In this document: positions 1 to 64,000 of the stretch, piece after piece
Layout: each line of letters opens with the position of its first letter
How positions within the stretch are numbered: the stretch's first letter is position 1
DNA from: Betaproteobacteria bacterium
Lineage (GTDB): Bacteria; Pseudomonadota; Gammaproteobacteria; Burkholderiales; SG8-39
Assembly (NCBI GenBank): GCA_947479645.1
Contig: CANKAJ010000002.1
Location: 400-64,399 of the forward strand
Direction of reading: 5' to 3'
Length of the DNA: 64,000 nt
Notes under the pieces: generated by a model
Databases searched by the model: none
What the model was told of the DNA's origin: nothing
Seen by the model: the letters and a program-made list of their open reading frames with translations, nothing else
Made by a program: the position numbers and the translations under genes

Positions 1-202
1 TCTGATTGATAAGGTATTGAGTTCTACCCAGTTTCCAACACTAATTGGCCAATAGAGTGCCAAGGCTATGTAAGAAGTACCTGTCAGTGGATACATTGAC
101 ATTTCGGATTTCCAAGGACTTGATGTTCTGAAGTTATGGCGATAGCGGACGTAGTTACGCCAAATAACTTTTGCTCTAAATTAAAGTTGGATTCTGTGAG
201 CC

Positions 203-781
203 ATGGATTTATTCCTGTACTTGACGAAAAAACGATGGGTAAATGCATGGATAAACGGGGGTGAGATCCCTATATCGTTGGTAAGTTCCTACTTGAGCCC
301 AATTCGCTCCGGCACAAAAACTCCCGATGAGAACCTGATCAATGATATGAATATAGATATCCAGCAGCTGTTCCCCTTGATTAGTATTGGAGAAGGCGGC
401 GGCCTACGAAATGCCAACTTCCAAAACAATTATGTTAACGGTCATCTGTTGCCTGAAGTACAGGATGGTAACTACTTCCACGAAGATGGCCTGATCTTGT
501 CCTTTTCACTCCAACAAAGCAGAGAGATTGCGGTGCGGATGGGTAAGGAATCTTGCGTTAAGATTCAAGACATCAATTATTTAAAGCTATGCGTAGATAA
601 TCAGCTCGGACTAAACGGCATACTCCGAGAGTGTGAGTACACGGATGGGCCAAACAGAAATCACTTCCTCAAGTCGGTAGCTGACTCATGGCAACAAGAA
701 CTCCGAATATTTTGGCCCGGAAGCATTAAAAAATCTGTTGTGCTGCCTAGTGGTATTGCAGAGCCAGTAAGCTTGGAATGA
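203..781 (+). CDS. hypothetical protein, 192 aa, soluble; weak DUF2971-like pattern
   Basis: ATG ORF inside the low-GC islet. No signal peptide or hydrophobic span. LFLYLTKKRWVNAWINGGEIPI ... GLILSFS ... SWQQELRIFW loosely recalls DUF2971-type proteins (from memory, not verifiable here). No clear SD. Confidence 0.45.
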   Translation: MDLFLYLTKKRWVNAWINGGEIPISLVSSYLSPIRSGTKTPDENLINDMNIDIQQLFPLISIGEGGGLRNANFQNNYVNGHLLPEVQDGNYFHEDGLILSFSLQQSREIAVRMGKESCVKIQDINYLKLCVDNQLGLNGILRECEYTDGPNRNHFLKSVADSWQQELRIFWPGSIKKSVVLPSGIAEPVSLE

Positions 782-1038
782 TGAACGAATTGCAAGTTTT
801 CATGGTGGTGTTTTTCTTTTGTCACGGCGCGTGACCTGGGCGCGTAATTGACCATGTAATTCTGTGATGTGCTGGCAGCTCTGATACCCCAAGCGATATG
901 TAGTGGCAGAAAGTGCAGCATGAATAAGTTCGAATGTGGTGTTCTTGATCCTAATTGACCATAGATAGGGGCTAACGTATAGTCATTCGGATGCTCTAGT
1001 GCCGAGTAATCCCTCACTTTGGATTACAGGTAGCATGC

Positions 1039-2343
1039 GTGGAGATCATAGAAAGGTGCGCAAGGGTGGTTCAGAAATCCTACAGGAAGAAGGTGAAGCC
1101 AGGGCTGTATCCGATCGAGATATTACAGATTGATGTTGCTGGCTCAAGCACGTCGCTGTATTCAAAAGTAAGTCCACAAGATAAGTCAAAAGCAGCACAG
1201 CTTTTCAGGGATTTTTTTAAGGGGATTTGTTTAAGTGCGGGTGGCCGCATGCATGGTGAATGGGTCGGTGATGGGGGGTGTGCGTTTTTCCCTAGTTCAA
1301 GCGACGAAGAAATCGGGAATTCTGTGATTGCCGCGAAGGAAATCCTTGATAAATTGCGCTATCAAAATATTGAAACCGCTACGGCAATCGGCAGAACAGA
1401 ATTTCCCCGAAGGATTCGATTATCAGCACATCGCGGTGAAATATATATTTCAGGTAAAGGCGATGGCGTAGACGCGGCAGAGTCAAAGCATTTCGATCAC
1501 TTTAAAAAATATGAAAGGCGATTTGCGCCAAATCCTGATGAGTTTTTTATCACTGACGGGCTATTCAAGGTCTTGCCAGGAGAGTCACAGTCTGAATTTG
1601 AGCACTTCAGAAATATCAAAGCTGGAGCGATTTCGACAGGGCTCTACAGACTAAAAGCAGCACCCAAGCCTCGCACAGAAAATATCTTTAGGTTGGGAGA
1701 CAAGCTTAAGAGCATGTCCCAAAGCGATTGGGAGTACCTACGAACACAAATTTATGCGCATTATGTGAATGTTGCTGCCCGAAATAGGATTACAAAAGGT
1801 CTTATTTCCCATTTGCGTGGGACACCCAGGAAGGGAGCTCGACGGATCTCCGGTGAAGTCCTGCTAGATCTGACCTTGGAAGCGTTAGCGGGATATCTTA
1901 AGATTGCCTTTCCTACTCGGCGCATACGTGTGAGCTATTGGCGTCCAATTACAAAATCATTGATCGCAATGGTTGCGTATAAATATCCAGATGGTGAAAT
2001 GACAAACCCATCTAATCGGAAAATCTCCTTGAAAGACCGTAGCTTCAAAGTTTGTAAGTGCTTTGCGGATGCTGAACCTGTAGTTACGCCTTCCGTCGTT
2101 GCAGCACGTCTTGCGGGGAATTGGTACGACTTTGACGCAAAGCAAAAGGTAAATGGCCGGGCGTTGATGTCTGCACTTCAGCTCCCAATCTACGTTGAAA
2201 CTGACACCGGGACAAAGGAGGTGAAGGGCGTACTTTCGCTTGATTCAAATCAGTCCGACGTATTCCTGCCCCAGGAAGTTAGCTTGTGGCGGGATGAATT
2301 GGTTGGATTTATGGCAAATTTGGCACTAGCAGAGAGTTTGTAA
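1039..2343 (+). CDS. class III nucleotidyl-cyclase-like (palm) domain fused to a C-terminal GAF-like domain, 434 aa
   Basis: GTG start is uncertain; in-frame GTGs also at 1069 and 1093. Residues ~25-210 carry cyclase-like motifs: ILQIDVAGSSTSL (first metal Asp, cf. DxxG[FS]T), GGRMHGEWVGDGGCAFF (second Asp, cf. GD), RIRLSAHRGEIYISG (cf. RIGIHxG). Residues ~270-430 show a GAF-like pattern: IRVSYWRP...MSALQLPIYVE...KEVKGVLSLDSNQSDVF...LVGFMANLALAES. Confidence 0.6.
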   Translation: MEIIERCARVVQKSYRKKVKPGLYPIEILQIDVAGSSTSLYSKVSPQDKSKAAQLFRDFFKGICLSAGGRMHGEWVGDGGCAFFPSSSDEEIGNSVIAAKEILDKLRYQNIETATAIGRTEFPRRIRLSAHRGEIYISGKGDGVDAAESKHFDHFKKYERRFAPNPDEFFITDGLFKVLPGESQSEFEHFRNIKAGAISTGLYRLKAAPKPRTENIFRLGDKLKSMSQSDWEYLRTQIYAHYVNVAARNRITKGLISHLRGTPRKGARRISGEVLLDLTLEALAGYLKIAFPTRRIRVSYWRPITKSLIAMVAYKYPDGEMTNPSNRKISLKDRSFKVCKCFADAEPVVTPSVVAARLAGNWYDFDAKQKVNGRALMSALQLPIYVETDTGTKEVKGVLSLDSNQSDVFLPQEVSLWRDELVGFMANLALAESL

Positions 2344-2412
2344 GCTAGTGAACTATGTCACGTGGGTATTTTGCTGGAAGCTGTATAATTCGCGGTCGAA
2401 AAGGGAGTTCTT

Positions 2413-2604
2413 ATGTCTGTGGTTCGGCAAAAGAGAGCAAAAGTTACGGCGTCGGCTACCAAACAAGCGGCAACAGAGCAGGAAATTCGGAGTAGGGCTG
2501 ATTATTCCCTTGCGGTACTTGGGATGGCGTTTGTACGCAATGGTTCTGGTCGGTTCCTAAATATTCGTGCTCATGGAGATCGCCTGATGAAGAAGGTGGC
2601 CTAG
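2413..2604 (+). CDS. small basic hypothetical protein, 63 aa
   Basis: ATG preceded by a strong SD (AAGGGAG, 2400-2406, 6 nt spacer). Lies 70 nt after the cyclase/GAF gene on the same strand. No recognisable motif. Confidence 0.35.
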   Translation: MSVVRQKRAKVTASATKQAATEQEIRSRADYSLAVLGMAFVRNGSGRFLNIRAHGDRLMKKVA

Positions 2605-2903
2605 GTGTAGCAGCATGATTTCATGCGTGCCTGCATGAATTGCATTTGCCGTTTGCGTTGATCGATTTCCCCCGCAGTTGGTGGTTCCCTCACCTAACCT
2701 GCAAAATACGACTGTGGTGCCATTCTTTGACAGCCGTATGCTATGTTTACGTTGGAGTCCAGTGTGGGGGCGTCAATCGCGATTTCCATTAGCGGTTGGT
2801 GACCCAAACTAGTGACCCAAATGCGGCAAATAATCTCAATATTCACCGTATTTAATGCGGAGAATATATTGCCATTGCGGGGATAAACCCGCATAATCAC
2901 CGC

Positions 2904-4037
2904 ATGAAAAGCGGAGAAAAGATTTACATCTGGCAACAGCAGGACTGGCCGCACTGGCGCTATGACATTCAGCGGTTGATGGGCCTGCTCGGCCAGGTTC
3001 ATCGTGCACAGGGTAATTTGCTGGGCCGGATGCAGACCTTGGGTCTGGGGCTGCGCGAGCAGGCCACCTTGCAGGTATTGACCGAGGACGTGGTCAAGAC
3101 CAGCGAGATCGAAGGCGAACATCTCAACCCCGACGCTGTTCGCTCCTCGATTGCCCGTCGTCTGGGCGTGGATATCGGATCCCTGGCCCCGTCCGATCGA
3201 CACGTCGATGGCGTCGTGGAAATGGTGATGGATGCAACCGCGAATCATCATCTGGCGCTGACGCCGGAGCGATTGTTTGGATGGCATGCCGCGCTATTTC
3301 CAACCGGCTACAGTGGTATGGTCCCAATTCCCACTGGAAGTTGGCGCGATGATGCGACCGGCCCGATGCAAGTGGTGTCCGGTCCGGTTGGCCGGCAGAA
3401 AGTGCATTTCGAAGCGCCTCCCGCCAATTCGCTGAATGCCGAAATGTCGGCCCTGTTGTCGTGGTTCAACGTCGACCAGCATGATGATCCGCTGGTCAAG
3501 GCAGGCCTCGCCCATCTCTGGTTCGTCACCATCCATCCGTTCGACGATGGCAACGGTCGTATCGCACGGGCAGTCGGGGATATGGCACTGGCTCGTGTTG
3601 ATCAATCACCGCAGCGGTTTTACAGCCTGTCGGCGCAAATCCAGCGTGAACGAAAGGACTATTACGACATGCTTGAGCGCACCCAGAAGGGTTCGCTTGA
3701 CGTGACGGACTGGCTTGAATGGTTCCTGGGTTGCCTGTTGCGCACGATGCAGGGCGCCGAGGGGACCTTGTCTGCCGTTCTGGCCAAGGCGAATTTCTGG
3801 CAGCGCTGGGCCGGCACGCCGATGAACGAGAGGCAGATCAAGTTGCTGAACCGTCTGCTTGATGGATTCGAGGGAAAACTCACCAGCAGCAAGTGGGCTG
3901 CCATTGCCAAGTATTCGCCCGATACCGCGCTGCGTGACATCAATGAGTTGGTGTCGCTCGGTGTTTTGACGAAGGCGCCGGGGGGCGGCCGCAGTACTGC
4001 GTACGAGCTTATTGGCTATAATTTCCAGCAACAGTGA
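2904..4037 (+). CDS. Fic family protein (AMPylase-type fold), class II auto-inhibited architecture
   Basis: HPFDDGNGRIARA matches the Fic motif HxFx[DE]GNGRxxR. TSEIEG upstream matches the inhibitory [ST]xxxE[GN] motif. N-terminal IWQQQDWPHWRYD is DUF4172-type. The C-terminal tail is wHTH-like. Confidence 0.9.
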   Translation: MKSGEKIYIWQQQDWPHWRYDIQRLMGLLGQVHRAQGNLLGRMQTLGLGLREQATLQVLTEDVVKTSEIEGEHLNPDAVRSSIARRLGVDIGSLAPSDRHVDGVVEMVMDATANHHLALTPERLFGWHAALFPTGYSGMVPIPTGSWRDDATGPMQVVSGPVGRQKVHFEAPPANSLNAEMSALLSWFNVDQHDDPLVKAGLAHLWFVTIHPFDDGNGRIARAVGDMALARVDQSPQRFYSLSAQIQRERKDYYDMLERTQKGSLDVTDWLEWFLGCLLRTMQGAEGTLSAVLAKANFWQRWAGTPMNERQIKLLNRLLDGFEGKLTSSKWAAIAKYSPDTALRDINELVSLGVLTKAPGGGRSTAYELIGYNFQQQ

Positions 4038-4083
4038 TAACACCCGTACGTCCAAAAATATCGTGATCAATCAGGGGAAGCGC

Positions 4084-5097
4084 ATGTTGCACGTCGAGCC
4101 AGTCAAGCACTCCATCACAAGAAATTGGTCCGGCAAATTCCTTACCGGCGTTGGATTGTTTGTTGCGATCTTGCCGTCAATTGCACTTGCTCAAGCTTAC
4201 CCGGCAAAGCTCGTCAAGATGACCGTGCCTTTCTCGGCCGGCGGCAGCATAGACCTGCTTGGTCGGCTCGTCGGCAAAAAAATGGAGGAGGGCCTAGGGG
4301 CTACGGTTGTCATCGAGAACAAGGGAGGCGGTGGCGGAACAATCGGAACCAAGGCAGTTCTTGATTCCAGGCCGGACGGCTCCAGCATCGCCATTGTTTC
4401 ACCTGGGCCCACGACCGTCGCAGCGGTTCTTGACCCAACCTTGCAATACAACATTACCAAGGATATTACTTATATCGTTGCCCTGGCGAGCTATGTGCCT
4501 GCGGTGGTGGCGGGGCTTCAGGTGCCGGGACGGACGCTGAGGGAATTCATCGATTATGCGAAAAAGAACCCGGGGAAACTGACATTTGGCAGCGCCGGTG
4601 TCGGTTCCAGCACCCACATCCTGGGAGAATTGTTCGTCAGGGCCGCCGGCGTTGACATCATTCATGTGCCGTTCAAAGGGGGTTCTGGCGGGATTCAGGA
4701 TGTGCTGGGCGGCCACATTTCACTGATGATTACGAGTCTGGTTGCGGCCCAGCCCTTGATCAATTCGGGCAAGGTTAAAGCGTTTGCAGCGTTTGACAAG
4801 GAACGCTATCCCACTTTCCCGACGGTGCCTGCAGTGACAGAGGACATGCCGAGCTTTGATCCTCCCATCATCTGGTACGGCCTGATCGGCCCGGCCGGGA
4901 TGCCGGCGACGATTACGGATCGTCTGAACCGCGAAGCCATCAAGGCGCTGGCTTCGGCCGAAGTCCAAAAGGAAATCATCAGCGGTGCCTACAAAGTCAT
5001 CGGCGGAAGTCCCAGGGACTTTCAGGAACTGATCCGCAAGGATGCAACTGTTCTGGGTGATATTGTCCGGGCAGCGAAGATTACGCTCGAAAAGTAA
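4084..5097 (+). CDS. Bug/TctC-family periplasmic substrate-binding protein
   Basis: Signal peptide, then AQAYPAKLVKMTVPFSAGGS, GGGGTIG, GSAGVGSSTHI and HVPFKGG. Start moved to ATG 4084 (the ORF track extends to 4012, overlapping fic). Confidence 0.9.
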   Translation: MLHVEPVKHSITRNWSGKFLTGVGLFVAILPSIALAQAYPAKLVKMTVPFSAGGSIDLLGRLVGKKMEEGLGATVVIENKGGGGGTIGTKAVLDSRPDGSSIAIVSPGPTTVAAVLDPTLQYNITKDITYIVALASYVPAVVAGLQVPGRTLREFIDYAKKNPGKLTFGSAGVGSSTHILGELFVRAAGVDIIHVPFKGGSGGIQDVLGGHISLMITSLVAAQPLINSGKVKAFAAFDKERYPTFPTVPAVTEDMPSFDPPIIWYGLIGPAGMPATITDRLNREAIKALASAEVQKEIISGAYKVIGGSPRDFQELIRKDATVLGDIVRAAKITLEK

Positions 5098-5117
5098 TCT
5101 CCGCCGAACGCCGCAGC

Positions 5118-5909
5118 TTATGTGCTGTCTTTGAGTCGGACCCACTTCAGCCGCGGCTGCTCAGCCAGCAGCCTGCCGTATCCCTTGATCGGTTCGCGCA
5201 CGCCTGCCACCTGCAGGGATGCCCAGAATAGTGCCAGATTGGTTGAAATGAACGGTATGCCGAAATCGGTTTCAAATGCATCGGCGACTTCGATGGTGCG
5301 CACATTGCCACCGATGATGACAATTGCCTCGGCGCGTTTGTCCTGCTCGTAGATTGATCGCGCCAGGTTATAGGCCAAATGCGGAGATTGCAGCCCGATC
5401 AGTGAGGTGGGTTCGGATGAGTAGGGTGGTTCCGGCTTGCGCTTGCCGCCCATATTGACGCCGCCCGTATGCAGCACGTCGACGCCGCAGGTTTTCCAGA
5501 ACGCGGTGTTGCTGTCGTTCAAATCCGGCGGATAAAGCGTGCCGAAGGATACCTTTCCAACACCCAGCGCCGCGATTGCCTCAAGGACCGCAGTTGCCGC
5601 CATGACTGCCGGTCGCCCTGAAGCCTCGCTGATTACACGCGCTTGAGCGGCTTCACCTTCCAGTCCGCCGGTGATGTTAGAACCATTGCATGAATAGGCA
5701 ATCACGCGCGGATTGAGCTCTGCCAGCAGCTTGACTGCGCTGATCAATGCATCGTCCGGTGTCGTCATATCCTGGACCGAGACCCCACTGACGTGAACGC
5801 GGCTGGCGTGCATGGAAACACCCTCCGGTGCCAGCCGATTGAATTCTGGCTCCATCGCCGTATTGACTTCTGCCATCACCATTCCGATTCGAGCGCGCCA
5901 TCCATACAT
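5118..5909 (-). CDS. maleate cis-trans isomerase / arylmalonate decarboxylase-like protein (Asp/Glu racemase superfamily)
   Basis: N-terminus GWRARIGMVMAEVNTAMEPEF is typical of the family. First-half Cys is present (AYSCNGS). At the expected second Cys position the sequence reads IIGGNVRT. Confidence 0.75.
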   Translation of the reverse strand: MYGWRARIGMVMAEVNTAMEPEFNRLAPEGVSMHASRVHVSGVSVQDMTTPDDALISAVKLLAELNPRVIAYSCNGSNITGGLEGEAAQARVISEASGRPAVMAATAVLEAIAALGVGKVSFGTLYPPDLNDSNTAFWKTCGVDVLHTGGVNMGGKRKPEPPYSSEPTSLIGLQSPHLAYNLARSIYEQDKRAEAIVIIGGNVRTIEVADAFETDFGIPFISTNLALFWASLQVAGVREPIKGYGRLLAEQPRLKWVRLKDST

Positions 5910-5959
5910 GTTGGTTTTCCAGTCTGTGGGTTAAAGATGAATTGGATTTAATCGCTGAA

Positions 5960-7372
5960 TCAATCCGCGCCTGGAAGGTGAGCGCAGATGTGATCTGCCG
6001 CTTGCATGCCGAATATGGCAGCCCGGGCCAGTCCGCCGACATATCGGCAGCGTGGCCCGCCATCGACGCCACCGGTCGCTGATCCGGCGGCATAGAGTCC
6101 TGCAATGGGCAGGCCTGATTTGTCCAGCACCCGCGCGTTGCCATCGATACGTATGCCGCCCATGGTGAAGGTGATCCCGGCGCAGACGGGAACGGCAAAA
6201 AAAGGAGGTGTTCTGATTGGCCACCCTGCGCCTAGATCGGTGCTCCGGGCAGGTTTGAGAAGTTCGGTTGTCTTGCTCTCGCAGGCCTTGTTGTATGTAT
6301 CCACGGTCATGCTCAAGGCCGCTGCGGGCAGGTCAGCGGCTGCAGCGAGCAAGTCTAACGTGGCTGCGCGGTGAATCGTGCCACCCGCCAGTTCCAGTTG
6401 CGGATTAGGCGGAATGCGTGCCTCCCGGCCGGGACCTTCCCAGATCGCACTGTCGAAGATGATGGTTGTGGAAAGAGGATCTGCCAGACCAGCAATGGCG
6501 TTGGCAATATAGACGCCGCGCCCGCCTTCATCCAACACTCTGTTTCCATCCCGGCCAACAACAATTCCAGCAGCCGCAAGCAGGTCCAGTTCAGGATAAG
6601 GCCACAGGCGATCGTCGTGCATGGCGTTACGAGCAAGGACGTGACCGTAAAAGCCCTGGAGCGCCGTGATGCCCGCGCCAATGGCCTGGGCCATCCTCAG
6701 CCCATCGCCAGTTCCGTTTGCGGCGCCGCGTTGCTTGAGTGACTCCGGTGCAGGGGCGATATGTTGTTGCAACAGGGGGTGATTGGCCTGAAATCCGCCG
6801 TCGGCGAGCAAGACTGCAGCAGCGTCGACGCGCTTTCGTGTCGTTCCACACATGGCATCCACGCCGATACATCTTTTTCCATCGGTCAACAGGGATTCGG
6901 CACGCGTTTCCAGCGACAGTGTGCCGCCCAGCTCCACAAATCGGCTGCAGAGCTGCTTCAGCATGACGTCAGGACCGCGCCCCTCCCAGATAAGTCCGGC
7001 GGTATGGGGGCGAGGTGGTGCCAGTACGCAGCCGAGCTTTCCAACCTGAATGAAACGGGCTCCCTTGGCTTTCAGCCACGCGATGGTTCGGCCTGCATTG
7101 ATCGACATGACCTCGGCCAGAACCGGATCAGCCGCGCCGCCTGTCGTGGTCTCTATCAGTTCACGCAGCATGGCAACGGGCAGCTCAGGACTTTCGAAGG
7201 CGATGTGGAAGATGCCGCCCGAATAGCGGGAGTTGCATGGATAACTTGCACCGGACCCTTTTTCAAGGAGCACAACCTGCAGACCGGCTTCAGCCGCCCG
7301 CACAGCAGCCACCAATCCGGCAAAGCCGGCTCCGACGACAGCCACGTCGTACTTGTTTTGCCTCGTTATCAA
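5960..7372 (-). CDS. FAD-dependent oxidoreductase (soluble fumarate-reductase/KstD-like flavoprotein), subfamily 1
   Basis: DVAVVGAGFAGLVAAVRAAEAGLQVVLLEKG dinucleotide fold; C-terminal GLYAAGSATGG. Start set at TTG 7372, because the ORF-track start at 7549 would overlap the upstream gene. Start uncertain. Confidence 0.8.
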   Translation of the reverse strand: MITRQNKYDVAVVGAGFAGLVAAVRAAEAGLQVVLLEKGSGASYPCNSRYSGGIFHIAFESPELPVAMLRELIETTTGGAADPVLAEVMSINAGRTIAWLKAKGARFIQVGKLGCVLAPPRPHTAGLIWEGRGPDVMLKQLCSRFVELGGTLSLETRAESLLTDGKRCIGVDAMCGTTRKRVDAAAVLLADGGFQANHPLLQQHIAPAPESLKQRGAANGTGDGLRMAQAIGAGITALQGFYGHVLARNAMHDDRLWPYPELDLLAAAGIVVGRDGNRVLDEGGRGVYIANAIAGLADPLSTTIIFDSAIWEGPGREARIPPNPQLELAGGTIHRAATLDLLAAAADLPAAALSMTVDTYNKACESKTTELLKPARSTDLGAGWPIRTPPFFAVPVCAGITFTMGGIRIDGNARVLDKSGLPIAGLYAAGSATGGVDGGPRCRYVGGLARAAIFGMQAADHICAHLPGAD

Positions 7373-7433
7373 CGTAGATGCCTGTATAAGTTTGTTTGGG
7401 TATTGGAGGTAGACCTTATATAGGGTCTGTTGG

Positions 7434-9029
7434 TTAGCTTGCGGCCTTTTCCATTCCATCTTCGGTGAAATCAGTGGAGTTCGCCAGATACGCCGCACTG
7501 CGCCCGGCCAGACGCCCGGAGGTAAACGCCCACCCGATATGATGACCATGTCCCTCTATCAACATGCCGCCCTGCCCAAGCAGCCCGGCGCCATAGAGTC
7601 CCGGTACCGGAACGCCATTCTTTCCCAGAATCTCAAGCTTTCCATTGATAGCCAAACCCGCGTCGGTTCCCTTGACGAAGCAACTGACAGGTCCCATTGC
7701 GTAAAACGGTCCTTGCTCGACCGTAAGCGCTTCCGATGGTTTGCCGTCAGTGCTTTCGGTAATTGCAGCATTGCTCTTGCGAACGGCGGCGGCAAAAGTT
7801 TGCGGATTCGCGCCTATCCGGGTGGCGAGGCCTTCGATGGTTGAGGCCTTGTGAAAAATATCACGCCGACTTCTCTGATAGTCTGGAACGTAGGCATATG
7901 CGATACCGGGCGCAGTCGATACAAAATTGGGGAATTGGGAGTATTTTTTCGCCAGCCGGTCATCAAATACGATGTAGGCCAGATGCTCCGGCTGATCGAC
8001 GAGCTTGAGTTCGGGGTGATCCAGTTCGTTGCAGAAGCGCTCGCCACGCTTGTTGATCAGTATCGCGCCATGCTTGAACAGGTTGGGCTGTGCTTCCAGC
8101 ACCGTGGTCAGAAAACTCATGATGAATGGCCGCAGCAAGCAGGCGGGCATGTACTCAAGGGCGAATTCCATGAACATGGTGAGCGGTCGCCATGGCGGCA
8201 GGCGGTGCAGCAGTTTCTTGACCTGAGGAGCGATGAAGCGCACGCGGGCGGCCACCATATGCGAATTGAGGACTTGCGCCCCGAGTTGTTCCATCGCCAT
8301 CAGGTGCCCGTCACCAGTGTTGGCCGGATTGCACGAGGTTTTCATCGTGACCAGCTCCGGCTTGGCGTAACGACGTTTCATCTCCTCGCCGGCAGCGTAG
8401 TCCCCGCACGACAATACAATGCCACCACGCGAGAAATACCGTTCCAGGGACCCATCAGGCCGGGTGCACTCCATGCCAATGACGCGCTCCCCATCGAGGA
8501 TCATGCGACTGGCACGGCGTTCCGTGCGGATGTCGATGCCAATTTTCCGGGCGTGACGTCCCAGCCAGTAACCATAGGCCTTCGAGTTGGGCAGTACATT
8601 GTGCATGCGCGGTTTGCGGTGGGGTGACTCCAGGTTGGGGCCGAAAAACCGTACACCCATGCTCTGCAGCCATCGAAACGTTTCACCGCAGTTGTAAACG
8701 AGCAGGCGCCGCAACTCAAGATTGTCGACGTTGTCGTAACCTTTCCACGCGCCGTTTATCACATGTTCATTGAACTTCCCCATATCCTCGAAATGGTCTT
8801 CCGGGTTGTCCTTGATGCCCTTTCGTAACTGGTGTGGTGTGCATGTGGCGGAATACGAACCGATAGACCAGATTGTCGATCCGCCGAGCTCGGGATTTTT
8901 CTCCAGCAGAATGACGGTGCGCCCCAGGCTGCGAGCCTCGATTGAAGCAGCGAGGCCGGAACCTCCGCCGCCAACGACGAGGACATCCGCTGTGTATTCT
9001 GGAATTTTCGTTTCAGCAGCTGAATTCAT
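7434..9029 (-). CDS. FAD-dependent oxidoreductase (KstD/fumarate-reductase-like flavoprotein), subfamily 2
   Basis: ADVLVVGGGGSGLAASIEARSLGRTVILLEKNPELGGST; C-terminal GLYGAGLLGQGG. Confidence 0.85.
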   Translation of the reverse strand: MNSAAETKIPEYTADVLVVGGGGSGLAASIEARSLGRTVILLEKNPELGGSTIWSIGSYSATCTPHQLRKGIKDNPEDHFEDMGKFNEHVINGAWKGYDNVDNLELRRLLVYNCGETFRWLQSMGVRFFGPNLESPHRKPRMHNVLPNSKAYGYWLGRHARKIGIDIRTERRASRMILDGERVIGMECTRPDGSLERYFSRGGIVLSCGDYAAGEEMKRRYAKPELVTMKTSCNPANTGDGHLMAMEQLGAQVLNSHMVAARVRFIAPQVKKLLHRLPPWRPLTMFMEFALEYMPACLLRPFIMSFLTTVLEAQPNLFKHGAILINKRGERFCNELDHPELKLVDQPEHLAYIVFDDRLAKKYSQFPNFVSTAPGIAYAYVPDYQRSRRDIFHKASTIEGLATRIGANPQTFAAAVRKSNAAITESTDGKPSEALTVEQGPFYAMGPVSCFVKGTDAGLAINGKLEILGKNGVPVPGLYGAGLLGQGGMLIEGHGHHIGWAFTSGRLAGRSAAYLANSTDFTEDGMEKAAS

Positions 9030-9096
9030 GAGTATTGTTCCTTTGCGATGCGCGCTCTCATTGACTTATTTATTGGCGCGGGTTGTATCAGGTGAT

Positions 9097-10074
9097 TCAA
9101 GGTGCAAGTTTTTCCCGAATTCCGGTGGCGCTGACCACCTTGCCGTACTTGACCACCTCAGCCTTGATGAAAGCGCCAACCTCGGAAGGGGGGAGACCCT
9201 TCGGATCAAAGCCCAGGTCTGCCAGTTTCTTTTTTACATCGTCCTGTTTGAGTGCAAGCGCTGAGTCCTCTGCAACCTTCTGAATGATTGCAGGCGATGT
9301 TCCTATCGGGACAAACATGCCATACCAGGTCAGCATGGAGTAGCCGTTGACGCCTGCTTCATCGATTGTCGGGACTGAAGGGAGCAAATTTGAGCGAGAT
9401 GTGTCGCTTACCCCCAGCGCGCGCATTTGTCCGCGTTGTATGTGCTGCAGTGTCGAGGGTATGGTCAGAAAGCCGGCACCGATGTGCCCGCCAAGAATAT
9501 CAACGATGGCCTGCCCCGCCTGTTTATACGGGACGTGGTTGAGCTTGGTGCCTGTCATCAGTTGAAACAGTTCGCCGGCAAGATGATCAGGGCTGCCGAT
9601 GGTCGACGATCCCCACGAAATTTTTCCAGGCTGCGCCTTGGCCAGGTCGATGAAACTCTTAATTGTGTCAGCGGCAACCTTGTCCGGATTGACGACCAGG
9701 ACATAGGGTGCAGAGGCCAGGATGGTAATTGGAAGCAGTTCCTTCTGCGGGTCATAGCCAAGGTCACTGATGAGCGGACTGATCGTGATGTTGCCTGCGG
9801 CCGCCAGGAGGATGGTGGCGCCATCAGGTCTGGATCGGGCGACAAACTTGCCGGCAATCGAGCCTTGGCCGCCAATCTTGTAATCCACAACGACTGATTG
9901 CTTCCAGATTGTGCCCAGCCTGGCGGCTATCAATCTTGCCAGTATGTCTGTTCCCCCGCCGCCGCCAATGGGCAAGACGATGCTGACCGGTTTGTCTGGA
10001 TACGCCTGACTCTGTCCAGCCGACGGCAGGGCGGCAGCAAGAGCGAAAATCGCGATGCGCAGAAGAGCGGTCAT
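9097..10074 (-). CDS. Bug/TctC-family periplasmic substrate-binding protein
   Basis: Signal peptide, AYPDKPVSIVLPIGGGGGTD, GGQGSIAG, HVPYK. Confidence 0.9.
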   Translation of the reverse strand: MTALLRIAIFALAAALPSAGQSQAYPDKPVSIVLPIGGGGGTDILARLIAARLGTIWKQSVVVDYKIGGQGSIAGKFVARSRPDGATILLAAAGNITISPLISDLGYDPQKELLPITILASAPYVLVVNPDKVAADTIKSFIDLAKAQPGKISWGSSTIGSPDHLAGELFQLMTGTKLNHVPYKQAGQAIVDILGGHIGAGFLTIPSTLQHIQRGQMRALGVSDTSRSNLLPSVPTIDEAGVNGYSMLTWYGMFVPIGTSPAIIQKVAEDSALALKQDDVKKKLADLGFDPKGLPPSEVGAFIKAEVVKYGKVVSATGIREKLAP

Positions 10075-10114
10075 GGTTTTCCTTTGGCTTAGTGCCTTTG
10101 GGGTCGGGCAGGAT

Positions 10115-11095
10115 TTAATTGCCCTTGTCTTTCTCGCGCAGGCCGGTGACGGAAATTACCTTGGCAAACCGAGTGGCCTCATCCTTGATGAATCGGGTGG
10201 CCTCGGCAGGTGCGCTGGCAATGGGATCGAACCCCATGCCGATGATTTTCTGTCGAGTTTCGTCCTGCATGATGGCCGTACGCATATCGGCCGAGATTTT
10301 TTCCACAATGGTGCGCGGTGTACCACCGGGCGCCCATGCGCCATACCAGGTCAGGATTTCGTAGCCCGGCACACCTGCATCAGCAATGGTGGGAACATCG
10401 GGCAGCAGATTTGAACGATTGCGATCACTGACGCCAAGTGCCTTGAGTTGTCCGGACTTGATATAGGGCAGGGTCGTCGGTATGGTCAGAAAACCCAGGG
10501 ACACGCGTTCGGCGACGATATCAACCAGGGCATTGGCACCTGTTTTATAGGGAACGTGAAGCAGTTGTGTATTGCTCATCATCTGAAACAACTCGCCCGC
10601 CAGGTGGTCGGCACTGCTGAATGTCGATGACCCCCAGGTAAATTTACCGGGGTTCCTGCGTGCGAGGTCGATAAATTCCCTGATCGTGCCTGCGGACACC
10701 ACCTTCGGATTGATCAGCAGCACATATGGCGCCGATGTCAGTACGCTGACAGCGGTCAGGTCCTTGTCCGGATCAAATCCGACATCACCCAGATATGGAC
10801 TGATCGTGATGTTTCCCGCTGCGGCGATCATGATGGTGTAACCGTCGGGTTTGGAACGTGCAGTGGCCTGCCCGGCGATGGCGCCACGCCCGCCAATCTT
10901 GTTTTGAACAATGACGGGCTGACCCCAGCGTTCGCTGAGTTTTCCCGCCAACAGGCGGGACATGATGTCAGTGCCACCACCTGCCCCGACCGGCGTGATG
11001 ATGTTGACCGGTTGTGAGGGGTAAGTTTGCGCGATGGCTGTGCCATGCACCGCGAGCGCGAGCAGGACCACCAGACAATTCAATAAAAAAGACAT
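10115..11095 (-). CDS. Bug/TctC-family periplasmic substrate-binding protein
   Basis: MSFLLNCLVVLLALAVHGTAIAQTYPSQPVNIITPVGAGGGTD. Start ATG 11095 has an AGGAGA SD (the ORF track extends to 11140). Confidence 0.9.
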   Translation of the reverse strand: MSFLLNCLVVLLALAVHGTAIAQTYPSQPVNIITPVGAGGGTDIMSRLLAGKLSERWGQPVIVQNKIGGRGAIAGQATARSKPDGYTIMIAAAGNITISPYLGDVGFDPDKDLTAVSVLTSAPYVLLINPKVVSAGTIREFIDLARRNPGKFTWGSSTFSSADHLAGELFQMMSNTQLLHVPYKTGANALVDIVAERVSLGFLTIPTTLPYIKSGQLKALGVSDRNRSNLLPDVPTIADAGVPGYEILTWYGAWAPGGTPRTIVEKISADMRTAIMQDETRQKIIGMGFDPIASAPAEATRFIKDEATRFAKVISVTGLREKDKGN

Positions 11096-11558
11096 GCCGT
11101 TCTCCTGTGTTGAGCAGATCCTCTCGTCGCTCTTCGGCATACGCAGAGGTGATGCAAATCTAAAGCTGCAAAGCGGCTGTTGCGCGGGCGGAAACTCTCG
11201 TACTCACAGGGCGCGTATGTCCTAATGCCCTGTATCGCATCATGCCCGGTACAAGCACGAAAGTTTGATTGGAAAATCAGAACTTCATTCTCTTTTGGAT
11301 GGTATTGTCCAGCCTGCTAGGTGTCAAGGCGAGTCAGGGTGCGGAGCGAAATTGACACCAGTCGAGGGTGTTGGATGCTATTTTCGGGGTGTTGTTCCAG
11401 AATGGCCAGGAACCCATGAATGCGACGAGGTTTCAGCACTGACCTGGGGATGCGTAAATCAGCGGCATGTCCGGATAGCACGCAGTCTTCCCGGGGGCAG
11501 TTTCCTGCTGTTGTCACAATATGGCCAATTTACGAGAATTGGGATCGCTACTTCAATC

Positions 11559-12341
11559 ATGAAGTCCACTGAAGTTAAAACAGTCGCGGCTGTCGAACGT
11601 GCCTTCTCCATATTGGAAGCCTTTCGGGCGGGTGATGTTTTCCTGTCTTTATCCGAACTGTCAAATCGTACCAAGCTGTACAAGAGCACCATACTTCGCC
11701 TGTCGCAAACGCTGGAGAGGCTCGGATATATTGCCCGCAATACGGGTGGTGAATACCACATCGGTCCGGCAGTATTCCGCTTGGGGGGCTTGTATCAGGC
11801 GGCAATGAAACCGGAAGATGTCATCATGCCGGTGCTCAGAAGGCTGGTTGAATTGACCAATGAAAGTGCCGGATTCCATATCCGCTTTGGTGACAAGCGG
11901 CTATGTTTGTACCGAGTGGATTCGCCGCACCCGCTTCGGGATCATTTCAAGCCAGGGGATGCCTTGCCGCTTGAGCGTGGTGCAGGCGGAAAGGTACTGA
12001 CCTCCTTCGGCAAACCATTGAAGCAGCAGTTTGCAGATTTGCGGACCAAGGTGGCAATCAGTGCGTCCGGGGAAATCGCCCCGGATATGGCGGGAGTGGC
12101 GTGCCCGGTATTTGATAATACGGGCGATCTGGTTGGCGCGTTGACATTGAGCGGGCCCGTTACGCGATTTAGCAAGCGAACTGTGCCAAAGTTTGAATAT
12201 TGCCTGCTTGAGGCTGCACGCGAAGTGACCGAGGCGCTGGGTGGAGATGTGCAGCCCTTTGAGAAAAGGCTCATTCAGATGGCATCCAAAACAATGGCAG
12301 GGCGGGGAACAACGCGAGGCAGGACCGCCAGGCGTCGGTAG
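11559..12341 (+). CDS. IclR-family transcriptional regulator
   Basis: AVERAFSILEAF...LSLSELSNRTKLYKSTILRLSQTLERLGYI (wHTH) plus a C-terminal effector domain. Start moved to ATG 11559; the upstream extension has no family support. Confidence 0.85.
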   Translation: MKSTEVKTVAAVERAFSILEAFRAGDVFLSLSELSNRTKLYKSTILRLSQTLERLGYIARNTGGEYHIGPAVFRLGGLYQAAMKPEDVIMPVLRRLVELTNESAGFHIRFGDKRLCLYRVDSPHPLRDHFKPGDALPLERGAGGKVLTSFGKPLKQQFADLRTKVAISASGEIAPDMAGVACPVFDNTGDLVGALTLSGPVTRFSKRTVPKFEYCLLEAAREVTEALGGDVQPFEKRLIQMASKTMAGRGTTRGRTARRR

Positions 12342-12371
12342 TGAAACGTAGATGATTGGGGGAGGGTATTC

Positions 12372-12899
12372 ATGCTTTACATAGTTGAAATGGCGCTCAA
12401 GGCGGGCCATACCGACGAGGATTGGTATAAGTGGGAGTCGGAAATGAAGTCGGCCGAGGTGTTAATGACTGTCTCTGGATTTCGTGCTGCACAAAGGTTC
12501 AAGGGGGTGACCGATCCGATGGCCTACTGCGGGATATACAGCATTGCGGCGCCAGAGGTCATGACTTCGCCGGAGTACCGGAATGTTGGTGGCGGGACCA
12601 GGGTGGAGCACTGGAATAGTCACATTACTTATTGGCATCGTGACATGGTCGAAGGTGTTGGCATCGCTCCAGCAGTGCCAGAGGGGTATTACCTGCTGGT
12701 GACCAGTTCCAATCAGTCGGATTTTTCCGACCACGGTTTTCCGTTTATACGTCTCGATGTCACCGGGCTGAACAAATCTGTGGCGCACCGGGGTATCGCT
12801 GTGGTGCCCCTTGAGGTGGCGAAATCCAAAGCGTCCCTCGAGCCGGACATCCGGATTTATCGACCAATTGCGCCGCAGCTGTTGAAAATTTCACCTTAG
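12372..12899 (+). CDS. conserved hypothetical protein, 175 aa
   Basis: Tightly packed between the IclR and PrpD-family genes (30 and 18 nt gaps), same strand. Possible small alpha+beta barrel-like fold, function unknown. Confidence 0.55.
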   Translation: MLYIVEMALKAGHTDEDWYKWESEMKSAEVLMTVSGFRAAQRFKGVTDPMAYCGIYSIAAPEVMTSPEYRNVGGGTRVEHWNSHITYWHRDMVEGVGIAPAVPEGYYLLVTSSNQSDFSDHGFPFIRLDVTGLNKSVAHRGIAVVPLEVAKSKASLEPDIRIYRPIAPQLLKISP

Positions 12900-12917
12900 A
12901 CCCTGGAGCCGGACAGA

Positions 12918-14267
12918 ATGGATGCGACGACGAGCAGGCTGGTTGAGTTTGCGGGCAGTGCGCGGTTTGACGCGCTGTCGACCAGTTGCTTGCATGCGTG
13001 CAAGCAGAGATTGATTGACACGGTGGGCGGTGCGTTCGGTGCTTATCACGAACGGTTGAGCGTGATGTCCAGGGCTGTGGCGCAACGCGCCGCCGCAAAC
13101 ACGGGCGCGAGAATTTGGGGCTCCCCTGATGTGGTCGCCCCGGAAGCGGCCGCATTTGCCAACGGTGTCATGTTGCGACTGCTGGATATCAGCGACACCT
13201 ATCTGGGTAAAAGCCGTGGCCATCCCAGCGATGTCCTTGCCGCAGTGCTTGCGGTGGCCGAGATGACGCGCTCAGGGGGGATGTCGATGTTGGCGGCAAT
13301 GGCGCTCGCCTATGACATCTATTGCAGCTTTTGCGATTCCGTTGATATCAACTCACAGGGATTTGACCAGCCGGTTTATGCCAGCCTTGCCTCGGCTATT
13401 GCTGCGGCCAAGCTGATGCGGCTGTCAGACCGCCAGATGGAGAATACGATTGCGCTGACGCTTACGCCCAATCTTGCGCTGTATCGGGCACGCAGCGGTG
13501 AATTGTCAGACTGGAAAGGTTGCGCCGCGGCAAATGCGGCCCGCAACGGCGTTTTTGCAGCGTTGTTGGCGCGGGACGGCTTCACGGGTCCGACGGATGT
13601 ATTTGAAGGCAAGGGTGGTTTTTGGGATCTCGTCGGCCAGTTTGAATGGATCCTGCCGGCAGCAGACCAGGCGTACAAGGTGCAGCAGACGCACCTGAAG
13701 CGATTCCCGGTTTGCTATCACGGTCAAGCGGCTGTGGAAGCGGCTCTGGCACTTCGGGAGCGAGTCGATCTGAACAGTATTCGACGCATTGAGGTGGAGA
13801 CTTTTCACCACTCTGCTCGTGTCATGGGACAGGATCCGTCGCGCTGGGCGCCTGCGAACAGGGAGACTGCCGATCACAGTTTGCCCTACGTCATTGGCAC
13901 GGCGATGGTGGATGGAGTAGTTGGCATCGGTTCATTTACGGACCAGAAACTGCACAGCCCTTCGGTTGCCGAACTCATGCGCAAGGTTGAAGTTCGCGAG
14001 GACGCGGAATTTTCGGCGCGCTTTCCCCAATGGGCTGCGAGCCGTATCAAATTGACGACGGCTTCGGGTGATGTTCTGGTTGAAGAAGTGCACTGTCCAC
14101 AGGGACATGCGAATAGCCCGATGTCGGACTCGGATATCGAGGCAAAATTCCGTGATCTGTTCAGTACGTTCGGCCCGGCAGAACAAGCCGAGAGAGTGCT
14201 GAACGAATTGTGGAAAATAGAAAGAAGCGTCGACCTCGGTCAGGCGCTCAGTTGCCTTGTGCCTTGA
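12918..14267 (+). CDS. MmgE/PrpD-family protein (2-methylcitrate dehydratase superfamily)
   Basis: Length 449 aa. N-terminus ...FDALSTSCLHACKQRLIDTVGGAFGA; C-terminus ...CPQGHANSPMSDSDIEAKF is typical of the family. Confidence 0.85.
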   Translation: MDATTSRLVEFAGSARFDALSTSCLHACKQRLIDTVGGAFGAYHERLSVMSRAVAQRAAANTGARIWGSPDVVAPEAAAFANGVMLRLLDISDTYLGKSRGHPSDVLAAVLAVAEMTRSGGMSMLAAMALAYDIYCSFCDSVDINSQGFDQPVYASLASAIAAAKLMRLSDRQMENTIALTLTPNLALYRARSGELSDWKGCAAANAARNGVFAALLARDGFTGPTDVFEGKGGFWDLVGQFEWILPAADQAYKVQQTHLKRFPVCYHGQAAVEAALALRERVDLNSIRRIEVETFHHSARVMGQDPSRWAPANRETADHSLPYVIGTAMVDGVVGIGSFTDQKLHSPSVAELMRKVEVREDAEFSARFPQWAASRIKLTTASGDVLVEEVHCPQGHANSPMSDSDIEAKFRDLFSTFGPAEQAERVLNELWKIERSVDLGQALSCLVP

Positions 14268-14305
14268 TGCGGGCGGACACTGGCGAGCTGTTGTCGACGC
14301 GCGAC

Positions 14306-15280
14306 CTATTCCGGCTTGAGTCCGGCCAGCTTGCTCAACTTCTCGTACAAAACCACTTCGTTTCGAATCAGCGTTGCAAACTGATCCGGCGTGCTGGTTT
14401 CGGTTTCCAGACCCTGCTTGTTCATGGCCTCCTTCATTTCAGCCGTGTTCACCGCCTTGGAGATCGCTGTATTCAAGGAGTCCACGATGCTGCGGGGAAT
14501 TCCGGCGGGCCCCAGCAGGCCATACCAGACTGAAAGGTCGTATCCGGCCAGGCCCGACTCGTCCAGAGTCGGTACGGCGGCAAGCATAGAGGCGCGCTTG
14601 ATACTCGCGACGGCCAGGGGCCTGACTTTTCCCGCTGCAATCAATGGTAGAGCCGAGGGGATGCTCGGATAACTGATTTCGATCTGGCCCGCCGCGGTGG
14701 CGACAACGGCATCAGCACCGCCTTTGTAGGGAACGTGGGTAATGCTGACTTTGGCCATGAGGTTGAACAACTCGCCCGCAAAGTGCGCCGAACCGCCAAG
14801 TCCCGACGAGCCATAGTTCAGCTGATTGGGTCTGGTGCGCGCCAGTTCGATGAGTTCCCGTATATTGCGTGCTGGTACTGAAGGGTGGACAACCAGCACG
14901 GCTGGAGCAAATGTCATCAGTGATATGGGCGTGAAGTCGCGATTGAGATCGTAAGGAAGTTTGATGCGCAGGACGGCCTGAGCAATGCCCGGGGAGGATA
15001 ATTGCAGCAGCGTGTAGCCATCCGGGGCCGCTTTTGACACCCGCTCGATGACAATGGAACTGCTCGCTCCGGGGCGATTCTCCACCACCACGGGTTGGCT
15101 GAATATCTCTGATAATTTCTGGGCGACCGGTCGTGCGGTGGTGTCCGCGCCGCCACCTGCGGCATAGCCAACGACTATGTGTACAGGTCTGGCCGGGTAA
15201 GTCTGTGCCTGTGCGCTAAGCGCCGTCAGGATGCCGTTGAGGCCGAAGAATGCTGCAAGCATCGTGGTATGTCTGGACAT
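14306..15280 (-). CDS. Bug/TctC-family periplasmic substrate-binding protein
   Basis: Signal peptide, AQTYPARPVHIVVGYAAGGGAD, SSGLGGSAHF, HVPYKGG. Confidence 0.9.
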   Translation of the reverse strand: MSRHTTMLAAFFGLNGILTALSAQAQTYPARPVHIVVGYAAGGGADTTARPVAQKLSEIFSQPVVVENRPGASSSIVIERVSKAAPDGYTLLQLSSPGIAQAVLRIKLPYDLNRDFTPISLMTFAPAVLVVHPSVPARNIRELIELARTRPNQLNYGSSGLGGSAHFAGELFNLMAKVSITHVPYKGGADAVVATAAGQIEISYPSIPSALPLIAAGKVRPLAVASIKRASMLAAVPTLDESGLAGYDLSVWYGLLGPAGIPRSIVDSLNTAISKAVNTAEMKEAMNKQGLETETSTPDQFATLIRNEVVLYEKLSKLAGLKPE

Positions 15281-15322
15281 CGGTTATATCCGTAAACAGG
15301 ATTGACAAGAATTTACGCCGGG

Positions 15323-16702
15323 CTATGCAGCAGCGGCAGACTCGCCGGCAATACGTCCGAATATGAGCGCCTTGCCCAGGGCTGAGCCTGTCATATAGGA
15401 CTCCCCATGCAGTCCTCCCATGATTTCCCCGGCCGCAAACAATCCTGGAATCGGATCCCCCCAGATGTTGAGCACCTGCATGCCGGCATTGACCCTGAGG
15501 CCTCCGTAGGTGGTGCTCAACATGGCGGTGGAAGGGAATCCGTAATAAGGCGCAGTGTCGATGGCGGCGAGATTTCCAAAGGTGTGGGAAAGGTTGGTAC
15601 GGCCAAAATGGGAGTCCACTCCCGATGCGACATCGCGATTGTAGAGTCCCAGCGTGTCTGCAAGTGTATGGGCTGGTATGTCCAGCTTGCCGGCCAGCTC
15701 TGCAATCGTATCTGCCTTGGGAATGCGCCCCTTGGCTTCAATAGCCCTGAAGTTATAGGAGGGCACATCGGCCACGGCTTGATCCATTATCTTCTGGTCA
15801 AAGATTTGAAAGGCAATCCCGCTCTCTTGCAGCAGGACGGCTTCTCCCAGGGACTTATAGGATTTTGACTCGCTCATGAAGCGCTTGGCCTGCTTGTTGA
15901 CGCAAATGCCACCCCGATAGACCGGAAAAATGACTGCAGGCAACTCATCCGCTTCAGGATAGGGATAAGTGCCGAAGGTGCCATTGACATAACCAAGATC
16001 GGCAAATGCGGCGCCATGCTCCCAGGCCATCTTCAGGCCGTCACCTTCATTGCCCAGGCCGCCCGCGGGAACAGAGCGCCGTACATGAGGCGCGAATACT
16101 TGTAGCAGATCCTTGGCACGCGAGAAGCCACCCGAGCAAAGCACAATTCCCTGGCGTGCCTCAAAGTTGACTTCACCTGCCGTTCCATGTGTGACTACGG
16201 TATTGATCCGGCTGCCATTGGCCGCCTTCTCCAGGCGCTGCGCGCGCGTTGAGTAGAAAAAGGTGATGTTCTTCTCGGCACGCGCCTGTGCATCGAGAAT
16301 ACTCATCAGCTGCTTTGGATCAGCCCTGTGTCCACGCGGAACCGAGTGCCCGGATGAAGGTTGCAGTTCCATGAAGTGGGTACCCAGGCCGACAATGTAT
16401 TTGTACTCTTCCAACTGGTACTTTACATAGGCCTCGACCAGCGCTGGATCATTGGCACCGTGGCCGAGTTCCAAAAGGTCTTGGCGCAGTAATTCATCAG
16501 TGTCCTTGATGCTTCTCGAGTGTTGCAGATCGGTGCCGGCGAAGGCGAAGAATCCCCCCGCCAGAATGGAACTGCCACCGAAATCGGGCATGCGCTCAAT
16601 GACTGCCACGCGTGACCCCAATGCCGCTGAACGCAATGCAGCCCGAAATCCCGCCAGGCCCGCGCCGATAACAACCACATCAAAAGCATGTGTTGCACTC
16701 AT
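15323..16702 (-). CDS. FAD-dependent oxidoreductase (flavocytochrome-c/fumarate-reductase-like flavoprotein), subfamily 3
   Basis: FDVVVIGAGLAGFRAALRSAALGSRVAVIERMPDFGGSS; C-terminal GLFAAGEIMGGLHG. Confidence 0.85.
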   Translation of the reverse strand: MSATHAFDVVVIGAGLAGFRAALRSAALGSRVAVIERMPDFGGSSILAGGFFAFAGTDLQHSRSIKDTDELLRQDLLELGHGANDPALVEAYVKYQLEEYKYIVGLGTHFMELQPSSGHSVPRGHRADPKQLMSILDAQARAEKNITFFYSTRAQRLEKAANGSRINTVVTHGTAGEVNFEARQGIVLCSGGFSRAKDLLQVFAPHVRRSVPAGGLGNEGDGLKMAWEHGAAFADLGYVNGTFGTYPYPEADELPAVIFPVYRGGICVNKQAKRFMSESKSYKSLGEAVLLQESGIAFQIFDQKIMDQAVADVPSYNFRAIEAKGRIPKADTIAELAGKLDIPAHTLADTLGLYNRDVASGVDSHFGRTNLSHTFGNLAAIDTAPYYGFPSTAMLSTTYGGLRVNAGMQVLNIWGDPIPGLFAAGEIMGGLHGESYMTGSALGKALIFGRIAGESAAAA

Positions 16703-16730
16703 AATCTGCTCCAGCGGATTGGAATCGGAG

Positions 16731-17012
16731 CTACTTCGGCAGAAGCATGTCCGCGATGATGTGCACGAGTTCCATGTAGCTTTTCAGAATCACAAGGAGT
16801 ATGCCTCCCGCGACAACCCCGATCGGGAGATAAATCCAGTCTCCCATTCGCAATGAAAGATAGATGCCCAATAGTGGTACCAGTGCGGATATGGAAAGTG
16901 CGAACATCTTTCCGTGCTTTACCAGAAAATTGACGACAGGATAATGCGGCGGTTGATAGTCCAAGATGTGTTCTCCAGTTGCAGGTTTACCGGGCGCAAT
17001 GGCAGCAGCCAA
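16731..17012 (-). CDS. small membrane protein, 93 aa, two predicted TM segments
   Basis: Hydrophobic spans FALSISALVPLLGIYLSL and IYLPIGVVAGGILLVIL. Ends 28 nt upstream of the flavoprotein gene on the same strand. Confidence 0.4.
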   Translation of the reverse strand: MAAAIAPGKPATGEHILDYQPPHYPVVNFLVKHGKMFALSISALVPLLGIYLSLRMGDWIYLPIGVVAGGILLVILKSYMELVHIIADMLLPK

Positions 17013-17223
17013 TTGAGGTTGTGCCGAGCATTCAATGCGGGTTCATTGAATTGTACGGTTAGGGCAACGTCGACAGCAATAGAACATTATTCTAATATAG
17101 CGGTTCCGGTACGATTCTCATTTGCAGTTATTGCTTTCTGAAGCAATTTCAAGCGAGCCATCCCCGACGACCCCACGCGGGTTGTCTGCATGAATTCAGA
17201 TGTTTTATCGCAATGGAGACGAT

Positions 17224-18195
17224 ATGAAGTTTCTGTCTGGTCTGATCGGCAGTGCGACGGTCCTGCTTGCGAGTATTTTTATTTCCGCAATCTGCGCGAA
17301 TGCCGGTGCAGCTTATCCGGAACGCCCGGTCCGAATGATTGTTGGATTTTCTGCGGGAGGAGGCGCGGATATTCTGGCACGCCTTGCCGCCAAGGGATTG
17401 GCCGACCGTTTGAAGCAGAACTTTGTGGTTGATAACAGGGCGGGTGCAGACGGATCCATTGCAGCGACCGCGGTGGCGCGGGCGGATGCTGATGGATATA
17501 CCTTGCTGGTGACGACTTCCGCACTGACGATTACCCCTGCATTTCAACAGCAGGCATTCAATCCGGTCAGCAGTTTTGAGCCGATTATTGTCATGGGCTC
17601 GTCACCGAGCCTGCTGCTGGTGCATCCGACGGTTCCTGTGTATTCGGTGCAGGAACTGGTGGCGCTCGCGAAGTCCAAGCCTGGTCAACTGACCTATGGT
17701 TCCAGCGGGACAGGAACAATTCCTTACCTGGCCATGGAACTCTTCAAGGATCATTTTGGAATTGACATGGTTCATGTGCCCTATAAGGGTGGGGGTGATC
17801 AGCTGACCAGTCTGCTGGCAGGGGATGTTCAGCTGACCTTTCTTGCCATAGGCACGACTCTCCCCTTTGTAAAGGCTGGCAAGATGCGTGCGCTCGCCGT
17901 GAATTCACCCCGGCGATGGTCTCAGGTGCCGGATGTTCCGACCATTGCGGAGGTCGGGATGGCGGGATTCGAGGCTTCGACATGGTATGGCGTGCTGGCG
18001 CCAAGCAAGACGGCACGCGAGGTCATCACGCGGCTGAATTCCGAGATCGGTTCGATTATCCGTTCCAGGGAAGGTCAGGAAGCCATGGACAGGCAGGGCT
18101 TTGCCACGCTGGTGGGTACGCCCGAGCAATTTGGAGAGTTGATCAAGGCTGACCTTCAAAGGTGGTCTGGATTGGTCAAGAAATTGGTGAAATAG
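17224..18195 (+). CDS. Bug/TctC-family periplasmic substrate-binding protein
   Basis: MKFLSGLIGSATVLLASIFISAICANAGAAYPERPVRMIVGFSAGGGAD. GGAGA SD upstream of ATG 17224. Confidence 0.9.
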   Translation: MKFLSGLIGSATVLLASIFISAICANAGAAYPERPVRMIVGFSAGGGADILARLAAKGLADRLKQNFVVDNRAGADGSIAATAVARADADGYTLLVTTSALTITPAFQQQAFNPVSSFEPIIVMGSSPSLLLVHPTVPVYSVQELVALAKSKPGQLTYGSSGTGTIPYLAMELFKDHFGIDMVHVPYKGGGDQLTSLLAGDVQLTFLAIGTTLPFVKAGKMRALAVNSPRRWSQVPDVPTIAEVGMAGFEASTWYGVLAPSKTAREVITRLNSEIGSIIRSREGQEAMDRQGFATLVGTPEQFGELIKADLQRWSGLVKKLVK

Positions 18196-18236
18196 CAGGG
18201 GTTTCAGAATATCGATTTAGTCCGGGGGTTAATGTT

Positions 18237-19223
18237 ATGTTGTTGCGCATGCGAGCGAAAATCCTGTTGAGGATGCTTTGCTGGATCGTACTTTTCGCTG
18301 CGGTGCCGATATTCGGCGCGGCAGCGGCAGAAGTCTATCCGGCCAGACCCGTGCGAATTGTTGTTGGCTTCACACCCGGCGGCGGAACCGATCTGGTTGC
18401 GCGCATGGTGGCAGGCAAATTGGGCGACCAGCTGAAAACGAGCTTCATTGTCGAGAACAAGGTCGGTGCGAGCGGAAACATCGCCGGGCAACAGGTGGCA
18501 ACGGCCAGACCGGATGGCTATACGCTGCTGTGGGTGCCGATTGCGCACGCGGTAAATGCAGCAATAGGGAAGGATCTGACCTACGCGCCGGTGGCCGACT
18601 TTGCGCCAGTCAGTCTGGTCATGTCCAATCCCACCTTGATCAATGTCAGTCCTTCAATATCGGTGACGACGGTGCGCGAGTTGATTGCAATGGCCAAGGC
18701 ACAACCAGGCAAGTTGAGTTACGCCAGCAGTGGAGTGGGCAGTTCTTCTCACATTGCCGCAGCCTTGTTTGAATTGCTGGCGGGTGTTCAGATGCTGCAT
18801 GTTCCATACAAGGGTGGTGGCGACGCCCAGCGCGCCGTACTTTCGGGGGATGTATCGCTGTCATTCAATGACATTCAGGCATCCATTCCATTGGTGCGTG
18901 GCGGAAAAATCAAGGCGATCGCCAGTACTGGAAAACGGCGCGCCAAGGTGCTGGCTGATATTCCAACGGTGGCCGAATCGGGCCTCCCGGAATATGAGTA
19001 TTCAGTATGGTTCGGGCTGTTGGCGCCAAAACGGACTCCTGCAGAAATTGTCAGTAAACTCCATACGGAAATCGTCGCCATACTGAAGAGTCCGGATCTG
19101 GCGCAAAAGTTCGAGGCCGATGGTGGTGAAGTGATCGGCAGTTCCCCGGAAGAGTTTTCGCGGTTTCTGAACGCGGAAGTAGAGAAGTGGCGAAAGGTTG
19201 TGAGGGCTGCCGGGATCGAATAA
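18237..19223 (+). CDS. Bug/TctC-family periplasmic substrate-binding protein
   Basis: Signal peptide, AEVYPARPVRIVVGFTPGGGTD, SSGVGSSSHI, HVPYKGGG. Start ATG 18237, or alternatively 18249. Confidence 0.9.
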   Translation: MLLRMRAKILLRMLCWIVLFAAVPIFGAAAAEVYPARPVRIVVGFTPGGGTDLVARMVAGKLGDQLKTSFIVENKVGASGNIAGQQVATARPDGYTLLWVPIAHAVNAAIGKDLTYAPVADFAPVSLVMSNPTLINVSPSISVTTVRELIAMAKAQPGKLSYASSGVGSSSHIAAALFELLAGVQMLHVPYKGGGDAQRAVLSGDVSLSFNDIQASIPLVRGGKIKAIASTGKRRAKVLADIPTVAESGLPEYEYSVWFGLLAPKRTPAEIVSKLHTEIVAILKSPDLAQKFEADGGEVIGSSPEEFSRFLNAEVEKWRKVVRAAGIE

Positions 19224-19284
19224 GTTCCCGGTTGATCCAGGCCTTCATTCTTGAAATTTACTTTATTTGGATGCACGTGTCGTC

Positions 19285-20685
19285 ATGAAAGAAGAATTGC
19301 GCAGTGAAGTGGTTGTAATCGGCGGTGGCATCGCCGGTCTGGTTACCGCCAATCGGGCGGCCCAGCTTGGCAAGAAGGTGGTCCTTCTGGAAAAGGGGAC
19401 TGATGAAAAGTACCTCTGCAACAGCAGATGGACGGGGGGCACTTTTCATGTGCACTTCACCGATCCGCTCGCCGATGAGGAGAAGTTGCTCAAGGTCATC
19501 CGTGAGGCTACCGATGGATTCGCAACGGAAGAACTTGCGCAGGCGCTTGCGGTCGACTCGCCGCGGCTCATCAAGTGGCTTCGGGCCGAAGGTGTACAGA
19601 TGATTCATATGGGCGGCTACCATTCGTGCATTCTGGCGCCACCCGCTCGTACCGGCCCCGGCCTTGAATGGGAGGGGCGTGGCGGTGATGTCATGCTGAG
19701 ACGGCTCGAGGCCAATCTCGTCAAGCGTGGTGGCCGTCTGGTCAGGGGCGCCAAGGTGCTTGCACTTGATGTTGCCGGGGGTACTGGCGTTGGACTGGAG
19801 GTTCTCCAGGGAGGCGAGAGCGTACGCTATGAGGCTGGGGATGTTGTCATTGCGGATGGTGGATTTCCTGCTGATCATGACTTGATACGCCAGTACATTT
19901 CTCCTTGTCCGGAAAAGATTCTGCGCCGCAATGCCGGCGCAGGCACAGGAGACGGGTTGCGCATGGCCGTGGCCGTGGGTGCGGGCTTGACCGGAGGGCT
20001 GGACTGCTTTTACGGGCATCTGCTGAGCCGGGATGCCATGAATAATAATCGACTTTGGCCTAGACCCTATCTGGATGCGCTTGTTACTGCAGGAATTGTT
20101 ATCAACGGTCATGGTGAGCGTTTTGCCGATGAAGGCAATGGCGGAGTGTACATGGCCAACTCGGTTGCGAGACTCCAGGATCCATTGAGCGCAACCCTGG
20201 TGTTTGACCACGCCGCGTGGATGGGGCCGGGTGCGAACAGCATTATTCCGGCGAATCCGCACCTGATCAATGGTGGCGGAACATTGCACAAGGCGGAGAC
20301 GATCGAAGCGCTCGCGGCGCTGATCGGTGTGCCTGCAGCCACGTTGGTAAAACAGGTCTCGGACTACAACTCGGCCCTGCGGGCGGCCACGACCGCCAGC
20401 CTGAAGCCGTCGCGGCGTACGGACCGGCATAAACCCATGTTGATCGATGTTGGGCCGTTCTATGCCATCCCACTGTGTACCGGCATCACGCACGTTATGG
20501 GAGGCATTGCCATCAATGCAAGCAGCCAGGTTCTGGACAAAGCCGGACAGCCAATTGCCCATCTCTACGCGGCCGGAACCTGCACTGGCGGAATTGAAGG
20601 TGGCCCCGCCATTGGTTACATCGGGGGCTTGAGCAAATCTGGCGTGACCGGATTGCGAGCAGCGGAACGGATAGCCCAGGCGTAG
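19285..20685 (+). CDS. FAD-dependent oxidoreductase, subfamily 1 (paralog of 5960-7372)
   Basis: EVVVIGGGIAGLVTANRAAQLGKKVVLLEKG...CNSRWTGGTFHVHF parallels ...CNSRYSGGIFHIAF in 5960-7372. First ATG in frame is at 19285. Confidence 0.85.
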   Translation: MKEELRSEVVVIGGGIAGLVTANRAAQLGKKVVLLEKGTDEKYLCNSRWTGGTFHVHFTDPLADEEKLLKVIREATDGFATEELAQALAVDSPRLIKWLRAEGVQMIHMGGYHSCILAPPARTGPGLEWEGRGGDVMLRRLEANLVKRGGRLVRGAKVLALDVAGGTGVGLEVLQGGESVRYEAGDVVIADGGFPADHDLIRQYISPCPEKILRRNAGAGTGDGLRMAVAVGAGLTGGLDCFYGHLLSRDAMNNNRLWPRPYLDALVTAGIVINGHGERFADEGNGGVYMANSVARLQDPLSATLVFDHAAWMGPGANSIIPANPHLINGGGTLHKAETIEALAALIGVPAATLVKQVSDYNSALRAATTASLKPSRRTDRHKPMLIDVGPFYAIPLCTGITHVMGGIAINASSQVLDKAGQPIAHLYAAGTCTGGIEGGPAIGYIGGLSKSGVTGLRAAERIAQA

Positions 20686-20705
20686 CCGCAATATAAAGGT
20701 CGGCC

Positions 20706-22406
20706 ATGGAGCCCTGGGACATTACAACCGACCTGCTGGTATTGGGTTCAGGTGCCGCGGGCATGACGGCTGCGGTTGTCGGAGCCACTGAAGGCGCGCA
20801 GGTTCTGGTCTGTGAAAAGATGTCGCAAGTGGGCGGGACCACTGCGACTTCGGCAGGGACTGCGTGGGTCCCAGGCAATTTCAAGGCGGCCGAATCCGGA
20901 GCACCGGATCCCCGTGACCAGATTGAAGCTTATCTACAGGCTGAACTGGGTGAACTCGCCAATACTGAAACCTTCAGGGCGTTCATGGAGTCAGGTCCGG
21001 AAGCGATTCGCTATCTTGAGGCGAACTCCCAGGTCCGCTTTGATATCGTACGCAATCCTGACTATCACCTGCATCAGCCAGGAGCGGTGGAAATTGGAAG
21101 GGCACTGGTGCCCACTCCATTCGATGGCCGAACCCTGGGGGAGGACTTCCTGCTGCTCAGGGAACCGCGCAATACCTTGATGATTCTGGGTGGCATGATG
21201 ATTGGACGGCGCGAAATCATCACCCTGCTGGACCCGTTCGCCTCCATGGAGGCCTTGCGGCATGTCGTGTCCATCATTGTGCGGCATCTGTCTGACCGTT
21301 TGCGCTTTCATCGTGGTACGCGCCTCATGCTCGGCAATGCACTGGTGGCAAGATTCCTCGCCAGTCTGAGACATTTGAAAGTTCCGATTCGGACCAACGC
21401 AGTGCTGAAGAAACTGATACTGCGTGAGGGGCGTGTCGAGGGAGCGGTGGTTGAGATTAACGGGGTCCCAAAGCGAGTTCTCGCCAATCGGGGTGTGCTG
21501 CTGGCAACCGGAGGCTTTCCGGGAGACACCCCGCTTCTGTCGAGACTGGCCGGGAATATTGATGGCATACGCAGCTATGCTTATGAGGACAGTATCGGAG
21601 AAGGGATCAGGCTGGCGCGGGAGATTGGTGCGTCCATCGACGAAGATCATTCCACGCCGGCCTTCTGGACGCCGATATCGGTGATGAGATCCAGCAATGG
21701 CGCTGAAACACTCTGGGCACATCACTCACTGGATCGGGCCAAACCAGGTCTGATCGCGGTCAACCGCAATGGCAGACGCTTTGTCAATGAAGGGGACTCC
21801 TATCACGACTTTGCACTGGGAATGGTTCAGGCGAAGCATTCTTCATCATCGGTCCCCGCTTTTCTTGTTTGCGATTACAAGTTCATCCGAAAATACGGTC
21901 TTGGTCTGGTTCGTCCCCGGTTTCAGCGATTGAAGGCGCATGTCGCTAGCGGATATTTGCTCGAGTCAAATTCCATCGAAGGTCTTGCACGAAAAGCCGG
22001 AATCGATCCCGGTGGATTGCAAGCCACGGTCATGGAAAATAATCGCTTTGCACTGACCGGGAAGGACGAGGCCTTTCATAAAGGTGAAAGAGGTCTCAAT
22101 CGTTACTATGGCGATGCGGACAACCATCCGAATCCCTGCTTGGGACCCATCGGCACGCCGCCGTATTACGCGGTGGCTGTCTATCCGGGGGTGATTGCCA
22201 CCAGCGTTGGCATCAGTACAGATGCGGATGCACGTGTTCTGACCGCTGCCGGCACGCCAATTCCCGGTTTGTATGCCTGCGGAACCGACATGAGTTCCAT
22301 CATGAAGGGACGTTACCTGGGCCCCGGCATCAATATCGGACCCGCCATCGCATTTGGATATCGGGCAGCTTTGCATGCCGTAGGTTCTGGTTCAAACGGC
22401 AATTGA
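20706..22406 (+). CDS. FAD-dependent oxidoreductase (KstD-like), subfamily 2 (paralog of 7434-9029)
   Basis: TDLLVLGSGAAGMTAAVVGATEGAQVLVCEKMSQVGGTT; C-terminal GLYACGTDMSS. Confidence 0.85.
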   Translation: MEPWDITTDLLVLGSGAAGMTAAVVGATEGAQVLVCEKMSQVGGTTATSAGTAWVPGNFKAAESGAPDPRDQIEAYLQAELGELANTETFRAFMESGPEAIRYLEANSQVRFDIVRNPDYHLHQPGAVEIGRALVPTPFDGRTLGEDFLLLREPRNTLMILGGMMIGRREIITLLDPFASMEALRHVVSIIVRHLSDRLRFHRGTRLMLGNALVARFLASLRHLKVPIRTNAVLKKLILREGRVEGAVVEINGVPKRVLANRGVLLATGGFPGDTPLLSRLAGNIDGIRSYAYEDSIGEGIRLAREIGASIDEDHSTPAFWTPISVMRSSNGAETLWAHHSLDRAKPGLIAVNRNGRRFVNEGDSYHDFALGMVQAKHSSSSVPAFLVCDYKFIRKYGLGLVRPRFQRLKAHVASGYLLESNSIEGLARKAGIDPGGLQATVMENNRFALTGKDEAFHKGERGLNRYYGDADNHPNPCLGPIGTPPYYAVAVYPGVIATSVGISTDADARVLTAAGTPIPGLYACGTDMSSIMKGRYLGPGINIGPAIAFGYRAALHAVGSGSNGN

Positions 22407-22459
22407 CTGCAGTCTTGTTGATTGCGGTTTGTGGTTCACATCGAAAACAAGGAGTCCAA

Positions 22460-23425
22460 TTGAATACTGTTGTGAAACTGATCGCTTTGATGCTGCTTAT
22501 TCCGATCTGGGGGCATGCGCAGGAATTTCCGTCAAACCCTGTGCGGGTGATTGTTCCATTTGCGCCCGGGGCAAGCACCGATATGTTGGCCAGAACGGTC
22601 GCTCAGAAGATGCAGCAAAACATGGGTGCAAGCTTTGTCGTTGAGAACCAGGCGGGCGCCAGCGGAATGCTCGGTATCAATGCCGTAGCGAAGGCCGCTC
22701 CCAATGGCTATACCCTGGGAATCGCGTCGCCGTCCACGCATTCCATTGCAGCGGCGCTGAAAAAGAAATTGCCCTATGACCCGATCAAGGACTTCACGCT
22801 GATCAGTACGCTTGCCAAGTACATCTCTGTACTGGTGGTGAATCCACAGTTGCCTGCCAGCACATTGAAGGAATTCATTGACTACGCCAAACGCAACCCG
22901 AGCAAAGTGTCATACGCCAGTGCCGGCGCGGGTTCCAGCACCCACCTGTTGGCGGAAATGCTTCAGCTGACCGGGCAGTTCAAGATGGTCCATGTGCCGT
23001 TTCGTGGCGGCGGGCAGGGACTGCAGGATCTGATGGGAGGGCACGTGCCGGCAGCGGTGATCAGCATCGCCGGTGTAGGCAACCTGATCAAGGAAGGCAA
23101 GTTGCGGGCAATCGCAGTGTTTGAGCGGGAGCGCTACGCCGAGTTTCCCAATGTTCCGGCGGTCACGGAAGAGCTGCGCGATATCAGGCCGAGAATTTCC
23201 TGGTTCGGGCTGCTCGGACCGGCTGGCTTGCCACCAACAGTCACATCAAAACTCAACGCCGAGGTGCTCAAGGCGCTCAAGGCACCCGATGTGCGACAAA
23301 AACTCGAACCCATGGCGTTTCTGATGCTTGGGAGTTCATCGCAGGAGTTCGCAGAAGTGATCAGGGAAGACATCACCGCCTGGAGCAAAATCGTTGCGAC
23401 GGCGGATATCAAGGTTGACGACTGA
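22460..23425 (+). CDS. Bug/TctC-family periplasmic substrate-binding protein
   Basis: TTG 22460 preceded by AAGGAG gives a normal signal peptide (NTVVKLIALMLLIPIWGHAQEFPSNPVRVIVPFAPGAS). The ORF track begins at TTG 22403. Confidence 0.85.
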   Translation: MNTVVKLIALMLLIPIWGHAQEFPSNPVRVIVPFAPGASTDMLARTVAQKMQQNMGASFVVENQAGASGMLGINAVAKAAPNGYTLGIASPSTHSIAAALKKKLPYDPIKDFTLISTLAKYISVLVVNPQLPASTLKEFIDYAKRNPSKVSYASAGAGSSTHLLAEMLQLTGQFKMVHVPFRGGGQGLQDLMGGHVPAAVISIAGVGNLIKEGKLRAIAVFERERYAEFPNVPAVTEELRDIRPRISWFGLLGPAGLPPTVTSKLNAEVLKALKAPDVRQKLEPMAFLMLGSSSQEFAEVIREDITAWSKIVATADIKVDD

Positions 23426-23486
23426 GCGTGCGGGCATTTTCCAGCATTCCGAATGGTTGCCAGATAATCCCGCATTTTTGCATAGC

Positions 23487-23891
23487 CTATCTTGCAAGCA
23501 GTTCCTGAATGGATCGTATCGCAGGCCCGATCGACCAGGTCACGCCGCCTGTCGATTTGTCGATCAGAATGGGCCGAGCAGGCAATGAAGTATTGATTTC
23601 AAAAAATGTCACTTCCCAACGGGTTCCCTGGTCCGATATGCGGCCCAGCGCGCCCTGTGTTGGGGAAAATTTCTGCCAATACAATCTGGCAATCTGCTGT
23701 GCTTCTGTCTCATCAACTCCATCTTCAATTCGTACTCTCGCGACAGATTCTCTGAGCAATGCATCGCGTCGGCTGGCCGATTCGGTCTGCCTCTGTAATT
23801 CCTCCTTGGTCATTGAGCACCCGGAAAGCGCCAGGCTACCGATGGCGAGCGAAAGTAGCAGTACATCGCGTATCCGCAACGTTTTCCCCAT
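23487..23891 (-). CDS. putative lipoprotein, function unknown
   Basis: MGKTLRIRDVLLLSLAIGSLALSGC contains a lipobox (LSGC). Confidence 0.6.
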   Translation of the reverse strand: MGKTLRIRDVLLLSLAIGSLALSGCSMTKEELQRQTESASRRDALLRESVARVRIEDGVDETEAQQIARLYWQKFSPTQGALGRISDQGTRWEVTFFEINTSLPARPILIDKSTGGVTWSIGPAIRSIQELLAR

Positions 23892-23962
23892 ATCATTACC
23901 CTTTACCATCATTGCAAGAATTCACTGCAAAAGATTGTTTTATCGTTGGCAACACTAAACAA

Positions 23963-24052
23963 GATCTGAAATCTGGAGAAAGCGTACAAAGTGTTTCCTC
24001 TGCAGTCGGGGATATACAAGGGGGCGAGCCCACTTGTTCGATACTTCCCTCC
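23963..24052. repeat. dispersed intergenic repeat, copy A (inverted relative to copy B at 36661-36776)
   Basis: By hand alignment, 50 of 61 core positions match the reverse complement of copy B (shared GTGTTTCCTCTG and GGGGATATACAAGGGG). A further shared tail AGCCCACTTGTTC..TACTTCC follows. Confidence 0.7.
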
Positions 24053-24162
24053 GTATATCTTACTCCTGGCATGTCCAGTGAGAAAAAGACCCTGTAACCG
24101 ACGTATTCTTCGTGGTCGTGTTTTTGGTTCAATGTATTCAATATATCGACAGGAATTCAGCA

Positions 24163-25011
24163 ATGCCGACAGCTCCATACGTTGCAATGGCAGGTCAAAG
24201 AAGCGCCACGATGAGCATGCTCAATGCCGCCTTGGCAGCGTTATTGTGTCTGATCATGATCGGCAACAATCATGCTGCTCCAGGTGAATTTGGTGTAGTC
24301 CTTCTACATGCGAAATGGGGTGCGCCGCAAAGGCTTGAGACGCTGGCGCGGGATCTTGAAAAACAGGGCTATCTGGTCAGCATTCCGGAAATGGCCTGGT
24401 CCGGGGAGCGCATGTATGACATTGACTATGCCGCCGCCCTTCAGGAAATAGAAAAACATGGAAATGCATTGCGTGCCCGCGGTGCCAAGCGGGTCATCGT
24501 TGCCGGCCAAAGCCTGGGGGCCAATGCGGCCGTGGCTTATGCGTCATCCGGGCGAAGTGTGGATGGCCTGGTGTTGCTGTCTCCCGGACATTTTCCGGAG
24601 TCGGGTATGGGCAAAAGACTGAATCCAAGCATCGAGCGAGCACGCAGTCTGATGGCGGCCAACAAGGGTAGCCAGTTGGCGACGTTTGAGGATATCAATC
24701 AAGGACAGATTCGCGTAGTCAGGACCACCGCGCGGAATTACTTTTCCTACTTTGACCCGGAGGGACTAGGGGCGATGACGCGAAACATCCGAAAGCTTCC
24801 CAAGCCACTGCCATTGATGCTTGTGATTGGCAGCGACGACCCGTTCCTGCCTGAGTCAAGAGCCATGTTTGATTCGGCCCCCTCCAGTCCTGCCAGCCGT
24901 TACCTGGTGCTTGATGGAGACCATTTCAGCGTGCCCGGCGCTGTCTCGGGGGAGTTGTTGAAATGGCTGGGGACACTGGCAAACAAGGGCGTTATGCCCG
25001 CTTCAAGATGA
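24163..25011 (+). CDS. alpha/beta hydrolase, probably exported
   Basis: Nucleophile elbow GQSLGAN. Hydrophobic leader LNAALAALLCLIMIGNNHA. Start is ATG 24163, or alternatively 24211. Confidence 0.7.
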   Translation: MPTAPYVAMAGQRSATMSMLNAALAALLCLIMIGNNHAAPGEFGVVLLHAKWGAPQRLETLARDLEKQGYLVSIPEMAWSGERMYDIDYAAALQEIEKHGNALRARGAKRVIVAGQSLGANAAVAYASSGRSVDGLVLLSPGHFPESGMGKRLNPSIERARSLMAANKGSQLATFEDINQGQIRVVRTTARNYFSYFDPEGLGAMTRNIRKLPKPLPLMLVIGSDDPFLPESRAMFDSAPSSPASRYLVLDGDHFSVPGAVSGELLKWLGTLANKGVMPASR

Positions 25012-25014
25012 CTT

Positions 25015-26454
25015 CTATGCTCTTTTGTAAATATCTTCAAACCGCACAATATCGTCTTCACCCAGATAATCACCTGATTGCACCTCGATGAGATAAAGCG
25101 GTTCTGCGCCCGGATTTTCCAGGCGATGCTTGGACTCCTTCGGGATATAAGTGGACTGGTCACGCGACAGCATCATTACACTGTCACCCACAGTCACTCG
25201 CGCTACTCCCGATACGACGACCCAGTGCTCGGTGCGTCGGTGATGCAGTTGCAGAGATAGTGCAGCACCAGGTTTGACCATCAGGCGCTTTACCTGGAAT
25301 TGGGAGGCGCCACGAATTTCCGTGCTGGAACTGGCATCGATGCTTTCATAATAGCCCCAGGGCCGGTATACGCGCCGGTGATTGAGATGCTCGGTGCGTC
25401 TCTTGCCATCAAGGCGGGATACCACATCCTTGACCGCCTGGGCGTTGTCTCGGGTAGTCACCAGCACCGCATCACTTGTCTCGACGACGACAACATTGTC
25501 CAGACCGGTCACTGACAGCATCCTGCTTTCGGCGCGCAGATAACTGTTGCGCGTTTGGTACGCATCGATGTCGCCACGCACGACGTTGCCATCCTGGTTT
25601 TTTTTCGCCGTCTCCCACAGGGTCGCCCATGAGCCAACATCGCTCCAGCCGATATCGGCGGGCACTACGGCAGCCTTGGTGGTTCGCTCCATTACCGCGT
25701 AGTCAATGGATTCAGCCGGACAGGCGGCGAAGCTCGCGGCATCAAGACGGCAAAAATCGCGATCATCCGAGCGCTTTTCCCAGGTCGTTGTGACTGAAGC
25801 CAGGATGTCTGGTCGGTACTGTCCCAGTTCCTCCACATAGCGGCGCGCTGACATGACGAACATGCCACTGTTCCACAACAGGCCCGCCGAAACCAGTTTG
25901 GCGGCAGTGGCAGCCTGTGGCTTTTCAACAAACGATTTGACGCTATAGCATCCATCGGCCAGCGTTTCACCGCATTCAATGTAGCCGTAGCCGGTCTCGG
26001 GCTTGTCCGGCACGATACCGAAGGTGGCAAGTGAACCTGCCGTTGCCGCGCGGACTGCAATCGCCACTGCGCGAGCGAAAGCGGCTTCGTCATGAATGAG
26101 ATGGTCTGCAGGGAGCACCAACATGATGGAATCGGGTTGCAACGCCATGACGGCCATGGCAGCAACGGCCAGAGCCGGCGCGGTGTTGCGTGCAGAGGGC
26201 TCTAGAATGATGGTTTGCGGTGTAATGCCGATCTCGAGCAACTGCTCGGCAGCGAGGAATCGGTGTTCCTCGCTGCACACAATGACCGGGGCCGAAATGC
26301 CTTCAAGGCCGGCCGCACGCAGGGCGGTATCCTGCAACATTGAACGCTCGGAAACCAGCGGCAAGAACTGCTTTGGCAGCAGGCGTCGTGACATCGGCCA
26401 TAGCCGTGTACCCGCACCGCCGCAGAGTATGATCGGAATCAATCTGGGATTCAT
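25015..26454 (-). CDS. manC: mannose-1-phosphate guanylyltransferase / mannose-6-phosphate isomerase (type II PMI-GMP)
   Basis: IPIILCGGAGTRLWPMSRRLLPKQF nucleotidyltransferase signature. C-terminal cupin with LQLHHRRTEHWVVVSG. Confidence 0.9.
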   Translation of the reverse strand: MNPRLIPIILCGGAGTRLWPMSRRLLPKQFLPLVSERSMLQDTALRAAGLEGISAPVIVCSEEHRFLAAEQLLEIGITPQTIILEPSARNTAPALAVAAMAVMALQPDSIMLVLPADHLIHDEAAFARAVAIAVRAATAGSLATFGIVPDKPETGYGYIECGETLADGCYSVKSFVEKPQAATAAKLVSAGLLWNSGMFVMSARRYVEELGQYRPDILASVTTTWEKRSDDRDFCRLDAASFAACPAESIDYAVMERTTKAAVVPADIGWSDVGSWATLWETAKKNQDGNVVRGDIDAYQTRNSYLRAESRMLSVTGLDNVVVVETSDAVLVTTRDNAQAVKDVVSRLDGKRRTEHLNHRRVYRPWGYYESIDASSSTEIRGASQFQVKRLMVKPGAALSLQLHHRRTEHWVVVSGVARVTVGDSVMMLSRDQSTYIPKESKHRLENPGAEPLYLIEVQSGDYLGEDDIVRFEDIYKRA

Positions 26455-26614
26455 TGAATAACAAACTTTCAAATGTTCAGAATGAACTCATTGTAACCAG
26501 CCTCTGCCACAGACAACTGCATGACTTGCTGGAAATTGCCGGGAACATCAGGATGAGAATACCCTGCTTTCAGCGCCGCAATTCTGGTGCGGGCAACTGA
26601 ACCTGGGTTGCGCG

Positions 26615-28735
26615 TTATTCCTTCCCGCGCGATATGCGAACCACTTCCGGAATTCGCCGCAATGCGCGCAGCACTTTGGCCAGGTGCTGGCGATTGGCAA
26701 CCTGCAGCGTGAAATGATTGGTTGCGTAGAGGTTGCGGTCCTCGTCTACAGAAACATTGGCGATATTGCAGCCTGCGTCGGCGATGGCTGATGCCACTTT
26801 GGCCAATACGCCGCGCTGATCCAGCACCACGACGTGAAGATTGACATCGAACAGGCGATCGGTGTCCGGATCCCATTCAACATCGACCCATTTATCCGTA
26901 TCGCCGCGGGCCCTGCTGGAGCTGGGACAGTCGTGTGTGTGAACGACCAGGCCCTGTCCCTTCTTGATGAAGCCGATGATGGGGTCACCCGGAATGGGAT
27001 GGCAGCACCGGGCAAACTGCACTGCCATGCCTTCAGAGCCGTGAATGACGATGGAGCCTGCGATCTTTTTCTCGCCGATGGATGGATCCGGGTCGGACAG
27101 CAGAAGTAATTTCCGCGCAACAATGGCAGCCAATCGCTTGCCCAGTCCGATGTCTGCGAGGATTTCGCCTCGAGAATGCGCGCTGGTGTCGCGAACGAGT
27201 TTCTCCCAGCGTTCCTTTTGCACATCGGTAAGCGTCATTCCCAGCGTACGCAGGGCCTGCCCTAGCAAGCGTTCGCCAAGTTTGGTGGCTTCGCCAGTTT
27301 GCGTGACTTTCATGAAATGCCGGATCTGCGCGCGCGCCTTGGCGGTTTTGACGTAAGTGAGCCATGCCGGATTGGGATGGGCGTGGGGCGCGGTGATGAT
27401 CTCCACGCGGTCGCCGCTTTTCAACTCGTTCCGAAGCGGCACCAGTTCCAGGTTGATGCGCGCCGCCATGCAGCGATTGCCAATGTCGGTGTGCACGGCA
27501 TAGGCAAAGTCAACCACGGTTGCTCCCCGTGGCAGGGCGAGGATTTTCCCTTTGGGCGTAAATACGTAGACTTCGTCCGGAAAAAGATCGATCTTGATGT
27601 GTTCGAGGAATTCAGCCGCGTCGCCGGAGTGGTGCTGGACATCCAGCAGCGACTGTAGCCAGCGATGAGTGCGTTTTTGCACTTCATTCAACTCGGCATC
27701 GGAGCTCTTGTACAGCCAATGCGACGCCACGCCGGTTTCCGCGATGTGGTTCATCTCCTGGGTGCGGATCTGCATCTCGATCGGCATGCCGAATGGTCCA
27801 ATCAGCGTCGTATGCAGGGATTGGTAGCCGTTGACCTTGGGGATCGCGATGTAGTCCTTGAACTTCCCGGGCACCGGTTTGTACAAGCCATGCAGCACGC
27901 CCAGGGCGTAATAGCAGGCAGGCACATCCTTGACGACGACGCGAAAGCCGTAGATGTCCAATACCTGTGAGAACGACAGGTGCTTCTCGACCATCTTCTT
28001 GTAAATCGAGTAGATATGCTTTTCGCGCCCGCTGACGGTGGCGTCAATTGCCGCCGCAGTGAGCCGTTCCTGGACGCTGTCGAGGATTTTCTTGACGCCG
28101 ACCCGGCGGTTTCCACGCGCGGCTTTCAATGCTTTGGCGATGGTGCGATAGCGCAGCGAATACAGGTGCGCGAATGACAACTCCTGCAGTTCGCGGTACA
28201 GGCTGTCCAGTCCGAGGCGGTTGGCGATGGGAGCGTAGATTTCCATCGTCTCGCGTGCCACGCGGCGGCGTTGCTCCGGACTCACTGCGTCCAAAGTCCG
28301 CATGTTGTGCAGACGGTCGGCCAACTTGATCAGCATCACGCGCACGTCGCGCGCCATCGCCAACAGCATCTTGCGGAAGTTCTCGGCCTGCGCCTCCTGC
28401 CGTGACTGGAACTCGATGCGGTCCAGCTTGGACAGGCTGTCCACCAGATCGGCAACCGGTTTGCCGAAACGGGCGCTAATTTCTTCCTTGGTGACCGCAG
28501 TGTCCTCCATGACGTCGTGGAGGAGGGCGGCCATTACTGCCTGTGCGTCCAGTTGCCAGCCGGCGATGATGCCGGCGACGGCCAGCGGGTGGGTGATATA
28601 GGGGCCGCCGCTTTTGCGCGTCTGCCCTTCATGGGCGTTATCGCTGAACTGGTAGGCTTCTTCAATACGGTTAATGTCAGCTGGCGTAAGGTAAGCCAGT
28701 GTCTGGCGCAGGTCAGTGATCGCGGCAGCAACCAT
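26615..28735 (-). CDS. spoT: bifunctional (p)ppGpp synthetase/hydrolase
   Basis: HD domain (HPLAVAGII...LLHDVMEDT), synthetase region (GREKHIYSIYKKM), TGS and C-terminal ACT-like regions. 706 aa, immediately downstream of rpoZ. Confidence 0.92.
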   Translation of the reverse strand: MVAAAITDLRQTLAYLTPADINRIEEAYQFSDNAHEGQTRKSGGPYITHPLAVAGIIAGWQLDAQAVMAALLHDVMEDTAVTKEEISARFGKPVADLVDSLSKLDRIEFQSRQEAQAENFRKMLLAMARDVRVMLIKLADRLHNMRTLDAVSPEQRRRVARETMEIYAPIANRLGLDSLYRELQELSFAHLYSLRYRTIAKALKAARGNRRVGVKKILDSVQERLTAAAIDATVSGREKHIYSIYKKMVEKHLSFSQVLDIYGFRVVVKDVPACYYALGVLHGLYKPVPGKFKDYIAIPKVNGYQSLHTTLIGPFGMPIEMQIRTQEMNHIAETGVASHWLYKSSDAELNEVQKRTHRWLQSLLDVQHHSGDAAEFLEHIKIDLFPDEVYVFTPKGKILALPRGATVVDFAYAVHTDIGNRCMAARINLELVPLRNELKSGDRVEIITAPHAHPNPAWLTYVKTAKARAQIRHFMKVTQTGEATKLGERLLGQALRTLGMTLTDVQKERWEKLVRDTSAHSRGEILADIGLGKRLAAIVARKLLLLSDPDPSIGEKKIAGSIVIHGSEGMAVQFARCCHPIPGDPIIGFIKKGQGLVVHTHDCPSSSRARGDTDKWVDVEWDPDTDRLFDVNLHVVVLDQRGVLAKVASAIADAGCNIANVSVDEDRNLYATNHFTLQVANRQHLAKVLRALRRIPEVVRISRGKE

Positions 28736-28807
28736 GATCAGCCCAGGAGTCCCCTCGGTGATTTGGCCGGCCAGCGCGGCCAGTCCAGAGGGCGGTCGGT
28801 TATCACG

Positions 28808-29017
28808 TCACGCGGAATTGGCGCGATTCAGATACTCGATCCCGTACAGGCCAGCCGCCATTTCGCGCAACGCGATTACGCACGGTTTGTCGCGATTGGC
28901 TTCCACCATCGGTTCCGCGCCCTGGGCAAGCTGACGGGCACGATAGGTCGCAGCAAGAGTCAGCTGAAAACGATTGGGAATTGATTTCATGCAGTCTTCA
29001 ACGGTGATACGGGCCAT
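28808..29017 (-). CDS. rpoZ: DNA-directed RNA polymerase subunit omega
   Basis: [30 protein letters not shown]. Start moved to ATG 29017. Confidence 0.9.
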
Positions 29018-29088
29018 GATTAACCTTTGGGTCAGAAGTCGAACAAATGTCGGTAAATCCGAACGTACACACGCTGCCGTCAGTCGTA

Positions 29089-29718
29089 TCAACGCGAATT
29101 TGCGCTGAAATCAACCCATTCTGGAAGCTGTGCACTGAGGCGGGTGAGGGCGTCGTGGGCACGCAATCGAACCGCGCGTATGACCGCCGCAAGATCGCGA
29201 CGAGCATCCTCGAAATCCTTGTTAATAATAACATAATCGAACTCTGCTATATGCCCTATCTCTTCTGTGGCATTGCGCAGGCGCTCCCGTATCGATTCCT
29301 CGGAGTCCTTTCCGCGACTGCGTAATCGACGTTCCAGTTCAGCCAGCGATGGGGGCAGGATAAACAGGCTGACGGTTTCCGGGAACAACCGTCTGATTTG
29401 CTGGGCGCCCTGCCAGTCAATTTCCATAATGATGTCATGCCCTTGGGCACGAGTGTCGGTTATCCATTTATGGGATGTGCCGTAGCGATTGCCATGAACC
29501 TCGGCGCTTTCCAGAAACTCGCTGCGTTCCAGCATGGCCTCAAATGTCGTCCGGTCGACAAAATGGTATTCGCGGCCATTGACTTCCCCGGGGCGTGGCG
29601 CGCGCGTGGTGTAGGACACTGACAGCAGCACATTGCCGTCTTCGGCAAGCACAGCGTTGACCAGAGACGATTTCCCGGCGCCAGAGGGCGCAGCAACAAT
29701 GAAGATGTTACCGTTCAT
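29089..29718 (-). CDS. gmk: guanylate kinase
   Basis: P-loop [10 protein letters not shown], 209 aa, in the gmk-rpoZ-spoT order. Confidence 0.92.
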
Positions 29719-30581
29719 TCGATGTTTTGCACCTGCTCGCGCATTTGTTCGATAAGCAACTTGAATTCCAGACTGGTATCCGAAAGTTCCTTGGATACCG
29801 ATTTTGAACCCAGCGTATTGGCTTCGCGGTGCAATTCCTGCATCAGAAAATCAAGCCGTTTGCCCGCGGGTCCGCCGGCCTTGAGCACACGGCGTACTTC
29901 GCTCAGGTGAGCGGCAATCCGTGTGAGTTCCTCTGCCACATCCACCTTGATGCCGTAAAGGGCGATTTCCTGTCGAATACGCTCTTCATCGTTGCTCCCC
30001 AGAACTTCTCGCAGTCGCACCGATATCTTTTCCTGATAGGCAGCAATGGCTTCAGGCAGGCGCGGTTGTATTTCAGCCAGCAGCGATTCCATGCGTGCAA
30101 CACGGTCGATGATCATGGCTTTCAGTTTGTCGCCTTCGCGTTCACGGGTGGCGGTAAACTCCTTGAGCGCTGCCCGGGCCAGTTCCAGCGCGGCACTTCG
30201 TCGTGCGTCGCCGACCGCGGCATCGTCGCCCAGCATGCCAGGCCAGTTCAGTATCTCGCCCATGCGCAATGGCTGGCTGTCGGGGATTACGGCGCGCGCT
30301 TGCTTGTCCAGCGCCGCAAGTGCCTGCAATAGTGCCTGGTTCAGTTCCAGTCGTGGTGCCACATTGGCTGATGCGGCAGTCGCGATGCGGCATTCCAGCT
30401 TGCCTCGCGTGGCTTTGGTCGCGATCAATTCGCGCAAAGCCGGTTCGATCGGGCGCAGATCCTCGGGCAGTCGAAACTGGATATCGAGAAAGCGGCCATT
30501 AACGCCTTTGATTTCCACCGAAAGCGAGCCACCGGGTAGTTCGCGTGTCAAGGCAGCATAGCCGGTCATGCTAAGTATCAT
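29715..30581 (-). CDS. yicC: YicC-family stress-induced protein
   Basis: MILSMTGYA N-terminus and C-terminal DFLMQELHREANTLGSKS. 4 nt overlap with gmk. Confidence 0.88.
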   Translation of the reverse strand: MILSMTGYAALTRELPGGSLSVEIKGVNGRFLDIQFRLPEDLRPIEPALRELIATKATRGKLECRIATAASANVAPRLELNQALLQALAALDKQARAVIPDSQPLRMGEILNWPGMLGDDAAVGDARRSAALELARAALKEFTATREREGDKLKAMIIDRVARMESLLAEIQPRLPEAIAAYQEKISVRLREVLGSNDEERIRQEIALYGIKVDVAEELTRIAAHLSEVRRVLKAGGPAGKRLDFLMQELHREANTLGSKSVSKELSDTSLEFKLLIEQMREQVQNIE

Positions 30582-30945
30582 TTCGATGTGATCCGGTCGT
30601 TAAAATTAAAATGAAGGATGAGTGCATACAGCGCTCGATTTGCCGGCTGAATGCCCAAACGATGGTCATATCATAGCGTTTCAATCCCACTTGGGAAACC
30701 AGGATCTCGCAACTTAATGACGCTTGACTGCAATGGAGCACCGGCTTGGTCCGCAGCACGCGTGAGAAGTCGGATATCATGCGCCCAGTGCCGTATCCCG
30801 GTTTAAGTGGCCGGGATCATTGTTCACTGCCAGTTTAAACGGCGCTGCACGGCGCCTGTTGTGGTATTCCCGGGATTACGCAGCCGTTTCCTGCGGTTTT
30901 TGCCCCGCTTTTCTCCGCCTCACTAACGATCCTTGGACTTGAAAA

Positions 30946-31677
30946 ATGACTCATTCCCGCCCCTCTGGCCGTTCCCCGGATGCATTGCGCGCCGTACGCA
31001 TCGAGCGCAATTTCACACGTCATGCCGAAGGTTCGGTACTGGTTGTCTTTGGTGACACGCAGGTTATTTGCACAGCCAGTGTCGAAGAGCGCGTGCCCGG
31101 TTTTTTAAAAGGGCGGGGCCAGGGCTGGCTGACTGCCGAATATGGAATGCTTCCTCGCTCGACTCATACGCGCAATGATCGGGAAGCGGCACGCGGCAAG
31201 CAGTCAGGGCGGACGCAGGAAATTCAGCGCCTGGTCGGCCGCAGCCTGCGGGCAGTATTTGATCTCGAAAAGTTTGGTGAGCGCACCATTCAGATCGATT
31301 GTGACGTTATCCAGGCCGATGGCGGCACGCGTACCGCGAGCATTACCGGAGCCTTTGTCGCAGCGCACGACGCCGTGAGCAAGTTGATGGAACGCGGTGT
31401 CATCGCGCATTCACCGATACGCGATTTCGTTGCGGCTGTTTCGGTCGGCATCTACGAGGGTATGCCTGTGCTCGACCTTGATTACGCCGAGGATTCAAAA
31501 TGCGATACCGATATGAATGTGGTGATGACTGGTTCGGGCGGATTTGTTGAAGTCCAGGGTACGGCCGAGGGAGCGCCGTTTTCAAGGGAGGAAATGGATG
31601 CCTTGCTGGCGCTCGCACAGCGCGGCATTTTCGACTTGATTGGCAAGCAGAAGCAGGTGCTGGGATTGGGCGCCTGA
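30946..31677 (+). CDS. rph: ribonuclease PH
   Basis: [41 protein letters not shown], 243 aa. Confidence 0.93.
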
Positions 31678-31710
31678 TTCAGCGCTGGTTTCATATTCCG
31701 ATTCTTGGAA

Positions 31711-32901
31711 TTACAACTGCGTGATATCGACCTTCTGGTTCAGTTGACTGACGGACTCCACCCGGTTTCGCCCGGAGGACCGGGCCCGGAAAATGGCTAC
31801 TTGCGCGGAACTGACCAGATCATTCCATGTGGTTCTGCCCGGCTGCAGGTGGGTAATGCCAATGCTGGCTGTGGTCCGAATCGCCTTGTCATTGACCATG
31901 CAGGTTCCTGATTCGATCTCTATTCGCAAATGCTCGGCGACTTCCAATGCAGTAGTAGGGTGGGTATGCGGCATGACCAGGGCAATTTGGTCGATGCTGT
32001 AACGTCCAACGATATCGCTTGGACGGGCAATCCGTCTGCAGATGTCCTCGACCCACTGCATGAGTTCATGACCTGTTTCAAGGCCATGGCTCCTGCTGAT
32101 GACTTTGAAGTTGTCCAGATCAATCAATGCAATGGAAAGTGGGCCACTCTGGCTCTGTGCGATTTCCTTCTGGGACTGCGCGATCAGTGTTTGTCTTGCG
32201 GCCGAAATCGTTTTTTCGGTGTTGCTGGCAATGGCCTGTTTATCTGTGTGCAGCAATTGGAGTTCAAGCCACACGACTGCCACGATGGTGAGCAGCAGCA
32301 GGATCGGCTTGACGCTGAACATGACCGTCATCGGTGGGCCAGCAAGCAGCAGACTCTGCGATTGCTCTCCGTATATTGCGGTCGCTACAGCCGTGAACAA
32401 CATCATGAATGACGCAAATCCTGCCAGGGCGCCCAGAGTAATTGATGGCAACGAGCCGTTATGTTGAGAATAGGCCATGATGCGCCAGGCGATCCTGCCA
32501 AGCAGGAATGTCGATGCCAGAGAAATCAGGATGATTCTGAACTCGAGATTCGGGGCGTAGTAGGTGAACCAGGTGAGTAACGGGAAATCGGCGACGACGA
32601 TCGACCATCCCAGAATGTCCCGTTTGGGCGGGCGGGAGGCATCAAGGCGATGCACTCCGGTATAAAGCAGAATGAAAGCAACATGCGCCAGGGCATTTGC
32701 CAGGATGATGGACACGAAATCCGGAGCGATATTGCGTGTGGAGACTGCGGCGTTTGCAGCGCAAAGGCATAACAGCGCAAGTCCGAAATGTCTGAGCAAC
32801 CGGGTTTGTGGCCGCAGATTTGCAAATATCAGAGAAAGCGAGCCTGCGATCAATCCAGAAATGAAGGAAAGCTCAAATAGCGAACGGACATCCAAAATCA
32901 A
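31711..32901 (-). CDS. membrane-anchored degenerate GGDEF-domain protein
   Basis: About 6 N-terminal TM segments. GGDEF-fold region LIDLDNFKVISRSHG...RPSDIVGRYSIDQIALV has SIDQI in place of GGDEF and an RxxD (RPSD) five residues upstream. TTG start is uncertain. Confidence 0.75.
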   Translation of the reverse strand: MILDVRSLFELSFISGLIAGSLSLIFANLRPQTRLLRHFGLALLCLCAANAAVSTRNIAPDFVSIILANALAHVAFILLYTGVHRLDASRPPKRDILGWSIVVADFPLLTWFTYYAPNLEFRIILISLASTFLLGRIAWRIMAYSQHNGSLPSITLGALAGFASFMMLFTAVATAIYGEQSQSLLLAGPPMTVMFSVKPILLLLTIVAVVWLELQLLHTDKQAIASNTEKTISAARQTLIAQSQKEIAQSQSGPLSIALIDLDNFKVISRSHGLETGHELMQWVEDICRRIARPSDIVGRYSIDQIALVMPHTHPTTALEVAEHLRIEIESGTCMVNDKAIRTTASIGITHLQPGRTTWNDLVSSAQVAIFRARSSGRNRVESVSQLNQKVDITQL

Positions 32902-33153
32902 CGCAGACCTTATTTTCTTGGGACAACTGGCAACACCCAGGCCCGTAGATGTACTACAAAAAAGTACGCAGCATCACAGTCATTCTAGGGCAAGCTCGGG
33001 AGATTTTATGACTAAATTGTGAACAAAATAATGGTCTTGCTCGTTCCCCGCACTTGGCGCATGAACGCAATGGATGGCCGTTAAGTGTGGTCGGGTGGAA
33101 CCTGAAGCGATGATCAGATCCTTTTGAGATAATTGAAAAATAATGAGTTTCCG

Positions 33154-34611
33154 ATGACCAATCCAGAAGTTTCGCCTGGCAAGTCCGGGCAGCCAGATCA
33201 GCCGCAGGAAGTCAGCCGCGCCGAGTTCCTGCAGATCTATACCGCGGTGGTGCTGCCGATGTTCATGGGCGCGGTTGATCAGACCCTGCTGGCTGCGGCA
33301 ACACCGGTGATCGCCGTTGAATTCAGCGATTTGTACAACACACCCTGGATTGCTACGGCCTACTTGCTCGCGCATGCGACCATGGGACCAGTCTATGGTC
33401 GCTTTGGCGATCGTTACGGCCGGCGCGAAGTGATGCTGGTTTCGCTTGCGATATTCATGTTCGGCGCTATTGTGTGCAGCCTGGCGCCGTCACTCAACTG
33501 GTTGATTGCCGGCCGCGCATTGCAGGGGCTGGGCGGTGGTGGACTGATGTCGTTGTCGATGGCGCTCATTGGCGACATGGTGCCGCCGAGGCAACGCGCC
33601 CGATTCCAAGGGTATTTTGCCGCGCTTTTTACCGGGGCACACGTTTGTGGTCCGATGATAGGTGGCCTTGTGGTGGCCAATGTGAGTTGGCGCTGGCTGT
33701 TTGTGGGGTATATCCCGCTTGTAGCGCTGGCGCTGTGGCGGATCGGGCTATTACCGCGAGGTCGTGAGCACAAGGACGCGCCTGGAGTTCGCGATGTGAT
33801 CGGACTCGGACTGTTTGCAATGGGTATCACCACATTGCTGTTCGGACTGTCATCGGCAGGGCTGCGCTTTCCATGGTTATCCTGGCAGACGATACTGTTT
33901 CCTGGTCTGACAGCACTGGCATGGGCTGTTTTGTATATGCACGAGCGCCGCCATCCAGCGCCGTTTTTCCCCATAGAACTCCTGCGCATCATGGCGCTGC
34001 GACGAGTCTGCCTCACCGTGATGAGCACGACGTTCTGCCTGCTCTCGTTGGTCTTTTACCTGCCGATCTATCTGCAACTCGGCATGCATACCGGTGTCGG
34101 GGAGTCCGGGGTTTTACTGGCGCCAGTGATGCTGGGCATGGTCATCGGCGGGATAGTGACAGGCCAGATCGTATCTCATACGGGTGAACCGCAACCGTTG
34201 CCCAAATTCGGTTTATCCCTATCTGCAGTTGCATTGCTTGCGCTGGCATTAGTGCCAGCAAACGTGGCGGTCATCGTTACCCTGGGTTTTTTTGCTGGGC
34301 TTGGCTTTGGTCCCACCATGCCAACCACACAGTTGATTGCGCAGACAGTTGCCGGGCGTGAGCGTCTGGGTGCAGCAACCTCCATCATCAGTTTGGCACG
34401 CACGTTGGGAGCAGCAACCGGAACAGCGCTTACCGGAGCGGTGATCTACAGCCTGCTTCCCGACATCGACGTGAAGCAACTGGGAAGTTCCGGCAGCGGT
34501 CCGGCCAGTCCGGAAATTCTGCAGGCATTTCACGTCGCTTTCTTCATTGCTGCGTTCGTCGCCGCATTCGGCGCTTTCAGCGCCAGTCGCGTGCCAAGAG
34601 TGCGGGTCTGA
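33154..34611 (+). CDS. MFS transporter, DHA2 (14-TMS drug/H+ antiporter-like)
   Basis: GRFGDRYGRREV motif and many TM segments. First ATG is at 33154 (the ORF track starts at TTG 33133). Confidence 0.85.
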   Translation: MTNPEVSPGKSGQPDQPQEVSRAEFLQIYTAVVLPMFMGAVDQTLLAAATPVIAVEFSDLYNTPWIATAYLLAHATMGPVYGRFGDRYGRREVMLVSLAIFMFGAIVCSLAPSLNWLIAGRALQGLGGGGLMSLSMALIGDMVPPRQRARFQGYFAALFTGAHVCGPMIGGLVVANVSWRWLFVGYIPLVALALWRIGLLPRGREHKDAPGVRDVIGLGLFAMGITTLLFGLSSAGLRFPWLSWQTILFPGLTALAWAVLYMHERRHPAPFFPIELLRIMALRRVCLTVMSTTFCLLSLVFYLPIYLQLGMHTGVGESGVLLAPVMLGMVIGGIVTGQIVSHTGEPQPLPKFGLSLSAVALLALALVPANVAVIVTLGFFAGLGFGPTMPTTQLIAQTVAGRERLGAATSIISLARTLGAATGTALTGAVIYSLLPDIDVKQLGSSGSGPASPEILQAFHVAFFIAAFVAAFGAFSASRVPRVRV

Positions 34612-34753
34612 AAATCCCGGGATGCTGCTGATGGTGGCAGCGGGTTTAGTCGCCTGGCCGGGATTCAGTCATGCCATGCTCCATCTGCAGCAGCAAATTC
34701 ACAGGAAGCATTACGCGCGTCTCAATGGCGAGGCGCGGAGTTGGGTCGACGAC

Positions 34754-35380
34754 TCACGGCTCCGGCAATTCCAGGAGTGCCCGGGAGCCTGCATCAGGTT
34801 CCCGGGTGAAGGCGATGGCGTCGATTTCCAGGTTGCTCAATGCAGTAAATACAATTGGAAAACCACTGGACTCCAGTATTTTTACCAGGGATTTGGGCGT
34901 GAATCCGGTCTTGTGCGCAAAAAAATCATTGCCGCTGCGTTCAATTTCCAGGCCATATCCGTAAATGACGTCCCGCACCAGGACGGGTCCGCCCGGCCCG
35001 TTGAATACGGCATCTTCTATGTCGAGATTCCGTTCAGCAACGATCTGTATCAGTTCGTCCATATCCGGCACGCGGATCTGCACGAAGCCATTGGGCTTTA
35101 GCACGTGGCGGAATCCCGCCAGCACCTTGAGCGCATCGTGCCGGTGGTAATGCTCCAGATTGTGCGAGCAATAGACTGCGTCATACTGTGATGCAGGCAG
35201 GGTTGTCAATTGACGGGCATCACAAACGATATCGGGATTGCCCTTTGGATCAATGTCCAGCAAGACGTGTTCCCAGCCTTGGTAAACTTTTGGAAGTTCA
35301 ATGGCTTTGCTATTGCCGCCGACATTCAATACTGTCTTCAACTCTGTATCCGTGGCCGTTGTAATTGAGGCACTTTTCAA
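34754..35380 (-). CDS. class I SAM-dependent methyltransferase-like protein (tandem paralog 2)
   Basis: LNVGGNSKAIELP...LLDIDP...DAVYCSHNLEHYHRHDALKVL...LKPNG is a Methyltransf_11/23-like layout. Confidence 0.7.
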   Translation of the reverse strand: MKSASITTATDTELKTVLNVGGNSKAIELPKVYQGWEHVLLDIDPKGNPDIVCDARQLTTLPASQYDAVYCSHNLEHYHRHDALKVLAGFRHVLKPNGFVQIRVPDMDELIQIVAERNLDIEDAVFNGPGGPVLVRDVIYGYGLEIERSGNDFFAHKTGFTPKSLVKILESSGFPIVFTALSNLEIDAIAFTREPDAGSRALLELPEP

Positions 35381-35982
35381 ATGCCGCCAAACCCCAGCAG
35401 TGATTTGATGCCGGGCTCGGGTTCCTGAGTAAATGCAAATGCAAGAACTTCCATGTTGTTCTGCCCGGTATAGATGTACGGAAAACCGCAGGCTTTGACA
35501 ATATTTACCAGGGATTTCGGCGTAAATCCGGTCTTGTGGGAGTAAAAGTCATTCCCGCTGCTTTCGATTTCCGTGCCCAGACCGTAAATGATATCGCGCA
35601 CCAGAATGGGGCCTGTCGGAGCGTGGTAGAGCACGTCATCAATATCCAGGTTTCGTTCGGCGACAATTTGCATCAGCTCGCCCATATCCGGAACTCGAAT
35701 GTGAGCGAAACCGGTCGGCTTGAGGACATGCCGGAATCCCGTGAGCACTTTCAGCGCATCGTGGCGATGGTAGTGTTCCAGATTGTGCGAACAGTAGACC
35801 GCATCAAATTGAGCGGCGGGAAGCATTCCCAGTTCCCGGGCATCGCAAACGACATCCGGGTTGCCTCTGGGATCAATGTCCAGCAGCACGTGTTCCCAGC
35901 CCTGATAGTGCTTGGGTAATTCAATTGCCTTGTTGTTGCCGCCGACGTTCAATAGTTTTTTCGGACCCATGCCAATGTCCAT
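35377..35982 (-). CDS. class I SAM-dependent methyltransferase-like protein (tandem paralog 1)
   Basis: About 74% aa identity (hand count, 131/178) to 34754-35380. 4 nt stop/start overlap with it. Confidence 0.7.
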   Translation of the reverse strand: MDIGMGPKKLLNVGGNNKAIELPKHYQGWEHVLLDIDPRGNPDVVCDARELGMLPAAQFDAVYCSHNLEHYHRHDALKVLTGFRHVLKPTGFAHIRVPDMGELMQIVAERNLDIDDVLYHAPTGPILVRDIIYGLGTEIESSGNDFYSHKTGFTPKSLVNIVKACGFPYIYTGQNNMEVLAFAFTQEPEPGIKSLLGFGGI

Positions 35983-36138
35983 TCCGACTGACGCTGTTCG
36001 ATGCGTTGCAGTTTACACCCGGTGGGCCAATCCTCAATCTTGGCATTGCGCGTTGCTGGGTGTGCGAGCCTCATGACAGCCATTGACAGGGTGTGGCATG
36101 CTCTGGCCCTCGGAAATTTTCTCTGAAAAGGATAGGTC

Positions 36139-36621
36139 ATGGAAAATGTTGCAACGCTGGCCGGCGAGATTGCCGCAATACTGAAAGAGCGGCACGAGAC
36201 GGTTGCCGTCGCCGAATCGTCGGCGGGAGGTTTGATTTCCGCGGCGTTGCTCGCTGTTCCGGGTGCTTCTGCCTATTATCTGGGCGGCGTGGTGGTCTAT
36301 ACACGCCAGGCCAGGCGATTGCTGCTGGATATCCAGGATGTCGCAATGAAAGACATTCGCAGTTCTAGCGAACCCTACGCGAACCTGCTTGCCAGTGTGG
36401 TTCGTCAGCGTTTTTCGGCGACCTGGGGCATTGGTGAGACCGGCGCAGCGGGACCGACCGGCAACAGTAAAGGCGATGCAGCAGGTCATACCTGTGTGGG
36501 CGTATCAGGGGCGGTGTCGTTGAGCCTGACCCTGGAAACCGGGAACGCGGACCGTGTTGCCAACATGGATGCCTTTACCCTGGCTGCACTGCAATTGCTA
36601 AAGAAGGCCATCACCCGCTGA
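36139..36621 (+). CDS. CinA-family (PncC-type nicotinamide-nucleotide amidohydrolase domain) protein
   Basis: ETVAVAESSAGGLISAALLAVPGASAYYLGGVVVY, 160 aa, stand-alone C-terminal CinA domain. Confidence 0.85.
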   Translation: MENVATLAGEIAAILKERHETVAVAESSAGGLISAALLAVPGASAYYLGGVVVYTRQARRLLLDIQDVAMKDIRSSSEPYANLLASVVRQRFSATWGIGETGAAGPTGNSKGDAAGHTCVGVSGAVSLSLTLETGNADRVANMDAFTLAALQLLKKAITR

Positions 36622-36660
36622 AGCTTGATAATCCGACTCATTCGGCGTATCTGCGCCGGT

Positions 36661-36776
36661 AAGGAAGTACTGAACAAGTGGGCTATCCCCCAGGGGGATT
36701 TCCTTCGGGGCGCGTCCCCTTGTATATCCCCCAATTCAGAGGAAACACCGTGTACGCCTTATCCAGATTCGAGACT
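36661..36776. repeat. dispersed intergenic repeat, copy B (longer; contains a G/C-run hairpin insert)
   Basis: The reverse complement aligns to 23963-24052. About 29 extra nt (CCCCCAGGGGGATTTCCTTCGGGGCGCGT) create nested G-run/C-run pairings. Confidence 0.7.
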
Positions 36777-36873
36777 TATTCAGTGTTTCCTTGAGTGTAT
36801 TGAAGTTGCCGTCCCAATTGGTCTTTGGAATTGAAAAATCTGGCCAACACACCCATTTAGCAAAGGATTTTGC

Positions 36874-37110
36874 ATGACTGACTCGGAAGAAAAGCCGGAA
36901 GATGTTGTTACTGTCATCGGACGTGAGATTGCCGCCATGCATGGTGCTCTGCTGGCACTGACCTCTGTCGTGGTCAGGCAGGGAAATGCGACGGCGATCG
37001 TTGAACACCTTTCGGCAATCCGGGAGAGTGCCGCCAAGGAACCCAACAGCACGCATTTCACCGACATTCTGGACAAGATGATTTCGGTGGCACGGCCCTC
37101 ACTGCATTAG
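36874..37110 (+). CDS. hypothetical protein, 78 aa
   Basis: ATG ORF with a weak SD (AAAGGA) in the scar zone. No motif. Confidence 0.3.
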   Translation: MTDSEEKPEDVVTVIGREIAAMHGALLALTSVVVRQGNATAIVEHLSAIRESAAKEPNSTHFTDILDKMISVARPSLH

Positions 37111-37195
37111 CAGGAGAATGACGCAGGCGCAGAGTTTCAGGCAGCGCACCTATTGCGGCATCCGGTTTGTTCCGGATGACTTGCCAAGTCATGAA

Positions 37196-37502
37196 TCAGA
37201 ATGCCAGTGCAGCCATGAATTCGCTGACCGGCGTCTGCTCGAATATCTTTCGATCATCGCATATGGCGAATATTGTCTCGCGCCGTTCCGGCGCAAAACA
37301 GGTCTCCAGCCCCTCCAGGAATTTCTTTCGGAATAAGCGGAGCGGACTCCTCGCGACGACTGGGATGGCCGGTCGGATATTCAATATCGATGCGTGGTGT
37401 GCTCGAGCCGTCCTTGAAATGAACCTGGATGCCGTTGCCGCTGGACAAAGTATTGGGATCGTCGGAACCACGCGTGAAGCGAGGTTCTTCGGTCTCGGTC
37501 AT
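37196..37502 (-). pseudogene. C-terminal remnant of an MmgE/PrpD-family gene, frameshifted
   Basis: Two minus-strand frames join to read ...GIQVHFKDGSSTPRIDIEYPTGHPSRREESAPLIPK / KFLEGLETCFAPERRETIFAICDDRKIFEQTPVSEFMAALAF. This parallels the C-termini of PrpD-type proteins, including the in-window ...CPQGHANSPMSDSDIEAKF.... The 1-nt frame change is near 37325. About 380 N-terminal codons are absent. Confidence 0.7.
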
Positions 37503-37740
37503 CCTGCTTCCTTTGCGGCAAAAAATACGCAGGCCAAGGCATCAACCAGGCTGCGATGTGCCGCTGCATATGCAGCATCGTCGGTGACGTGGTGGTTTCA
37601 AACGTAATCGGCTACATCCACGAGTTCCTCATCGATGGCATTGGCTGTTGCTGATTCTGATGTCATGGTTGATCTGCGCCGTCAGGCGCAGTGGGGTGCG
37701 CGGCTTGTATCAGTGCGGAGCACCAATGGATTGCAGGGCA

Positions 37741-38718
37741 TTACTGATCAAGCTTGATGTTGGCGGTCTTGACGAGTTGGGCGAATTTGGCGAAATCCGC
37801 TTTCATCCGTGCCGCAAATTGGTCGGGAGTGGAAATGAAGGGCTCCATACCCTGACCGGACATTTTTTCGTTGACCTCCGGCATGGCCAGTATCCTGGCG
37901 ATCTCGGTTGACAGCTTGTCGCTGACTGCTTTGGGCAAGCCGGCCGGGGAGAGAATCCCATACCAGGCCTTGAGTTCGAAATTGGGCAGACCTGCCTCCG
38001 CAAACGTGGGTACTTGTGGCAGCCCTGCCTGTCGAGTATCGCCCGAAATTGCCATGGCCTTGAGTTTGCCTGTTTTGACATGCGGCATGACTACCAGGGG
38101 AGCGCTGAAGTACAACTGCACTTGGCCGCCAATAAGATCGGTCAGTGCCGGACCAGATCCCTTGTAGGGGATATGTTGCATCTTTACCCCCGTCCGGCTT
38201 TCAAACAATGCTGCTGACAAATGGTTGGTGGTTCCGCCGCCTGATGAGGCGTAGTTGAGCGTGCCCGGTTTGGATTTGGCCAATGCAATGAACTCCCTCA
38301 GGTTATTGGCCGGCACCGAGGGATGAAGCGCCAGCACATACTCGGTGCTGGATACGGTGCCGATGGGATCGAAATCCTTGATGGCGTCATAAGGGGTGGG
38401 CAACAGGCTGGGCACGACTACGTGGGTCTGGGCAACCAGCAGGATCGTATAGCCATCGGGCGCGGATTTGGCTGCAGCCTCGCTGCCGATGATGGTGTTG
38501 CCGCCGCCGCGATTGTCCACCAACACTGCCTGGCCCCAGCTTTCCGTCAGCTTCTCGCCGATGACACGCGCCAGCGGAGTGGTAGTGCCGCCCGGGGGAT
38601 AAGGCACGATGAAGCGGATCGGCTTGTTCGGGTAGGCCTGCTGTGCGGTGGCGACGCCGATATAAGCGATTAGCGCAAATGCGCTCAGTGTTCGTGCAGC
38701 TGCGGCAACTGATGTCAT
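37741..38718 (-). CDS. Bug/TctC-family periplasmic substrate-binding protein
   Basis: MTSVAAAARTLSAFALIAYIGVATAQQAYPNKPIRFIVPYPPGGTT. AAGGAG SD before ATG 38718 (the ORF track extends to 38976). Confidence 0.9.
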   Translation of the reverse strand: MTSVAAAARTLSAFALIAYIGVATAQQAYPNKPIRFIVPYPPGGTTTPLARVIGEKLTESWGQAVLVDNRGGGNTIIGSEAAAKSAPDGYTILLVAQTHVVVPSLLPTPYDAIKDFDPIGTVSSTEYVLALHPSVPANNLREFIALAKSKPGTLNYASSGGGTTNHLSAALFESRTGVKMQHIPYKGSGPALTDLIGGQVQLYFSAPLVVMPHVKTGKLKAMAISGDTRQAGLPQVPTFAEAGLPNFELKAWYGILSPAGLPKAVSDKLSTEIARILAMPEVNEKMSGQGMEPFISTPDQFAARMKADFAKFAQLVKTANIKLDQ

Positions 38719-39030
38719 AAACAACTCCTTTAAGACGAGATTTAGAACGAGCTTTCCAAATGAGGCGATCCTGCATTCCTGCATCAGGGCCCAATTCGGC
38801 AATTTTGAAATGACCCCTGTGGATCCCACTGCGAACTGGAGTGGCGAAGTGGCTATCGCCTTTTCATTCTGGACAAAGTCTACATGCTCGCTGGCTGGCC
38901 TGCAAAAGCCATCCTGAATCAGTGCCGGGCGAAAATGACTTGCGCAACTCCTGCAGCTTGAGCAAGCAATGGTCAATCTGCGAGCGGCTGCTAGAATTCA
39001 GTCGACGCAATTCCAACTGGAGGGAATGAA

Positions 39031-39423
39031 ATGTCCGATGCCGAGCGCCATAAGCGAGCAATGAAAGCATACAAACAGTATGGTGGAAAAAAGTACGTGC
39101 TCAAGTCCACTCCGCATGATCCGCCATCGATCAAGGATATTTCACTCCTTGGTGTGGATCGATGCTACGGAGAGTCATGGAATCGCAAGGGGCTCGACAT
39201 GAAAACGAAGAGCCTCATTACGATTTCCATGCTGGCAACGCTTGGCATAGAGCCGGAGCTGCGCACGCATATCAAGGCGGCCCATCACCAGGGTGTCACC
39301 AAGGATCAGATCGTTGATTGGTTGATCCACGTGAATAGCTATATCGGCACTCCAAGGGCGGTGGCGGCATTACGGGTTGCCCGTGAGGTATGGACTGAAT
39401 TGGCCGAGGAAAAGAAGACATAA
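39031..39423 (+). CDS. carboxymuconolactone decarboxylase (AhpD-like) family protein
   Basis: GESWNRKGLDMKTKSLITISMLATLG...ELRTHIKAAHHQGVTKDQIVDWLIHVNSYIGTPRA. GGAGGGA SD. Confidence 0.8.
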   Translation: MSDAERHKRAMKAYKQYGGKKYVLKSTPHDPPSIKDISLLGVDRCYGESWNRKGLDMKTKSLITISMLATLGIEPELRTHIKAAHHQGVTKDQIVDWLIHVNSYIGTPRAVAALRVAREVWTELAEEKKT

Positions 39424-39435
39424 CCATCGGTCATG

Positions 39436-39455
39436 GTCAATTGATATTAATTGAC
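39436..39455. promoter_or_regulatory. perfect palindrome GTCAATT-N6-AATTGAC in the AT-rich leader of the 17 kb cluster (candidate operator)
   Basis: Read directly from the sequence. Lies in the 345 bp AT-rich gap between the CMD gene and Bug gene 39769. Confidence 0.35.
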
Positions 39456-39768
39456 TCCTTATGAAGCTAATGAAAAACGTAAGTTTCATATTTTGATAAT
39501 AATAAAAATCACATCCGGCGACGCGGTTCCGATGCCGGGTGTTGGCCGAATGAATTGTGCAGGAAAGTCGAAATATCATTCAGATTTCCGGGCTCGACTT
39601 ATGACGTGGCGGCCTCTACCATCAAAATGTGATCGACACCTTGTCGCCCGTTGTCGCTTGTGATTGCATCGATATGGCCGCAAGCGAGGACTGCGGTCTG
39701 AAAGGCATCGGGTAGCCAATTCCATTGGCGTCAGAGACCGTCGTAAAACCCATCTGGAGCAATCGGCC

Positions 39769-40758
39769 ATGCGGCAACTCACACTATTGAAGGTTTGCAT
39801 TTCCACGACTGCATTCCTGCTGTCGATGTGCGCCTATGCGCAGGGTACGGTGACTGCTGCTTTTTCAAGGCCCATTGCGGTGATCGTGCCGTTTCCCCCC
39901 GGTGGCGTAACAGAGCTGGAAGCTCGCCTGTATTCGCAGAAGCTCTCTGAAGTCATGGGGGGTCATGCCGTCCTGGTCGACTTCAAACCTGGTGCAGGCA
40001 GCACACTGGGGGCCGCCCATGTTGCCAAGGCCGCACCCGATGGGAATACGCTGCTTGTCATTTCAGGGGCGTTCACCATTGCGCCGCAGTTGTACAAGGA
40101 TCTTCCCTACGATGCAGTCAAGGACTTTGCGCCGGTGTCACTGATGAGCACCCGCGCCACCGTGCTGATGGCCAATCCATCCAAACCCTACAAGACGTCG
40201 GCTGAATTCATTACTTATGCCAAGGCACATCCCGGGGAAGTGAATTTTGCAACATCGGGCGCCGGTGGGGCGGTGCATCTGTTTGGCGCATGGCTGGCCC
40301 AGCTTGCCAACGTCAAGTTCACATTCATTCACTACAATGGCACCGGCCCGTTGCTGGGTGATCTGTTCGCCGGCCGCGTGGATGTGTATCCGACGACTTT
40401 TTCGATTGCGTTGCCGTTCATCAAGTCCGGCAAGCTGCATCCGCTGGGGGTCAGCAGCGCCGAACGATCACCGCTGTTGCCGGGAATGCCGACCGTGGCG
40501 GAGCAGGGGGTTACCGGTTACGATTACTCCAGCTGGCTGGGGATGGTCACGACCGGCGGCACACCTGCCGTGATCGTCAGGAGGCTCAGTGGGGATTTTG
40601 CCAAGGTGGCGAAATCGCCGGATATCATCAAGCGCATGGAGGCGGACGGCTCGACGATGGTCGGCGGCACGCCCGAGCAGTTTGCCAGGCATATTGGCTC
40701 CGAACTGGCCCGTTGGCGCAAGCTGGTAGCCGAGAACGACATCAAGCTGGAACAGTAG
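39769..40758 (+). CDS. Bug/TctC-family periplasmic substrate-binding protein
   Basis: MRQLTLLKVCISTTAFLLSMCAYAQG..., PFPPGGVTE, TSGAGGAVHL. Start moved to ATG 39769. Confidence 0.9.
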   Translation: MRQLTLLKVCISTTAFLLSMCAYAQGTVTAAFSRPIAVIVPFPPGGVTELEARLYSQKLSEVMGGHAVLVDFKPGAGSTLGAAHVAKAAPDGNTLLVISGAFTIAPQLYKDLPYDAVKDFAPVSLMSTRATVLMANPSKPYKTSAEFITYAKAHPGEVNFATSGAGGAVHLFGAWLAQLANVKFTFIHYNGTGPLLGDLFAGRVDVYPTTFSIALPFIKSGKLHPLGVSSAERSPLLPGMPTVAEQGVTGYDYSSWLGMVTTGGTPAVIVRRLSGDFAKVAKSPDIIKRMEADGSTMVGGTPEQFARHIGSELARWRKLVAENDIKLEQ

Positions 40759-40823
40759 ACGAAAACGCAGTCAGCGCAGGCTGGCTCCGCTTCCAATTAC
40801 GCCCGTCAATTTAAGAGAATACT

Positions 40824-42302
40824 ATGGATGCAATCGATGTCATTGTTGTCGGCGGCGGTAATGCCGCCGTTTGTGCCGCGCTGGGTGCTGCGGAAAAAGG
40901 GGCGAAGGTTACGCTGGTTGAACGCGCCCCCAAGGAAGTTCGCGGCGGCAACTCGGCCTTCACTGGAGGGGCCTTCCGCGTTGTCTATAACGGTGTCGAT
41001 GACATCAGGAAAATGGTGCCCGACTTGTCCCAGCAGGAGATTGACGGCGCTGATTTTGGGACCTACACCGAGGAACAGTATCTGGACGAGTGGTTCGCGC
41101 TCAGCCAGTACCGTGGTGATGCCGACCTGATCGAAATGGTGGTCAAGCGCAGCCTGCCGACTCTGTTGTGGCTGCGTGAGCAGGGGGTGCGTTTCGTGCC
41201 GTTGTTCGGGCGGCAGACCTTCAAGGTGGACGGCAAGCTGGTTTTTTGGGGGGGGCTCACCGTGGAGTCCTCTGGTGGGGGCCTCGGTCTGATGCAAAGT
41301 CTGTACAAGAAGGCCGAGAATACGCCGTCTATCGATCTTCGCTACGGAACGCGCGCAACCGGCCTGGAACAGGGTGAAGACGGCTTGTGGCGAGTCGCCT
41401 GTCTGGTTGATCGCAAGAAGATCACATTGACAGCCAAGGCTGTCATCCTTGCTGCGGGCGGTTTTCATGCCAACCTTGAGTGGCGCTCCAAGTATCTTGG
41501 GAAGAACTGGGATCTCGCCAAGGTGCGCGGCTCACGCTATAACACGGGCGACGGCATACAGATGGGAATGGATGCGGGCGCCATTCCTCACGGCAACTGG
41601 ACGGGCTGCCACGCGGTGTTTTTCGACGCCAATGCCGCGCCCTTCGGCGACATCAACATACTCGACCAGCAGAAGAATTATTTTACGAGCGGCATCGTGG
41701 TCAATGCCGAGGGCAAGCGTTTCATCGACGAGGGCGAGGCCTTCCGCAATTACAACTATTCCCAGATGGGCGCGCGCGTGCTCAACCAGCCCGGCGGCGT
41801 CGCCTGGCAGGTGTTCGACCAGCAGACCATTGACCTGTTGCCCGGCGAATATCGGGTCAAGCATGCCACGCGCTATCAGGCCGATACGCTGGAGGCGCTC
41901 GCTGACAAGATGGAAGGTATCGACAAGGAGGGCTTCCTCAAGACGGTTCGCGAATTCAACGCTGCCGTGCGTACCGACGTGAAGTTCAATCCGGCGGTGA
42001 AGGACGGGCGCTCGACCCCCGGGGTCACGCCGGTCAAGACCAACTGGGCCAACCGTATCGAGAAGCCGCCGTTCGTCGCATATGCGGTGACCTGCGGCAT
42101 CACCTGTACCTATGGCGGCCTGAAGGTCAACACCGACGCGCAGGTGCTGGATCAGGAGGATCGTGTCATTCCCGGGATTTACGCCGCGGGCGAAATGGTG
42201 GGCGGCCTCTACTACATCAAATATGCCGGCGGCGCCGGCCTGACCGCAGGCTCGGTGCTGGGTCGTGCGGCGGGGCATCATGCCGCGGGACTAAACCGAT
42301 GA
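40824..42302 (+). CDS. FAD-dependent oxidoreductase, TcuA (tricarballylate dehydrogenase)-like, subfamily 4
   Basis: IDVIVVGGGNAAVCAALGAAEKGAKVTLVERAPKEVRGGNSAFT; C-terminal GIYAAGEMVGGLYY. Confidence 0.8.
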   Translation: MDAIDVIVVGGGNAAVCAALGAAEKGAKVTLVERAPKEVRGGNSAFTGGAFRVVYNGVDDIRKMVPDLSQQEIDGADFGTYTEEQYLDEWFALSQYRGDADLIEMVVKRSLPTLLWLREQGVRFVPLFGRQTFKVDGKLVFWGGLTVESSGGGLGLMQSLYKKAENTPSIDLRYGTRATGLEQGEDGLWRVACLVDRKKITLTAKAVILAAGGFHANLEWRSKYLGKNWDLAKVRGSRYNTGDGIQMGMDAGAIPHGNWTGCHAVFFDANAAPFGDINILDQQKNYFTSGIVVNAEGKRFIDEGEAFRNYNYSQMGARVLNQPGGVAWQVFDQQTIDLLPGEYRVKHATRYQADTLEALADKMEGIDKEGFLKTVREFNAAVRTDVKFNPAVKDGRSTPGVTPVKTNWANRIEKPPFVAYAVTCGITCTYGGLKVNTDAQVLDQEDRVIPGIYAAGEMVGGLYYIKYAGGAGLTAGSVLGRAAGHHAAGLNR

Positions 42303-42313
42303 TCTTTAAACAT

Positions 42314-42397
42314 GTCATTCCGAACGCATTGAGGAATCTGCTTATCGAGAAAAGCAGATTCCTCTGCCTGGATCTTCGATCCATGCCTCGGAATGAC
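42314..42397. repeat. 84 bp nested palindromic (REP-like) element between two co-directional genes
   Basis: Outer perfect 10 bp arms: GTCATTCCGA (42314-42323) / TCGGAATGAC (42388-42397). Inner perfect 13 bp stem: GAGGAATCTGCTT (42331-42343) / AAGCAGATTCCTC (42352-42364), 8 nt loop. Extra 5 bp stem GGATC/GATCC. Confidence 0.75.
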
Positions 42398-42405
42398 AGT
42401 TTTGT

Positions 42406-43800
42406 GTGTGTAAGTGGGAGGTGTGCTTGGATAACGCGGTGAACTCCATAGGCGTATCTCTCAGTCGGAGCATTGCCCGGCTATTGCTGGCGCGACGCGA
42501 CGCCGGGCTGCCAGCGGAGTTGCGCGCCAAGGCGCGCATGCACATCGCCGATGCCGTGGGCATTTCGCTGGCGGCATTGCACACCACCACACAGGGACGC
42601 GAGGTCATTGCTGGCGTGTCGGCCGGTGGCGCCTCCGGTCAGTGCAGTGTTATCGGGGCGTCCGCAAAGCTTCCTCCAAGTCTGGCTGCCTTTGCCAATT
42701 CGTCATTGATCCATATCCTCGATTTCGATGATATCCACGACATTGCGCGCCTGCATCCGAGCTCGGCAACGCTGCCGGCGGCGCTGGCAGCGGCAGAGTT
42801 GTGTGGCGCACCCGGTGCGGCTGTTGTCGATGGCGTGGCGCTGGGCAATGAATTGATGTGTCGACTGGGGCTGGTATGGAATCCGACCGGCACCGGACCG
42901 GTGTCCGACTGGTTTACCACGCAGTTGTTCGGCTATATGGGTGCAACCATCGCCGCAGGGGTGGTACTGAACATGAGCGAGGATCAGCTGGTTTCCGCGT
43001 TGGGCCTTGCCTACATGCAGGCTGCGGGAGGTAAGGAAGCCGGATTCGGTGTGGGTGCGACAGCACGCGCCATTTATCCCGCTTTTGCCGCCATGGGCGG
43101 CGTGCATGCCTGCATGCTGGCACGCGCCGGCATCGTCGGCCCCCAGGGCTCACTGGACGGCAATGCAGGATTGTTTCGCATTCTGTTCGGTCGTCAGGCC
43201 GATGATCAGCAACTCGGCACGCTACTGGACCAGGATGCCTGGCTGTTTCGCGACACCGAAATCAAACCCTGGCCGTGCTGCCGTTTGTCGCATCCCTATG
43301 TTGCTGCAGCGCAGGCGCTGCGCAAGCAACTCAATGGCGAACCGGTGCGCATCGATGTTGCGGTGAACGCTTCGGCGGCGAAGTTGTGCCATCCGCTTGC
43401 CCAGCGCCGCCGTCCCCAGACGCTGCAGGACGCCAAGTACAGCGTACCCTTCATGACAGCTTTTGCATTGTCGCGTGACACGCTCGATCTCAGTACGATC
43501 AATGACAGCATGCTGCAGGACGAGCAAGCCCACAAACTTGCCGATCTGGTGGAGATCGCCGAGACGCTGCCCGATACGCCGGGGCACCCACCGGCTGAGA
43601 TCGTCGTGACATTGAGTGACGGGCGCAAGATCGCAAGCCCCGGGAATTGGCAATCGGCCATACCGGAAGAAGCGGTGCATCGTAAATTCAACGCGTGCCT
43701 CTCGCATGCCGGCACGCAGAACGCCGACCAGGTGTGGCAGCGCCTGAATCATCTGGATGCAGAATTGAGTGTAACTGCGGTGTTGTCATCGCTTCATTGA
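42406..43800 (+). CDS. MmgE/PrpD-family protein
   Basis: MHIADAVGISLAAL...; 464 aa with family-typical length and C-terminus. GTG start is uncertain (alternative GTG near 42448). Confidence 0.8.
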   Translation: MCKWEVCLDNAVNSIGVSLSRSIARLLLARRDAGLPAELRAKARMHIADAVGISLAALHTTTQGREVIAGVSAGGASGQCSVIGASAKLPPSLAAFANSSLIHILDFDDIHDIARLHPSSATLPAALAAAELCGAPGAAVVDGVALGNELMCRLGLVWNPTGTGPVSDWFTTQLFGYMGATIAAGVVLNMSEDQLVSALGLAYMQAAGGKEAGFGVGATARAIYPAFAAMGGVHACMLARAGIVGPQGSLDGNAGLFRILFGRQADDQQLGTLLDQDAWLFRDTEIKPWPCCRLSHPYVAAAQALRKQLNGEPVRIDVAVNASAAKLCHPLAQRRRPQTLQDAKYSVPFMTAFALSRDTLDLSTINDSMLQDEQAHKLADLVEIAETLPDTPGHPPAEIVVTLSDGRKIASPGNWQSAIPEEAVHRKFNACLSHAGTQNADQVWQRLNHLDAELSVTAVLSSLH

Positions 43801-43876
43801 ATCGCGCAGGACCATCGGGCAGCTGCGTGGTCGGTTCGCGCACGGTAAATCAGAAAGCAGAAAAAGGAGAGCGGTA

Positions 43877-44785
43877 ATGAGCGAAGTCAAAATTCTGGCG
43901 AGTGGATTCAAGTTTCCGGAAGGGCCGATGGTGCTGCCGGACGGGTCAGTGGTGGTGGCTGAAATTGCCGGCGGACAATTGTCACGTGTGTACCCGGACG
44001 GCCGCGTTGCAGTTGCCGCGAAAACCGGTGGAGGACCTAACGGCATGGCGCTTGGACCGGATGGCGCCTGGTATGTCTGCAATAACGGTGGTGGAGAGTA
44101 CCGGCCCGGCAGTTTCATGGCCATAGGGCCTGCCAAGGATTACGCCGGCGGTTACATTCAGCGCGTCGACCCGGGCACCGGCGAAGTGCGCAAGCTCTAC
44201 ACCCATTGCGGACAGAAACGACTGTCTTCCCCCAACGACATCGTATTTGATACGCATGGCGGGTTTTATTTCTCCGATTTCGGCAAAAAGTATCACCATC
44301 ATCGCGATCATGGCGGACTGTATTACGCGAAGATTGACGGTTCCAGCATTGTCGAAGTGACCTATCCCGTAGCCTGCCCGAATGGAGTCGGGCTGTCGCC
44401 GGATGGCAAGGTGTTGTATGCCGCGGACACTGAAGCCTCGCGTCTGTGGGCTTTCGACATCATCGCGCCCGGCGTCATCGACAAGCATCCTTTTCCTTCC
44501 CCCAACAGTGGAAGGCTGGTCTGTGGTCTGCCCGGTTACCAGCGTTTCGACAGCCTGGCGGTTCAGGCCAACGGCAATATCTGCATTGCAACCCTGATTG
44601 CCGGTTGCATTACGGTGATCTCCCCCTCAGGAAAACTGGTGCGGCAGGTGAAGATGCCGGATGTTTATCCGACCAATATCTGCTTCGGTGGTCCGGACCT
44701 CAGAACCGCTTACATCACGTTATCTGCCAGCGGGGAACTGGCGAGCGTGCATTGGGCGGAAGCCGGCCTGCGCCTGAATTTTTAG
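43877..44785 (+). CDS. SMP-30/gluconolactonase/LRE-family protein (lactonase-like beta-propeller)
   Basis: FKFPEGPMVLPDGSVVVAEIAGGQLSRV...GGPNGMALGPDG...SPNDIVFD...PNGVGLSPDG. AAGGAG SD. Confidence 0.85.
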   Translation: MSEVKILASGFKFPEGPMVLPDGSVVVAEIAGGQLSRVYPDGRVAVAAKTGGGPNGMALGPDGAWYVCNNGGGEYRPGSFMAIGPAKDYAGGYIQRVDPGTGEVRKLYTHCGQKRLSSPNDIVFDTHGGFYFSDFGKKYHHHRDHGGLYYAKIDGSSIVEVTYPVACPNGVGLSPDGKVLYAADTEASRLWAFDIIAPGVIDKHPFPSPNSGRLVCGLPGYQRFDSLAVQANGNICIATLIAGCITVISPSGKLVRQVKMPDVYPTNICFGGPDLRTAYITLSASGELASVHWAEAGLRLNF

Positions 44786-44798
44786 CGGCCCTGGTGCC

Positions 44799-45785
44799 AT
44801 GCAATTCAAAGGAATGACCATGCTACGCCCGCTTGTCGTTGCCATGTGCTTGACCAGTGCGCTGTTCACGGATGCAAGTGTGGCGCAGAACTATCCGGTA
44901 CGGCCGGTGCGCATGCTGGTCGGGTTTCCTCCAGGAGCGAGCACTGACATTTTTGCCAGAATGATCGCCACCGAACTGCAGAAGGCGTGGGGCCAGCCGC
45001 TGCTGGTCGACAACAAGGGCGGCGCCAACGGCATCATCGCCACCAGTGATCTCGCCAAGGCAGCGCCAGACGGACATACCATGATGCTGGTGGTATCAGC
45101 CCACGTCACCAATGCCCTCTACTACAAGGATTTGCCCTACGACGTGCAGAAGGATTTTGCACCGGTGACATTGGTGACCAGCACGCCGTGGTTGCTCATT
45201 GCAGCGCCGGCGTTTCCTGCCAATAACGTCAAGGAGCTGATCGCGTTGGCCAAAGCGAGCCCGGGCAAACTGAATTTCGGAACAGCCGGAGAGGGTTCGA
45301 CCGGTCACCTGACGACCGAGTTGCTGGGGGTGATGGCGGGGGTTCGGATGACGCACATTCCCTATAAAGGCAGTGCCCAGGCGCTGACTGACTTGATGGG
45401 CGAGCGACTGTCCTTCATGTTTGCGACCCTGAGTTTTGTCCAGGGTCAACTGGCGTCGAAAAAAGTGAAGGCACTGGGGATCAGTTCGGCGAAGCGCTCC
45501 GGTGCGGTGCCTGACCTTCCGACAATTTCGGAATCGGGCTTGCCGGGCTTTGAAGCCGGACAATGGTTCGGTATCCTGACACCGGCCGGGACGCCAATCG
45601 CAACAGTACGAAAGATTCAGACCGAAGTGGCCAGGAGCCTGACCAAGCCCGAAGTAGCAGCGGCATTGGTCGCCCAAAACTCCGAACCCATCGGCAATAC
45701 GCCCGAGGAATTTGGAAAATTCCTCGCAACCGAATACGCTACGTGGAAACGTACCTTTACAGAGGCGGCTATCAAACCGCAATAA
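44799..45785 (+). CDS. Bug/TctC-family periplasmic substrate-binding protein
   Basis: Signal peptide, AQNYPVRPVRMLVGFPPGASTD, HIPYKGS. Alternative ATG starts at 44814 and 44820 (the latter with an AAGGAA SD). Confidence 0.9.
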   Translation: MQFKGMTMLRPLVVAMCLTSALFTDASVAQNYPVRPVRMLVGFPPGASTDIFARMIATELQKAWGQPLLVDNKGGANGIIATSDLAKAAPDGHTMMLVVSAHVTNALYYKDLPYDVQKDFAPVTLVTSTPWLLIAAPAFPANNVKELIALAKASPGKLNFGTAGEGSTGHLTTELLGVMAGVRMTHIPYKGSAQALTDLMGERLSFMFATLSFVQGQLASKKVKALGISSAKRSGAVPDLPTISESGLPGFEAGQWFGILTPAGTPIATVRKIQTEVARSLTKPEVAAALVAQNSEPIGNTPEEFGKFLATEYATWKRTFTEAAIKPQ

Positions 45786-45787
45786 TC

Positions 45788-47257
45788 ATGATGAAAACAA
45801 AGTTCGATGTCATTGTCGCAGGGTGTGGTGTAGCCGGACTGTCCTCTGCCGTCGCGGCAGCAGAGGCTGGCGCGGACGTGGCGGTACTGGAGCGCGCGCC
45901 TAGGGAGGAGCGGGGCGGCCAGAGCCGCTTTACCGAGGCGTATCTGCGTATGAAAAGTCACACCGAGGTGACCGACGATTTCGAGACGCACCTGGCCGAG
46001 AATGGCGCGGGCTATGTCGATCCGGACCTGATTGCGGAGGCGGGGCGCCCCCGCGAATCCTGGCCACCGCTGGTCAGGCCGCTGAGCATCGCCGATCCGG
46101 ATCTGATTGATCGGTTTGCCTCGTCCGTACCGGAGACGGTGGCCTGGATGCAGGGATTTGGTGTGCGCTTTGACTTTCTCCCGACGCAGTTCCTGACCAA
46201 ATCGCAGCCGCGATTGCTGCCGGTCGGTGGCGGTCTGGCGCTGGTGGAGGCGCTGGCGGCGCGCGCGGAGAAACTTGGCGTGACGTTTTGCTATGAGACA
46301 ACGGCCGCCGGATTATTGCTCGATGAGCAGGGCAGCGTGACCGGTTTGGTTGCAGTCAAACGGGGTAATCAGCATTTGCCTATGCATGGTCAGGTGGTGC
46401 TGGCCTGTGGCGGATTTGAAGGCAGCGCGGAAATGATGACGCGCTATGTCGGGCCCCGTTCGGTCTATCTGAGGCCGATCTGCAAGGGCGGGTATTACAA
46501 CCGCGGTGAGGGCATACAGATGGCGCTGGATGCGGGTGCGGCGCCGTGTGGTGATTTCGGCAGCTACCACGCCGAACCCATCGATCCGCGCTCAGGTGTG
46601 TCCGAGCCGTCGGTATTCATATTTCCCTATGGCATTCTCGTTAATCAGCAAGGGCTGCGTTTCACCGATGAAGCGCCGGGTACCGTAGACGCGTGGTACG
46701 AGCGCATTACCCGCCGCATCTATGAACAGACCCAGGGCATTGCCTACACCGTGCTGGACGCCAGGCATACCCGCATACCCAACTACCGGCTGGGGATCCG
46801 CACGGACAAGGCACCACTGGTGTCCGATTCGATCGCCGGCCTGGCCAAATTGATCGGGGTGCCGGCGCAATCACTGGAGCGAACCGTTGCTGAATACAAC
46901 GCTGCCTGTGTTGACGGCACATTCAAGCCGCTGGAACTGGACGGCCTCGCCACGCGCGGCCTGGCCCCGGCCAAATCAAACTGGGCGCTGCCAATCAATG
47001 AAGGGCCGTTTCATGCCTACCCGATTATTTCCGCCAATGTATTCACGTTTGGCGGACTGAAAATCGATTCCGGTGCGCGGGTATTGAATCGCGATGGCGA
47101 CCCGATTCCCGGATTGTTTGCGGCTGGTGAAATCGTCGGGATGTACTACGGCAATTACACCGGTGCCACCTCCGTTCTGAAAGGCATGGTGTTCGGGCGC
47201 CTTTCCGGGGCGGCGGCTGCCGGATGCAAGTCGGCAGGGACGATGGCGGGAACATGA
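45788..47257 (+). CDS. FAD-dependent oxidoreductase, TcuA-like, subfamily 4 (paralog of 40824-42302)
   Basis: FDVIVAGCGVAGLSSAVAAAEAGADVAVLERAPREERGGQSRFT; GLFAAGEIVGMYYG. Start moved to ATG 45788. Confidence 0.8.
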   Translation: MMKTKFDVIVAGCGVAGLSSAVAAAEAGADVAVLERAPREERGGQSRFTEAYLRMKSHTEVTDDFETHLAENGAGYVDPDLIAEAGRPRESWPPLVRPLSIADPDLIDRFASSVPETVAWMQGFGVRFDFLPTQFLTKSQPRLLPVGGGLALVEALAARAEKLGVTFCYETTAAGLLLDEQGSVTGLVAVKRGNQHLPMHGQVVLACGGFEGSAEMMTRYVGPRSVYLRPICKGGYYNRGEGIQMALDAGAAPCGDFGSYHAEPIDPRSGVSEPSVFIFPYGILVNQQGLRFTDEAPGTVDAWYERITRRIYEQTQGIAYTVLDARHTRIPNYRLGIRTDKAPLVSDSIAGLAKLIGVPAQSLERTVAEYNAACVDGTFKPLELDGLATRGLAPAKSNWALPINEGPFHAYPIISANVFTFGGLKIDSGARVLNRDGDPIPGLFAAGEIVGMYYGNYTGATSVLKGMVFGRLSGAAAAGCKSAGTMAGT

Positions 47258-48024
47258 GTGCTGAGGACTTCAAGGGGCGCATTGCGCTGGTGACAGGCGG
47301 GTGTGGTGCTATCGGAAGCGCTGTTGTCGCCGCGCTGCGGGAGCGGGGCGCCAAGGTCATCGCCGCCGATATGTCTGGCGAGGCCCTGCCGCAGCAGTGC
47401 AGTTTCAGCCAGGATACAAGCAGGACCGTACGCCTCGATGTCACCCGCAATAGCGAAATTGTTGCGCTTGTAGACAAAATCGTAATGGAGCTTGGCGCCG
47501 TTGATATTCTCGTCAATGTTGCTGGAGTCGTCTCATTTGGCAGTGCTGAACAACTCGCGGAAGCCGAGTGGGACCGCGTGATCGACATCAATCTGAAAGG
47601 CACATTTTTCGCGTGTCAGGCAGTGATGCCGGGAATGAAGCGCAAGGGCTTCGGGCGCATCATCAATATCGGTTCCCTCATCGGCAAGAACAGTGGCAAT
47701 GCGCGCCCATGGATTTCTGCGGATGAACAACAGAAAGCAGGCAATGTGGCTTATGGCGTGTCCAAAGCCGGCGTGCATGCGATGACTGCATTTTTGGCCA
47801 AGGAAATGGCAGCCCATGGCGTGACTGTCAATGCGGTGGCACCGGGGCCGATCGCCACGGCGATGACCACCAGCTTTCCAGAGCAGCTGAAGGCGTTGAT
47901 TCCGGTTGGCCGTATGGGTAGCACGGGTGATGTTGTGCGGGTAATTTTATTTTTGACAGCGGCAGACGCCGGTTTTATCACCGGCGAAGTGCTGGATGTC
48001 AATGGTGGCATGTGGTGTGACTGA
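47254..48024 (+). CDS. SDR-family oxidoreductase (FabG-like)
   Basis: IALVTGGCGAIGSAV (TGxxxxxG), NVAG, catalytic YGVSKAG (YxxxK). ATGA overlap with the upstream gene. Confidence 0.88.
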   Translation: MSAEDFKGRIALVTGGCGAIGSAVVAALRERGAKVIAADMSGEALPQQCSFSQDTSRTVRLDVTRNSEIVALVDKIVMELGAVDILVNVAGVVSFGSAEQLAEAEWDRVIDINLKGTFFACQAVMPGMKRKGFGRIINIGSLIGKNSGNARPWISADEQQKAGNVAYGVSKAGVHAMTAFLAKEMAAHGVTVNAVAPGPIATAMTTSFPEQLKALIPVGRMGSTGDVVRVILFLTAADAGFITGEVLDVNGGMWCD

Positions 48025-48032
48025 GGAAAATA

Positions 48033-48842
48033 ATGGGTATTCGTATCTGGCATCAAAGTTTTACCGTTCTGTCCGATCTTGGCGCTTACGACGACGCGCT
48101 CAAGGAGCACTTCAGGAAGGTCGCGCGACCGGACACCGAGATCGTCATGCATGGCATGCGACCGGGGACCTATCGCACCAATTATCCGGGTGATGACATC
48201 CGCCATACGGGGATTCAGTTTCTGCACGCCATCCAGTTTATCGAAGCCGGTCGTCGCGCGGAGAAGGAAGGCTTTGATGCCTACGCCATCAGCACCCTGC
48301 CTGATCTTGCGCTGCGTGAAATCAGGTCCATGTTGCAGATCCCCGTGGTTGGCTATGGCGAGTCGGCGATGCTGACCTCCTGCATGTTGGGAGCGCGCTT
48401 TTCCGTGCTGTTGTTCATCGAGGCACTGGCTGACCAGATACGCGACAATGCCAATCGCTATGGGCTGTCCAGTCGCCTTGTCAGCGTGGAGCATGTCGGA
48501 TTCCAGTTCGGTGATGTGCTGGCCGGGTTCTCCAATCCGGAGAGTCTGATTGCGCGTTTCACCGAAGCGGCACGCGTGCAGATCCGCCGCGGCGCCGACG
48601 TCATCATTCCCGGCGAAGCGCCCTTGTGCGTGCTGCTGGCTAAAAACGGCGTTTCGAACATTGACGGTGTGCCTGTGCTCGATTCCCTGTCCTGCTGGGT
48701 GAAGCAGGCCGAGTTGCTGGTCGATTTGAAGCGCCAGAGCGGCATTACTGCCTGCCGCAAGGGCTATTTTTTCGAGCCACCGGCATCCGACCGTCTTGAC
48801 GAAGTATTCTCGTTCTATGGTTATGGACAGAACAAGTCATGA
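48033..48842 (+). CDS. Asp/Glu/hydantoin racemase-superfamily protein (atypical active site)
   Basis: GFDAYAISTLPDLALREIRSMLQIPVVGYGESAM and GADVIIPGEAPL follow the HyuE-like layout, but both expected Cys positions appear substituted. Confidence 0.7.
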   Translation: MGIRIWHQSFTVLSDLGAYDDALKEHFRKVARPDTEIVMHGMRPGTYRTNYPGDDIRHTGIQFLHAIQFIEAGRRAEKEGFDAYAISTLPDLALREIRSMLQIPVVGYGESAMLTSCMLGARFSVLLFIEALADQIRDNANRYGLSSRLVSVEHVGFQFGDVLAGFSNPESLIARFTEAARVQIRRGADVIIPGEAPLCVLLAKNGVSNIDGVPVLDSLSCWVKQAELLVDLKRQSGITACRKGYFFEPPASDRLDEVFSFYGYGQNKS

Positions 48843-48852
48843 GTGAATCGGC

Positions 48853-50274
48853 ATGAATGACACTGGCGCGGAGCGTATCGATACGCCGTTGCTTGTCGTT
48901 GGCGGCGGCCTGGCGGGCTTTTCTGCGGCGTTGGAGGCAGCCAATGCCGGTGTAAGCGTATTGTTGATCGAGAAGATGGATGCGATCGGCGGCTCCTCGG
49001 CCATGAGCGGCGGTTGCCTGGCTTTTGCCGGGACGGATATTCAGCGTGCCAATGGCGTGGAAGACGATAGTGAACTGCTGTTCCGCGATCTGTGCGAGGT
49101 CGGCCAGTTCGACAACGACGAGGCGCTGGTGCGGGCTTACGTTCAAAATCAGCTGTCGACCTATGAATGGCTGCGCGCCCAGGGGGTGATATTCAGTCCT
49201 GCCCTCGAAGCGTCTGCGGGTCAGTCCGTTCCGCGCGTACACACGGTTGACCCGGCCGATATGGTGCGGGTACTGGCGGCTAAATGCCGTGCCAGCGGCA
49301 AGGTCACTGTCATGATGTCCACAAGCGCAGAACGCCTGGTGCGTTCCGGTGAAGGCGGACGGGTTGAAGCCGTTGTTGCAAGCAGCAAGGGCAGGCCGAT
49401 CGTCATTCACGCACAATGCGTCATCCTGGCCAGCGGCGGCTTCGGGCGCAATACCGAGATGGTCCACCGTTTCGCGCCGCAGTATGACAACGCAGTGTTC
49501 GTCGGTGGCGAAGGCAATGTCGGAGACGGCCTGAAGATGGCATGGCGTCTTGGTGCCGATGTGCGCGACATGGCCTACATCAAAGGCACCTACGGCAAGC
49601 ATCCTGTGGACACAACGAACAATCACAGCTGCCTTGCCGTGTACAAGGGGGCCATCGCCGTCAGCCAGGAGGGAAGGCGTTTCGTTGATGAGTCACTGTC
49701 CTACAAGCTGCTTGGCGATGCCTGCATGCAGCAGACCGACGGGGCGACCTACCAGATATTTGACCAGCCGATCTTTGCCGGTGGCGATGATCGTGTGCGT
49801 ATCCTCGATTTCGGACGTCGTCTGGAAGAAGGCTTGATGTACAAGGCTGACAGCCTGGAAGCGCTGGCACAGATGATTGAGGTACCGTTTGAAATCCTGC
49901 GTGACACCATCGCAACCTACAACGGCTATGTTGATGCGGGTGAGGATGCCGATTTCGGTCGCCGCGCGCTGGTGCACAATCATGGCGCGCTGGTTCGCAT
50001 CGAGACGGCGCCGTTTTACGCCTATCCGTCGACGGCGGCGGTGTTCGGCACCTACTGCGGGTTGTACATCGATGCCGACATGCATGTACTTGATGTTTTC
50101 GGAGACAGCATTGAGGGATTGCTGGCCGCCGGTGAAATCGTCGGCGGTTTTCATGGCGGCGCCTACATGACCGGATCGTCGCTGGGCAAGGCGGCAATTT
50201 TCGGGCGCATTGCAGCGCGTACGGCAGCGAACTCGTTGCAGCGCCAGTCACAGTCGGCTGGCAGTTCGGCGTAG
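48853..50274 (+). CDS. FAD-dependent oxidoreductase, subfamily 3 (paralog of 15323-16702)
   Basis: LLVVGGGLAGFSAALEAANAGVSVLLIEKMDAIGGSS...AFAGTDIQ parallels ...GGSSILAGGFFAFAGTDLQ in 15323-16702. Confidence 0.85.
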   Translation: MNDTGAERIDTPLLVVGGGLAGFSAALEAANAGVSVLLIEKMDAIGGSSAMSGGCLAFAGTDIQRANGVEDDSELLFRDLCEVGQFDNDEALVRAYVQNQLSTYEWLRAQGVIFSPALEASAGQSVPRVHTVDPADMVRVLAAKCRASGKVTVMMSTSAERLVRSGEGGRVEAVVASSKGRPIVIHAQCVILASGGFGRNTEMVHRFAPQYDNAVFVGGEGNVGDGLKMAWRLGADVRDMAYIKGTYGKHPVDTTNNHSCLAVYKGAIAVSQEGRRFVDESLSYKLLGDACMQQTDGATYQIFDQPIFAGGDDRVRILDFGRRLEEGLMYKADSLEALAQMIEVPFEILRDTIATYNGYVDAGEDADFGRRALVHNHGALVRIETAPFYAYPSTAAVFGTYCGLYIDADMHVLDVFGDSIEGLLAAGEIVGGFHGGAYMTGSSLGKAAIFGRIAARTAANSLQRQSQSAGSSA

Positions 50275-50319
50275 TCTGGCAAGGGCGCGAGCGCTCCGGG
50301 GCCGGCCGTGGGGTCAAGC

Positions 50320-51105
50320 ATGAATATCATCCTGTTTATTTCCGGCATTGCCGATTCAAAGTGGCCGCCGCCAACCTTGCAATTGGACCCGCAGGCGGCG
50401 GGTGCCGCTGCCGCGGCACCACCCAAAAAGCTCAGTCCATTCGACGAGTCGGCACTGGAATGCGCGCTGAAGATTCGGGATGCCGACGCCCAAACGCGTA
50501 TCAGCGTGTTTGTTGTTGGCGCACCGGTGCAGGAATCGCTGCTGCGCGCGATTGCGTCGTTCAGGCTGGATCACGTTGCCGGCTTGACTGTTGTGGAACC
50601 GGAGTTGTGGGATGCGCGCAGCCTTGCCCGGCGGTTCGGTGATGTCCTTGCCAGGCAAACTGAAACGATAGACCTCGTCTTGATTGGCCGCGAATTCGGC
50701 GATTTCGACGACGGCCTGCTCCCGCCCTATCTTGCCGAAGTACTGCGACTGCCATTTGTCGGACTGGTGCAGGAAGTGAGGTGTGACGCCGGAGAATGGA
50801 TTTTTTTCCGCGAGCGCGGTGACATCGAGGAGCGTATCCGTGTGCGCCCAGCGGCGTTGGCCAGCATCACCAACGACAAACGCAACCGCCTGCGCTTTCC
50901 ACTGATGAAGAACATCGCTGCGGCAAAGAAGGCAGCTTTTGTCGTTGAGAATACCGGGCCCGGATCGGAAGCCCGGGTGCGGCTGCTGTCAAGCTCCGTG
51001 CGCACGGTGTCGAGGCAGCAGGACGGATGCCGCATGCTTGCCGGGTCGATTGAGGCCCAGGCTGAGGAACTGAGTGCTTTTCTGCTGAGCCGGGTGAAGG
51101 CATGA
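50320..51105 (+). CDS. electron transfer flavoprotein beta-subunit-like protein
   Basis: MNIILFISG...LSPFDESALECALKIRD...DLVLIGREFGDFDDG...PFVG is an ETF-beta layout. Followed by an overlapping EtfA gene. Confidence 0.8.
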   Translation: MNIILFISGIADSKWPPPTLQLDPQAAGAAAAAPPKKLSPFDESALECALKIRDADAQTRISVFVVGAPVQESLLRAIASFRLDHVAGLTVVEPELWDARSLARRFGDVLARQTETIDLVLIGREFGDFDDGLLPPYLAEVLRLPFVGLVQEVRCDAGEWIFFRERGDIEERIRVRPAALASITNDKRNRLRFPLMKNIAAAKKAAFVVENTGPGSEARVRLLSSSVRTVSRQQDGCRMLAGSIEAQAEELSAFLLSRVKA

Positions 51106-52133
51106 GCATGGAAAGCAAAGGGATGCCTGCAATCCATGTCGTCGTGCTTGCCGACGAACTGGATCGGCTTGAGGCCCGTGGCTTTGTTGCGGCTGCGACG
51201 GCAATGGCGGTGTCCATCGGTGCTACCGTCGATGCGCTGATCATCGGCGTCGCCCCGGGTGAGATGTATGCGAAGGACGCGGTGCAGGCAGGCGCCGGGC
51301 GGGTTGCGCTGATTTCTCATCCTGCATTGATGGTTCCCGCGCACACCGATCAACTGCTGGCCCTGCTTGAGGATGTTCTGCCGCAGGCAATGACCCCGGC
51401 ACAGTCCGGCGGCCACGTTTCGCTGTGCTTGTTCCATGCAGACGCTGTTGGCGAAGAACTGGCAGCGCGCCTTGCCGCACGCATGGACGGCACGGCGCTG
51501 GGGCGATGTTCGAACATAGAGGGCCGTGCCGGCGGCCTGCGGGTCCACAAGTCAGTCTTCGGCGGGCGCATGGATGTCGCGCTTGCTACCGATGCCGGGC
51601 CGTGCTTCGCGGTGATACGCAGCATCAAAGCTGCCGGCGCCGATGCGACCGATGATTCTGCAAGGTTGAGTGATGAAGCAGTAACTCATTTCAACCTGGA
51701 CGATACGTTGCCGGCAATCGGGCACATCAGCCGCAACCCCTCGCAGCAGCAACGCAAACGTCTGGAAGGTGCCAGGATCATCGTGTCTGGAGGGCGGGGT
51801 ATGGAGGGCCCGGATGGATTTCTGCAGTTGCAGCAACTGGCCGATGCGCTGGGCGCGGCGCTGGGCGGCAGCCTGCCGGCGGTGGACGCCGGTTGGGCGC
51901 CGGTTTCCCATCAGGTCGGTCAGTCAGGCAAATACGTCACGCCGGAACTCTATGTGGCGGTGGCCCTGTCGGGTACTCCCCAGCATATGGCAGGCATAGG
52001 TCCTGACACGGATATTGTTGCGATCAACAGCGACGAGGGGGCGGAGATTTTCAAGGGGGCCAAGACCGGTGTGGTGGCAGACTGGAAAGAACTGTTGCCG
52101 GCGCTGATCAGACGACTTGACCAGGCAGCTTGA
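51102..52133 (+). CDS. electron transfer flavoprotein alpha subunit
   Basis: C-terminal FAD-binding signature IIVSGGRGM...VGQSGKYVTPELYVAVALSGTPQHMAGI. Confidence 0.85.
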   Translation: MSMESKGMPAIHVVVLADELDRLEARGFVAAATAMAVSIGATVDALIIGVAPGEMYAKDAVQAGAGRVALISHPALMVPAHTDQLLALLEDVLPQAMTPAQSGGHVSLCLFHADAVGEELAARLAARMDGTALGRCSNIEGRAGGLRVHKSVFGGRMDVALATDAGPCFAVIRSIKAAGADATDDSARLSDEAVTHFNLDDTLPAIGHISRNPSQQQRKRLEGARIIVSGGRGMEGPDGFLQLQQLADALGAALGGSLPAVDAGWAPVSHQVGQSGKYVTPELYVAVALSGTPQHMAGIGPDTDIVAINSDEGAEIFKGAKTGVVADWKELLPALIRRLDQAA

Positions 52134-52217
52134 TCAGACGGCTTGATCATTGCGTTTTTTGCGCCGCTTTCCTGGCGTGCCTATTTCCATGACAGTTTGA
52201 ATTGAAAGAGCTATTCA

Positions 52218-54587
52218 ATGAGCAATATGTCCATGAATCGAGACTCCGGCGCGCCTGATGAGGCCGATCTGTCCGCATTGCGCGATAGTGTGACAACTTT
52301 TGTTTCGCGCCAGCCAGGCCTGAATCGCATTCGTGCGCAACGAGGCAACCTGCCTGGGTATGACAGAACGACCTGGAAACAGATGGGTGAGTTGGGCTGG
52401 CTGGGCATGCTGGTGCCCGAGCAATATGGCGGTCTTGGCATTGGCCTGACCGGTGCTACGGCCGTGGCGGAAGAACTGGCGTGGGGATTGTTTCCGGAGC
52501 CGTTTGCCGCCGCCGCGGTACTTGCTGTCGGTGCAATTGTTGGGTCCGACAACGCTGCGTTGCAAAGCAAACTATTGCCCCGGATTGCAGCCGGTGATTG
52601 CCTGCCCGCGTTGGCCTGGCAGGAGCGCGGAGAAAACCTGGATCCGCTGTCGGTGACAACGACGGCTGAACACGCCGGTAATGGTGTAAGTCTTTCGGGA
52701 ACCAAGCGATTTGTCATGGGGGCGGGTGACGCTGACGGCTTTGTGGTGTCGGCCAGGGAAGCAGATGGAATAGCGCTGTATTGGGTGCCAAAGCACGGCA
52801 AGGGTGTACAGATCTCGTGCGAGTTGCTGCTCGACGGAACCTTTGGCGCGACCCTCGTGCTGGACAAGGCTCAGGTTTCCTTGGAGAACCGGCTGGCCTC
52901 GGCCGCGGTTGCAGCAAGGGTACTGAGCCATGCCCTGGAATGCGCCACCATCGTTGCCAGCGCAGAACTGCTCGGTACCGCCCGCGCTGCGTTCAAGGTG
53001 ACGGTGGATTACCTCAGAACCCGCAAGCAGTTCGGTCAGGTGATCGGCAGTTTTCAGGCGCTGCAACACCGCGCCGTCGATTGCTACGTGCAGCTCGAAT
53101 TGGCTGCCGCCGTGCTGGAACAGGCGGTCGCGGTGGCCACGGGCGCGCAGTCTGTAGCGGCGAACGAACTCGCGGCGATTGCCAGTCGTGCGAAATATCG
53201 CTGTGGTGAAGCGGCTTCGCTGATTACGCGCGAGGGCATACAGTTGCATGGTGCCATGGGGTTCACCGATGGTTGCGATGTTGGTCTGTATGCCAAGCGG
53301 GCGTTGGTCGTGTCTGCGTGGCTGGGCGGCATGCATTATCACCGGCGGCGCTTCTCCGAACTTGCCCCGGTGGAAATCACGGAACGGCCGGCCAGGCAAA
53401 TGAAGCCCTTGCCGCCACACCTGCGCGAACTGCCTCCTGATACCGACTGGAACGTCGTGTCTGATCAAGACTTCCGCATGCTGGTGCGTGACTTCGTCGA
53501 AATACACTATCCGGAAGAACTGCGTTACCTGCCGCGGCGTGTGCGCTGGAACGAGGTGCGCGAATTCAATCTCAAGCTTGTGCAGCGAGGCGGCTGGATC
53601 GCCCCGGGATGGCCAAAAGACTGGGGTGGCATGGGCTTGTCGCCGGCCAAGCAATTCATTTTCATGGACGAGTTCGAGCGTTGGGGCGTGGGCCGTCCGC
53701 CCGATCAGGGCATACGTCAGTTGGGTCCGGTGTTGTTCAAATACGGCAGTGAAGCGCAGAAGCGCGAGTACCTGCCGAAAATACTCTCCTGCGAGCACAT
53801 CTGGTGTCAGGGCTATTCGGAACCGAATGCCGGCTCTGACCTGGCCAGCGTGACGACTTATGCCGAAGAGACCGGGGATGGCTTCGTCATCAATGGTCAG
53901 AAGATCTGGACCTCGCTCGCCACCGATTCCACGCATATCTACGTGTTATGCCGCACCGACAAATCGGCGAAGAAGCAACGCGGCATCAGCTTTATTATCG
54001 TGGATCTGAAGACGCCTGGCATTACGGTCAAGCCCATACGCGACATCGCCGGCAACGAGGAATTCTGCGAAGTGTTCTTCGATAATGTGCGCACGCCGCG
54101 CGGCAATCTTGTGGGCAATCTGAATGAAGGTTGGAGCGTCGCCAAGGCCGTGCTGGAGTTCGAGCGACTGGGCGTGGGCAGTCCGCATCGGCCCATGATG
54201 GCGCTCAATCGCCTGGCCGTGTTTGCCAGCAAGATCGGCTTGTTCAAGGATGTCGGGTTTGTCGACGAGTTCACGCGTTTGCGCATGAATTTCCTCGACC
54301 ATTTCACACTGCATGTGCGCTACACCGATCGTGTCGTCACTGGCAGGGGACTGGGGCCGGAGGTGTCATCGCTGAAGATCTGGGGCATGGAAGTGCTGCA
54401 GCGGATCACTGAATTTGCGCTCGACCGTGCCGAAGCTTACGGTACGACGGCCGGACCGGTGGCGGTCAAGGGTGCGGAGGCCAGTCTGGCGGCGCTGTAT
54501 TACGGTTCGCGATTGACGACCATTGGCGGGGGCAGCAGTGAAATTCAGCGCAACATTCTGGCCAAGAACATCCTGCAGTTGACCTGA
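52218..54587 (+). CDS. fused double acyl-CoA dehydrogenase (two complete ACAD units in one 789 aa polypeptide)
   Basis: The N-terminal unit (~1-385) has ...RKQFGQVIGSFQALQHRAVD...IQLHGAMGFTD.... The C-terminal unit (~400-789) has ...WCQGYSEPNAGSDLAS...NGQKIWTS...TTIGGGSSEIQRNILAKNIL. Confidence 0.85.
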   Translation: MSNMSMNRDSGAPDEADLSALRDSVTTFVSRQPGLNRIRAQRGNLPGYDRTTWKQMGELGWLGMLVPEQYGGLGIGLTGATAVAEELAWGLFPEPFAAAAVLAVGAIVGSDNAALQSKLLPRIAAGDCLPALAWQERGENLDPLSVTTTAEHAGNGVSLSGTKRFVMGAGDADGFVVSAREADGIALYWVPKHGKGVQISCELLLDGTFGATLVLDKAQVSLENRLASAAVAARVLSHALECATIVASAELLGTARAAFKVTVDYLRTRKQFGQVIGSFQALQHRAVDCYVQLELAAAVLEQAVAVATGAQSVAANELAAIASRAKYRCGEAASLITREGIQLHGAMGFTDGCDVGLYAKRALVVSAWLGGMHYHRRRFSELAPVEITERPARQMKPLPPHLRELPPDTDWNVVSDQDFRMLVRDFVEIHYPEELRYLPRRVRWNEVREFNLKLVQRGGWIAPGWPKDWGGMGLSPAKQFIFMDEFERWGVGRPPDQGIRQLGPVLFKYGSEAQKREYLPKILSCEHIWCQGYSEPNAGSDLASVTTYAEETGDGFVINGQKIWTSLATDSTHIYVLCRTDKSAKKQRGISFIIVDLKTPGITVKPIRDIAGNEEFCEVFFDNVRTPRGNLVGNLNEGWSVAKAVLEFERLGVGSPHRPMMALNRLAVFASKIGLFKDVGFVDEFTRLRMNFLDHFTLHVRYTDRVVTGRGLGPEVSSLKIWGMEVLQRITEFALDRAEAYGTTAGPVAVKGAEASLAALYYGSRLTTIGGGSSEIQRNILAKNILQLT

Positions 54588-54646
54588 ACCGGGGCAGTGA
54601 ATGAAGAGCAGCCAAGTTGGTAACCATTACCGAGGAGGAAGGCCAG

Positions 54647-55618
54647 ATGAGCACGAAAATAATGATTGCAATGGGCTGCGCGTTTTCGATGCTGATCGCT
54701 CAGTCGGAGGCTTTTTCACAGATCTATCCGGCCAAACCAATCCGGGTAATCAACGGTTATGCCGCCGGCGGCGGCAATGACAATATCGCGCGGCCGATAA
54801 CGCAATATCTGTCGGAGACATTCGGGCATCCGGTGATCGTCGACAATCGTCCGGGCGCTAACGGGAATATCGGCGCGGATGAAGTGGTGCGGTCGGCGCC
54901 CGATGGCTATACGCTGCTGTTTGCAACCACCAGCCAGCTGACCATCAATCCGGCACTCTACAGCATGCCCTTTGATCCCCAGCGTGATCTGGCACCCATC
55001 GTGCAGATTGCCATGAATGCCAATGCCATCGTGCTGAACGCGGGTGTTCCTCCGTCCACGATAAAGGAGTTGATTGCCTACCTGCGTGCCAATCCGGGCA
55101 AGCTGAGCTATGCGTCCGCCGGCAACGGCAGCATCAATCATCTGGCTGGGGAATTGCTGGCCATGATCACCAAGACCCAGCTGCTGCATGTGCCTTTCAA
55201 GGGTGCCGGTCCGGCTTTGTCGGAGCTGGTAGCGGGTCGTGTGGACATGATGACGATCGGTGTTCCCACGATCCTGCCGTTCGTCAAGGCAGGCAAGCTC
55301 AAGGTGCTGGCGGTGAGCTCGCCCAGGCGTCTGAGTGTGCTGCCGGATGTTCCTACTGTGGATGAAGCTGGAATACCGGATTACCAGGCCCAGGCCGGTA
55401 CCGGGCTGCTGGCGCCGGCAAAAACGCCGCGCGCAATCATTGCGCGGTTGAATGCGGAGACGGTCAGGTTTCTCATCTCGGCGGATGGGCGCGCCAGATT
55501 GAGCAGCCAGGGCGTGGAGATTGTTGCCGGCACGCCTGAAGAGTTTGCCCAGACCATCCGCAGTGAAACTACACGGTGGGCAGCGGTGGTCAAAGCCGGA
55601 AACATCAGGATCGAATAG
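54647..55618 (+). CDS. Bug/TctC-family periplasmic substrate-binding protein
   Basis: GAGGAGGAAGG SD before ATG 54647. Signal peptide, IYPAKPIRVINGYAAGGGND, HVPFKGAG. Confidence 0.9.
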   Translation: MSTKIMIAMGCAFSMLIAQSEAFSQIYPAKPIRVINGYAAGGGNDNIARPITQYLSETFGHPVIVDNRPGANGNIGADEVVRSAPDGYTLLFATTSQLTINPALYSMPFDPQRDLAPIVQIAMNANAIVLNAGVPPSTIKELIAYLRANPGKLSYASAGNGSINHLAGELLAMITKTQLLHVPFKGAGPALSELVAGRVDMMTIGVPTILPFVKAGKLKVLAVSSPRRLSVLPDVPTVDEAGIPDYQAQAGTGLLAPAKTPRAIIARLNAETVRFLISADGRARLSSQGVEIVAGTPEEFAQTIRSETTRWAAVVKAGNIRIE

Positions 55619-55746
55619 GGCAACGAAAAAGGTCCTGTAAATTTCGGCATCGTTGTAACGATGCGCGCCACTGTTAATTTGGAATAAACTGAACGGGTTC
55701 TCAAAATACCGTTTCCAGCGCAACCATTTATGAAGAGCGGATTCTG

Positions 55747-56718
55747 ATGAAAAATTTATTGAAATTTGATGCCGTTTGTCTGCTTGCGTTGATGGTGCTG
55801 TCCCAGATTGTTTTCGCGCAGGCTTACCCTTCCAAGCCCATCCGTGTGGTCAATGGCTATGCCGCAGGCGGTCCCAATGACAATATTGCGCGGCCGATCA
55901 CGCAGTATTTGTCAGAGGCGTTCGGTCATCAGGTGATACTGGACAACCGGCCCGGAGCGAACGGCAACATTGGTGCCGATGAAGTGGTCAAGGCGGCCCC
56001 TGATGGCTACACGCTGTTGTTTGCAACGACCAGTCAGGTGACCATCAACCCGGCGCTCTACAACATGCCCTTTGATGTTCAGCGGGATCTGGCGCCCATC
56101 GTGCAGATTTCCATGAATTCCAGTGTGATCGTCTTGAATGCGGGGGTGCCGCCATCGTCAGTCAAGGAACTGATTGCCTATATGCGGGCCAATCCGGGCA
56201 AAGTGAGTTTTGCCTCGGCCGGCAACAGCAGCATCAATCATCTGGCCGGCGAGCTATTGGCCATGATCACCAAAACACAGTTGCTGCATGTGCCGTTCAA
56301 GGGTGGTGGACCGGCATTGACCGATGTGGTGGCCGGCAGGGTGGACATGATGATCATCAGTGCGCCAACCACTTTGCCATTCGTCAGGTCGGGCAAACTG
56401 AAAGTCCTGGCCGTGAGCTCACCCAGGCGGCTGAGTGTGTTTCCGGATGTGCCGACCGTGGAAGAAGCGGGCATACCGGATTTCCAGGTTCAGGCCGGCA
56501 CCGGATTGCTTGCGCCAATCAAAACGCCGCGCGTAATAATTTCGCGCTTGAATGCGGAAACCGTCAAGTTTCTCTCCTCGGCGGATGGCCGGGCCAAGCT
56601 GGGCAGTCAGGGTGTGGAGATTATCGCCGGAACGCCTGAAGACTTCGCTCAAACCATCCGCAGTGAAACAGCGCGCTGGGCCGCGGTGGTCAAGGCAGGC
56701 AACATCAGGCTTGAGTAG
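55747..56718 (+). CDS. Bug/TctC-family periplasmic substrate-binding protein (recent tandem duplicate)
   Basis: About 84% aa identity to 54647-55618 by hand count (47 differences in ~298 aligned positions). Confidence 0.9.
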   Translation: MKNLLKFDAVCLLALMVLSQIVFAQAYPSKPIRVVNGYAAGGPNDNIARPITQYLSEAFGHQVILDNRPGANGNIGADEVVKAAPDGYTLLFATTSQVTINPALYNMPFDVQRDLAPIVQISMNSSVIVLNAGVPPSSVKELIAYMRANPGKVSFASAGNSSINHLAGELLAMITKTQLLHVPFKGGGPALTDVVAGRVDMMIISAPTTLPFVRSGKLKVLAVSSPRRLSVFPDVPTVEEAGIPDFQVQAGTGLLAPIKTPRVIISRLNAETVKFLSSADGRAKLGSQGVEIIAGTPEDFAQTIRSETARWAAVVKAGNIRLE

Positions 56719-56850
56719 CCCCGATTGGGCCGCGTAACTCGGTTGTGCTCCATGACACGCTGAAACTGGTGTCGATTCGGAATAAACTACGAAGCTATTC
56801 TCATGCCGGTCGTTGGCTGGAGCGGCCGTGACTGTAACCGGGATATCAAC

Positions 56851-57732
56851 ATGGACGAAGAACTAGACTTCTCAAGTACTGCCCCCAAACCCATTCCCAA
56901 GGCGCCAGTTCCTCCTGCGCCACCGGCTGCGCGCAGCCCTTTGTACAACCCGCAAGTTGCGCTGGCTTTTTTTCGTGGTGCAGCCAAGCTTGAGGAGGTT
57001 GGTGGAGGCAAGACTTTTTTTGTCGAAAACGAAAAATCCGGCGGATTCTTTTCCAAAGGTGAACGCATGTATCTGTTGCTGGAAGGCGAAATTGGCCTGA
57101 TGGCAAAAGGCGCATTTGTCGGATTGATCCGACCCGGCGAAATCTTTGGCGAGATGGCATTGCTCGCCAAAGCGCCTCGTTTGGCCACGGCTGTGGCCAA
57201 GGTCGCCTGCAAGGCGCTGGCGCTGGATGAAAAAAGTTTTCAGGCCGCGTTGCAAAAGACGCCCGAATTCGCGTTGATGATGATGGGTGTGATGGTCAAC
57301 CGGTTGCGCCAGAATATGGCTCGCAAGGGCGCAGGTGCTGTATCAGTGACGGGCGAAGTAACCGAAAAACATGATGTCTTCAACAAGAAGCAGCTGGCGA
57401 GCATCGCCGACGAATTGGCGCCAATGGTGATTCCGGCAGGCAAGGCCATCATGCACACCGGCGATATTGGCATCTTCATGTATATCGTTCAGGAAGGGCA
57501 TGTCGCCATCTCGATGCAGTCCAAGATCGTCGAACGCGTTGGACCCGGTGGCGTATTCGGGGAAATGGCGATGGTTGATAATTCGTCGCGCGCGGCGAAC
57601 GCGACGGCAGAAACGGATTGCAGCCTGATCATGGTCAAGCGCACCGACTTTCTTGATCTGGTGAAGTCCAAGCCTGAATTCGGCATGTCCATACTGCGCA
57701 CTATTGCCGAGCGGATACACGCGCTGGCCTGA
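56851..57732 (+). CDS. stand-alone protein with two cyclic-nucleotide-binding (CAP_ED) domains, no output domain
   Basis: Two copies of the phosphate-binding cassette: GEIFGEMALLAKAPRLATAVA and GGVFGEMAMVDNSSRAANATA. Pro-rich N-terminus. Start at ATG 56851. Confidence 0.8.
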   Translation: MDEELDFSSTAPKPIPKAPVPPAPPAARSPLYNPQVALAFFRGAAKLEEVGGGKTFFVENEKSGGFFSKGERMYLLLEGEIGLMAKGAFVGLIRPGEIFGEMALLAKAPRLATAVAKVACKALALDEKSFQAALQKTPEFALMMMGVMVNRLRQNMARKGAGAVSVTGEVTEKHDVFNKKQLASIADELAPMVIPAGKAIMHTGDIGIFMYIVQEGHVAISMQSKIVERVGPGGVFGEMAMVDNSSRAANATAETDCSLIMVKRTDFLDLVKSKPEFGMSILRTIAERIHALA

Positions 57733-57756
57733 AGCCTGATTGTTGGCGGTGCCGTA

Positions 57757-58002
57757 TCAGTCGATGCCGCGTGCTTCCCGTCTTGCTGTGTGGTGCTGCA
57801 GATACAAGGCTTCCACTTTGCTTCTGGCCCACGGTGTGCGGCGCAGAAATTTCAGGCTGGATTTGATGCTGGGATCATGGGTGAAGCAGCGGATGATGAT
57901 CTGGCGCCCCATTTCCTCCCAGCCTATTTCTGCAGCCAGTTCCTCCAGCATTTTTTCCAGCGTAAGACCGTGCAGTGGATTATTGGGTTGTGGTGTTGTC
58001 AT
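57757..58002 (-). CDS. DUF2132 (VF530-like) domain protein
   Basis: NPLHGLTLEKMLEELAAEIGWEEMGRQIIIRCFTHDPSIKSSLKFLRRTPWARSKVEALY. Start moved to ATG 58002. Confidence 0.75.
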   Translation of the reverse strand: MTTPQPNNPLHGLTLEKMLEELAAEIGWEEMGRQIIIRCFTHDPSIKSSLKFLRRTPWARSKVEALYLQHHTARREARGID

Positions 58003-58024
58003 GCCGATATCCGCCAGCCATTCT

Positions 58025-58609
58025 TTAGCGATGGCCGCTTGATGAATCGGAAGACGCTGGCCCGGTATAAAAGGCGGGCCATTTATGCCGCGCCAACTCC
58101 CCTTCGCTCCGATAGGCGAGGCAGCTGTCCAGCTTGATCGGGTGCCCTTTGCGATCAAGGGCCATGTTCTTGTGCCTTCTGATTGGCGCAAGCGTCTGGT
58201 AGGCAGCGCTGCCCATGGTAAATAGCAGTTCCCTCATGTGAGTGCAGCCCTGCGCGCCACCCAGGCGCTGCTGAATGGCCGCTCTCCATCCCGATTCGAT
58301 GCGAGCGCCCTTTAACCGGGCGATACCGGGGGCAGCCTGTGGGCATTCGCCATAGGGACTTGCGTCAGTGCAGGCGCTCGCCTCATGCACCAGCAGATCT
58401 TCGTCCACCACCAGTCGCACCCACATGTCATGCAAATAGTTCCCGGGCGCAATGGTATGTCCTTCGACATCGACCGTAAAAGGATCCGATTTTGTATCGG
58501 TAAGTCTTCCCTCGATTTCGTACAGCCCATCCGGACGGCGATATCCCTGCATGTCAATTTTTCTGAAATGCATTGGCTCTCTGGGGCCGGATGCAGGCAG
58601 TGGCATCAA
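58025..58609 (-). CDS. DUF2889 domain protein
   Basis: YEIEGRLTDTKSDPF...MWVRLVVDEDLLVHEA...CPQAAPGIARLKG...GAQGCTHMRELL. TAGGAG SD. Confidence 0.7.
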   Translation of the reverse strand: MMPLPASGPREPMHFRKIDMQGYRRPDGLYEIEGRLTDTKSDPFTVDVEGHTIAPGNYLHDMWVRLVVDEDLLVHEASACTDASPYGECPQAAPGIARLKGARIESGWRAAIQQRLGGAQGCTHMRELLFTMGSAAYQTLAPIRRHKNMALDRKGHPIKLDSCLAYRSEGELARHKWPAFYTGPASSDSSSGHR

Positions 58610-58662
58610 TTAACTCCTATCCATGATTTGCAACCTTGAGTGGCAAGGAGAATGAAGAAAGA

Positions 58663-58694
58663 AATTTCCGTGCGCCAATTGGCGCGCGGAAATT
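58663..58694 (-). terminator. rho-independent-type terminator after the nitronate monooxygenase-like gene
   Basis: 14 bp arms AATTTCCGTGCGCC / GGCGCGCGGAAATT (one mismatch), loop AATT. Begins 8 nt after the stop codon (58703-58705). T-rich tracts on both sides (TCTTTCTTCATT in the minus sense, CGTCTTTTT in the plus sense). Confidence 0.6.
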
Positions 58695-58702
58695 CGTCTT
58701 TT

Positions 58703-59677
58703 TCAGGCGGCAAACGACTTTGCGAGCTGGCTGTTCACAATCTCCTGCGCCTCGCTCACCATGCGGTCGAGCAATTCCTTGCAGGTGGGGATGTCATGGA
58801 TCAGGCCCATGACCATACCCGCGGTCCAGGTGCCGGCTTCGAGGTCTCCGGTCTGGTACACGACATTGTTCTTCACGCCGGCCACCAGGTCGGCGATTTC
58901 CTGAAAGGTGGAATCGGGCCGGGCCTCGATTTCACGGATTTTCAGGGCGACGCTGTTCTTGTAGATGCGGCTGGTATTGCGCATTTTGCGCAGGATGTGG
59001 GTGGAACTGCGTTCGTCGCCAGCGACGATGGCCTGCTTCACATTTTCGTGGATGGGAGCCTCCTTCGTGGCCATGAAGCGCGTGCCCATGTTCACGCCGT
59101 CGGCACCCAGCGCCAACGCTGCCACCAGGCTGCGGGCATTGCCTACCCCGCCCGAGGCCAGTAGCGGTACTTTGATCTGCGCGGCCGCGCAGGGGAGCAG
59201 CACGAAGTTGGGAGTGTCGTCCTCACCGGGATGGCCGGCGCATTCGAAACCGTCCATGCTGATGACATCGCAGCCCAGTCGCTCTGCCTTCAGTCCATGG
59301 CGTACCGAGGTGCATTTGTGGATGACGATGATGCCGGCCTTCTTGAATCCAGCCATGAAGGGTTCGGGATTGTTGCCGGCGGTCTCGACGATCTTGACGC
59401 CGCTTTCGGCGATGACCGCGGCGTACTCGTGATAGGGAAGGGGTTTGGGGCGCACGGTGAAGGTGAGGTTGACGCCAAAGGGCTTGTCGGTCATTTCGCG
59501 ACAGCGTTCGATCTCTTTGGCGAGGGCTTCCGGTGACGGCTGAGTGAGCGCGGTGATCAGACCCAGTCCGCCGGCATTGGAGACGGCGGATGCCATTTCG
59601 GCAAGGCCCACCCACATCATGCCGCCCTGGACGATCGGATACTTGATTCCAAGCAATTCAGTGATGCGTGTTCTCAT
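58703..59677 (-). CDS. NAD(P)H-dependent flavin oxidoreductase, nitronate monooxygenase (2-nitropropane dioxygenase)/FabK-like
   Basis: MRTRITELLGIKYPIVQGGMMWVGLAEMASAVSNAGGLGLITA...LLASGGVGNARS. AAGGAG SD before ATG 59677. Confidence 0.85.
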   Translation of the reverse strand: MRTRITELLGIKYPIVQGGMMWVGLAEMASAVSNAGGLGLITALTQPSPEALAKEIERCREMTDKPFGVNLTFTVRPKPLPYHEYAAVIAESGVKIVETAGNNPEPFMAGFKKAGIIVIHKCTSVRHGLKAERLGCDVISMDGFECAGHPGEDDTPNFVLLPCAAAQIKVPLLASGGVGNARSLVAALALGADGVNMGTRFMATKEAPIHENVKQAIVAGDERSSTHILRKMRNTSRIYKNSVALKIREIEARPDSTFQEIADLVAGVKNNVVYQTGDLEAGTWTAGMVMGLIHDIPTCKELLDRMVSEAQEIVNSQLAKSFAA

Positions 59678-60053
59678 GTTGCTCCTTCGGATGGCGGCAG
59701 GGAGCCGCGTCAATTGTTCAAGGCGGAATGGCCGCCGGATGCCCGGTTATGGTCCCTCTGAGCGGGATGGGCTGTCCGGTGCACGCATTTTAATCCAGGT
59801 GCCGTATTCCGGCCTGTGCGCTGCATGGAAGGTGCTGCACTCGGATCATTGCCAGCATGCCGGCGCAGTAGGCCCAATCGAAACACGACTCAACAACGGC
59901 GATAGCCTGGACCGGTGGCATCCATTTCGGCGAACGATTATCAGGGAGCCGATTTTGATAATAAAATGACTGTTATTATCTTCTAATGTTTATTTAGATA
60001 CGAAAAGTGATAATAATATTTCGGCGGTCTTGCCGGCCTTGCCGGCAGACCTG

Positions 60054-60827
60054 TCAGGCGTGGCGAAGATGGTTGCGCAAGTTGTGCTGTGCCGTGTGGT
60101 CTGTTGCACTGATTGCCAGTCGCTCCCGCAGGACTTCTCCGAGCACGATGATGGCCGGCCCGCCACCAAGACGCGCCGTGAGGGAACCCAGTTGATCGAG
60201 GCGGGCGATGTGTTGCGCTTCCCCCGCGAGGGACGCATTCTCGACCATGGCAAGCGGCCGGTCTGCAGGCATGCCACGACGAATCAGGGTGTCGGCGATG
60301 GCCTGTGCTTCGCCGGAACCCATGTAGATGACGGCGGTATCGGCAGCCAGCACCGCAGCGGCCCAGTCGCTGGCAGTTTCATTCCTGCCAACCCGTGGCG
60401 TGACAAAAGTGATGTTGCGTGCAATGCCTCGCCGCGTCAGCGAGACTCCCAGCGCAGCGCCGGCTGCGAGTGCGGCAGTAATGCCTGAGACGATTTCGAC
60501 TTCAATGCCGGCCGCTGCAAGCGCATCGAGTTCTTCCTGGGCTCGCCCAAACAGCAGCGGATCACCGCCCTTCAGGCGCACCACGACCGCATGCCGCTGC
60601 GCGGCATCGATCAAACGCTTGTTGATGAAGTTCTGTGCCGTCGAATAACGGCCGTGACGCTTGCCGACGGGAACCTTCTCCGCCTTCTTCGCCAATGCAA
60701 CCACTTCCGGATTCACCAGCGCGTCATGAAACAGGATGCCGGCCGATTCGATGACGCGCGCGGCGCGTATCGTCAGCAAGTCCGCGGCGCCGGGACCGGC
60801 GCCGACGAGATAGACCTTGCCGGTCAT
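60054..60827 (-). CDS. cobA: uroporphyrinogen-III C-methyltransferase (SUMT)
   Basis: KVYLVGAGPGAADLLTIRAARVIESAGILFHDALV, 257 aa. Last gene of the cys operon (siroheme supply). Confidence 0.88.
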   Translation of the reverse strand: MTGKVYLVGAGPGAADLLTIRAARVIESAGILFHDALVNPEVVALAKKAEKVPVGKRHGRYSTAQNFINKRLIDAAQRHAVVVRLKGGDPLLFGRAQEELDALAAAGIEVEIVSGITAALAAGAALGVSLTRRGIARNITFVTPRVGRNETASDWAAAVLAADTAVIYMGSGEAQAIADTLIRRGMPADRPLAMVENASLAGEAQHIARLDQLGSLTARLGGGPAIIVLGEVLRERLAISATDHTAQHNLRNHLRHA

Positions 60828-62113
60828 GTCTGCTCTATCATCCCGGCCGCCACGGTCTGGTTGGTCGCCTCATCGATGAGGATGAAGGACCCGGTAATGC
60901 GATTCATGGCATAGGTATCGGCGAATATCGGTTGCGCCAGGCTGAGCGTCACATGGGCGATATCATTCATTGCCAGACTTGCAGGCAGTGGCTGGCGCAC
61001 AAACGTATTGATGTCCATGCGGTCATTTACGCTGGCCAGTTTTGCCTTGACGCTGCGCGTGGTGTGTTTCAATACAAAGCGGCCCGCGGCATTGGGTGGA
61101 TCGGTGGACAGCCAGCAGATGCGCGCGCCGATCTTTTTGGCCACGCGCGGCTCGTGTGCCGATGCGGCAATGATGTCGCCGCGCGAGATGTCGATTTCAT
61201 CGGCGAGCACCAGCGTTACCGAGTCGCCCGCGACAGCCACCGGCATTTTCTTGTCGAGGAAAACAATTTCCTTGATGGTCGTGTTGCGGCCGGAGGGCAG
61301 CGCAACGACGCTATCGCCCACGCTCAGCACGCCGGATTCGAGGCGACCTGCGTAACCGCGGAAATCGCTGCCGGCCCCGGGGCGCACCACCAATTGGACC
61401 GGAAAGCGCGCAGCCAGTGCATCCGCCGTATAGGCGACATTGATGCTTTCCAGCAATTGCAGCAGTGTCTCGCCGCTGTACCAGGAAAGACCTTCGCCGC
61501 GATCGACCACCATGTCGCCGCGCAGGGCGGACATCGGGATGAAGCGCAAGTCAGGTATATCCAGATCCATTGCAAAGCCGAGAAAGCTCGCCCGGATGTC
61601 ATCAAACACGGTCTGGCTGTGTTCGACGAGATCCATCTTGTTGATGGCGACGATCACATGTTTTACCCCGAGCAGATGGGCAATATAGGTGTGGCGGCGC
61701 GTCTGCGTGAGCACACCCTTGCGGGCGTCAATCAGAATGATGGCGGCATCGGCGGTGGAGGCACCGGTGACCATGTTGCGCGTGTACTGCTCGTGACCTG
61801 GCGTGTCGGCAATGATGAACTTGCGACGCGGTGTTGCGAAATAGCGGTATGCCACATCGATGGTGATGCCTTGCTCGCGCTCGGCTTCCAGTCCATCGGT
61901 CAACAGGGAAAGATCGACCGAGTCCTGACCGCGCTTCGTGGAAGCACGCGTCACGGCGGCGAGCTGGTCCTCGAAGATGGCCTTGGTGTCGTGCAGCAGG
62001 CGCCCGATCAGCGTGCTCTTGCCATCGTCCACGCTGCCGGCGGTGATGAAACGCAGCACGCCAAGGTCAGCAGTGTCTGCGCCCGCGTGTGGAAGTTCCC
62101 CGAACATGCCCAT
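60824..62113 (-). CDS. cysN: sulfate adenylyltransferase subunit 1 (GTPase), without an APS kinase domain
   Basis: G1 GSVDDGKST, G3 DTPGHEQYTRNM, G4 NKMD. 429 aa. Confidence 0.92.
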   Translation of the reverse strand: MGMFGELPHAGADTADLGVLRFITAGSVDDGKSTLIGRLLHDTKAIFEDQLAAVTRASTKRGQDSVDLSLLTDGLEAEREQGITIDVAYRYFATPRRKFIIADTPGHEQYTRNMVTGASTADAAIILIDARKGVLTQTRRHTYIAHLLGVKHVIVAINKMDLVEHSQTVFDDIRASFLGFAMDLDIPDLRFIPMSALRGDMVVDRGEGLSWYSGETLLQLLESINVAYTADALAARFPVQLVVRPGAGSDFRGYAGRLESGVLSVGDSVVALPSGRNTTIKEIVFLDKKMPVAVAGDSVTLVLADEIDISRGDIIAASAHEPRVAKKIGARICWLSTDPPNAAGRFVLKHTTRSVKAKLASVNDRMDINTFVRQPLPASLAMNDIAHVTLSLAQPIFADTYAMNRITGSFILIDEATNQTVAAGMIEQT

Positions 62114-63054
62114 CAGAAATATCCTTCCTTCTTGCGCCGTTCCATGGAGGCATCCGAAGTCTGGTCGTCCATGCGCGTGGCGCCGCGCTCGGTGATGGTG
62201 GTAACGGCTGTTTCTGCAATGATTTCAACCGGTGTGGACGCATTGGATTCCACCGGGCAGGTGCAGGTGATGTCGCCGACGGTGCGAAACCGTACCGCAA
62301 CTTCCTCGACTGTCTCGCCCTCGCGCGGCGGTGTCACCCGTGTTACTGGTACCAAGAGGCCGTTGCGCCGTATCACCGCACGTCTGTGCGTGTAATAGAT
62401 GGAGGGTACGGCAATGTTTTCGCGGGCGATGTACTGCCAGATGTCCAATTCCGTCCAGTTGCTGATCGGAAATACACGCATGTGCTCACCCTTGTGAACG
62501 CGCGTGTTGTACAGGTTCCATAATTCGGGCCGCTGGTTCTTCGGGTCCCACTGGCCAAATTCGTCACGGAAGGAAAACATGCGTTCCTTGGCGCGCGCCT
62601 TTTCTTCATCGCGACGGGCGCCTCCGATGGCGGCGTCAAAGCCGAATTCTTCAATCGCTTCCAGCAGCGTCACCGACTGGGCGGCATTGCGGCTGTCGTC
62701 CTCGCGATGCAGGCGTACCGTGCCGCGCTTCATTGAGTCTTCGACCGAGCGCACGATCAGCCGTTCACCCAGTTCTTCGGCGCGCAGGTCGCGAAAGGCA
62801 ATGACTTCATCAAAATTGTGTCCGGTGTCGATATGCATCAGCGGGAACGGAAAGCGCGCCGGACGAAAGGCTTTCTCGGCCAGTCGCAGCAGCACGATGG
62901 AATCCTTGCCTCCGGAGAAAAACAGTACCGGATTGGCGCATTCGCCGGCGACTTCGCGCAGGATGTGAATGGCCTCCGACTCCAGCCAGTCAAGGTGGCT
63001 TCTTTGCGCAAGCGTGGTCAGTTCGGGAGGGTGGGCAAGTGCGGTGGCGTTCAT
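62113..63054 (-). CDS. cysD: sulfate adenylyltransferase subunit 2
   Basis: LDWLESEAIHILREV...FFSGGKDS PP-loop. Start moved to ATG 63054 (ATGA overlap with cysH). Confidence 0.92.
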   Translation of the reverse strand: MNATALAHPPELTTLAQRSHLDWLESEAIHILREVAGECANPVLFFSGGKDSIVLLRLAEKAFRPARFPFPLMHIDTGHNFDEVIAFRDLRAEELGERLIVRSVEDSMKRGTVRLHREDDSRNAAQSVTLLEAIEEFGFDAAIGGARRDEEKARAKERMFSFRDEFGQWDPKNQRPELWNLYNTRVHKGEHMRVFPISNWTELDIWQYIARENIAVPSIYYTHRRAVIRRNGLLVPVTRVTPPREGETVEEVAVRFRTVGDITCTCPVESNASTPVEIIAETAVTTITERGATRMDDQTSDASMERRKKEGYF

Positions 63055-63815
63055 GTGTCTGCTTTCGATCGAACCAGTTTGCCGTCGGGCCCGACATGCA
63101 GGCCGCATTCCCTGGAATCCGGTTGCTCCCACCACCAGCGCCCGGCGCGCACATCCTCGCCGGCAACGACAGGGCGGGAGCAGGGGGCGCAGCCAATGGA
63201 ACGGTAACCCTGCTCATAAAGGGCGTTGTAGGGCACATCTAAGGCGCGCAGATAAGTCCACACGTCATCCTCGTCCCAGTCGGCCAGCGGATTGAATTTC
63301 TCCAGACCATAGACGGCGTCGTGGCTCTGCACATCGAGTTCGGTGCGGGTGGTCGACTGTTCGCGGCGCATGCCGGTCAACCAGGCCTGTTTGCCGGCGA
63401 GGGCGCGTTTGAGCGGCTCGACCTTGCGTATTTCGCAGCAGCGCTTGCGCAGGTCCACGCTTTCATAGAAGGCGTCACGGCCATGCGCGGTGACATACTG
63501 AACAACCGCCTGATTGTCGGGTCGATAGACCTTTACGGCATAAGCGTACTGGCGCTGAATGGCATCGATCAGGGCCAGCGTGTCGCCATGCATGCGCCCC
63601 GTGTCCAGTGTGAAGATTTCGATATTGTGCCCGCCACGCAGGATTGCATCGGTGAGCAGCATGTCTTCGATGGACAGGCTGGAGGCGAGAGTGGCCGGCG
63701 AATATTCCGTGGCGATGCGCGCGAGCACTGCCTGCAGTGCAGCGGCCTTCTGTTCCAGCCGTGCGGGCAGCGCAGCCGCAGATCCAGTGGCAACGGGCTT
63801 GAGTTGCGTTTGCAT
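63051..63815 (-). CDS. cysH: assimilatory adenylylsulfate (APS)-type / PAPS reductase
   Basis: ECGLH C-terminal motif, plus RKRCCEIRKVEPL and SIGCAPCS cysteine pairs (the CC...CxxC Fe-S signature of APS reductases). Start moved to ATG 63815. Confidence 0.88.
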   Translation of the reverse strand: MQTQLKPVATGSAAALPARLEQKAAALQAVLARIATEYSPATLASSLSIEDMLLTDAILRGGHNIEIFTLDTGRMHGDTLALIDAIQRQYAYAVKVYRPDNQAVVQYVTAHGRDAFYESVDLRKRCCEIRKVEPLKRALAGKQAWLTGMRREQSTTRTELDVQSHDAVYGLEKFNPLADWDEDDVWTYLRALDVPYNALYEQGYRSIGCAPCSRPVVAGEDVRAGRWWWEQPDSRECGLHVGPDGKLVRSKADT

Positions 63816-63825
63816 GGTCGGGTAC

Positions 63826-64000
63826 TTAAATGATGGCTCTGCGCCGGAATAGCGGCAAGGGCTCGACCACATTGGCCTGGTAGGTGTCAGCCAGATCGTC
63901 GAAGGCACGCAGCGCCTCGTCGGCATCCTCGCCGTCGCGCAGCGCGTAGGTGTCAAAGCCGCAACGCTGCATGCCGAGCAGCACATCTTTAAAGACGGCG
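63826..64000 (-). CDS. DUF934-family protein, C-terminal part (gene continues beyond the window)
   Basis: The minus-strand frame reads AVFKDVLLGMQRCGFDTYALRDGEDADEALRAFDDLADTYQANVVEPLPLFRRRAII*. DUF934 is typically encoded directly upstream of cysH in betaproteobacterial cys operons. Confidence 0.7.
   Translation of the reverse strand, partial: AVFKDVLLGMQRCGFDTYALRDGEDADEALRAFDDLADTYQANVVEPLPLFRRRAII

Follow-up and report, generated by a model that had tools for sequence, protein, structure and literature searches.

We identified a self-contained, horizontally mobile two-gene operon at positions 955-2649 of the window (the whole stretch of 64,000 nucleotides that was analysed). Its first gene encodes a protein modelled as a divergent class III nucleotidyl cyclase fold, a long conserved helix and a C-terminal GAF domain, and its second encodes a micro-protein. 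As had been proposed from the sequence, the architecture fits no described system: we found no match for it, and no earlier description of a mobile cyclase-GAF plus micro-protein unit, in PADLOC 2.0, Pfam, NCBIfam or the literature searched. The anatomy of the unit is secure, and its function, like the part that the small protein plays, is inferred. A promoter-like site, a Shine-Dalgarno sequence and a terminator-like hairpin all occur at the expected positions around the pair:

955..983, forward strand: candidate sigma-70-like promoter of the cyclase-GAF operon (TTGACC-17-TATAGT, 10 of 12 consensus matches).
1039..2343, forward strand: cyclase-GAF gene, an open reading frame of 434 amino acids from the GTG at 1039 and, more probably, of 416 amino acids from the GTG at 1093.
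2401..2407, forward strand: Shine-Dalgarno sequence AAGGGAG, read from the sequence, 5 nt upstream of the orf63 ATG.
2413..2604, forward strand: orf63, the conserved partner of the cyclase-GAF gene (63 amino acids, pI 11.6).
2620..2649, forward strand: terminator-like hairpin with a T-rich tail from a consensus scan, candidate end of the two-gene operon.

The promoter and the hairpin are only candidates, because such sites are no commoner in this region than in shuffled sequence. The 416-amino-acid form of the large protein is the form called in public assemblies. The original prediction placed all open reading frames correctly (203-781, 192 amino acids; 1039-2343, 434 amino acids; 2413-2604, 63 amino acids; fic, 2904-4037), and the strong Shine-Dalgarno sequence and basic character that it attributed to the 63-amino-acid frame are both evident.

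The islet that holds the operon is compositionally foreign, as predicted. The computed G+C content is 45.7% in positions 1-2650 and 57.3% in positions 2651-64000, and positions 1-2650 form the lowest-G+C stretch of 2650 nt in the entire window. Earlier hand counts of G+C per line (24, 30, 22 and 38) were exact on recount. The islet is an accessory mosaic that consists of an IS630 transposase adjoining it just beyond the left edge of the window, orf192, the two-gene operon and then a SoFic-like fic gene. No att-like repeats were identified at the module borders within positions 1-4200. The two neighbours of the operon in the window are:

203..781, forward strand: orf192, an open reading frame of 192 amino acids, outside the conserved unit.
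2822..4037, forward strand: SoFic-like Fic module (promoter-like site at 2869-2897, coding sequence at 2904-4037).

It had been proposed that orf192, the cyclase-GAF gene and orf63 form a three-gene cassette. This grouping did not hold: a search of other genomes did not recover the trio, and only the pair of cyclase-GAF gene and orf63 recurs. In each of the 16 independent loci with sequence beyond the large gene, the small gene follows it directly on the same strand, whereas neither orf192 nor fic is present in any other cyclase-GAF locus. The pairwise identities of the small and large proteins co-vary (Mantel r=0.75, p=2e-4). Among the loci examined the large gene was never seen without the small one; the small gene occurs by itself in one locus (L029) and, next to an integrase, as a disrupted copy in another (L030). 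This is the pattern expected if the small partner neutralises the large one. The truncation of P0016 was only apparent, its start having been mis-called.

Given its absence from every other cyclase-GAF locus, we do not regard orf192 as a cassette member. It is an independent single-gene mobile module, and its family occupies prophage moron positions. We identified 78 homologues, every one annotated as hypothetical. In draft E. coli assemblies they occur in lambdoid prophages between antiterminator Q and holin, the Malikia homologue adjoins a DDE transposase and SIR2/DUF87 genes, and the Photobacterium homologue stands alone. The family has 23 invariant residues and no match in Pfam, NCBIfam, PADLOC, PHROG or (by sequence-only search) the PDB. 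A composite transposon of IS630 and orf192 was considered and is not supported, as the Malikia DDE transposase is unrelated to the IS630 fragment beside the window.

The fic gene is a separately mobile SoFic-like module. Its product has DUF4172 (4e-34), Fic (2e-16) and HTH domains in Pfam, with a C-terminal wHTH, and matches the PADLOC SoFic model over its full length (1.1e-43). It falls below the NCBIfam SoFic equivalog cut-off (48 vs 550 bits) and is therefore a member of the family, not an orthologue. We exclude fic from the unit because it has its own promoter-like site, a host-like G+C content (58.6%) and homology to relatives that is confined to positions 2822-4009 (85% nucleotide identity), amid neighbouring genes that are entirely different. 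It lies 300 nt downstream of the pair, in a slot that in relatives is filled by PLD/helicase/AEP-primase cargo.

The cyclase-GAF protein is recognised by no model in Pfam, NCBIfam or PADLOC; in Pfam, the window protein has no match of any kind at E≤1, and thus does not reach the threshold of Guanylate_cyc (PF00211). We identified 18 close homologues and approximately 46 clusters at 50% identity with E≤1e-30. The AlphaFold2 model (pLDDT 87.2, pTM 0.83; residues 1-16 disordered) comprises three parts:

1093..1683, forward strand: class III nucleotidyl-cyclase-like catalytic domain (residues 19-215), from fold and profile matches.
1720..1821, forward strand: long linker helix (residues 228-261) from the AlphaFold2 secondary structure, with the motif NVAARNxITKGL.
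1852..2343, forward strand: C-terminal GAF domain (residues 272-434), from a fold match.

AlphaFold2 with Foldseek and profile searches of the PDB agree on the class III cyclase-like and GAF-like domains that had been predicted for this protein. The N-terminal domain has the class III palm fold (beta-alpha-beta-beta-alpha-beta), and the best 50 Foldseek matches of this half in the PDB are all catalytic domains of class III adenylate or guanylate cyclases (AC/GC; E 3e-9 to 1e-5; TM 0.65-0.83 normalised to the target). A broadened profile (A4) matches Ma1120 (2.4e-11) and 3mr7 (4.6e-11) across the whole domain (profile positions 9-180). The metal-binding Asp pair, expected in beta1 and in the beta2-beta3 turn, is D32 and D78, which align with the equivalent residues of Cya2, Ma1120 and 3mr7. 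Both residues, R127, H131 and the GDGG loop are invariant in 22/22 representative clusters. The canonical transition-state motif N-x-x-x-R was not identified on helix alpha4; in the alignment with 3mr7 the position of the Asn is occupied by D153 (20/22 clusters) and that of the Arg by K157 (19/22), residues that are conservative and non-canonical. With Asp153...Lys157 in place of Asn...Arg, the protein may have lost cyclase activity, or its activity or substrate may be altered. The position that specifies the substrate (D78 minus 4) shows no conservation. The wider divergent superfamily carries N...K at the transition-state positions and shares the motifs QVDI.GHS, W.GDGG and F.N.F.K.ER; its C-terminal regions are GAF, NUDIX, TPR or TM.

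The linker motif is the most conserved in the protein, and the helix residues W231, Y233, I238, A247, N249, I251 and T252 are invariant in A1 and kept in distant relatives. A stand-alone model of residues 222-434 (pLDDT 91.9, pTM 0.87) has the six-stranded antiparallel sheet with flanking helices of a GAF fold. The best 50 Foldseek matches of the C-terminal half in the PDB are all GAF domains (E 5e-7 to 6e-5), and include fRMsr, which ranks first, YKG9, PDE6 and phytochromes. A sequence-only search of the PDB with this half returned no match, and by sequence the Pfam models GAF, GAF_2 and GAF_3 match one of 16 family members (GAF E=0.007, GAF_2 0.055), which is not the window protein. The invariant polar residues R327, S378, Q381, D402 and E413 suggest a conserved putative ligand-binding site. 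An fRMsr-type enzyme was considered for this domain and rejected, since the sole conserved Cys, C339, is restricted to the nearest subclade and is V, G or A elsewhere.

The replacements at the transition-state positions (Asn by Asp153 and Arg by Lys157), together with the variable specificity position, would fit a dead pseudo-cyclase, in which the palm only binds nucleotide as a sensor and the real activity resides in the micro-protein or the GAF domain. Kaur et al. (2020, PMC7159879) describe cNMP-cyclase domains that are inactive in vWA-MoxR conflict systems and propose such a sensor role for them, and the extreme conservation of the micro-protein core (see below) points the same way. However, metal ligands usually go first in dead enzymes, and here the metal Asp pair is as invariant as the GDGG loop, R127 and H131. 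The Lys is a conservative substitute for Arg that is common to the whole divergent superfamily, which mostly retains the Asn, and the Cys set that is conserved in fRMsr enzymes is missing from the GAF domain. We consider a pseudo-cyclase quite unlikely.

The micro-protein encoded by orf63 has no match in Pfam, PADLOC or (by sequence-only search) the PDB, and no transmembrane segment (maximum Kyte-Doolittle 19-mer 0.92). It belongs to a family of at least 155 clusters, 48-137 amino acids long throughout and free of fusions. Members are typically about 60 amino acids, with a near-invariant core (IR.RA.YSLA[IV]LG.AF[VI]RNGSGRFLNIR; invariant residues A29, S32, A34, F40 and N43-G44-S45-G46) that is putatively a helix plus hairpin. 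The 32-codon core shows 8-21 synonymous vs 6-11 nonsynonymous differences, and this predominance of synonymous changes indicates purifying selection at the protein level. Conservation as an RNA or DNA element is ruled out by the synonymous excess and by the absence of any Rfam match in positions 1-3000. Identity is 70-85% in the micro-protein core vs 37-49% in the enzyme. It would be unusual for a type II antitoxin to be better conserved than the enzyme, and the pattern would also suit an effector or a protein that binds a conserved target in the host.

The prediction of a mobile, defence-like context was upheld for mobility, and only in part for defence. The pair is richer in AT than its flanks in 13/13 loci (difference 0.03 to 0.15), its neighbours differ from genome to genome and the insertion site is different each time. 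A large serine recombinase adjoins the pair in L003, and tRNA genes lie approximately 300 nt downstream of it in L012 and L014. The hosts include Burkholderiales, Myxococcales and Rhizomicrobium, sporadically across phyla, and the 90%-identity cluster of the cyclase-GAF protein has one member vs 124 for the neighbouring fic. A phage or plasmid origin found no support: neither protein of the pair has a match in IMG/VR, INPHARED or PLSDB. Defence, toxin-antitoxin (TA) or MGE genes occur nearby in only about half of the independent loci (e.g., PDC-S41 (3.8e-232), Vsr and an RM control protein in L005, capP-like M78 peptidases in L003 and L005, and a PIN/MazE pair in L006). Five of approximately ten independent loci have only housekeeping neighbours.

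Those housekeeping surroundings are among the reasons for considering ordinary signalling, in which a GAF-regulated AC/GC makes cAMP or cGMP for host regulation (e.g., through CRP-type receptors), with the small ORF as a minor regulatory subunit and conflict or defence playing no part. Signalling proteins are the classic setting for cyclase and GAF domains, and the nearest solved relatives (Ma1120, CyaB and Cya2) are housekeeping-type adenylate cyclases, not Pycsar enzymes. In L031 a GGDEF protein and a response regulator are encoded on either side of the pair. Nevertheless, we find this explanation unlikely. It sits poorly with the sporadic distribution, the consistently deviating G+C content and changing insertion sites, with the recombinase, tRNAs or IS elements that adjoin the pair, and with a 90%-identity cluster so much smaller than that of fic. 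In addition, known signalling cyclases lack strict pairing with a micro-protein.

Like Pycsar, the pair is a small mobile operon with a mononucleotide cyclase of class III fold at its centre, and it occurs in accessory or defence islets. In L009 it lies physically next to a genuine Pycsar system, sharing one low-GC islet of approximately 4 kb with PycTM, a PycC-like gene and PycC (3.8e-72), from which it is divergently oriented at a distance of approximately 300 nt. Unlike that PycC, the window protein has no match to the PADLOC PycC models at E≤1, and profile A4 matches solved PycC enzymes at 1e-5 to 1e-3, vs 2e-11 for AC/GC enzymes. The pair also differs in that its cyclase is fused to a GAF domain and its sole conserved neighbour is a 60-amino-acid protein, in place of a cNMP-binding effector with TM or TIR domains. 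As originally stated, searches with Pfam and PADLOC revealed no TM, TIR, patatin, nuclease or cNMP-binding effector in the islet. We therefore reject the pair as a Pycsar member. Membership in CBASS is likewise rejected, given a class III palm instead of the CD-NTase Pol-beta fold and no PADLOC match.

The L009 arrangement, and the absence of an effector in cis in the Pfam and PADLOC searches, raise the idea of an accessory or decoy signal generator that supplies or buffers cNMP in trans for effectors elsewhere (e.g., PycTM), in the spirit of Panoptes decoy signalling and with the micro-protein as a tuner. However, this is a single independent locus, as the sequence of L034 is 100% identical to that of L009 and was not counted. 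All other loci lack Pycsar genes, including L008, in which the pair occurs without them at the equivalent site downstream of groEL. We regard such a role as very unlikely.

We give about an even chance to the reading that we prefer, in which the pair is a conflict module (abortive-infection/defence-like or TA-like) that acts via a cyclic mononucleotide, with the small partner as inhibitor. Genetically the pair would be compatible with a type II TA system, as the two genes are strictly paired, mobile and co-evolving and the small one also occurs as an orphan. Like type II TA or Abi pairs of reversed order (higBA, hicAB), it is a compact, putatively co-transcribed pair of large and small genes that is mobile, AT-rich relative to the host and found near other TA or defence genes, with a small partner that is sometimes an orphan. 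It differs in that the putative toxin would be a 416-amino-acid cyclase-GAF enzyme, an architecture that is not known for any TA toxin. Also, the small protein has no recognisable DNA-binding or known antitoxin fold, and typical antitoxins are far less conserved than its core.

The GAF-regulated class III adenylyl cyclases CyaB1/CyaB2 of cyanobacteria and the GAF-containing PDE2/5/6 also carry GAF domains and a cyclic-nucleotide enzyme on the same chain. CyaB1 is well established to be regulated by its product in a feed-forward manner, and PDE6 is clamped by P-gamma, an inhibitory subunit, small and basic, that touches the GAF domain; as mentioned above, PDE6 GAF domains are among the Foldseek matches of the cyclase-GAF protein. 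In contrast to these enzymes, the order here is reversed (cyclase, then GAF) and there is no PAS domain or tandem GAF, the unit is mobile and sporadic, and Pfam GAF and Guanylate_cyc are undetected in the window protein. The micro-protein has no sequence similarity to P-gamma, and the likeness is one of analogy only. Among conflict systems, cNMP cyclase and GAF domains serve as signalling parts in prokaryotes (PMC7159879), and both are found in the vWA-MoxR (VMAP) and related systems (Kaur, Burroughs, Iyer & Aravind, 2020, PMC7159879). Those systems are multi-component, with vWA, MoxR, VMAP and many effector domains (PMC7159879), none of which is present here.

If the pair is a conflict module, the cyclase dimer would be the output enzyme and the fused GAF domain a built-in ligand sensor, either for a trigger or for the enzyme's own cNMP product. 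In the latter case the product would activate the enzyme in a feed-forward manner, as for CyaB1 of cyanobacteria. The micro-protein would be a tightly co-evolving stoichiometric partner, which by analogy most probably keeps the enzyme inactive and is displaced by a trigger; such an off-clamp is modelled on P-gamma, which grips the GAF and catalytic domains of PDE6. After release, growth arrest might follow from runaway consumption of NTP or from the action of cNMP on host targets, without a dedicated effector. In its most specific form, which we consider doubtful, this would be an effector-less suicide switch in which, on a single chain, the GAF domain senses and the cyclase turns an NTP pool into cNMP in a runaway, feed-forward manner, restrained by a 60-residue clamp until phage infection takes it away.

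Three families without database annotation emerge from this islet: the divergent class III cyclases, the proteins of about 60 amino acids (at least 155 clusters) and the orf192 family. All are compact and readily testable in E. coli. Should the pair act in conflict, immunity based on cyclic mononucleotides would reach beyond Pycsar to an architecture without a separate effector, and one would then have to ask how growth is halted by a cyclase, either unaided or with a micro-protein. A suicide switch, if real, would add to abortive infection a mechanism of a new class, unlike Pycsar, CBASS or Thoeris, and a large branch of the class III cyclases that lacks annotation would gain its first function.

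The first 2650 nt of the window have a G+C content of 45.7%, compared with 57.3% for the remainder, and are the lowest in G+C of all 2650-nt stretches in the 64 kb. The original prediction of a compositionally distinct first ~2.6 kb is borne out, its four per-line hand counts of G+C are exact on recount, and its positions for the three open reading frames of this islet and for fic were confirmed. The features of the region are:

~250-390 nt left of window position 1 (3-140 of contig L001): 3' end of an IS630-family transposase gene
203-781: orf192, encoding 192 aa
1039-2343: cyclase-GAF gene, encoding 434 aa (a 416-aa product from GTG 1093 in public assemblies)
2413-2604: orf63, encoding 63 aa (pI 11.6), with AAGGGAG ahead of the start
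2904-4037: fic

The three islet proteins have no matches in Pfam, NCBIfam, PADLOC or PHROGs. The transposase end was identified on a metagenomic contig that is identical to the window, reaches 390 nt further left and terminates within this gene. The fragment shares 80% identity with a Caballeronia copy, and its best matches are all from Burkholderiales.

The islet had been read as a three-gene cassette (192, 434 and 63 aa). This did not hold, as neither orf192 nor fic is present in any other cyclase-GAF locus. The conserved unit is a two-gene operon of the cyclase-GAF gene and orf63 (~955-2649), with a promoter-like site, a Shine-Dalgarno sequence and a terminator-like hairpin. The orf192 family (78 hypothetical proteins with 23 invariant residues) travels alone. 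Among the loci compared (L022-L028), homologues in draft E. coli assemblies occupy a lambdoid-prophage moron slot with antiterminator Q and holin on either side, the Malikia homologue adjoins DDE transposase and SIR2/DUF87 genes, and that of Photobacterium stands alone. No relative of this family was identified in Pfam, PHROG, PADLOC or PDB, and it was not found in INPHARED phages or complete E. coli genomes. The family is a candidate for a stand-alone factor, carried by prophages, that acts in exclusion or defence.

The fic product comprises DUF4172, Fic and HTH domains (PADLOC SoFic, 1.1e-43) and falls in a cluster of 124 members at 90% identity. The G+C of the gene resembles that of the host, it has a promoter-like site of its own, and its 85% DNA identity to close relatives is confined to window positions 2822-4009. 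This SoFic-like gene (2822-4037) moves as a single-gene cassette. In relatives (L032/L033 1-9119), the upstream genes encode DUF6361, PLD-like, ResIII-helicase and AEP-primase/DEAD-helicase proteins; therefore, the slot 5' of fic is a variable hotspot for defence-like cargo. Because orf192, fic and the pair are each independent, the islet is a mosaic of modules, and the transposase end just outside the window supports its mobile nature and points to a host from the Burkholderiales.

Using tblastn, we identified an orf63 homologue directly downstream of the large gene, on the same strand and after a gap of roughly 15-100 nt, in 16 of 16 independent loci (every cyclase-GAF homologue locus with downstream DNA available). 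Its members have in common a core of 32 residues, IR.RA.YSLA[IV]LG.AF[VI]RNGSGRFLNIR, in which A, S, A, F and NGSG are invariant; their N-terminal tails vary, being basic in one subclade and acidic in the other. Core codons have 8-21 synonymous versus 6-11 nonsynonymous differences; orf63 therefore encodes a real protein under purifying selection. Pairwise identities of the large and small proteins correlate (Mantel r=0.75, p=2e-4). A profile search recovered at least 155 clusters, all of 48-137 aa, with no fusions, Pfam domain or PDB relative. Two sampled loci have the small gene without the large one. The first copy (L029 5001-5162) is intact and comes from a Ca. Giovannonibacteria (CPR) MAG, where murJ and a lepA-like gene flank it; its core is 78% identical to that in the window. 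The second (L030 5001-5177) is C-terminally broken and has a tyrosine integrase close by. The large gene without the small gene was not seen among the sampled loci.

The large protein was modelled with AlphaFold2 from an 18-sequence alignment (pLDDT 87.2, pTM 0.83). The best 50 Foldseek matches in PDB are all class III adenylyl/guanylyl cyclase catalytic domains (E 3e-9 to 1e-5; TM up to 0.83, normalised to the target), including Cya2, CyaC, CyaB, Rv1900c and Ma1120, with a Pycsar cytidylate cyclase at rank 42. The family profile alone matches PDB weakly, over approximately the first 90 residues (2w01 at 7e-4; also the Pycsar entries 8jsz, 7r65 and 8jsf). Once remote relatives recovered by an exhaustive search were added, the profile matches over the entire domain (Ma1120 at 2.4e-11 and 3mr7 at 4.6e-11; Pycsar enzymes at 1e-5 or weaker). 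The original call of a cyclase-like domain is correct.

By alignment to solved cyclases, D32 (IDVAGS) and D78 (GDGG) are the two metal-binding aspartates. Neither varies in any of the 22 representative clusters, and the same holds for R127 and H131. The alpha4 motif, canonically N-x-x-A-R-x-E, is D153-x-F-x-K157-x-E159 in this family and N-x-F-[IL]-K-x-E in the wider superfamily. It follows that the metal centre is intact and that the transition-state pair is replaced. The residue at the purine-specifying position varies across the family. A pseudo-cyclase that serves as a nucleotide sensor is quite unlikely in our estimation.

Divergent class III cyclase domains with the motifs QVDI.GHS, W.GDGG and F.N.F.K.ER (Arg replaced by Lys) make up a large superfamily that lacks annotation (proteins P0144-P0241). 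C-terminal fusions include NUDIX (P0149, P0159), TPR (P0154) and predicted transmembrane segments (P0144, P0150). Nearly all members are missed by Pfam and PADLOC.

Modelled by itself, the C-terminal half of the large protein (pLDDT 91.9, pTM 0.87) has only GAF domains among its best 50 Foldseek matches (fRMsr, YKG9, PDE6, phytochromes and sensor kinases), and the original description of this region as GAF-like was sound. Sequence methods barely see the domain (1 of 16 members, E=0.007). An fRMsr-type enzyme was ruled out, because its sole conserved Cys occurs in one subclade only. In the model, a 34-residue helix links the two domains and carries NVAARNxITKGL, the most conserved motif in the whole large protein. 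An ordinary signalling cyclase regulated by its GAF domain is an unlikely reading.

In each of 13 loci, the pair exceeds the flanking DNA in AT content (by 0.03 to 0.15), and its neighbours are different in every genome:

L003: large serine recombinase, pair, ICE genes
L005: M78 peptidase and Vsr, pair, PDC-S41
L006: pair, PIN/MazE
L007: lpdA-rpiA, pair, argA
L008: groEL, pair
L012: DUF6765, pair, tRNA-Met, kdsDC
L014: rpsD, pair, tRNA-Leu
L031: pair with GGDEF protein and response regulator

The MAGs that carry the pair belong to Burkholderiales, Myxococcales and Rhizomicrobium, among others, and known defence, toxin-antitoxin or mobile element genes lie within 5 kb in roughly half of ~10 independent contexts. 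Neither protein was found in IMG/VR, INPHARED or PLSDB. In locus L009 (L034 is the same sequence, and not a second independent locus), PycTM, PycC, a PycC-like gene and the pair together occupy a ~4 kb low-GC islet 3' of groEL. This Pycsar locus (L009 7469-9581, equivalent to L034 5274-7386) is directly upstream of the pair. Its two cyclases are convergent: the weak PycC-like gene shares the + strand with PycTM, whereas the strong PycC (3.8e-72), which has no effector of its own, is on the - strand. A 47-nt direct repeat (L009 11761-11807 and 11856-11902) lies just 3' of the pair. We think it very unlikely that the pair generates a signal as an accessory, in trans, to systems such as Pycsar. 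The groEL-downstream site holds the pair in two genomes (L008 19-2874 and L009 5743-11463) whose groEL genes share 73% nucleotide identity. Because the two pairs are from different subclades and Pycsar genes are present in only one genome (L009), recurrent insertion is favoured over vertical inheritance, which suggests that the site is an insertion hotspot.

Like Pycsar, the closest system in its working, the pair is a small mobile operon built around a class III cyclase. However, it has neither a PycC-family cyclase nor an effector that joins a cNMP-binding domain to a transmembrane or TIR module, and we rejected membership as both defining features fail. CBASS was rejected because the fold is wrong. 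No effector module was identified in the pair, and the predicted mismatch with described systems stands. Conflict systems are known to use cNMP cyclase and GAF domains (PMC7159879), but in architectures other than a cyclase-GAF protein with a micro-protein. We did not find this architecture described in the literature on cyclase plus GAF in phage defence.

The pair is a mobile two-gene operon that encodes a class III palm with its metal site intact, a fused GAF domain and a strictly linked, co-evolving micro-protein. We consider the chances about even that it is a conflict-type module. The specific roles of its parts are more tentative. The cyclase would be the output and the GAF domain an in-cis sensor, with either a trigger or the enzyme's own product as ligand. 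The latter would allow feed-forward activation, as established for CyaB1. The micro-protein may be an inhibitory clamp, by analogy with P-gamma of the GAF-containing PDE6, given that orphan small genes exist and orphan large genes do not. Its unusually conserved core counts against a classical antitoxin, and we are open to the alternative that what it binds is the nucleotide itself or a conserved target in the host. We rate the pair as a putative cyclic-nucleotide module of undescribed architecture, which draws on three families unannotated in current databases.

Follow-up and report, generated by a model that had tools for sequence, protein, structure and literature searches.

A divergent class III-type cyclase with a C-terminal GAF domain and a small basic partner protein form a candidate mobile signalling cassette

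Main

Enzymes of the CyaB1/CyaB2 type, in which GAF domains regulate a class III cyclase, have their GAF domains in tandem, on the N-terminal side of the catalytic domain. A sequence-only reading of the window analysed here, a 64,000-nt stretch of contig CANKAJ010000002.1 from a Betaproteobacteria bacterium, described a protein with the reverse arrangement: a palm of either class III cyclase or GGDEF type, a linker and then a GAF-like C terminus. What kind of protein this is, and whether it acts alone, are the questions that the locus raises. We found no published description of a cyclase with a C-terminal GAF domain, or of the small protein, here called X, that is encoded beside it. In our preferred reading, to which we assign a probability of about 0.42, the locus is a signalling cassette of two genes that spreads horizontally, in which a GAF-gated class III-type cyclase is regulated by X, the whole forming a conflict- or addiction-type module.

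Results

A conserved gene outside curated families

The cyclase–GAF gene lies at positions 1039–2343 of the forward strand, where the longest ORF has 434 codons (434 aa) and translates to a protein that contains every motif originally quoted for it. Its probable start is a GTG at 1093 with an AGGAAG Shine–Dalgarno sequence upstream, which gives a protein of 416 aa, equal to the database gene call. There are 17 full-length homologues (35–54% identity, best E 1e-142), and a search of 1.84 billion proteins gave 46 cluster representatives at E ≤ 1e-30; this is therefore a real conserved gene and not a chance ORF.

The protein had zero matches to models of Pfam, NCBIfam, PADLOC or PHROGs (Pfam and PADLOC at E ≤ 1), which places the family outside all curated models tried. 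A Pfam scan of 17–18 close homologues also returned nothing, and a phmmer search against PDB sequences gave no match. A lack of significant matches to the Guanylate_cyc (PF00211), GGDEF (PF00990) and GAF HMMs had been named earlier as grounds for refuting the domain assignments, and read to the letter this outcome holds for the protein and for all 18 close homologues. Only profile-to-PDB search (E 7e-4), profile–profile alignment and fold comparison reveal the domains.

The AlphaFold2 monomer model of the protein (pLDDT 87, pTM 0.83), together with Foldseek searches, places a cyclase-type palm at the N terminus and a GAF fold at the C terminus, with no third globular domain, so that the unusual order first read from the letters stands. 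The whole-chain pTM of 0.83 suggests that the cyclase and GAF domains hold a fixed arrangement. Transmembrane-type helices are absent from the model, and the GRAVY value is −0.32.

The cyclase domain

The class III cyclase-homology domain (residues ~20–205; positions 1096..1653, forward strand) emerged from profile-to-PDB searches, Foldseek and hhalign. Its top 50 Foldseek matches in the PDB were exclusively class III cyclases (E to 3e-9), aligned over ~190–210 columns with TM scores of up to 0.83 on the target and headed by Cya2, CyaC, CyaB and Rv1900c. When the family profile (A1) was searched against the PDB, only cyclases and SPT5 matched; the seven cyclase matches were all class III, the best with an E of 7e-4. 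A PF00211 search of the genome found ten other genes, the cyclase–GAF gene not among them, and hhalign of the domain against these ten canonical PF00211 domains gave probabilities of 81–91%.

The palm fold is common to class III and GGDEF enzymes, and one BFVD diguanylate cyclase did appear low among the viral matches, at rank 44 with an E of 0.43. A GGDEF-type diguanylate cyclase nevertheless deserves almost no credence as the identity of the palm: PF00990 gave no Pfam match, no GGDEF structure stood in the top 50, the motif reads WVGDGG rather than GG[DE]EF, and hhalign to PF00211-type domains spans the whole domain. The top-50 fold matches, the cyclase matches of the PDB profile search and the WxGDGG motif settle the ambiguity of the initial reading: the palm is of the class III type.

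The catalytic motifs quoted in the initial reading also survived alignment. By hhalign, D32 pairs with the first metal Asp and D78 with the 'GD' metal Asp of the canonical domains, and R127, H131 and G133 align to their 'RIGIHTG' strand. The spacing of the two Asp residues is 46 in this protein and 44–45 in most relatives, compared with the ~44 given at the outset. Across 37 family members, with identity down to 19%, D32, G77-D78 and R127 are invariant; judged by alignment, D32 and D78 would be the metal-binding Asp residues and R127 the beta4 Arg.

In alpha4, D153 occupies the canonical Asn position and K157 the Arg position, and E159 is retained at the Glu position. This placement was reached in two steps, from the family profile A1 to the A8 relatives (hhalign probability 99.8%, E 1.5e-27) and from A8 to PDB 3mr7 (E 1.5e-7, with 'gdflnkflkne' set against 'GDAVNVAARLE'). 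Direct hhalign of alpha4 to the canonical domains gave low confidence and introduced a 6-residue gap; because that gap conflicts with the predicted helix, the direct alignment was dropped for the route through these closer WxGDGG relatives. Some divergent family members have Asn at position 153. The adenine-specifying Lys position is occupied by W75 and varies among distant members (W, R, F, S, P), so the substrate is not predictable from the base-specifying residues.

The retention of D32, D78 and R127, together with Asp153 and Lys157 in alpha4, points to a domain that is probably active but non-canonical. Positions such as D32, G77-D78, R127, D153 and K157 would otherwise be unlikely to be preserved, which argues against an inactive domain. 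The exchanges of Asn for Asp and Arg for Lys, and the Trp in place of the specificity Lys, could reflect weak activity or a chemistry of another kind. An active enzyme would add to the class III repertoire an Asp/Lys pair in place of the Asn/Arg transition-state pair.

The GAF domain and the inter-domain helix

The C-terminal GAF-fold domain covers residues 272–434 (positions 1852..2340, forward strand). That the last ~160 residues form a GAF domain, as had been proposed, is borne out by a C-terminal model with a pLDDT of 92 and a Foldseek top 50 made up exclusively of GAF folds, among them fRMsr, sensor GAF domains, PDE6 and phytochromes (E to 3.5e-7, TM to 0.77 on the target). Neither the cyclase–GAF protein nor its close homologues gave an HMM match to PF01590 or PF13185. 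The divergent member P0105 matches PF01590 with 25.3 bits against a cut-off of 22.4, and two others, P0136 and P0114, match GAF_2 weakly and below the cut-off (E 3e-4 to 5e-4). As first proposed, the domain could serve in feedback by binding the product, or act as an effector.

The ~60-residue linker between the two domains is not a simple spacer. The model and family conservation reveal in it a long basic helix (residues 228–261; positions 1720..1821, forward strand) that carries NxAARNxIT, the most conserved motif of the family. Among the 37 members R248 is nearly invariant and N249 invariant, and the conservation of ARN-IT equals that of the catalytic Asp residues. Although it lies beyond the canonical cyclase domain, the R248-N249 pair may contribute to catalysis or gating.

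In another reading the protein is not a cyclase in function: the palm would be a nucleotidyltransferase acting on X or on nucleic acid, or a catalytically weak scaffold, and the basic helix and X would bind RNA or DNA. The D153 and K157 substitutions fit such a protein, as do the Trp in place of the base-specifying Lys, the position of the invariant R-N pair outside the canonical domain, and the high pI values of the whole protein (9.5), the segment 206–271 that forms the linker (11.3) and X (11.6). On the other hand, the metal Asp pair, the beta4 Arg and D or N at the Asn position are kept, as expected for normal two-metal NTP chemistry, and the match to cyclases runs end to end over about 190–210 aligned columns. 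We know of no class III cyclase domain that acts as a protein or RNA nucleotidyltransferase, and we regard this reading as improbable.

A small basic partner protein

The cyclase–GAF gene does not stand alone: the gene for X comes next in every locus examined. X lies 30–95 nt 3′ of the cyclase–GAF gene, on the same strand, in 14/14 distinct loci across phyla. In the window it occupies positions 2413..2604 (forward strand) and encodes 63 aa (~7 kDa, pI 11.6); among loci its size ranges from roughly 55 to 80 aa, with a pI of ~11.6. Conservation and a coding signature identify X as a protein. Third codon positions vary at 56/56 sites, against 37–40/56 for the first and second positions, with a pN/pS of 0.26–0.59; the codon-position pattern excluded a conserved RNA element, which we had considered. 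The conserved core reads I-R-x-R-A-[DN]-Y-S-L-A-x-L-G-x-x-F-V-R-N-G-S-G-R-F-L-N-I-R. Searches of Pfam, NCBIfam and PHROGs gave no matches for X, and its only PDB match was at chance level; the family is unannotated, crosses phyla and comprises at least 154 clusters.

The two genes are apparently co-transcribed, as judged from sequence signals. No terminator-like site was found between them, and X has its own Shine–Dalgarno sequence, AAGGGAG (2401..2407, forward strand), with 5 nt from its end to the ATG. A terminator-like hairpin with a T-rich tail (2620..2649, forward strand) follows 16 nt past the X stop; it is a consensus match only. Upstream of the cyclase–GAF gene, a promoter-like site, TTGACC-17-TATAGT (955..983, forward strand), has 10/12 consensus matches, and this too is a consensus match only, of a kind no more frequent here than in shuffled sequence. 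Its −35 hexamer falls within the second copy (952–962) of a repeated 11-mer, TAATTGACCAT.

About two thirds of metagenomic loci have X but no cyclase, so X has an independent function and is more than a dedicated antitoxin. Solo copies are found sporadically in small-genome bacteria, once as a tandem pair, and the 30-residue core is 60–85% identical between Proteobacteria and small-genome bacteria. Synteny of the form rnc-X-smc hinted at a housekeeping gene of small-genome (CPR-like) bacteria, yet X was present in 1/201 phylum genomes sampled, and we rejected that assignment.

Foreign origin and genomic neighbourhood

The cassette is rare, horizontally acquired and of foreign origin, as shown by its composition, its position and its absence from relatives. 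Its GC content is 46%, compared with 57% for the remaining window, and its GC3 0.43, compared with 0.65–0.69; it forms a low-GC islet that adjoins the end of an IS630-like transposase at the contig start. Searches of 40 related genomes (0/40) and of 399 other genomes of the same class (0/399) did not find the cyclase–GAF gene. Nor did the cassette turn up among IMG/VR viral contigs, and searches of 50,697 phage and 72,556 plasmid records found neither cyclase–GAF nor X.

At other cyclase–GAF loci, mobile neighbours include a serine recombinase, an integrase and a DDE transposase, and further neighbours a Toprim/DnaB-type primase–helicase gene, PIN-MazE, Vsr, an SLFN-like helicase and M78 peptidases. 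Some loci (L010 and L032) are surrounded by ordinary metabolic genes. We rejected a three-gene cassette that would include the upstream 192-aa ORF, since tblastn found no relative of it in any other cyclase–GAF locus; the same search found no relatives of the Fic gene in these loci, so that neither the ORF nor the Fic gene is a conserved partner. An effector joining a cNMP-binding domain with TM or TIR was absent from the window and from all other loci examined.

The patchy distribution and the mobile-element neighbours argue for a role in conflict, whether defence or addiction, rather than in housekeeping. They weigh directly against an ordinary physiological cyclase of the cAMP/cGMP type, whose GAF domain would sense a metabolite and whose operon partner X would be an unrelated regulator or nucleic-acid-binding protein. 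We consider that doubtful. In its favour, the top fold matches Cya2, CyaC, CyaB and Rv1900c are housekeeping cyclases, GAF-regulated cyclases are well established in CyaB1/CyaB2, some loci sit among metabolic genes, and the ten canonical cyclases of the genome indicate rich cNMP signalling. Such an enzyme would hardly be expected to be so extremely patchy (0/399 class genomes, 0/40 relatives), to have a foreign composition and flanking mobile elements, to be strictly linked to X in 14/14 loci across phyla or to be too divergent in sequence for detection by PF00211.

Relatives with similarity to Pycsar cyclases

Among the outer relatives of the cyclase domain, 31/85 match PADLOC PycC models, and 2/10 of the nearest do so weakly; outer relatives also carry STAND, TPR, NUDIX or nuclease fusions. 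PycC proteins are likewise divergent class III cyclases that the general Pfam model detects poorly (PMC9117128; 10.64898/2026.08.12.744502), and a patchy, mobile distribution is common to both. The fusions seen in some outer relatives resemble those of the Pycsar-related 'immune clade 1', with its STAND, TPR and nuclease domains (10.64898/2026.08.12.744502). The Pycsar-2 subclade carries a fused AGS-C domain (10.64898/2026.08.12.744502), and the fused domain here is GAF, a word that does not occur in that preprint. There are also differences: PADLOC PycC models do not match the cyclase–GAF protein at E ≤ 1, and the adjacent effector with cNMP-binding and TM or TIR parts that accompanies Pycsar cyclases is lacking at cyclase–GAF loci, where the only constant neighbour is the ~60-aa basic X.

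A further reading is a Pycsar-like abortive infection system, with X as the effector. Infection would activate the cyclase, the cyclic nucleotide would bind the enzyme's own GAF domain and thereby free sequestered X, and X would block a conserved cellular target and arrest growth. The matches of the nearest outer relatives to PycC models speak for it. The GAF domain would be the sole candidate receptor, because no locus has a separate cNMP-binding effector, and cNMP-binding GAF domains (PDE6) are among its fold matches. A core of X that is 60–85% identical across groups is what a binder of a universally conserved target would show. Against it, the solo copies of X in small genomes, with one case of two copies in tandem, ill fit an intrinsically toxic protein, and the few long contigs to hand showed no enrichment of the cassette beside known defence systems. 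We judge abortive infection of this kind unlikely. A related variant, to which we give a still lower place among unlikely readings, has a PycC-related cyclase sense its own product through the cis-fused GAF domain and so control an ultra-conserved basic X acting on a universal target; this self-contained conflict system would hold synthase, receptor and effector all within two genes.

Discussion

We favour the mobile cassette with X as regulator, which would probably be a new self-contained second-messenger module. Its first gene would encode a dimeric class III-type nucleotidyl cyclase of a divergent 'WxGDGG' clade, probably active, whose own C-terminal GAF domain would gate catalytic output through the conserved basic helix. 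We infer that X binds the helix–GAF module and either restrains the enzyme or passes on its state. Sensing of a ligand by the GAF domain, or loss or displacement of X, would then trigger synthesis of a nucleotide, cyclic or other. With pI values of 9.5 and 11.6, the two proteins are both basic, so there is no electrostatic case for a complex, and the charge could instead mean nucleic-acid binding. The analysis establishes the folds, the conservation of the catalytic positions, the strict linkage of the two genes and the foreign origin, whereas enzymatic activity, the product, the GAF ligand, binding by X and the biological role are inferred.

The enzyme resembles Anabaena CyaB1/CyaB2 in joining a class III cyclase and GAF in one polypeptide, and a similar logic of control by a GAF ligand would be expected. 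It differs in having a single C-terminal GAF domain, joined by a helix with an invariant motif of its own, in having Asp/Lys instead of the catalytic Asn/Arg, in lying outside PF00211 and in its obligate small partner gene. If the enzyme is active, it would reverse the order of sensor and catalyst and add a conserved helix possibly engaged in catalysis or gating. Strict pairing with a protein of ~60 aa makes the cassette a tractable system for the regulation of GAF-containing enzymes by small proteins, and it could show whether cyclic-nucleotide immunity works without a separate effector.

Analogies for the proposed action of X on the helix–GAF module come from two systems. In SpoIISA/SpoIISB of Bacillus subtilis (PMC3057836; PDB 3O6Q), an extended helix is followed by a GAF domain and a same-strand gene for a protein of ~56 aa comes next, a layout similar to the one described here. 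SpoIISB, of 56 aa, is natively disordered and wraps the helix–GAF dimer of SpoIISA (PMC3057836), and X might engage its partner in a comparable way. SpoIISA is a three-TM membrane toxin without an enzyme domain, whereas the cyclase–GAF protein is soluble and has a cyclase domain, and X, in contrast to SpoIISB, occurs also alone; Pfam searches with both proteins and the search of A1 against the PDB gave no sign of sequence similarity between the systems. The second system, PDE6, is a eukaryotic phosphodiesterase and not a cyclase, and the likeness is one of analogy, as nothing indicates that the partner proteins are homologous; in it, the GAF domain of a cyclic-nucleotide enzyme contacts a small basic inhibitory polypeptide, P-gamma, and PDE6 is itself among the fold matches of the GAF domain described here.

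A rare cyclase–GAF gene at the head of a two-gene unit

The plus-strand open reading frame at 1039–2343 (434 codons in the window translation, the numbering used here) encodes a protein that we assign to the class III cyclases as a presumably GAF-regulated, Pycsar-related member. Its translation contains every motif named in the sequence-only reading, which had proposed a class III or GGDEF palm followed by a GAF-like domain; the domain reading was right, and the palm falls on the cyclase side of that choice. The more likely start is the GTG at 1093, which is preceded by AGGAAG and agrees with both the 416-amino-acid gene call in the protein collection and the N termini of homologues. We found 17 full-length homologues (35–54% identity), and an exhaustive family-profile search of 1.84 billion cluster representatives returned 46 at E ≤ 1e-30. 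The family is thus conserved yet rare, and on this evidence the gene is genuine and maintained by selection.

In each of 14 distinct cyclase–GAF loci examined, from Burkholderiales, Myxococcales and Deltaproteobacteria MAGs and unbinned metagenome contigs, a gene for a small basic protein, X, lies 30–95 nt downstream on the same strand; six further pairs were inferred from contigs of matching length. The cyclase–GAF gene is of greater interest than first put, because it is half of a strictly conserved, rare and mobile unit, neither gene of which is covered by the curated libraries scanned.

Domain identities and the inter-domain helix

Direct scans of Pfam, NCBIfam, PADLOC and PHROG gave no match to the cyclase–GAF protein, and its homologues had none in Pfam. 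On the HMM check proposed by the sequence-only reading, the direct Pfam comparison therefore went against it, but profile-to-PDB search and fold comparison recovered both domains. In the PDB, the family profile matched class III cyclases: Cya2 (2w01; E 7e-4) and, with weaker scores, the Pycsar uridylate and cytidylate cyclases 8jsz, 7r65 and 8jsf. An AlphaFold2 model on the family alignment (pLDDT 87, pTM 0.83) was compared with the PDB using Foldseek: the best 50 matches of the whole protein were all class III cyclase catalytic domains (TM on target up to 0.83 over ~190–210 columns), which excludes a GGDEF identity for the palm. For a second model of residues 225–434 (pLDDT 92), the best 50 were GAF folds only (fRMsr, sensor GAF domains, PDE6 GAF and phytochrome GAF). 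Weak Pfam GAF matches were also present in divergent family members, one of them above the cut-off. Profile and fold matches place the cyclase-homology domain at residues ~20–205, and the fold match of the model places the GAF domain at 272–434.

The 66 residues between them (206–271, pI 11.3), previously described as a linker, are no featureless spacer: they are mostly a long helix (228–261) carrying NxAARNxIT, the best-conserved motif in the entire protein. In a 37-member alignment, every sequence has N249 and almost every one R248, the most distant members included. By eye the motif is like the canonical ‘VNxAARxE’, and it is located outside a complete cyclase domain. The helix may serve in dimerisation or signalling, or may donate residues to the active site.

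In P0105, a distant family member of 857 amino acids, the C terminus bears one more domain, NAD-binding and S-adenosylhomocysteine-hydrolase-like. One locus encodes, some 1.3 kb upstream of its cyclase–GAF gene, an unannotated 255-amino-acid protein (L006:3824–4651, L045:182–1009) with a weak match to family-profile positions 16–174 (E 7e-4 to 9e-4), which could represent a second, degenerate cyclase-like domain.

Catalytic positions and relatives of the cyclase domain

We aligned the family profile to the ten canonical PF00211 domains of the same genome. D32 falls opposite the first metal Asp, D78 opposite the ‘GD’ metal Asp, and R127, H131 and G133 opposite ‘RIGIHTG’; W75 occupies the position of the adenine-specifying Lys. 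D32, G77, D78 and R127 are invariant in the 37-member alignment, down to 19% identity. Because direct alignment of alpha4 was unreliable, we took a route through closer relatives, a ‘WxGDGG’ clade of unannotated cyclase-like domains that the family matches with 99.8% probability (E 1.5e-27). Aligned to the solved cyclase 3mr7, this clade sets ‘gdflnkflkne’ opposite ‘GDAVNVAARLE’, and by transitivity D153 lies at the transition-state Asn, K157 at the Arg and E159 at the conserved Glu position; nearly all members carry Asp or Asn at residue 153. Since conserved polar residues fill all catalytic positions, two of them by conservative substitution, we read the protein as a probable active enzyme with non-canonical details. 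One main alternative is that the palm domain would catalyse a different nucleotidyl transfer.

The WxGDGG clade (P0068–P0104, alignment A8) has the consensus QVDIxGHS...WAGDGG...GDFINxFLKxER, keeping the alpha4 Asn with Lys at the Arg position. Fusion partners of these domains are NUDIX, TPR or long C-terminal regions lacking annotation, and the ten nearest relatives tested lack a PF00211 match. Among 85 outer relatives drawn from family-profile matches at E 1e-14 to 1e-5, 31 matched PADLOC models of the Pycsar cyclase PycC and 16 matched PF00211; several carry STAND/AAA_16, NB-ARC, TPR, NUDIX or nuclease domains. These outer relatives resemble the ‘immune’ cyclase clades of a 2026 Pucsar preprint (10.64898/2026.08.12.744502), which does not mention a GAF fusion. 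Neither X nor a cyclase bearing a GAF domain at its C terminus was described in the literature searched. A second main alternative is that X would be the effector of a Pycsar-like system sensing its own product in cis.

With its ten canonical cyclases (373–792 amino acids), this genome already has abundant cyclic-nucleotide signalling, and some cyclase–GAF loci elsewhere are set among ordinary metabolic genes; the third main alternative is that of an ordinary physiological cyclase.

A low-GC islet and signs of mobility

GC content is 44–50% at positions 1–2600 versus 57% in the rest of the window, and GC3 is 0.43–0.45 in the cyclase–GAF and X genes versus 0.65–0.69 in host-type genes. The contig starts 400 nt before the window, inside an open reading frame ending ‘...NPKPFIWTAKAQDILEKV...’ (L013:3–149, ~250–400 nt upstream of position 1), which we take from its motif to be the C terminus of an IS630-family transposase. 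This transposase end is the likely cause of the assembly break and probably marks where the islet lies on its left flank.

Searches of 10 genomes of the same genus, 30 more relatives and 399 additional genomes of the class did not find the cyclase–GAF gene, and scanning one genome per species for its pattern turned it up in only two of 185,579 species. Neighbours at other loci include a serine recombinase, an integrase with a Toprim/DnaB-type primase–helicase gene, a DDE transposase, PIN–MazE, Vsr, an SLFN-like helicase and M78 peptidases. The cassette was absent from the sequenced phages, plasmids and IMG/VR searched.

Two flanking genes have no counterparts at other cyclase–GAF loci and so stand outside the unit. 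The 192-amino-acid open reading frame at 203–781 (+), upstream in the same islet, has no match in Pfam (E ≤ 1), NCBIfam, PADLOC or PHROG; it is orphan cargo rather than a conserved partner. Directly after the islet, a Fic-family gene at 2904–4037 (+; DUF4172, Fic and HTH; PADLOC SoFic, E 1e-43) has a host-like GC of 0.59.

The partner X and a proposed mechanism

X, at 2413–2604 (+), encodes 63 amino acids (pI 11.6) behind a strong Shine–Dalgarno sequence, AAGGGAG, shows a protein-coding pattern in codon-position statistics and has no second copy in its genome. Its core of ~30 residues, IRxRA[DN]YSLAxLGxxFVRNGSGRFLNIR, is 60–85% identical across phyla.

This unannotated small-protein family, with at least 154 clusters, is larger than the cyclase–GAF family, and no cyclase–GAF gene lies upstream at roughly two thirds of the 39 metagenomic X loci. 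NGSG occurs in 16 of 16 cassette-linked copies and HGSG in 12 of the 17 that stand alone. X-alone copies occur in small AT-rich genomes (L029:4001–4183; L033:4001–4171; a tandem pair at L038:3995–4216 and 4194–4385), between rnc and smc or among toxin–antitoxin genes, flanked by hicAB and pemIK-like genes. A housekeeping role there was rejected: of the 201 genomes sampled across that phylum, a single one carried X, which is thus a sporadic accessory gene in it too.

The best-supported reading of the cassette is that the GAF domain would gate the cyclase, whose state would be coupled to X, with the two genes forming a mobile unit of the conflict or addiction type. For the second half of the protein, the nearest structural parallel, compared in gene order and fold, is SpoIISA/SpoIISB, in which an extended helix and GAF are wrapped by a 56-amino-acid disordered protein encoded by the next gene (PMC3057836).

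A promoter-like site precedes the cyclase–GAF gene, and the sole terminator-like site follows X. The 69-nt spacer between the genes holds a perfect TATAAT (2384–2389, +), 24 nt before the ATG, and X might have an additional promoter of its own. In the cyclase–GAF leader, the 11-mer TAATTGACCAT occurs twice exactly (845–855 and 952–962, +), with one-mismatch copies at 31889 and 39433 (4 matches versus 0.6 expected). The −35-like hexamer of the predicted promoter lies within the second leader copy, so the repeat could act as an operator or belong to a tandem promoter.
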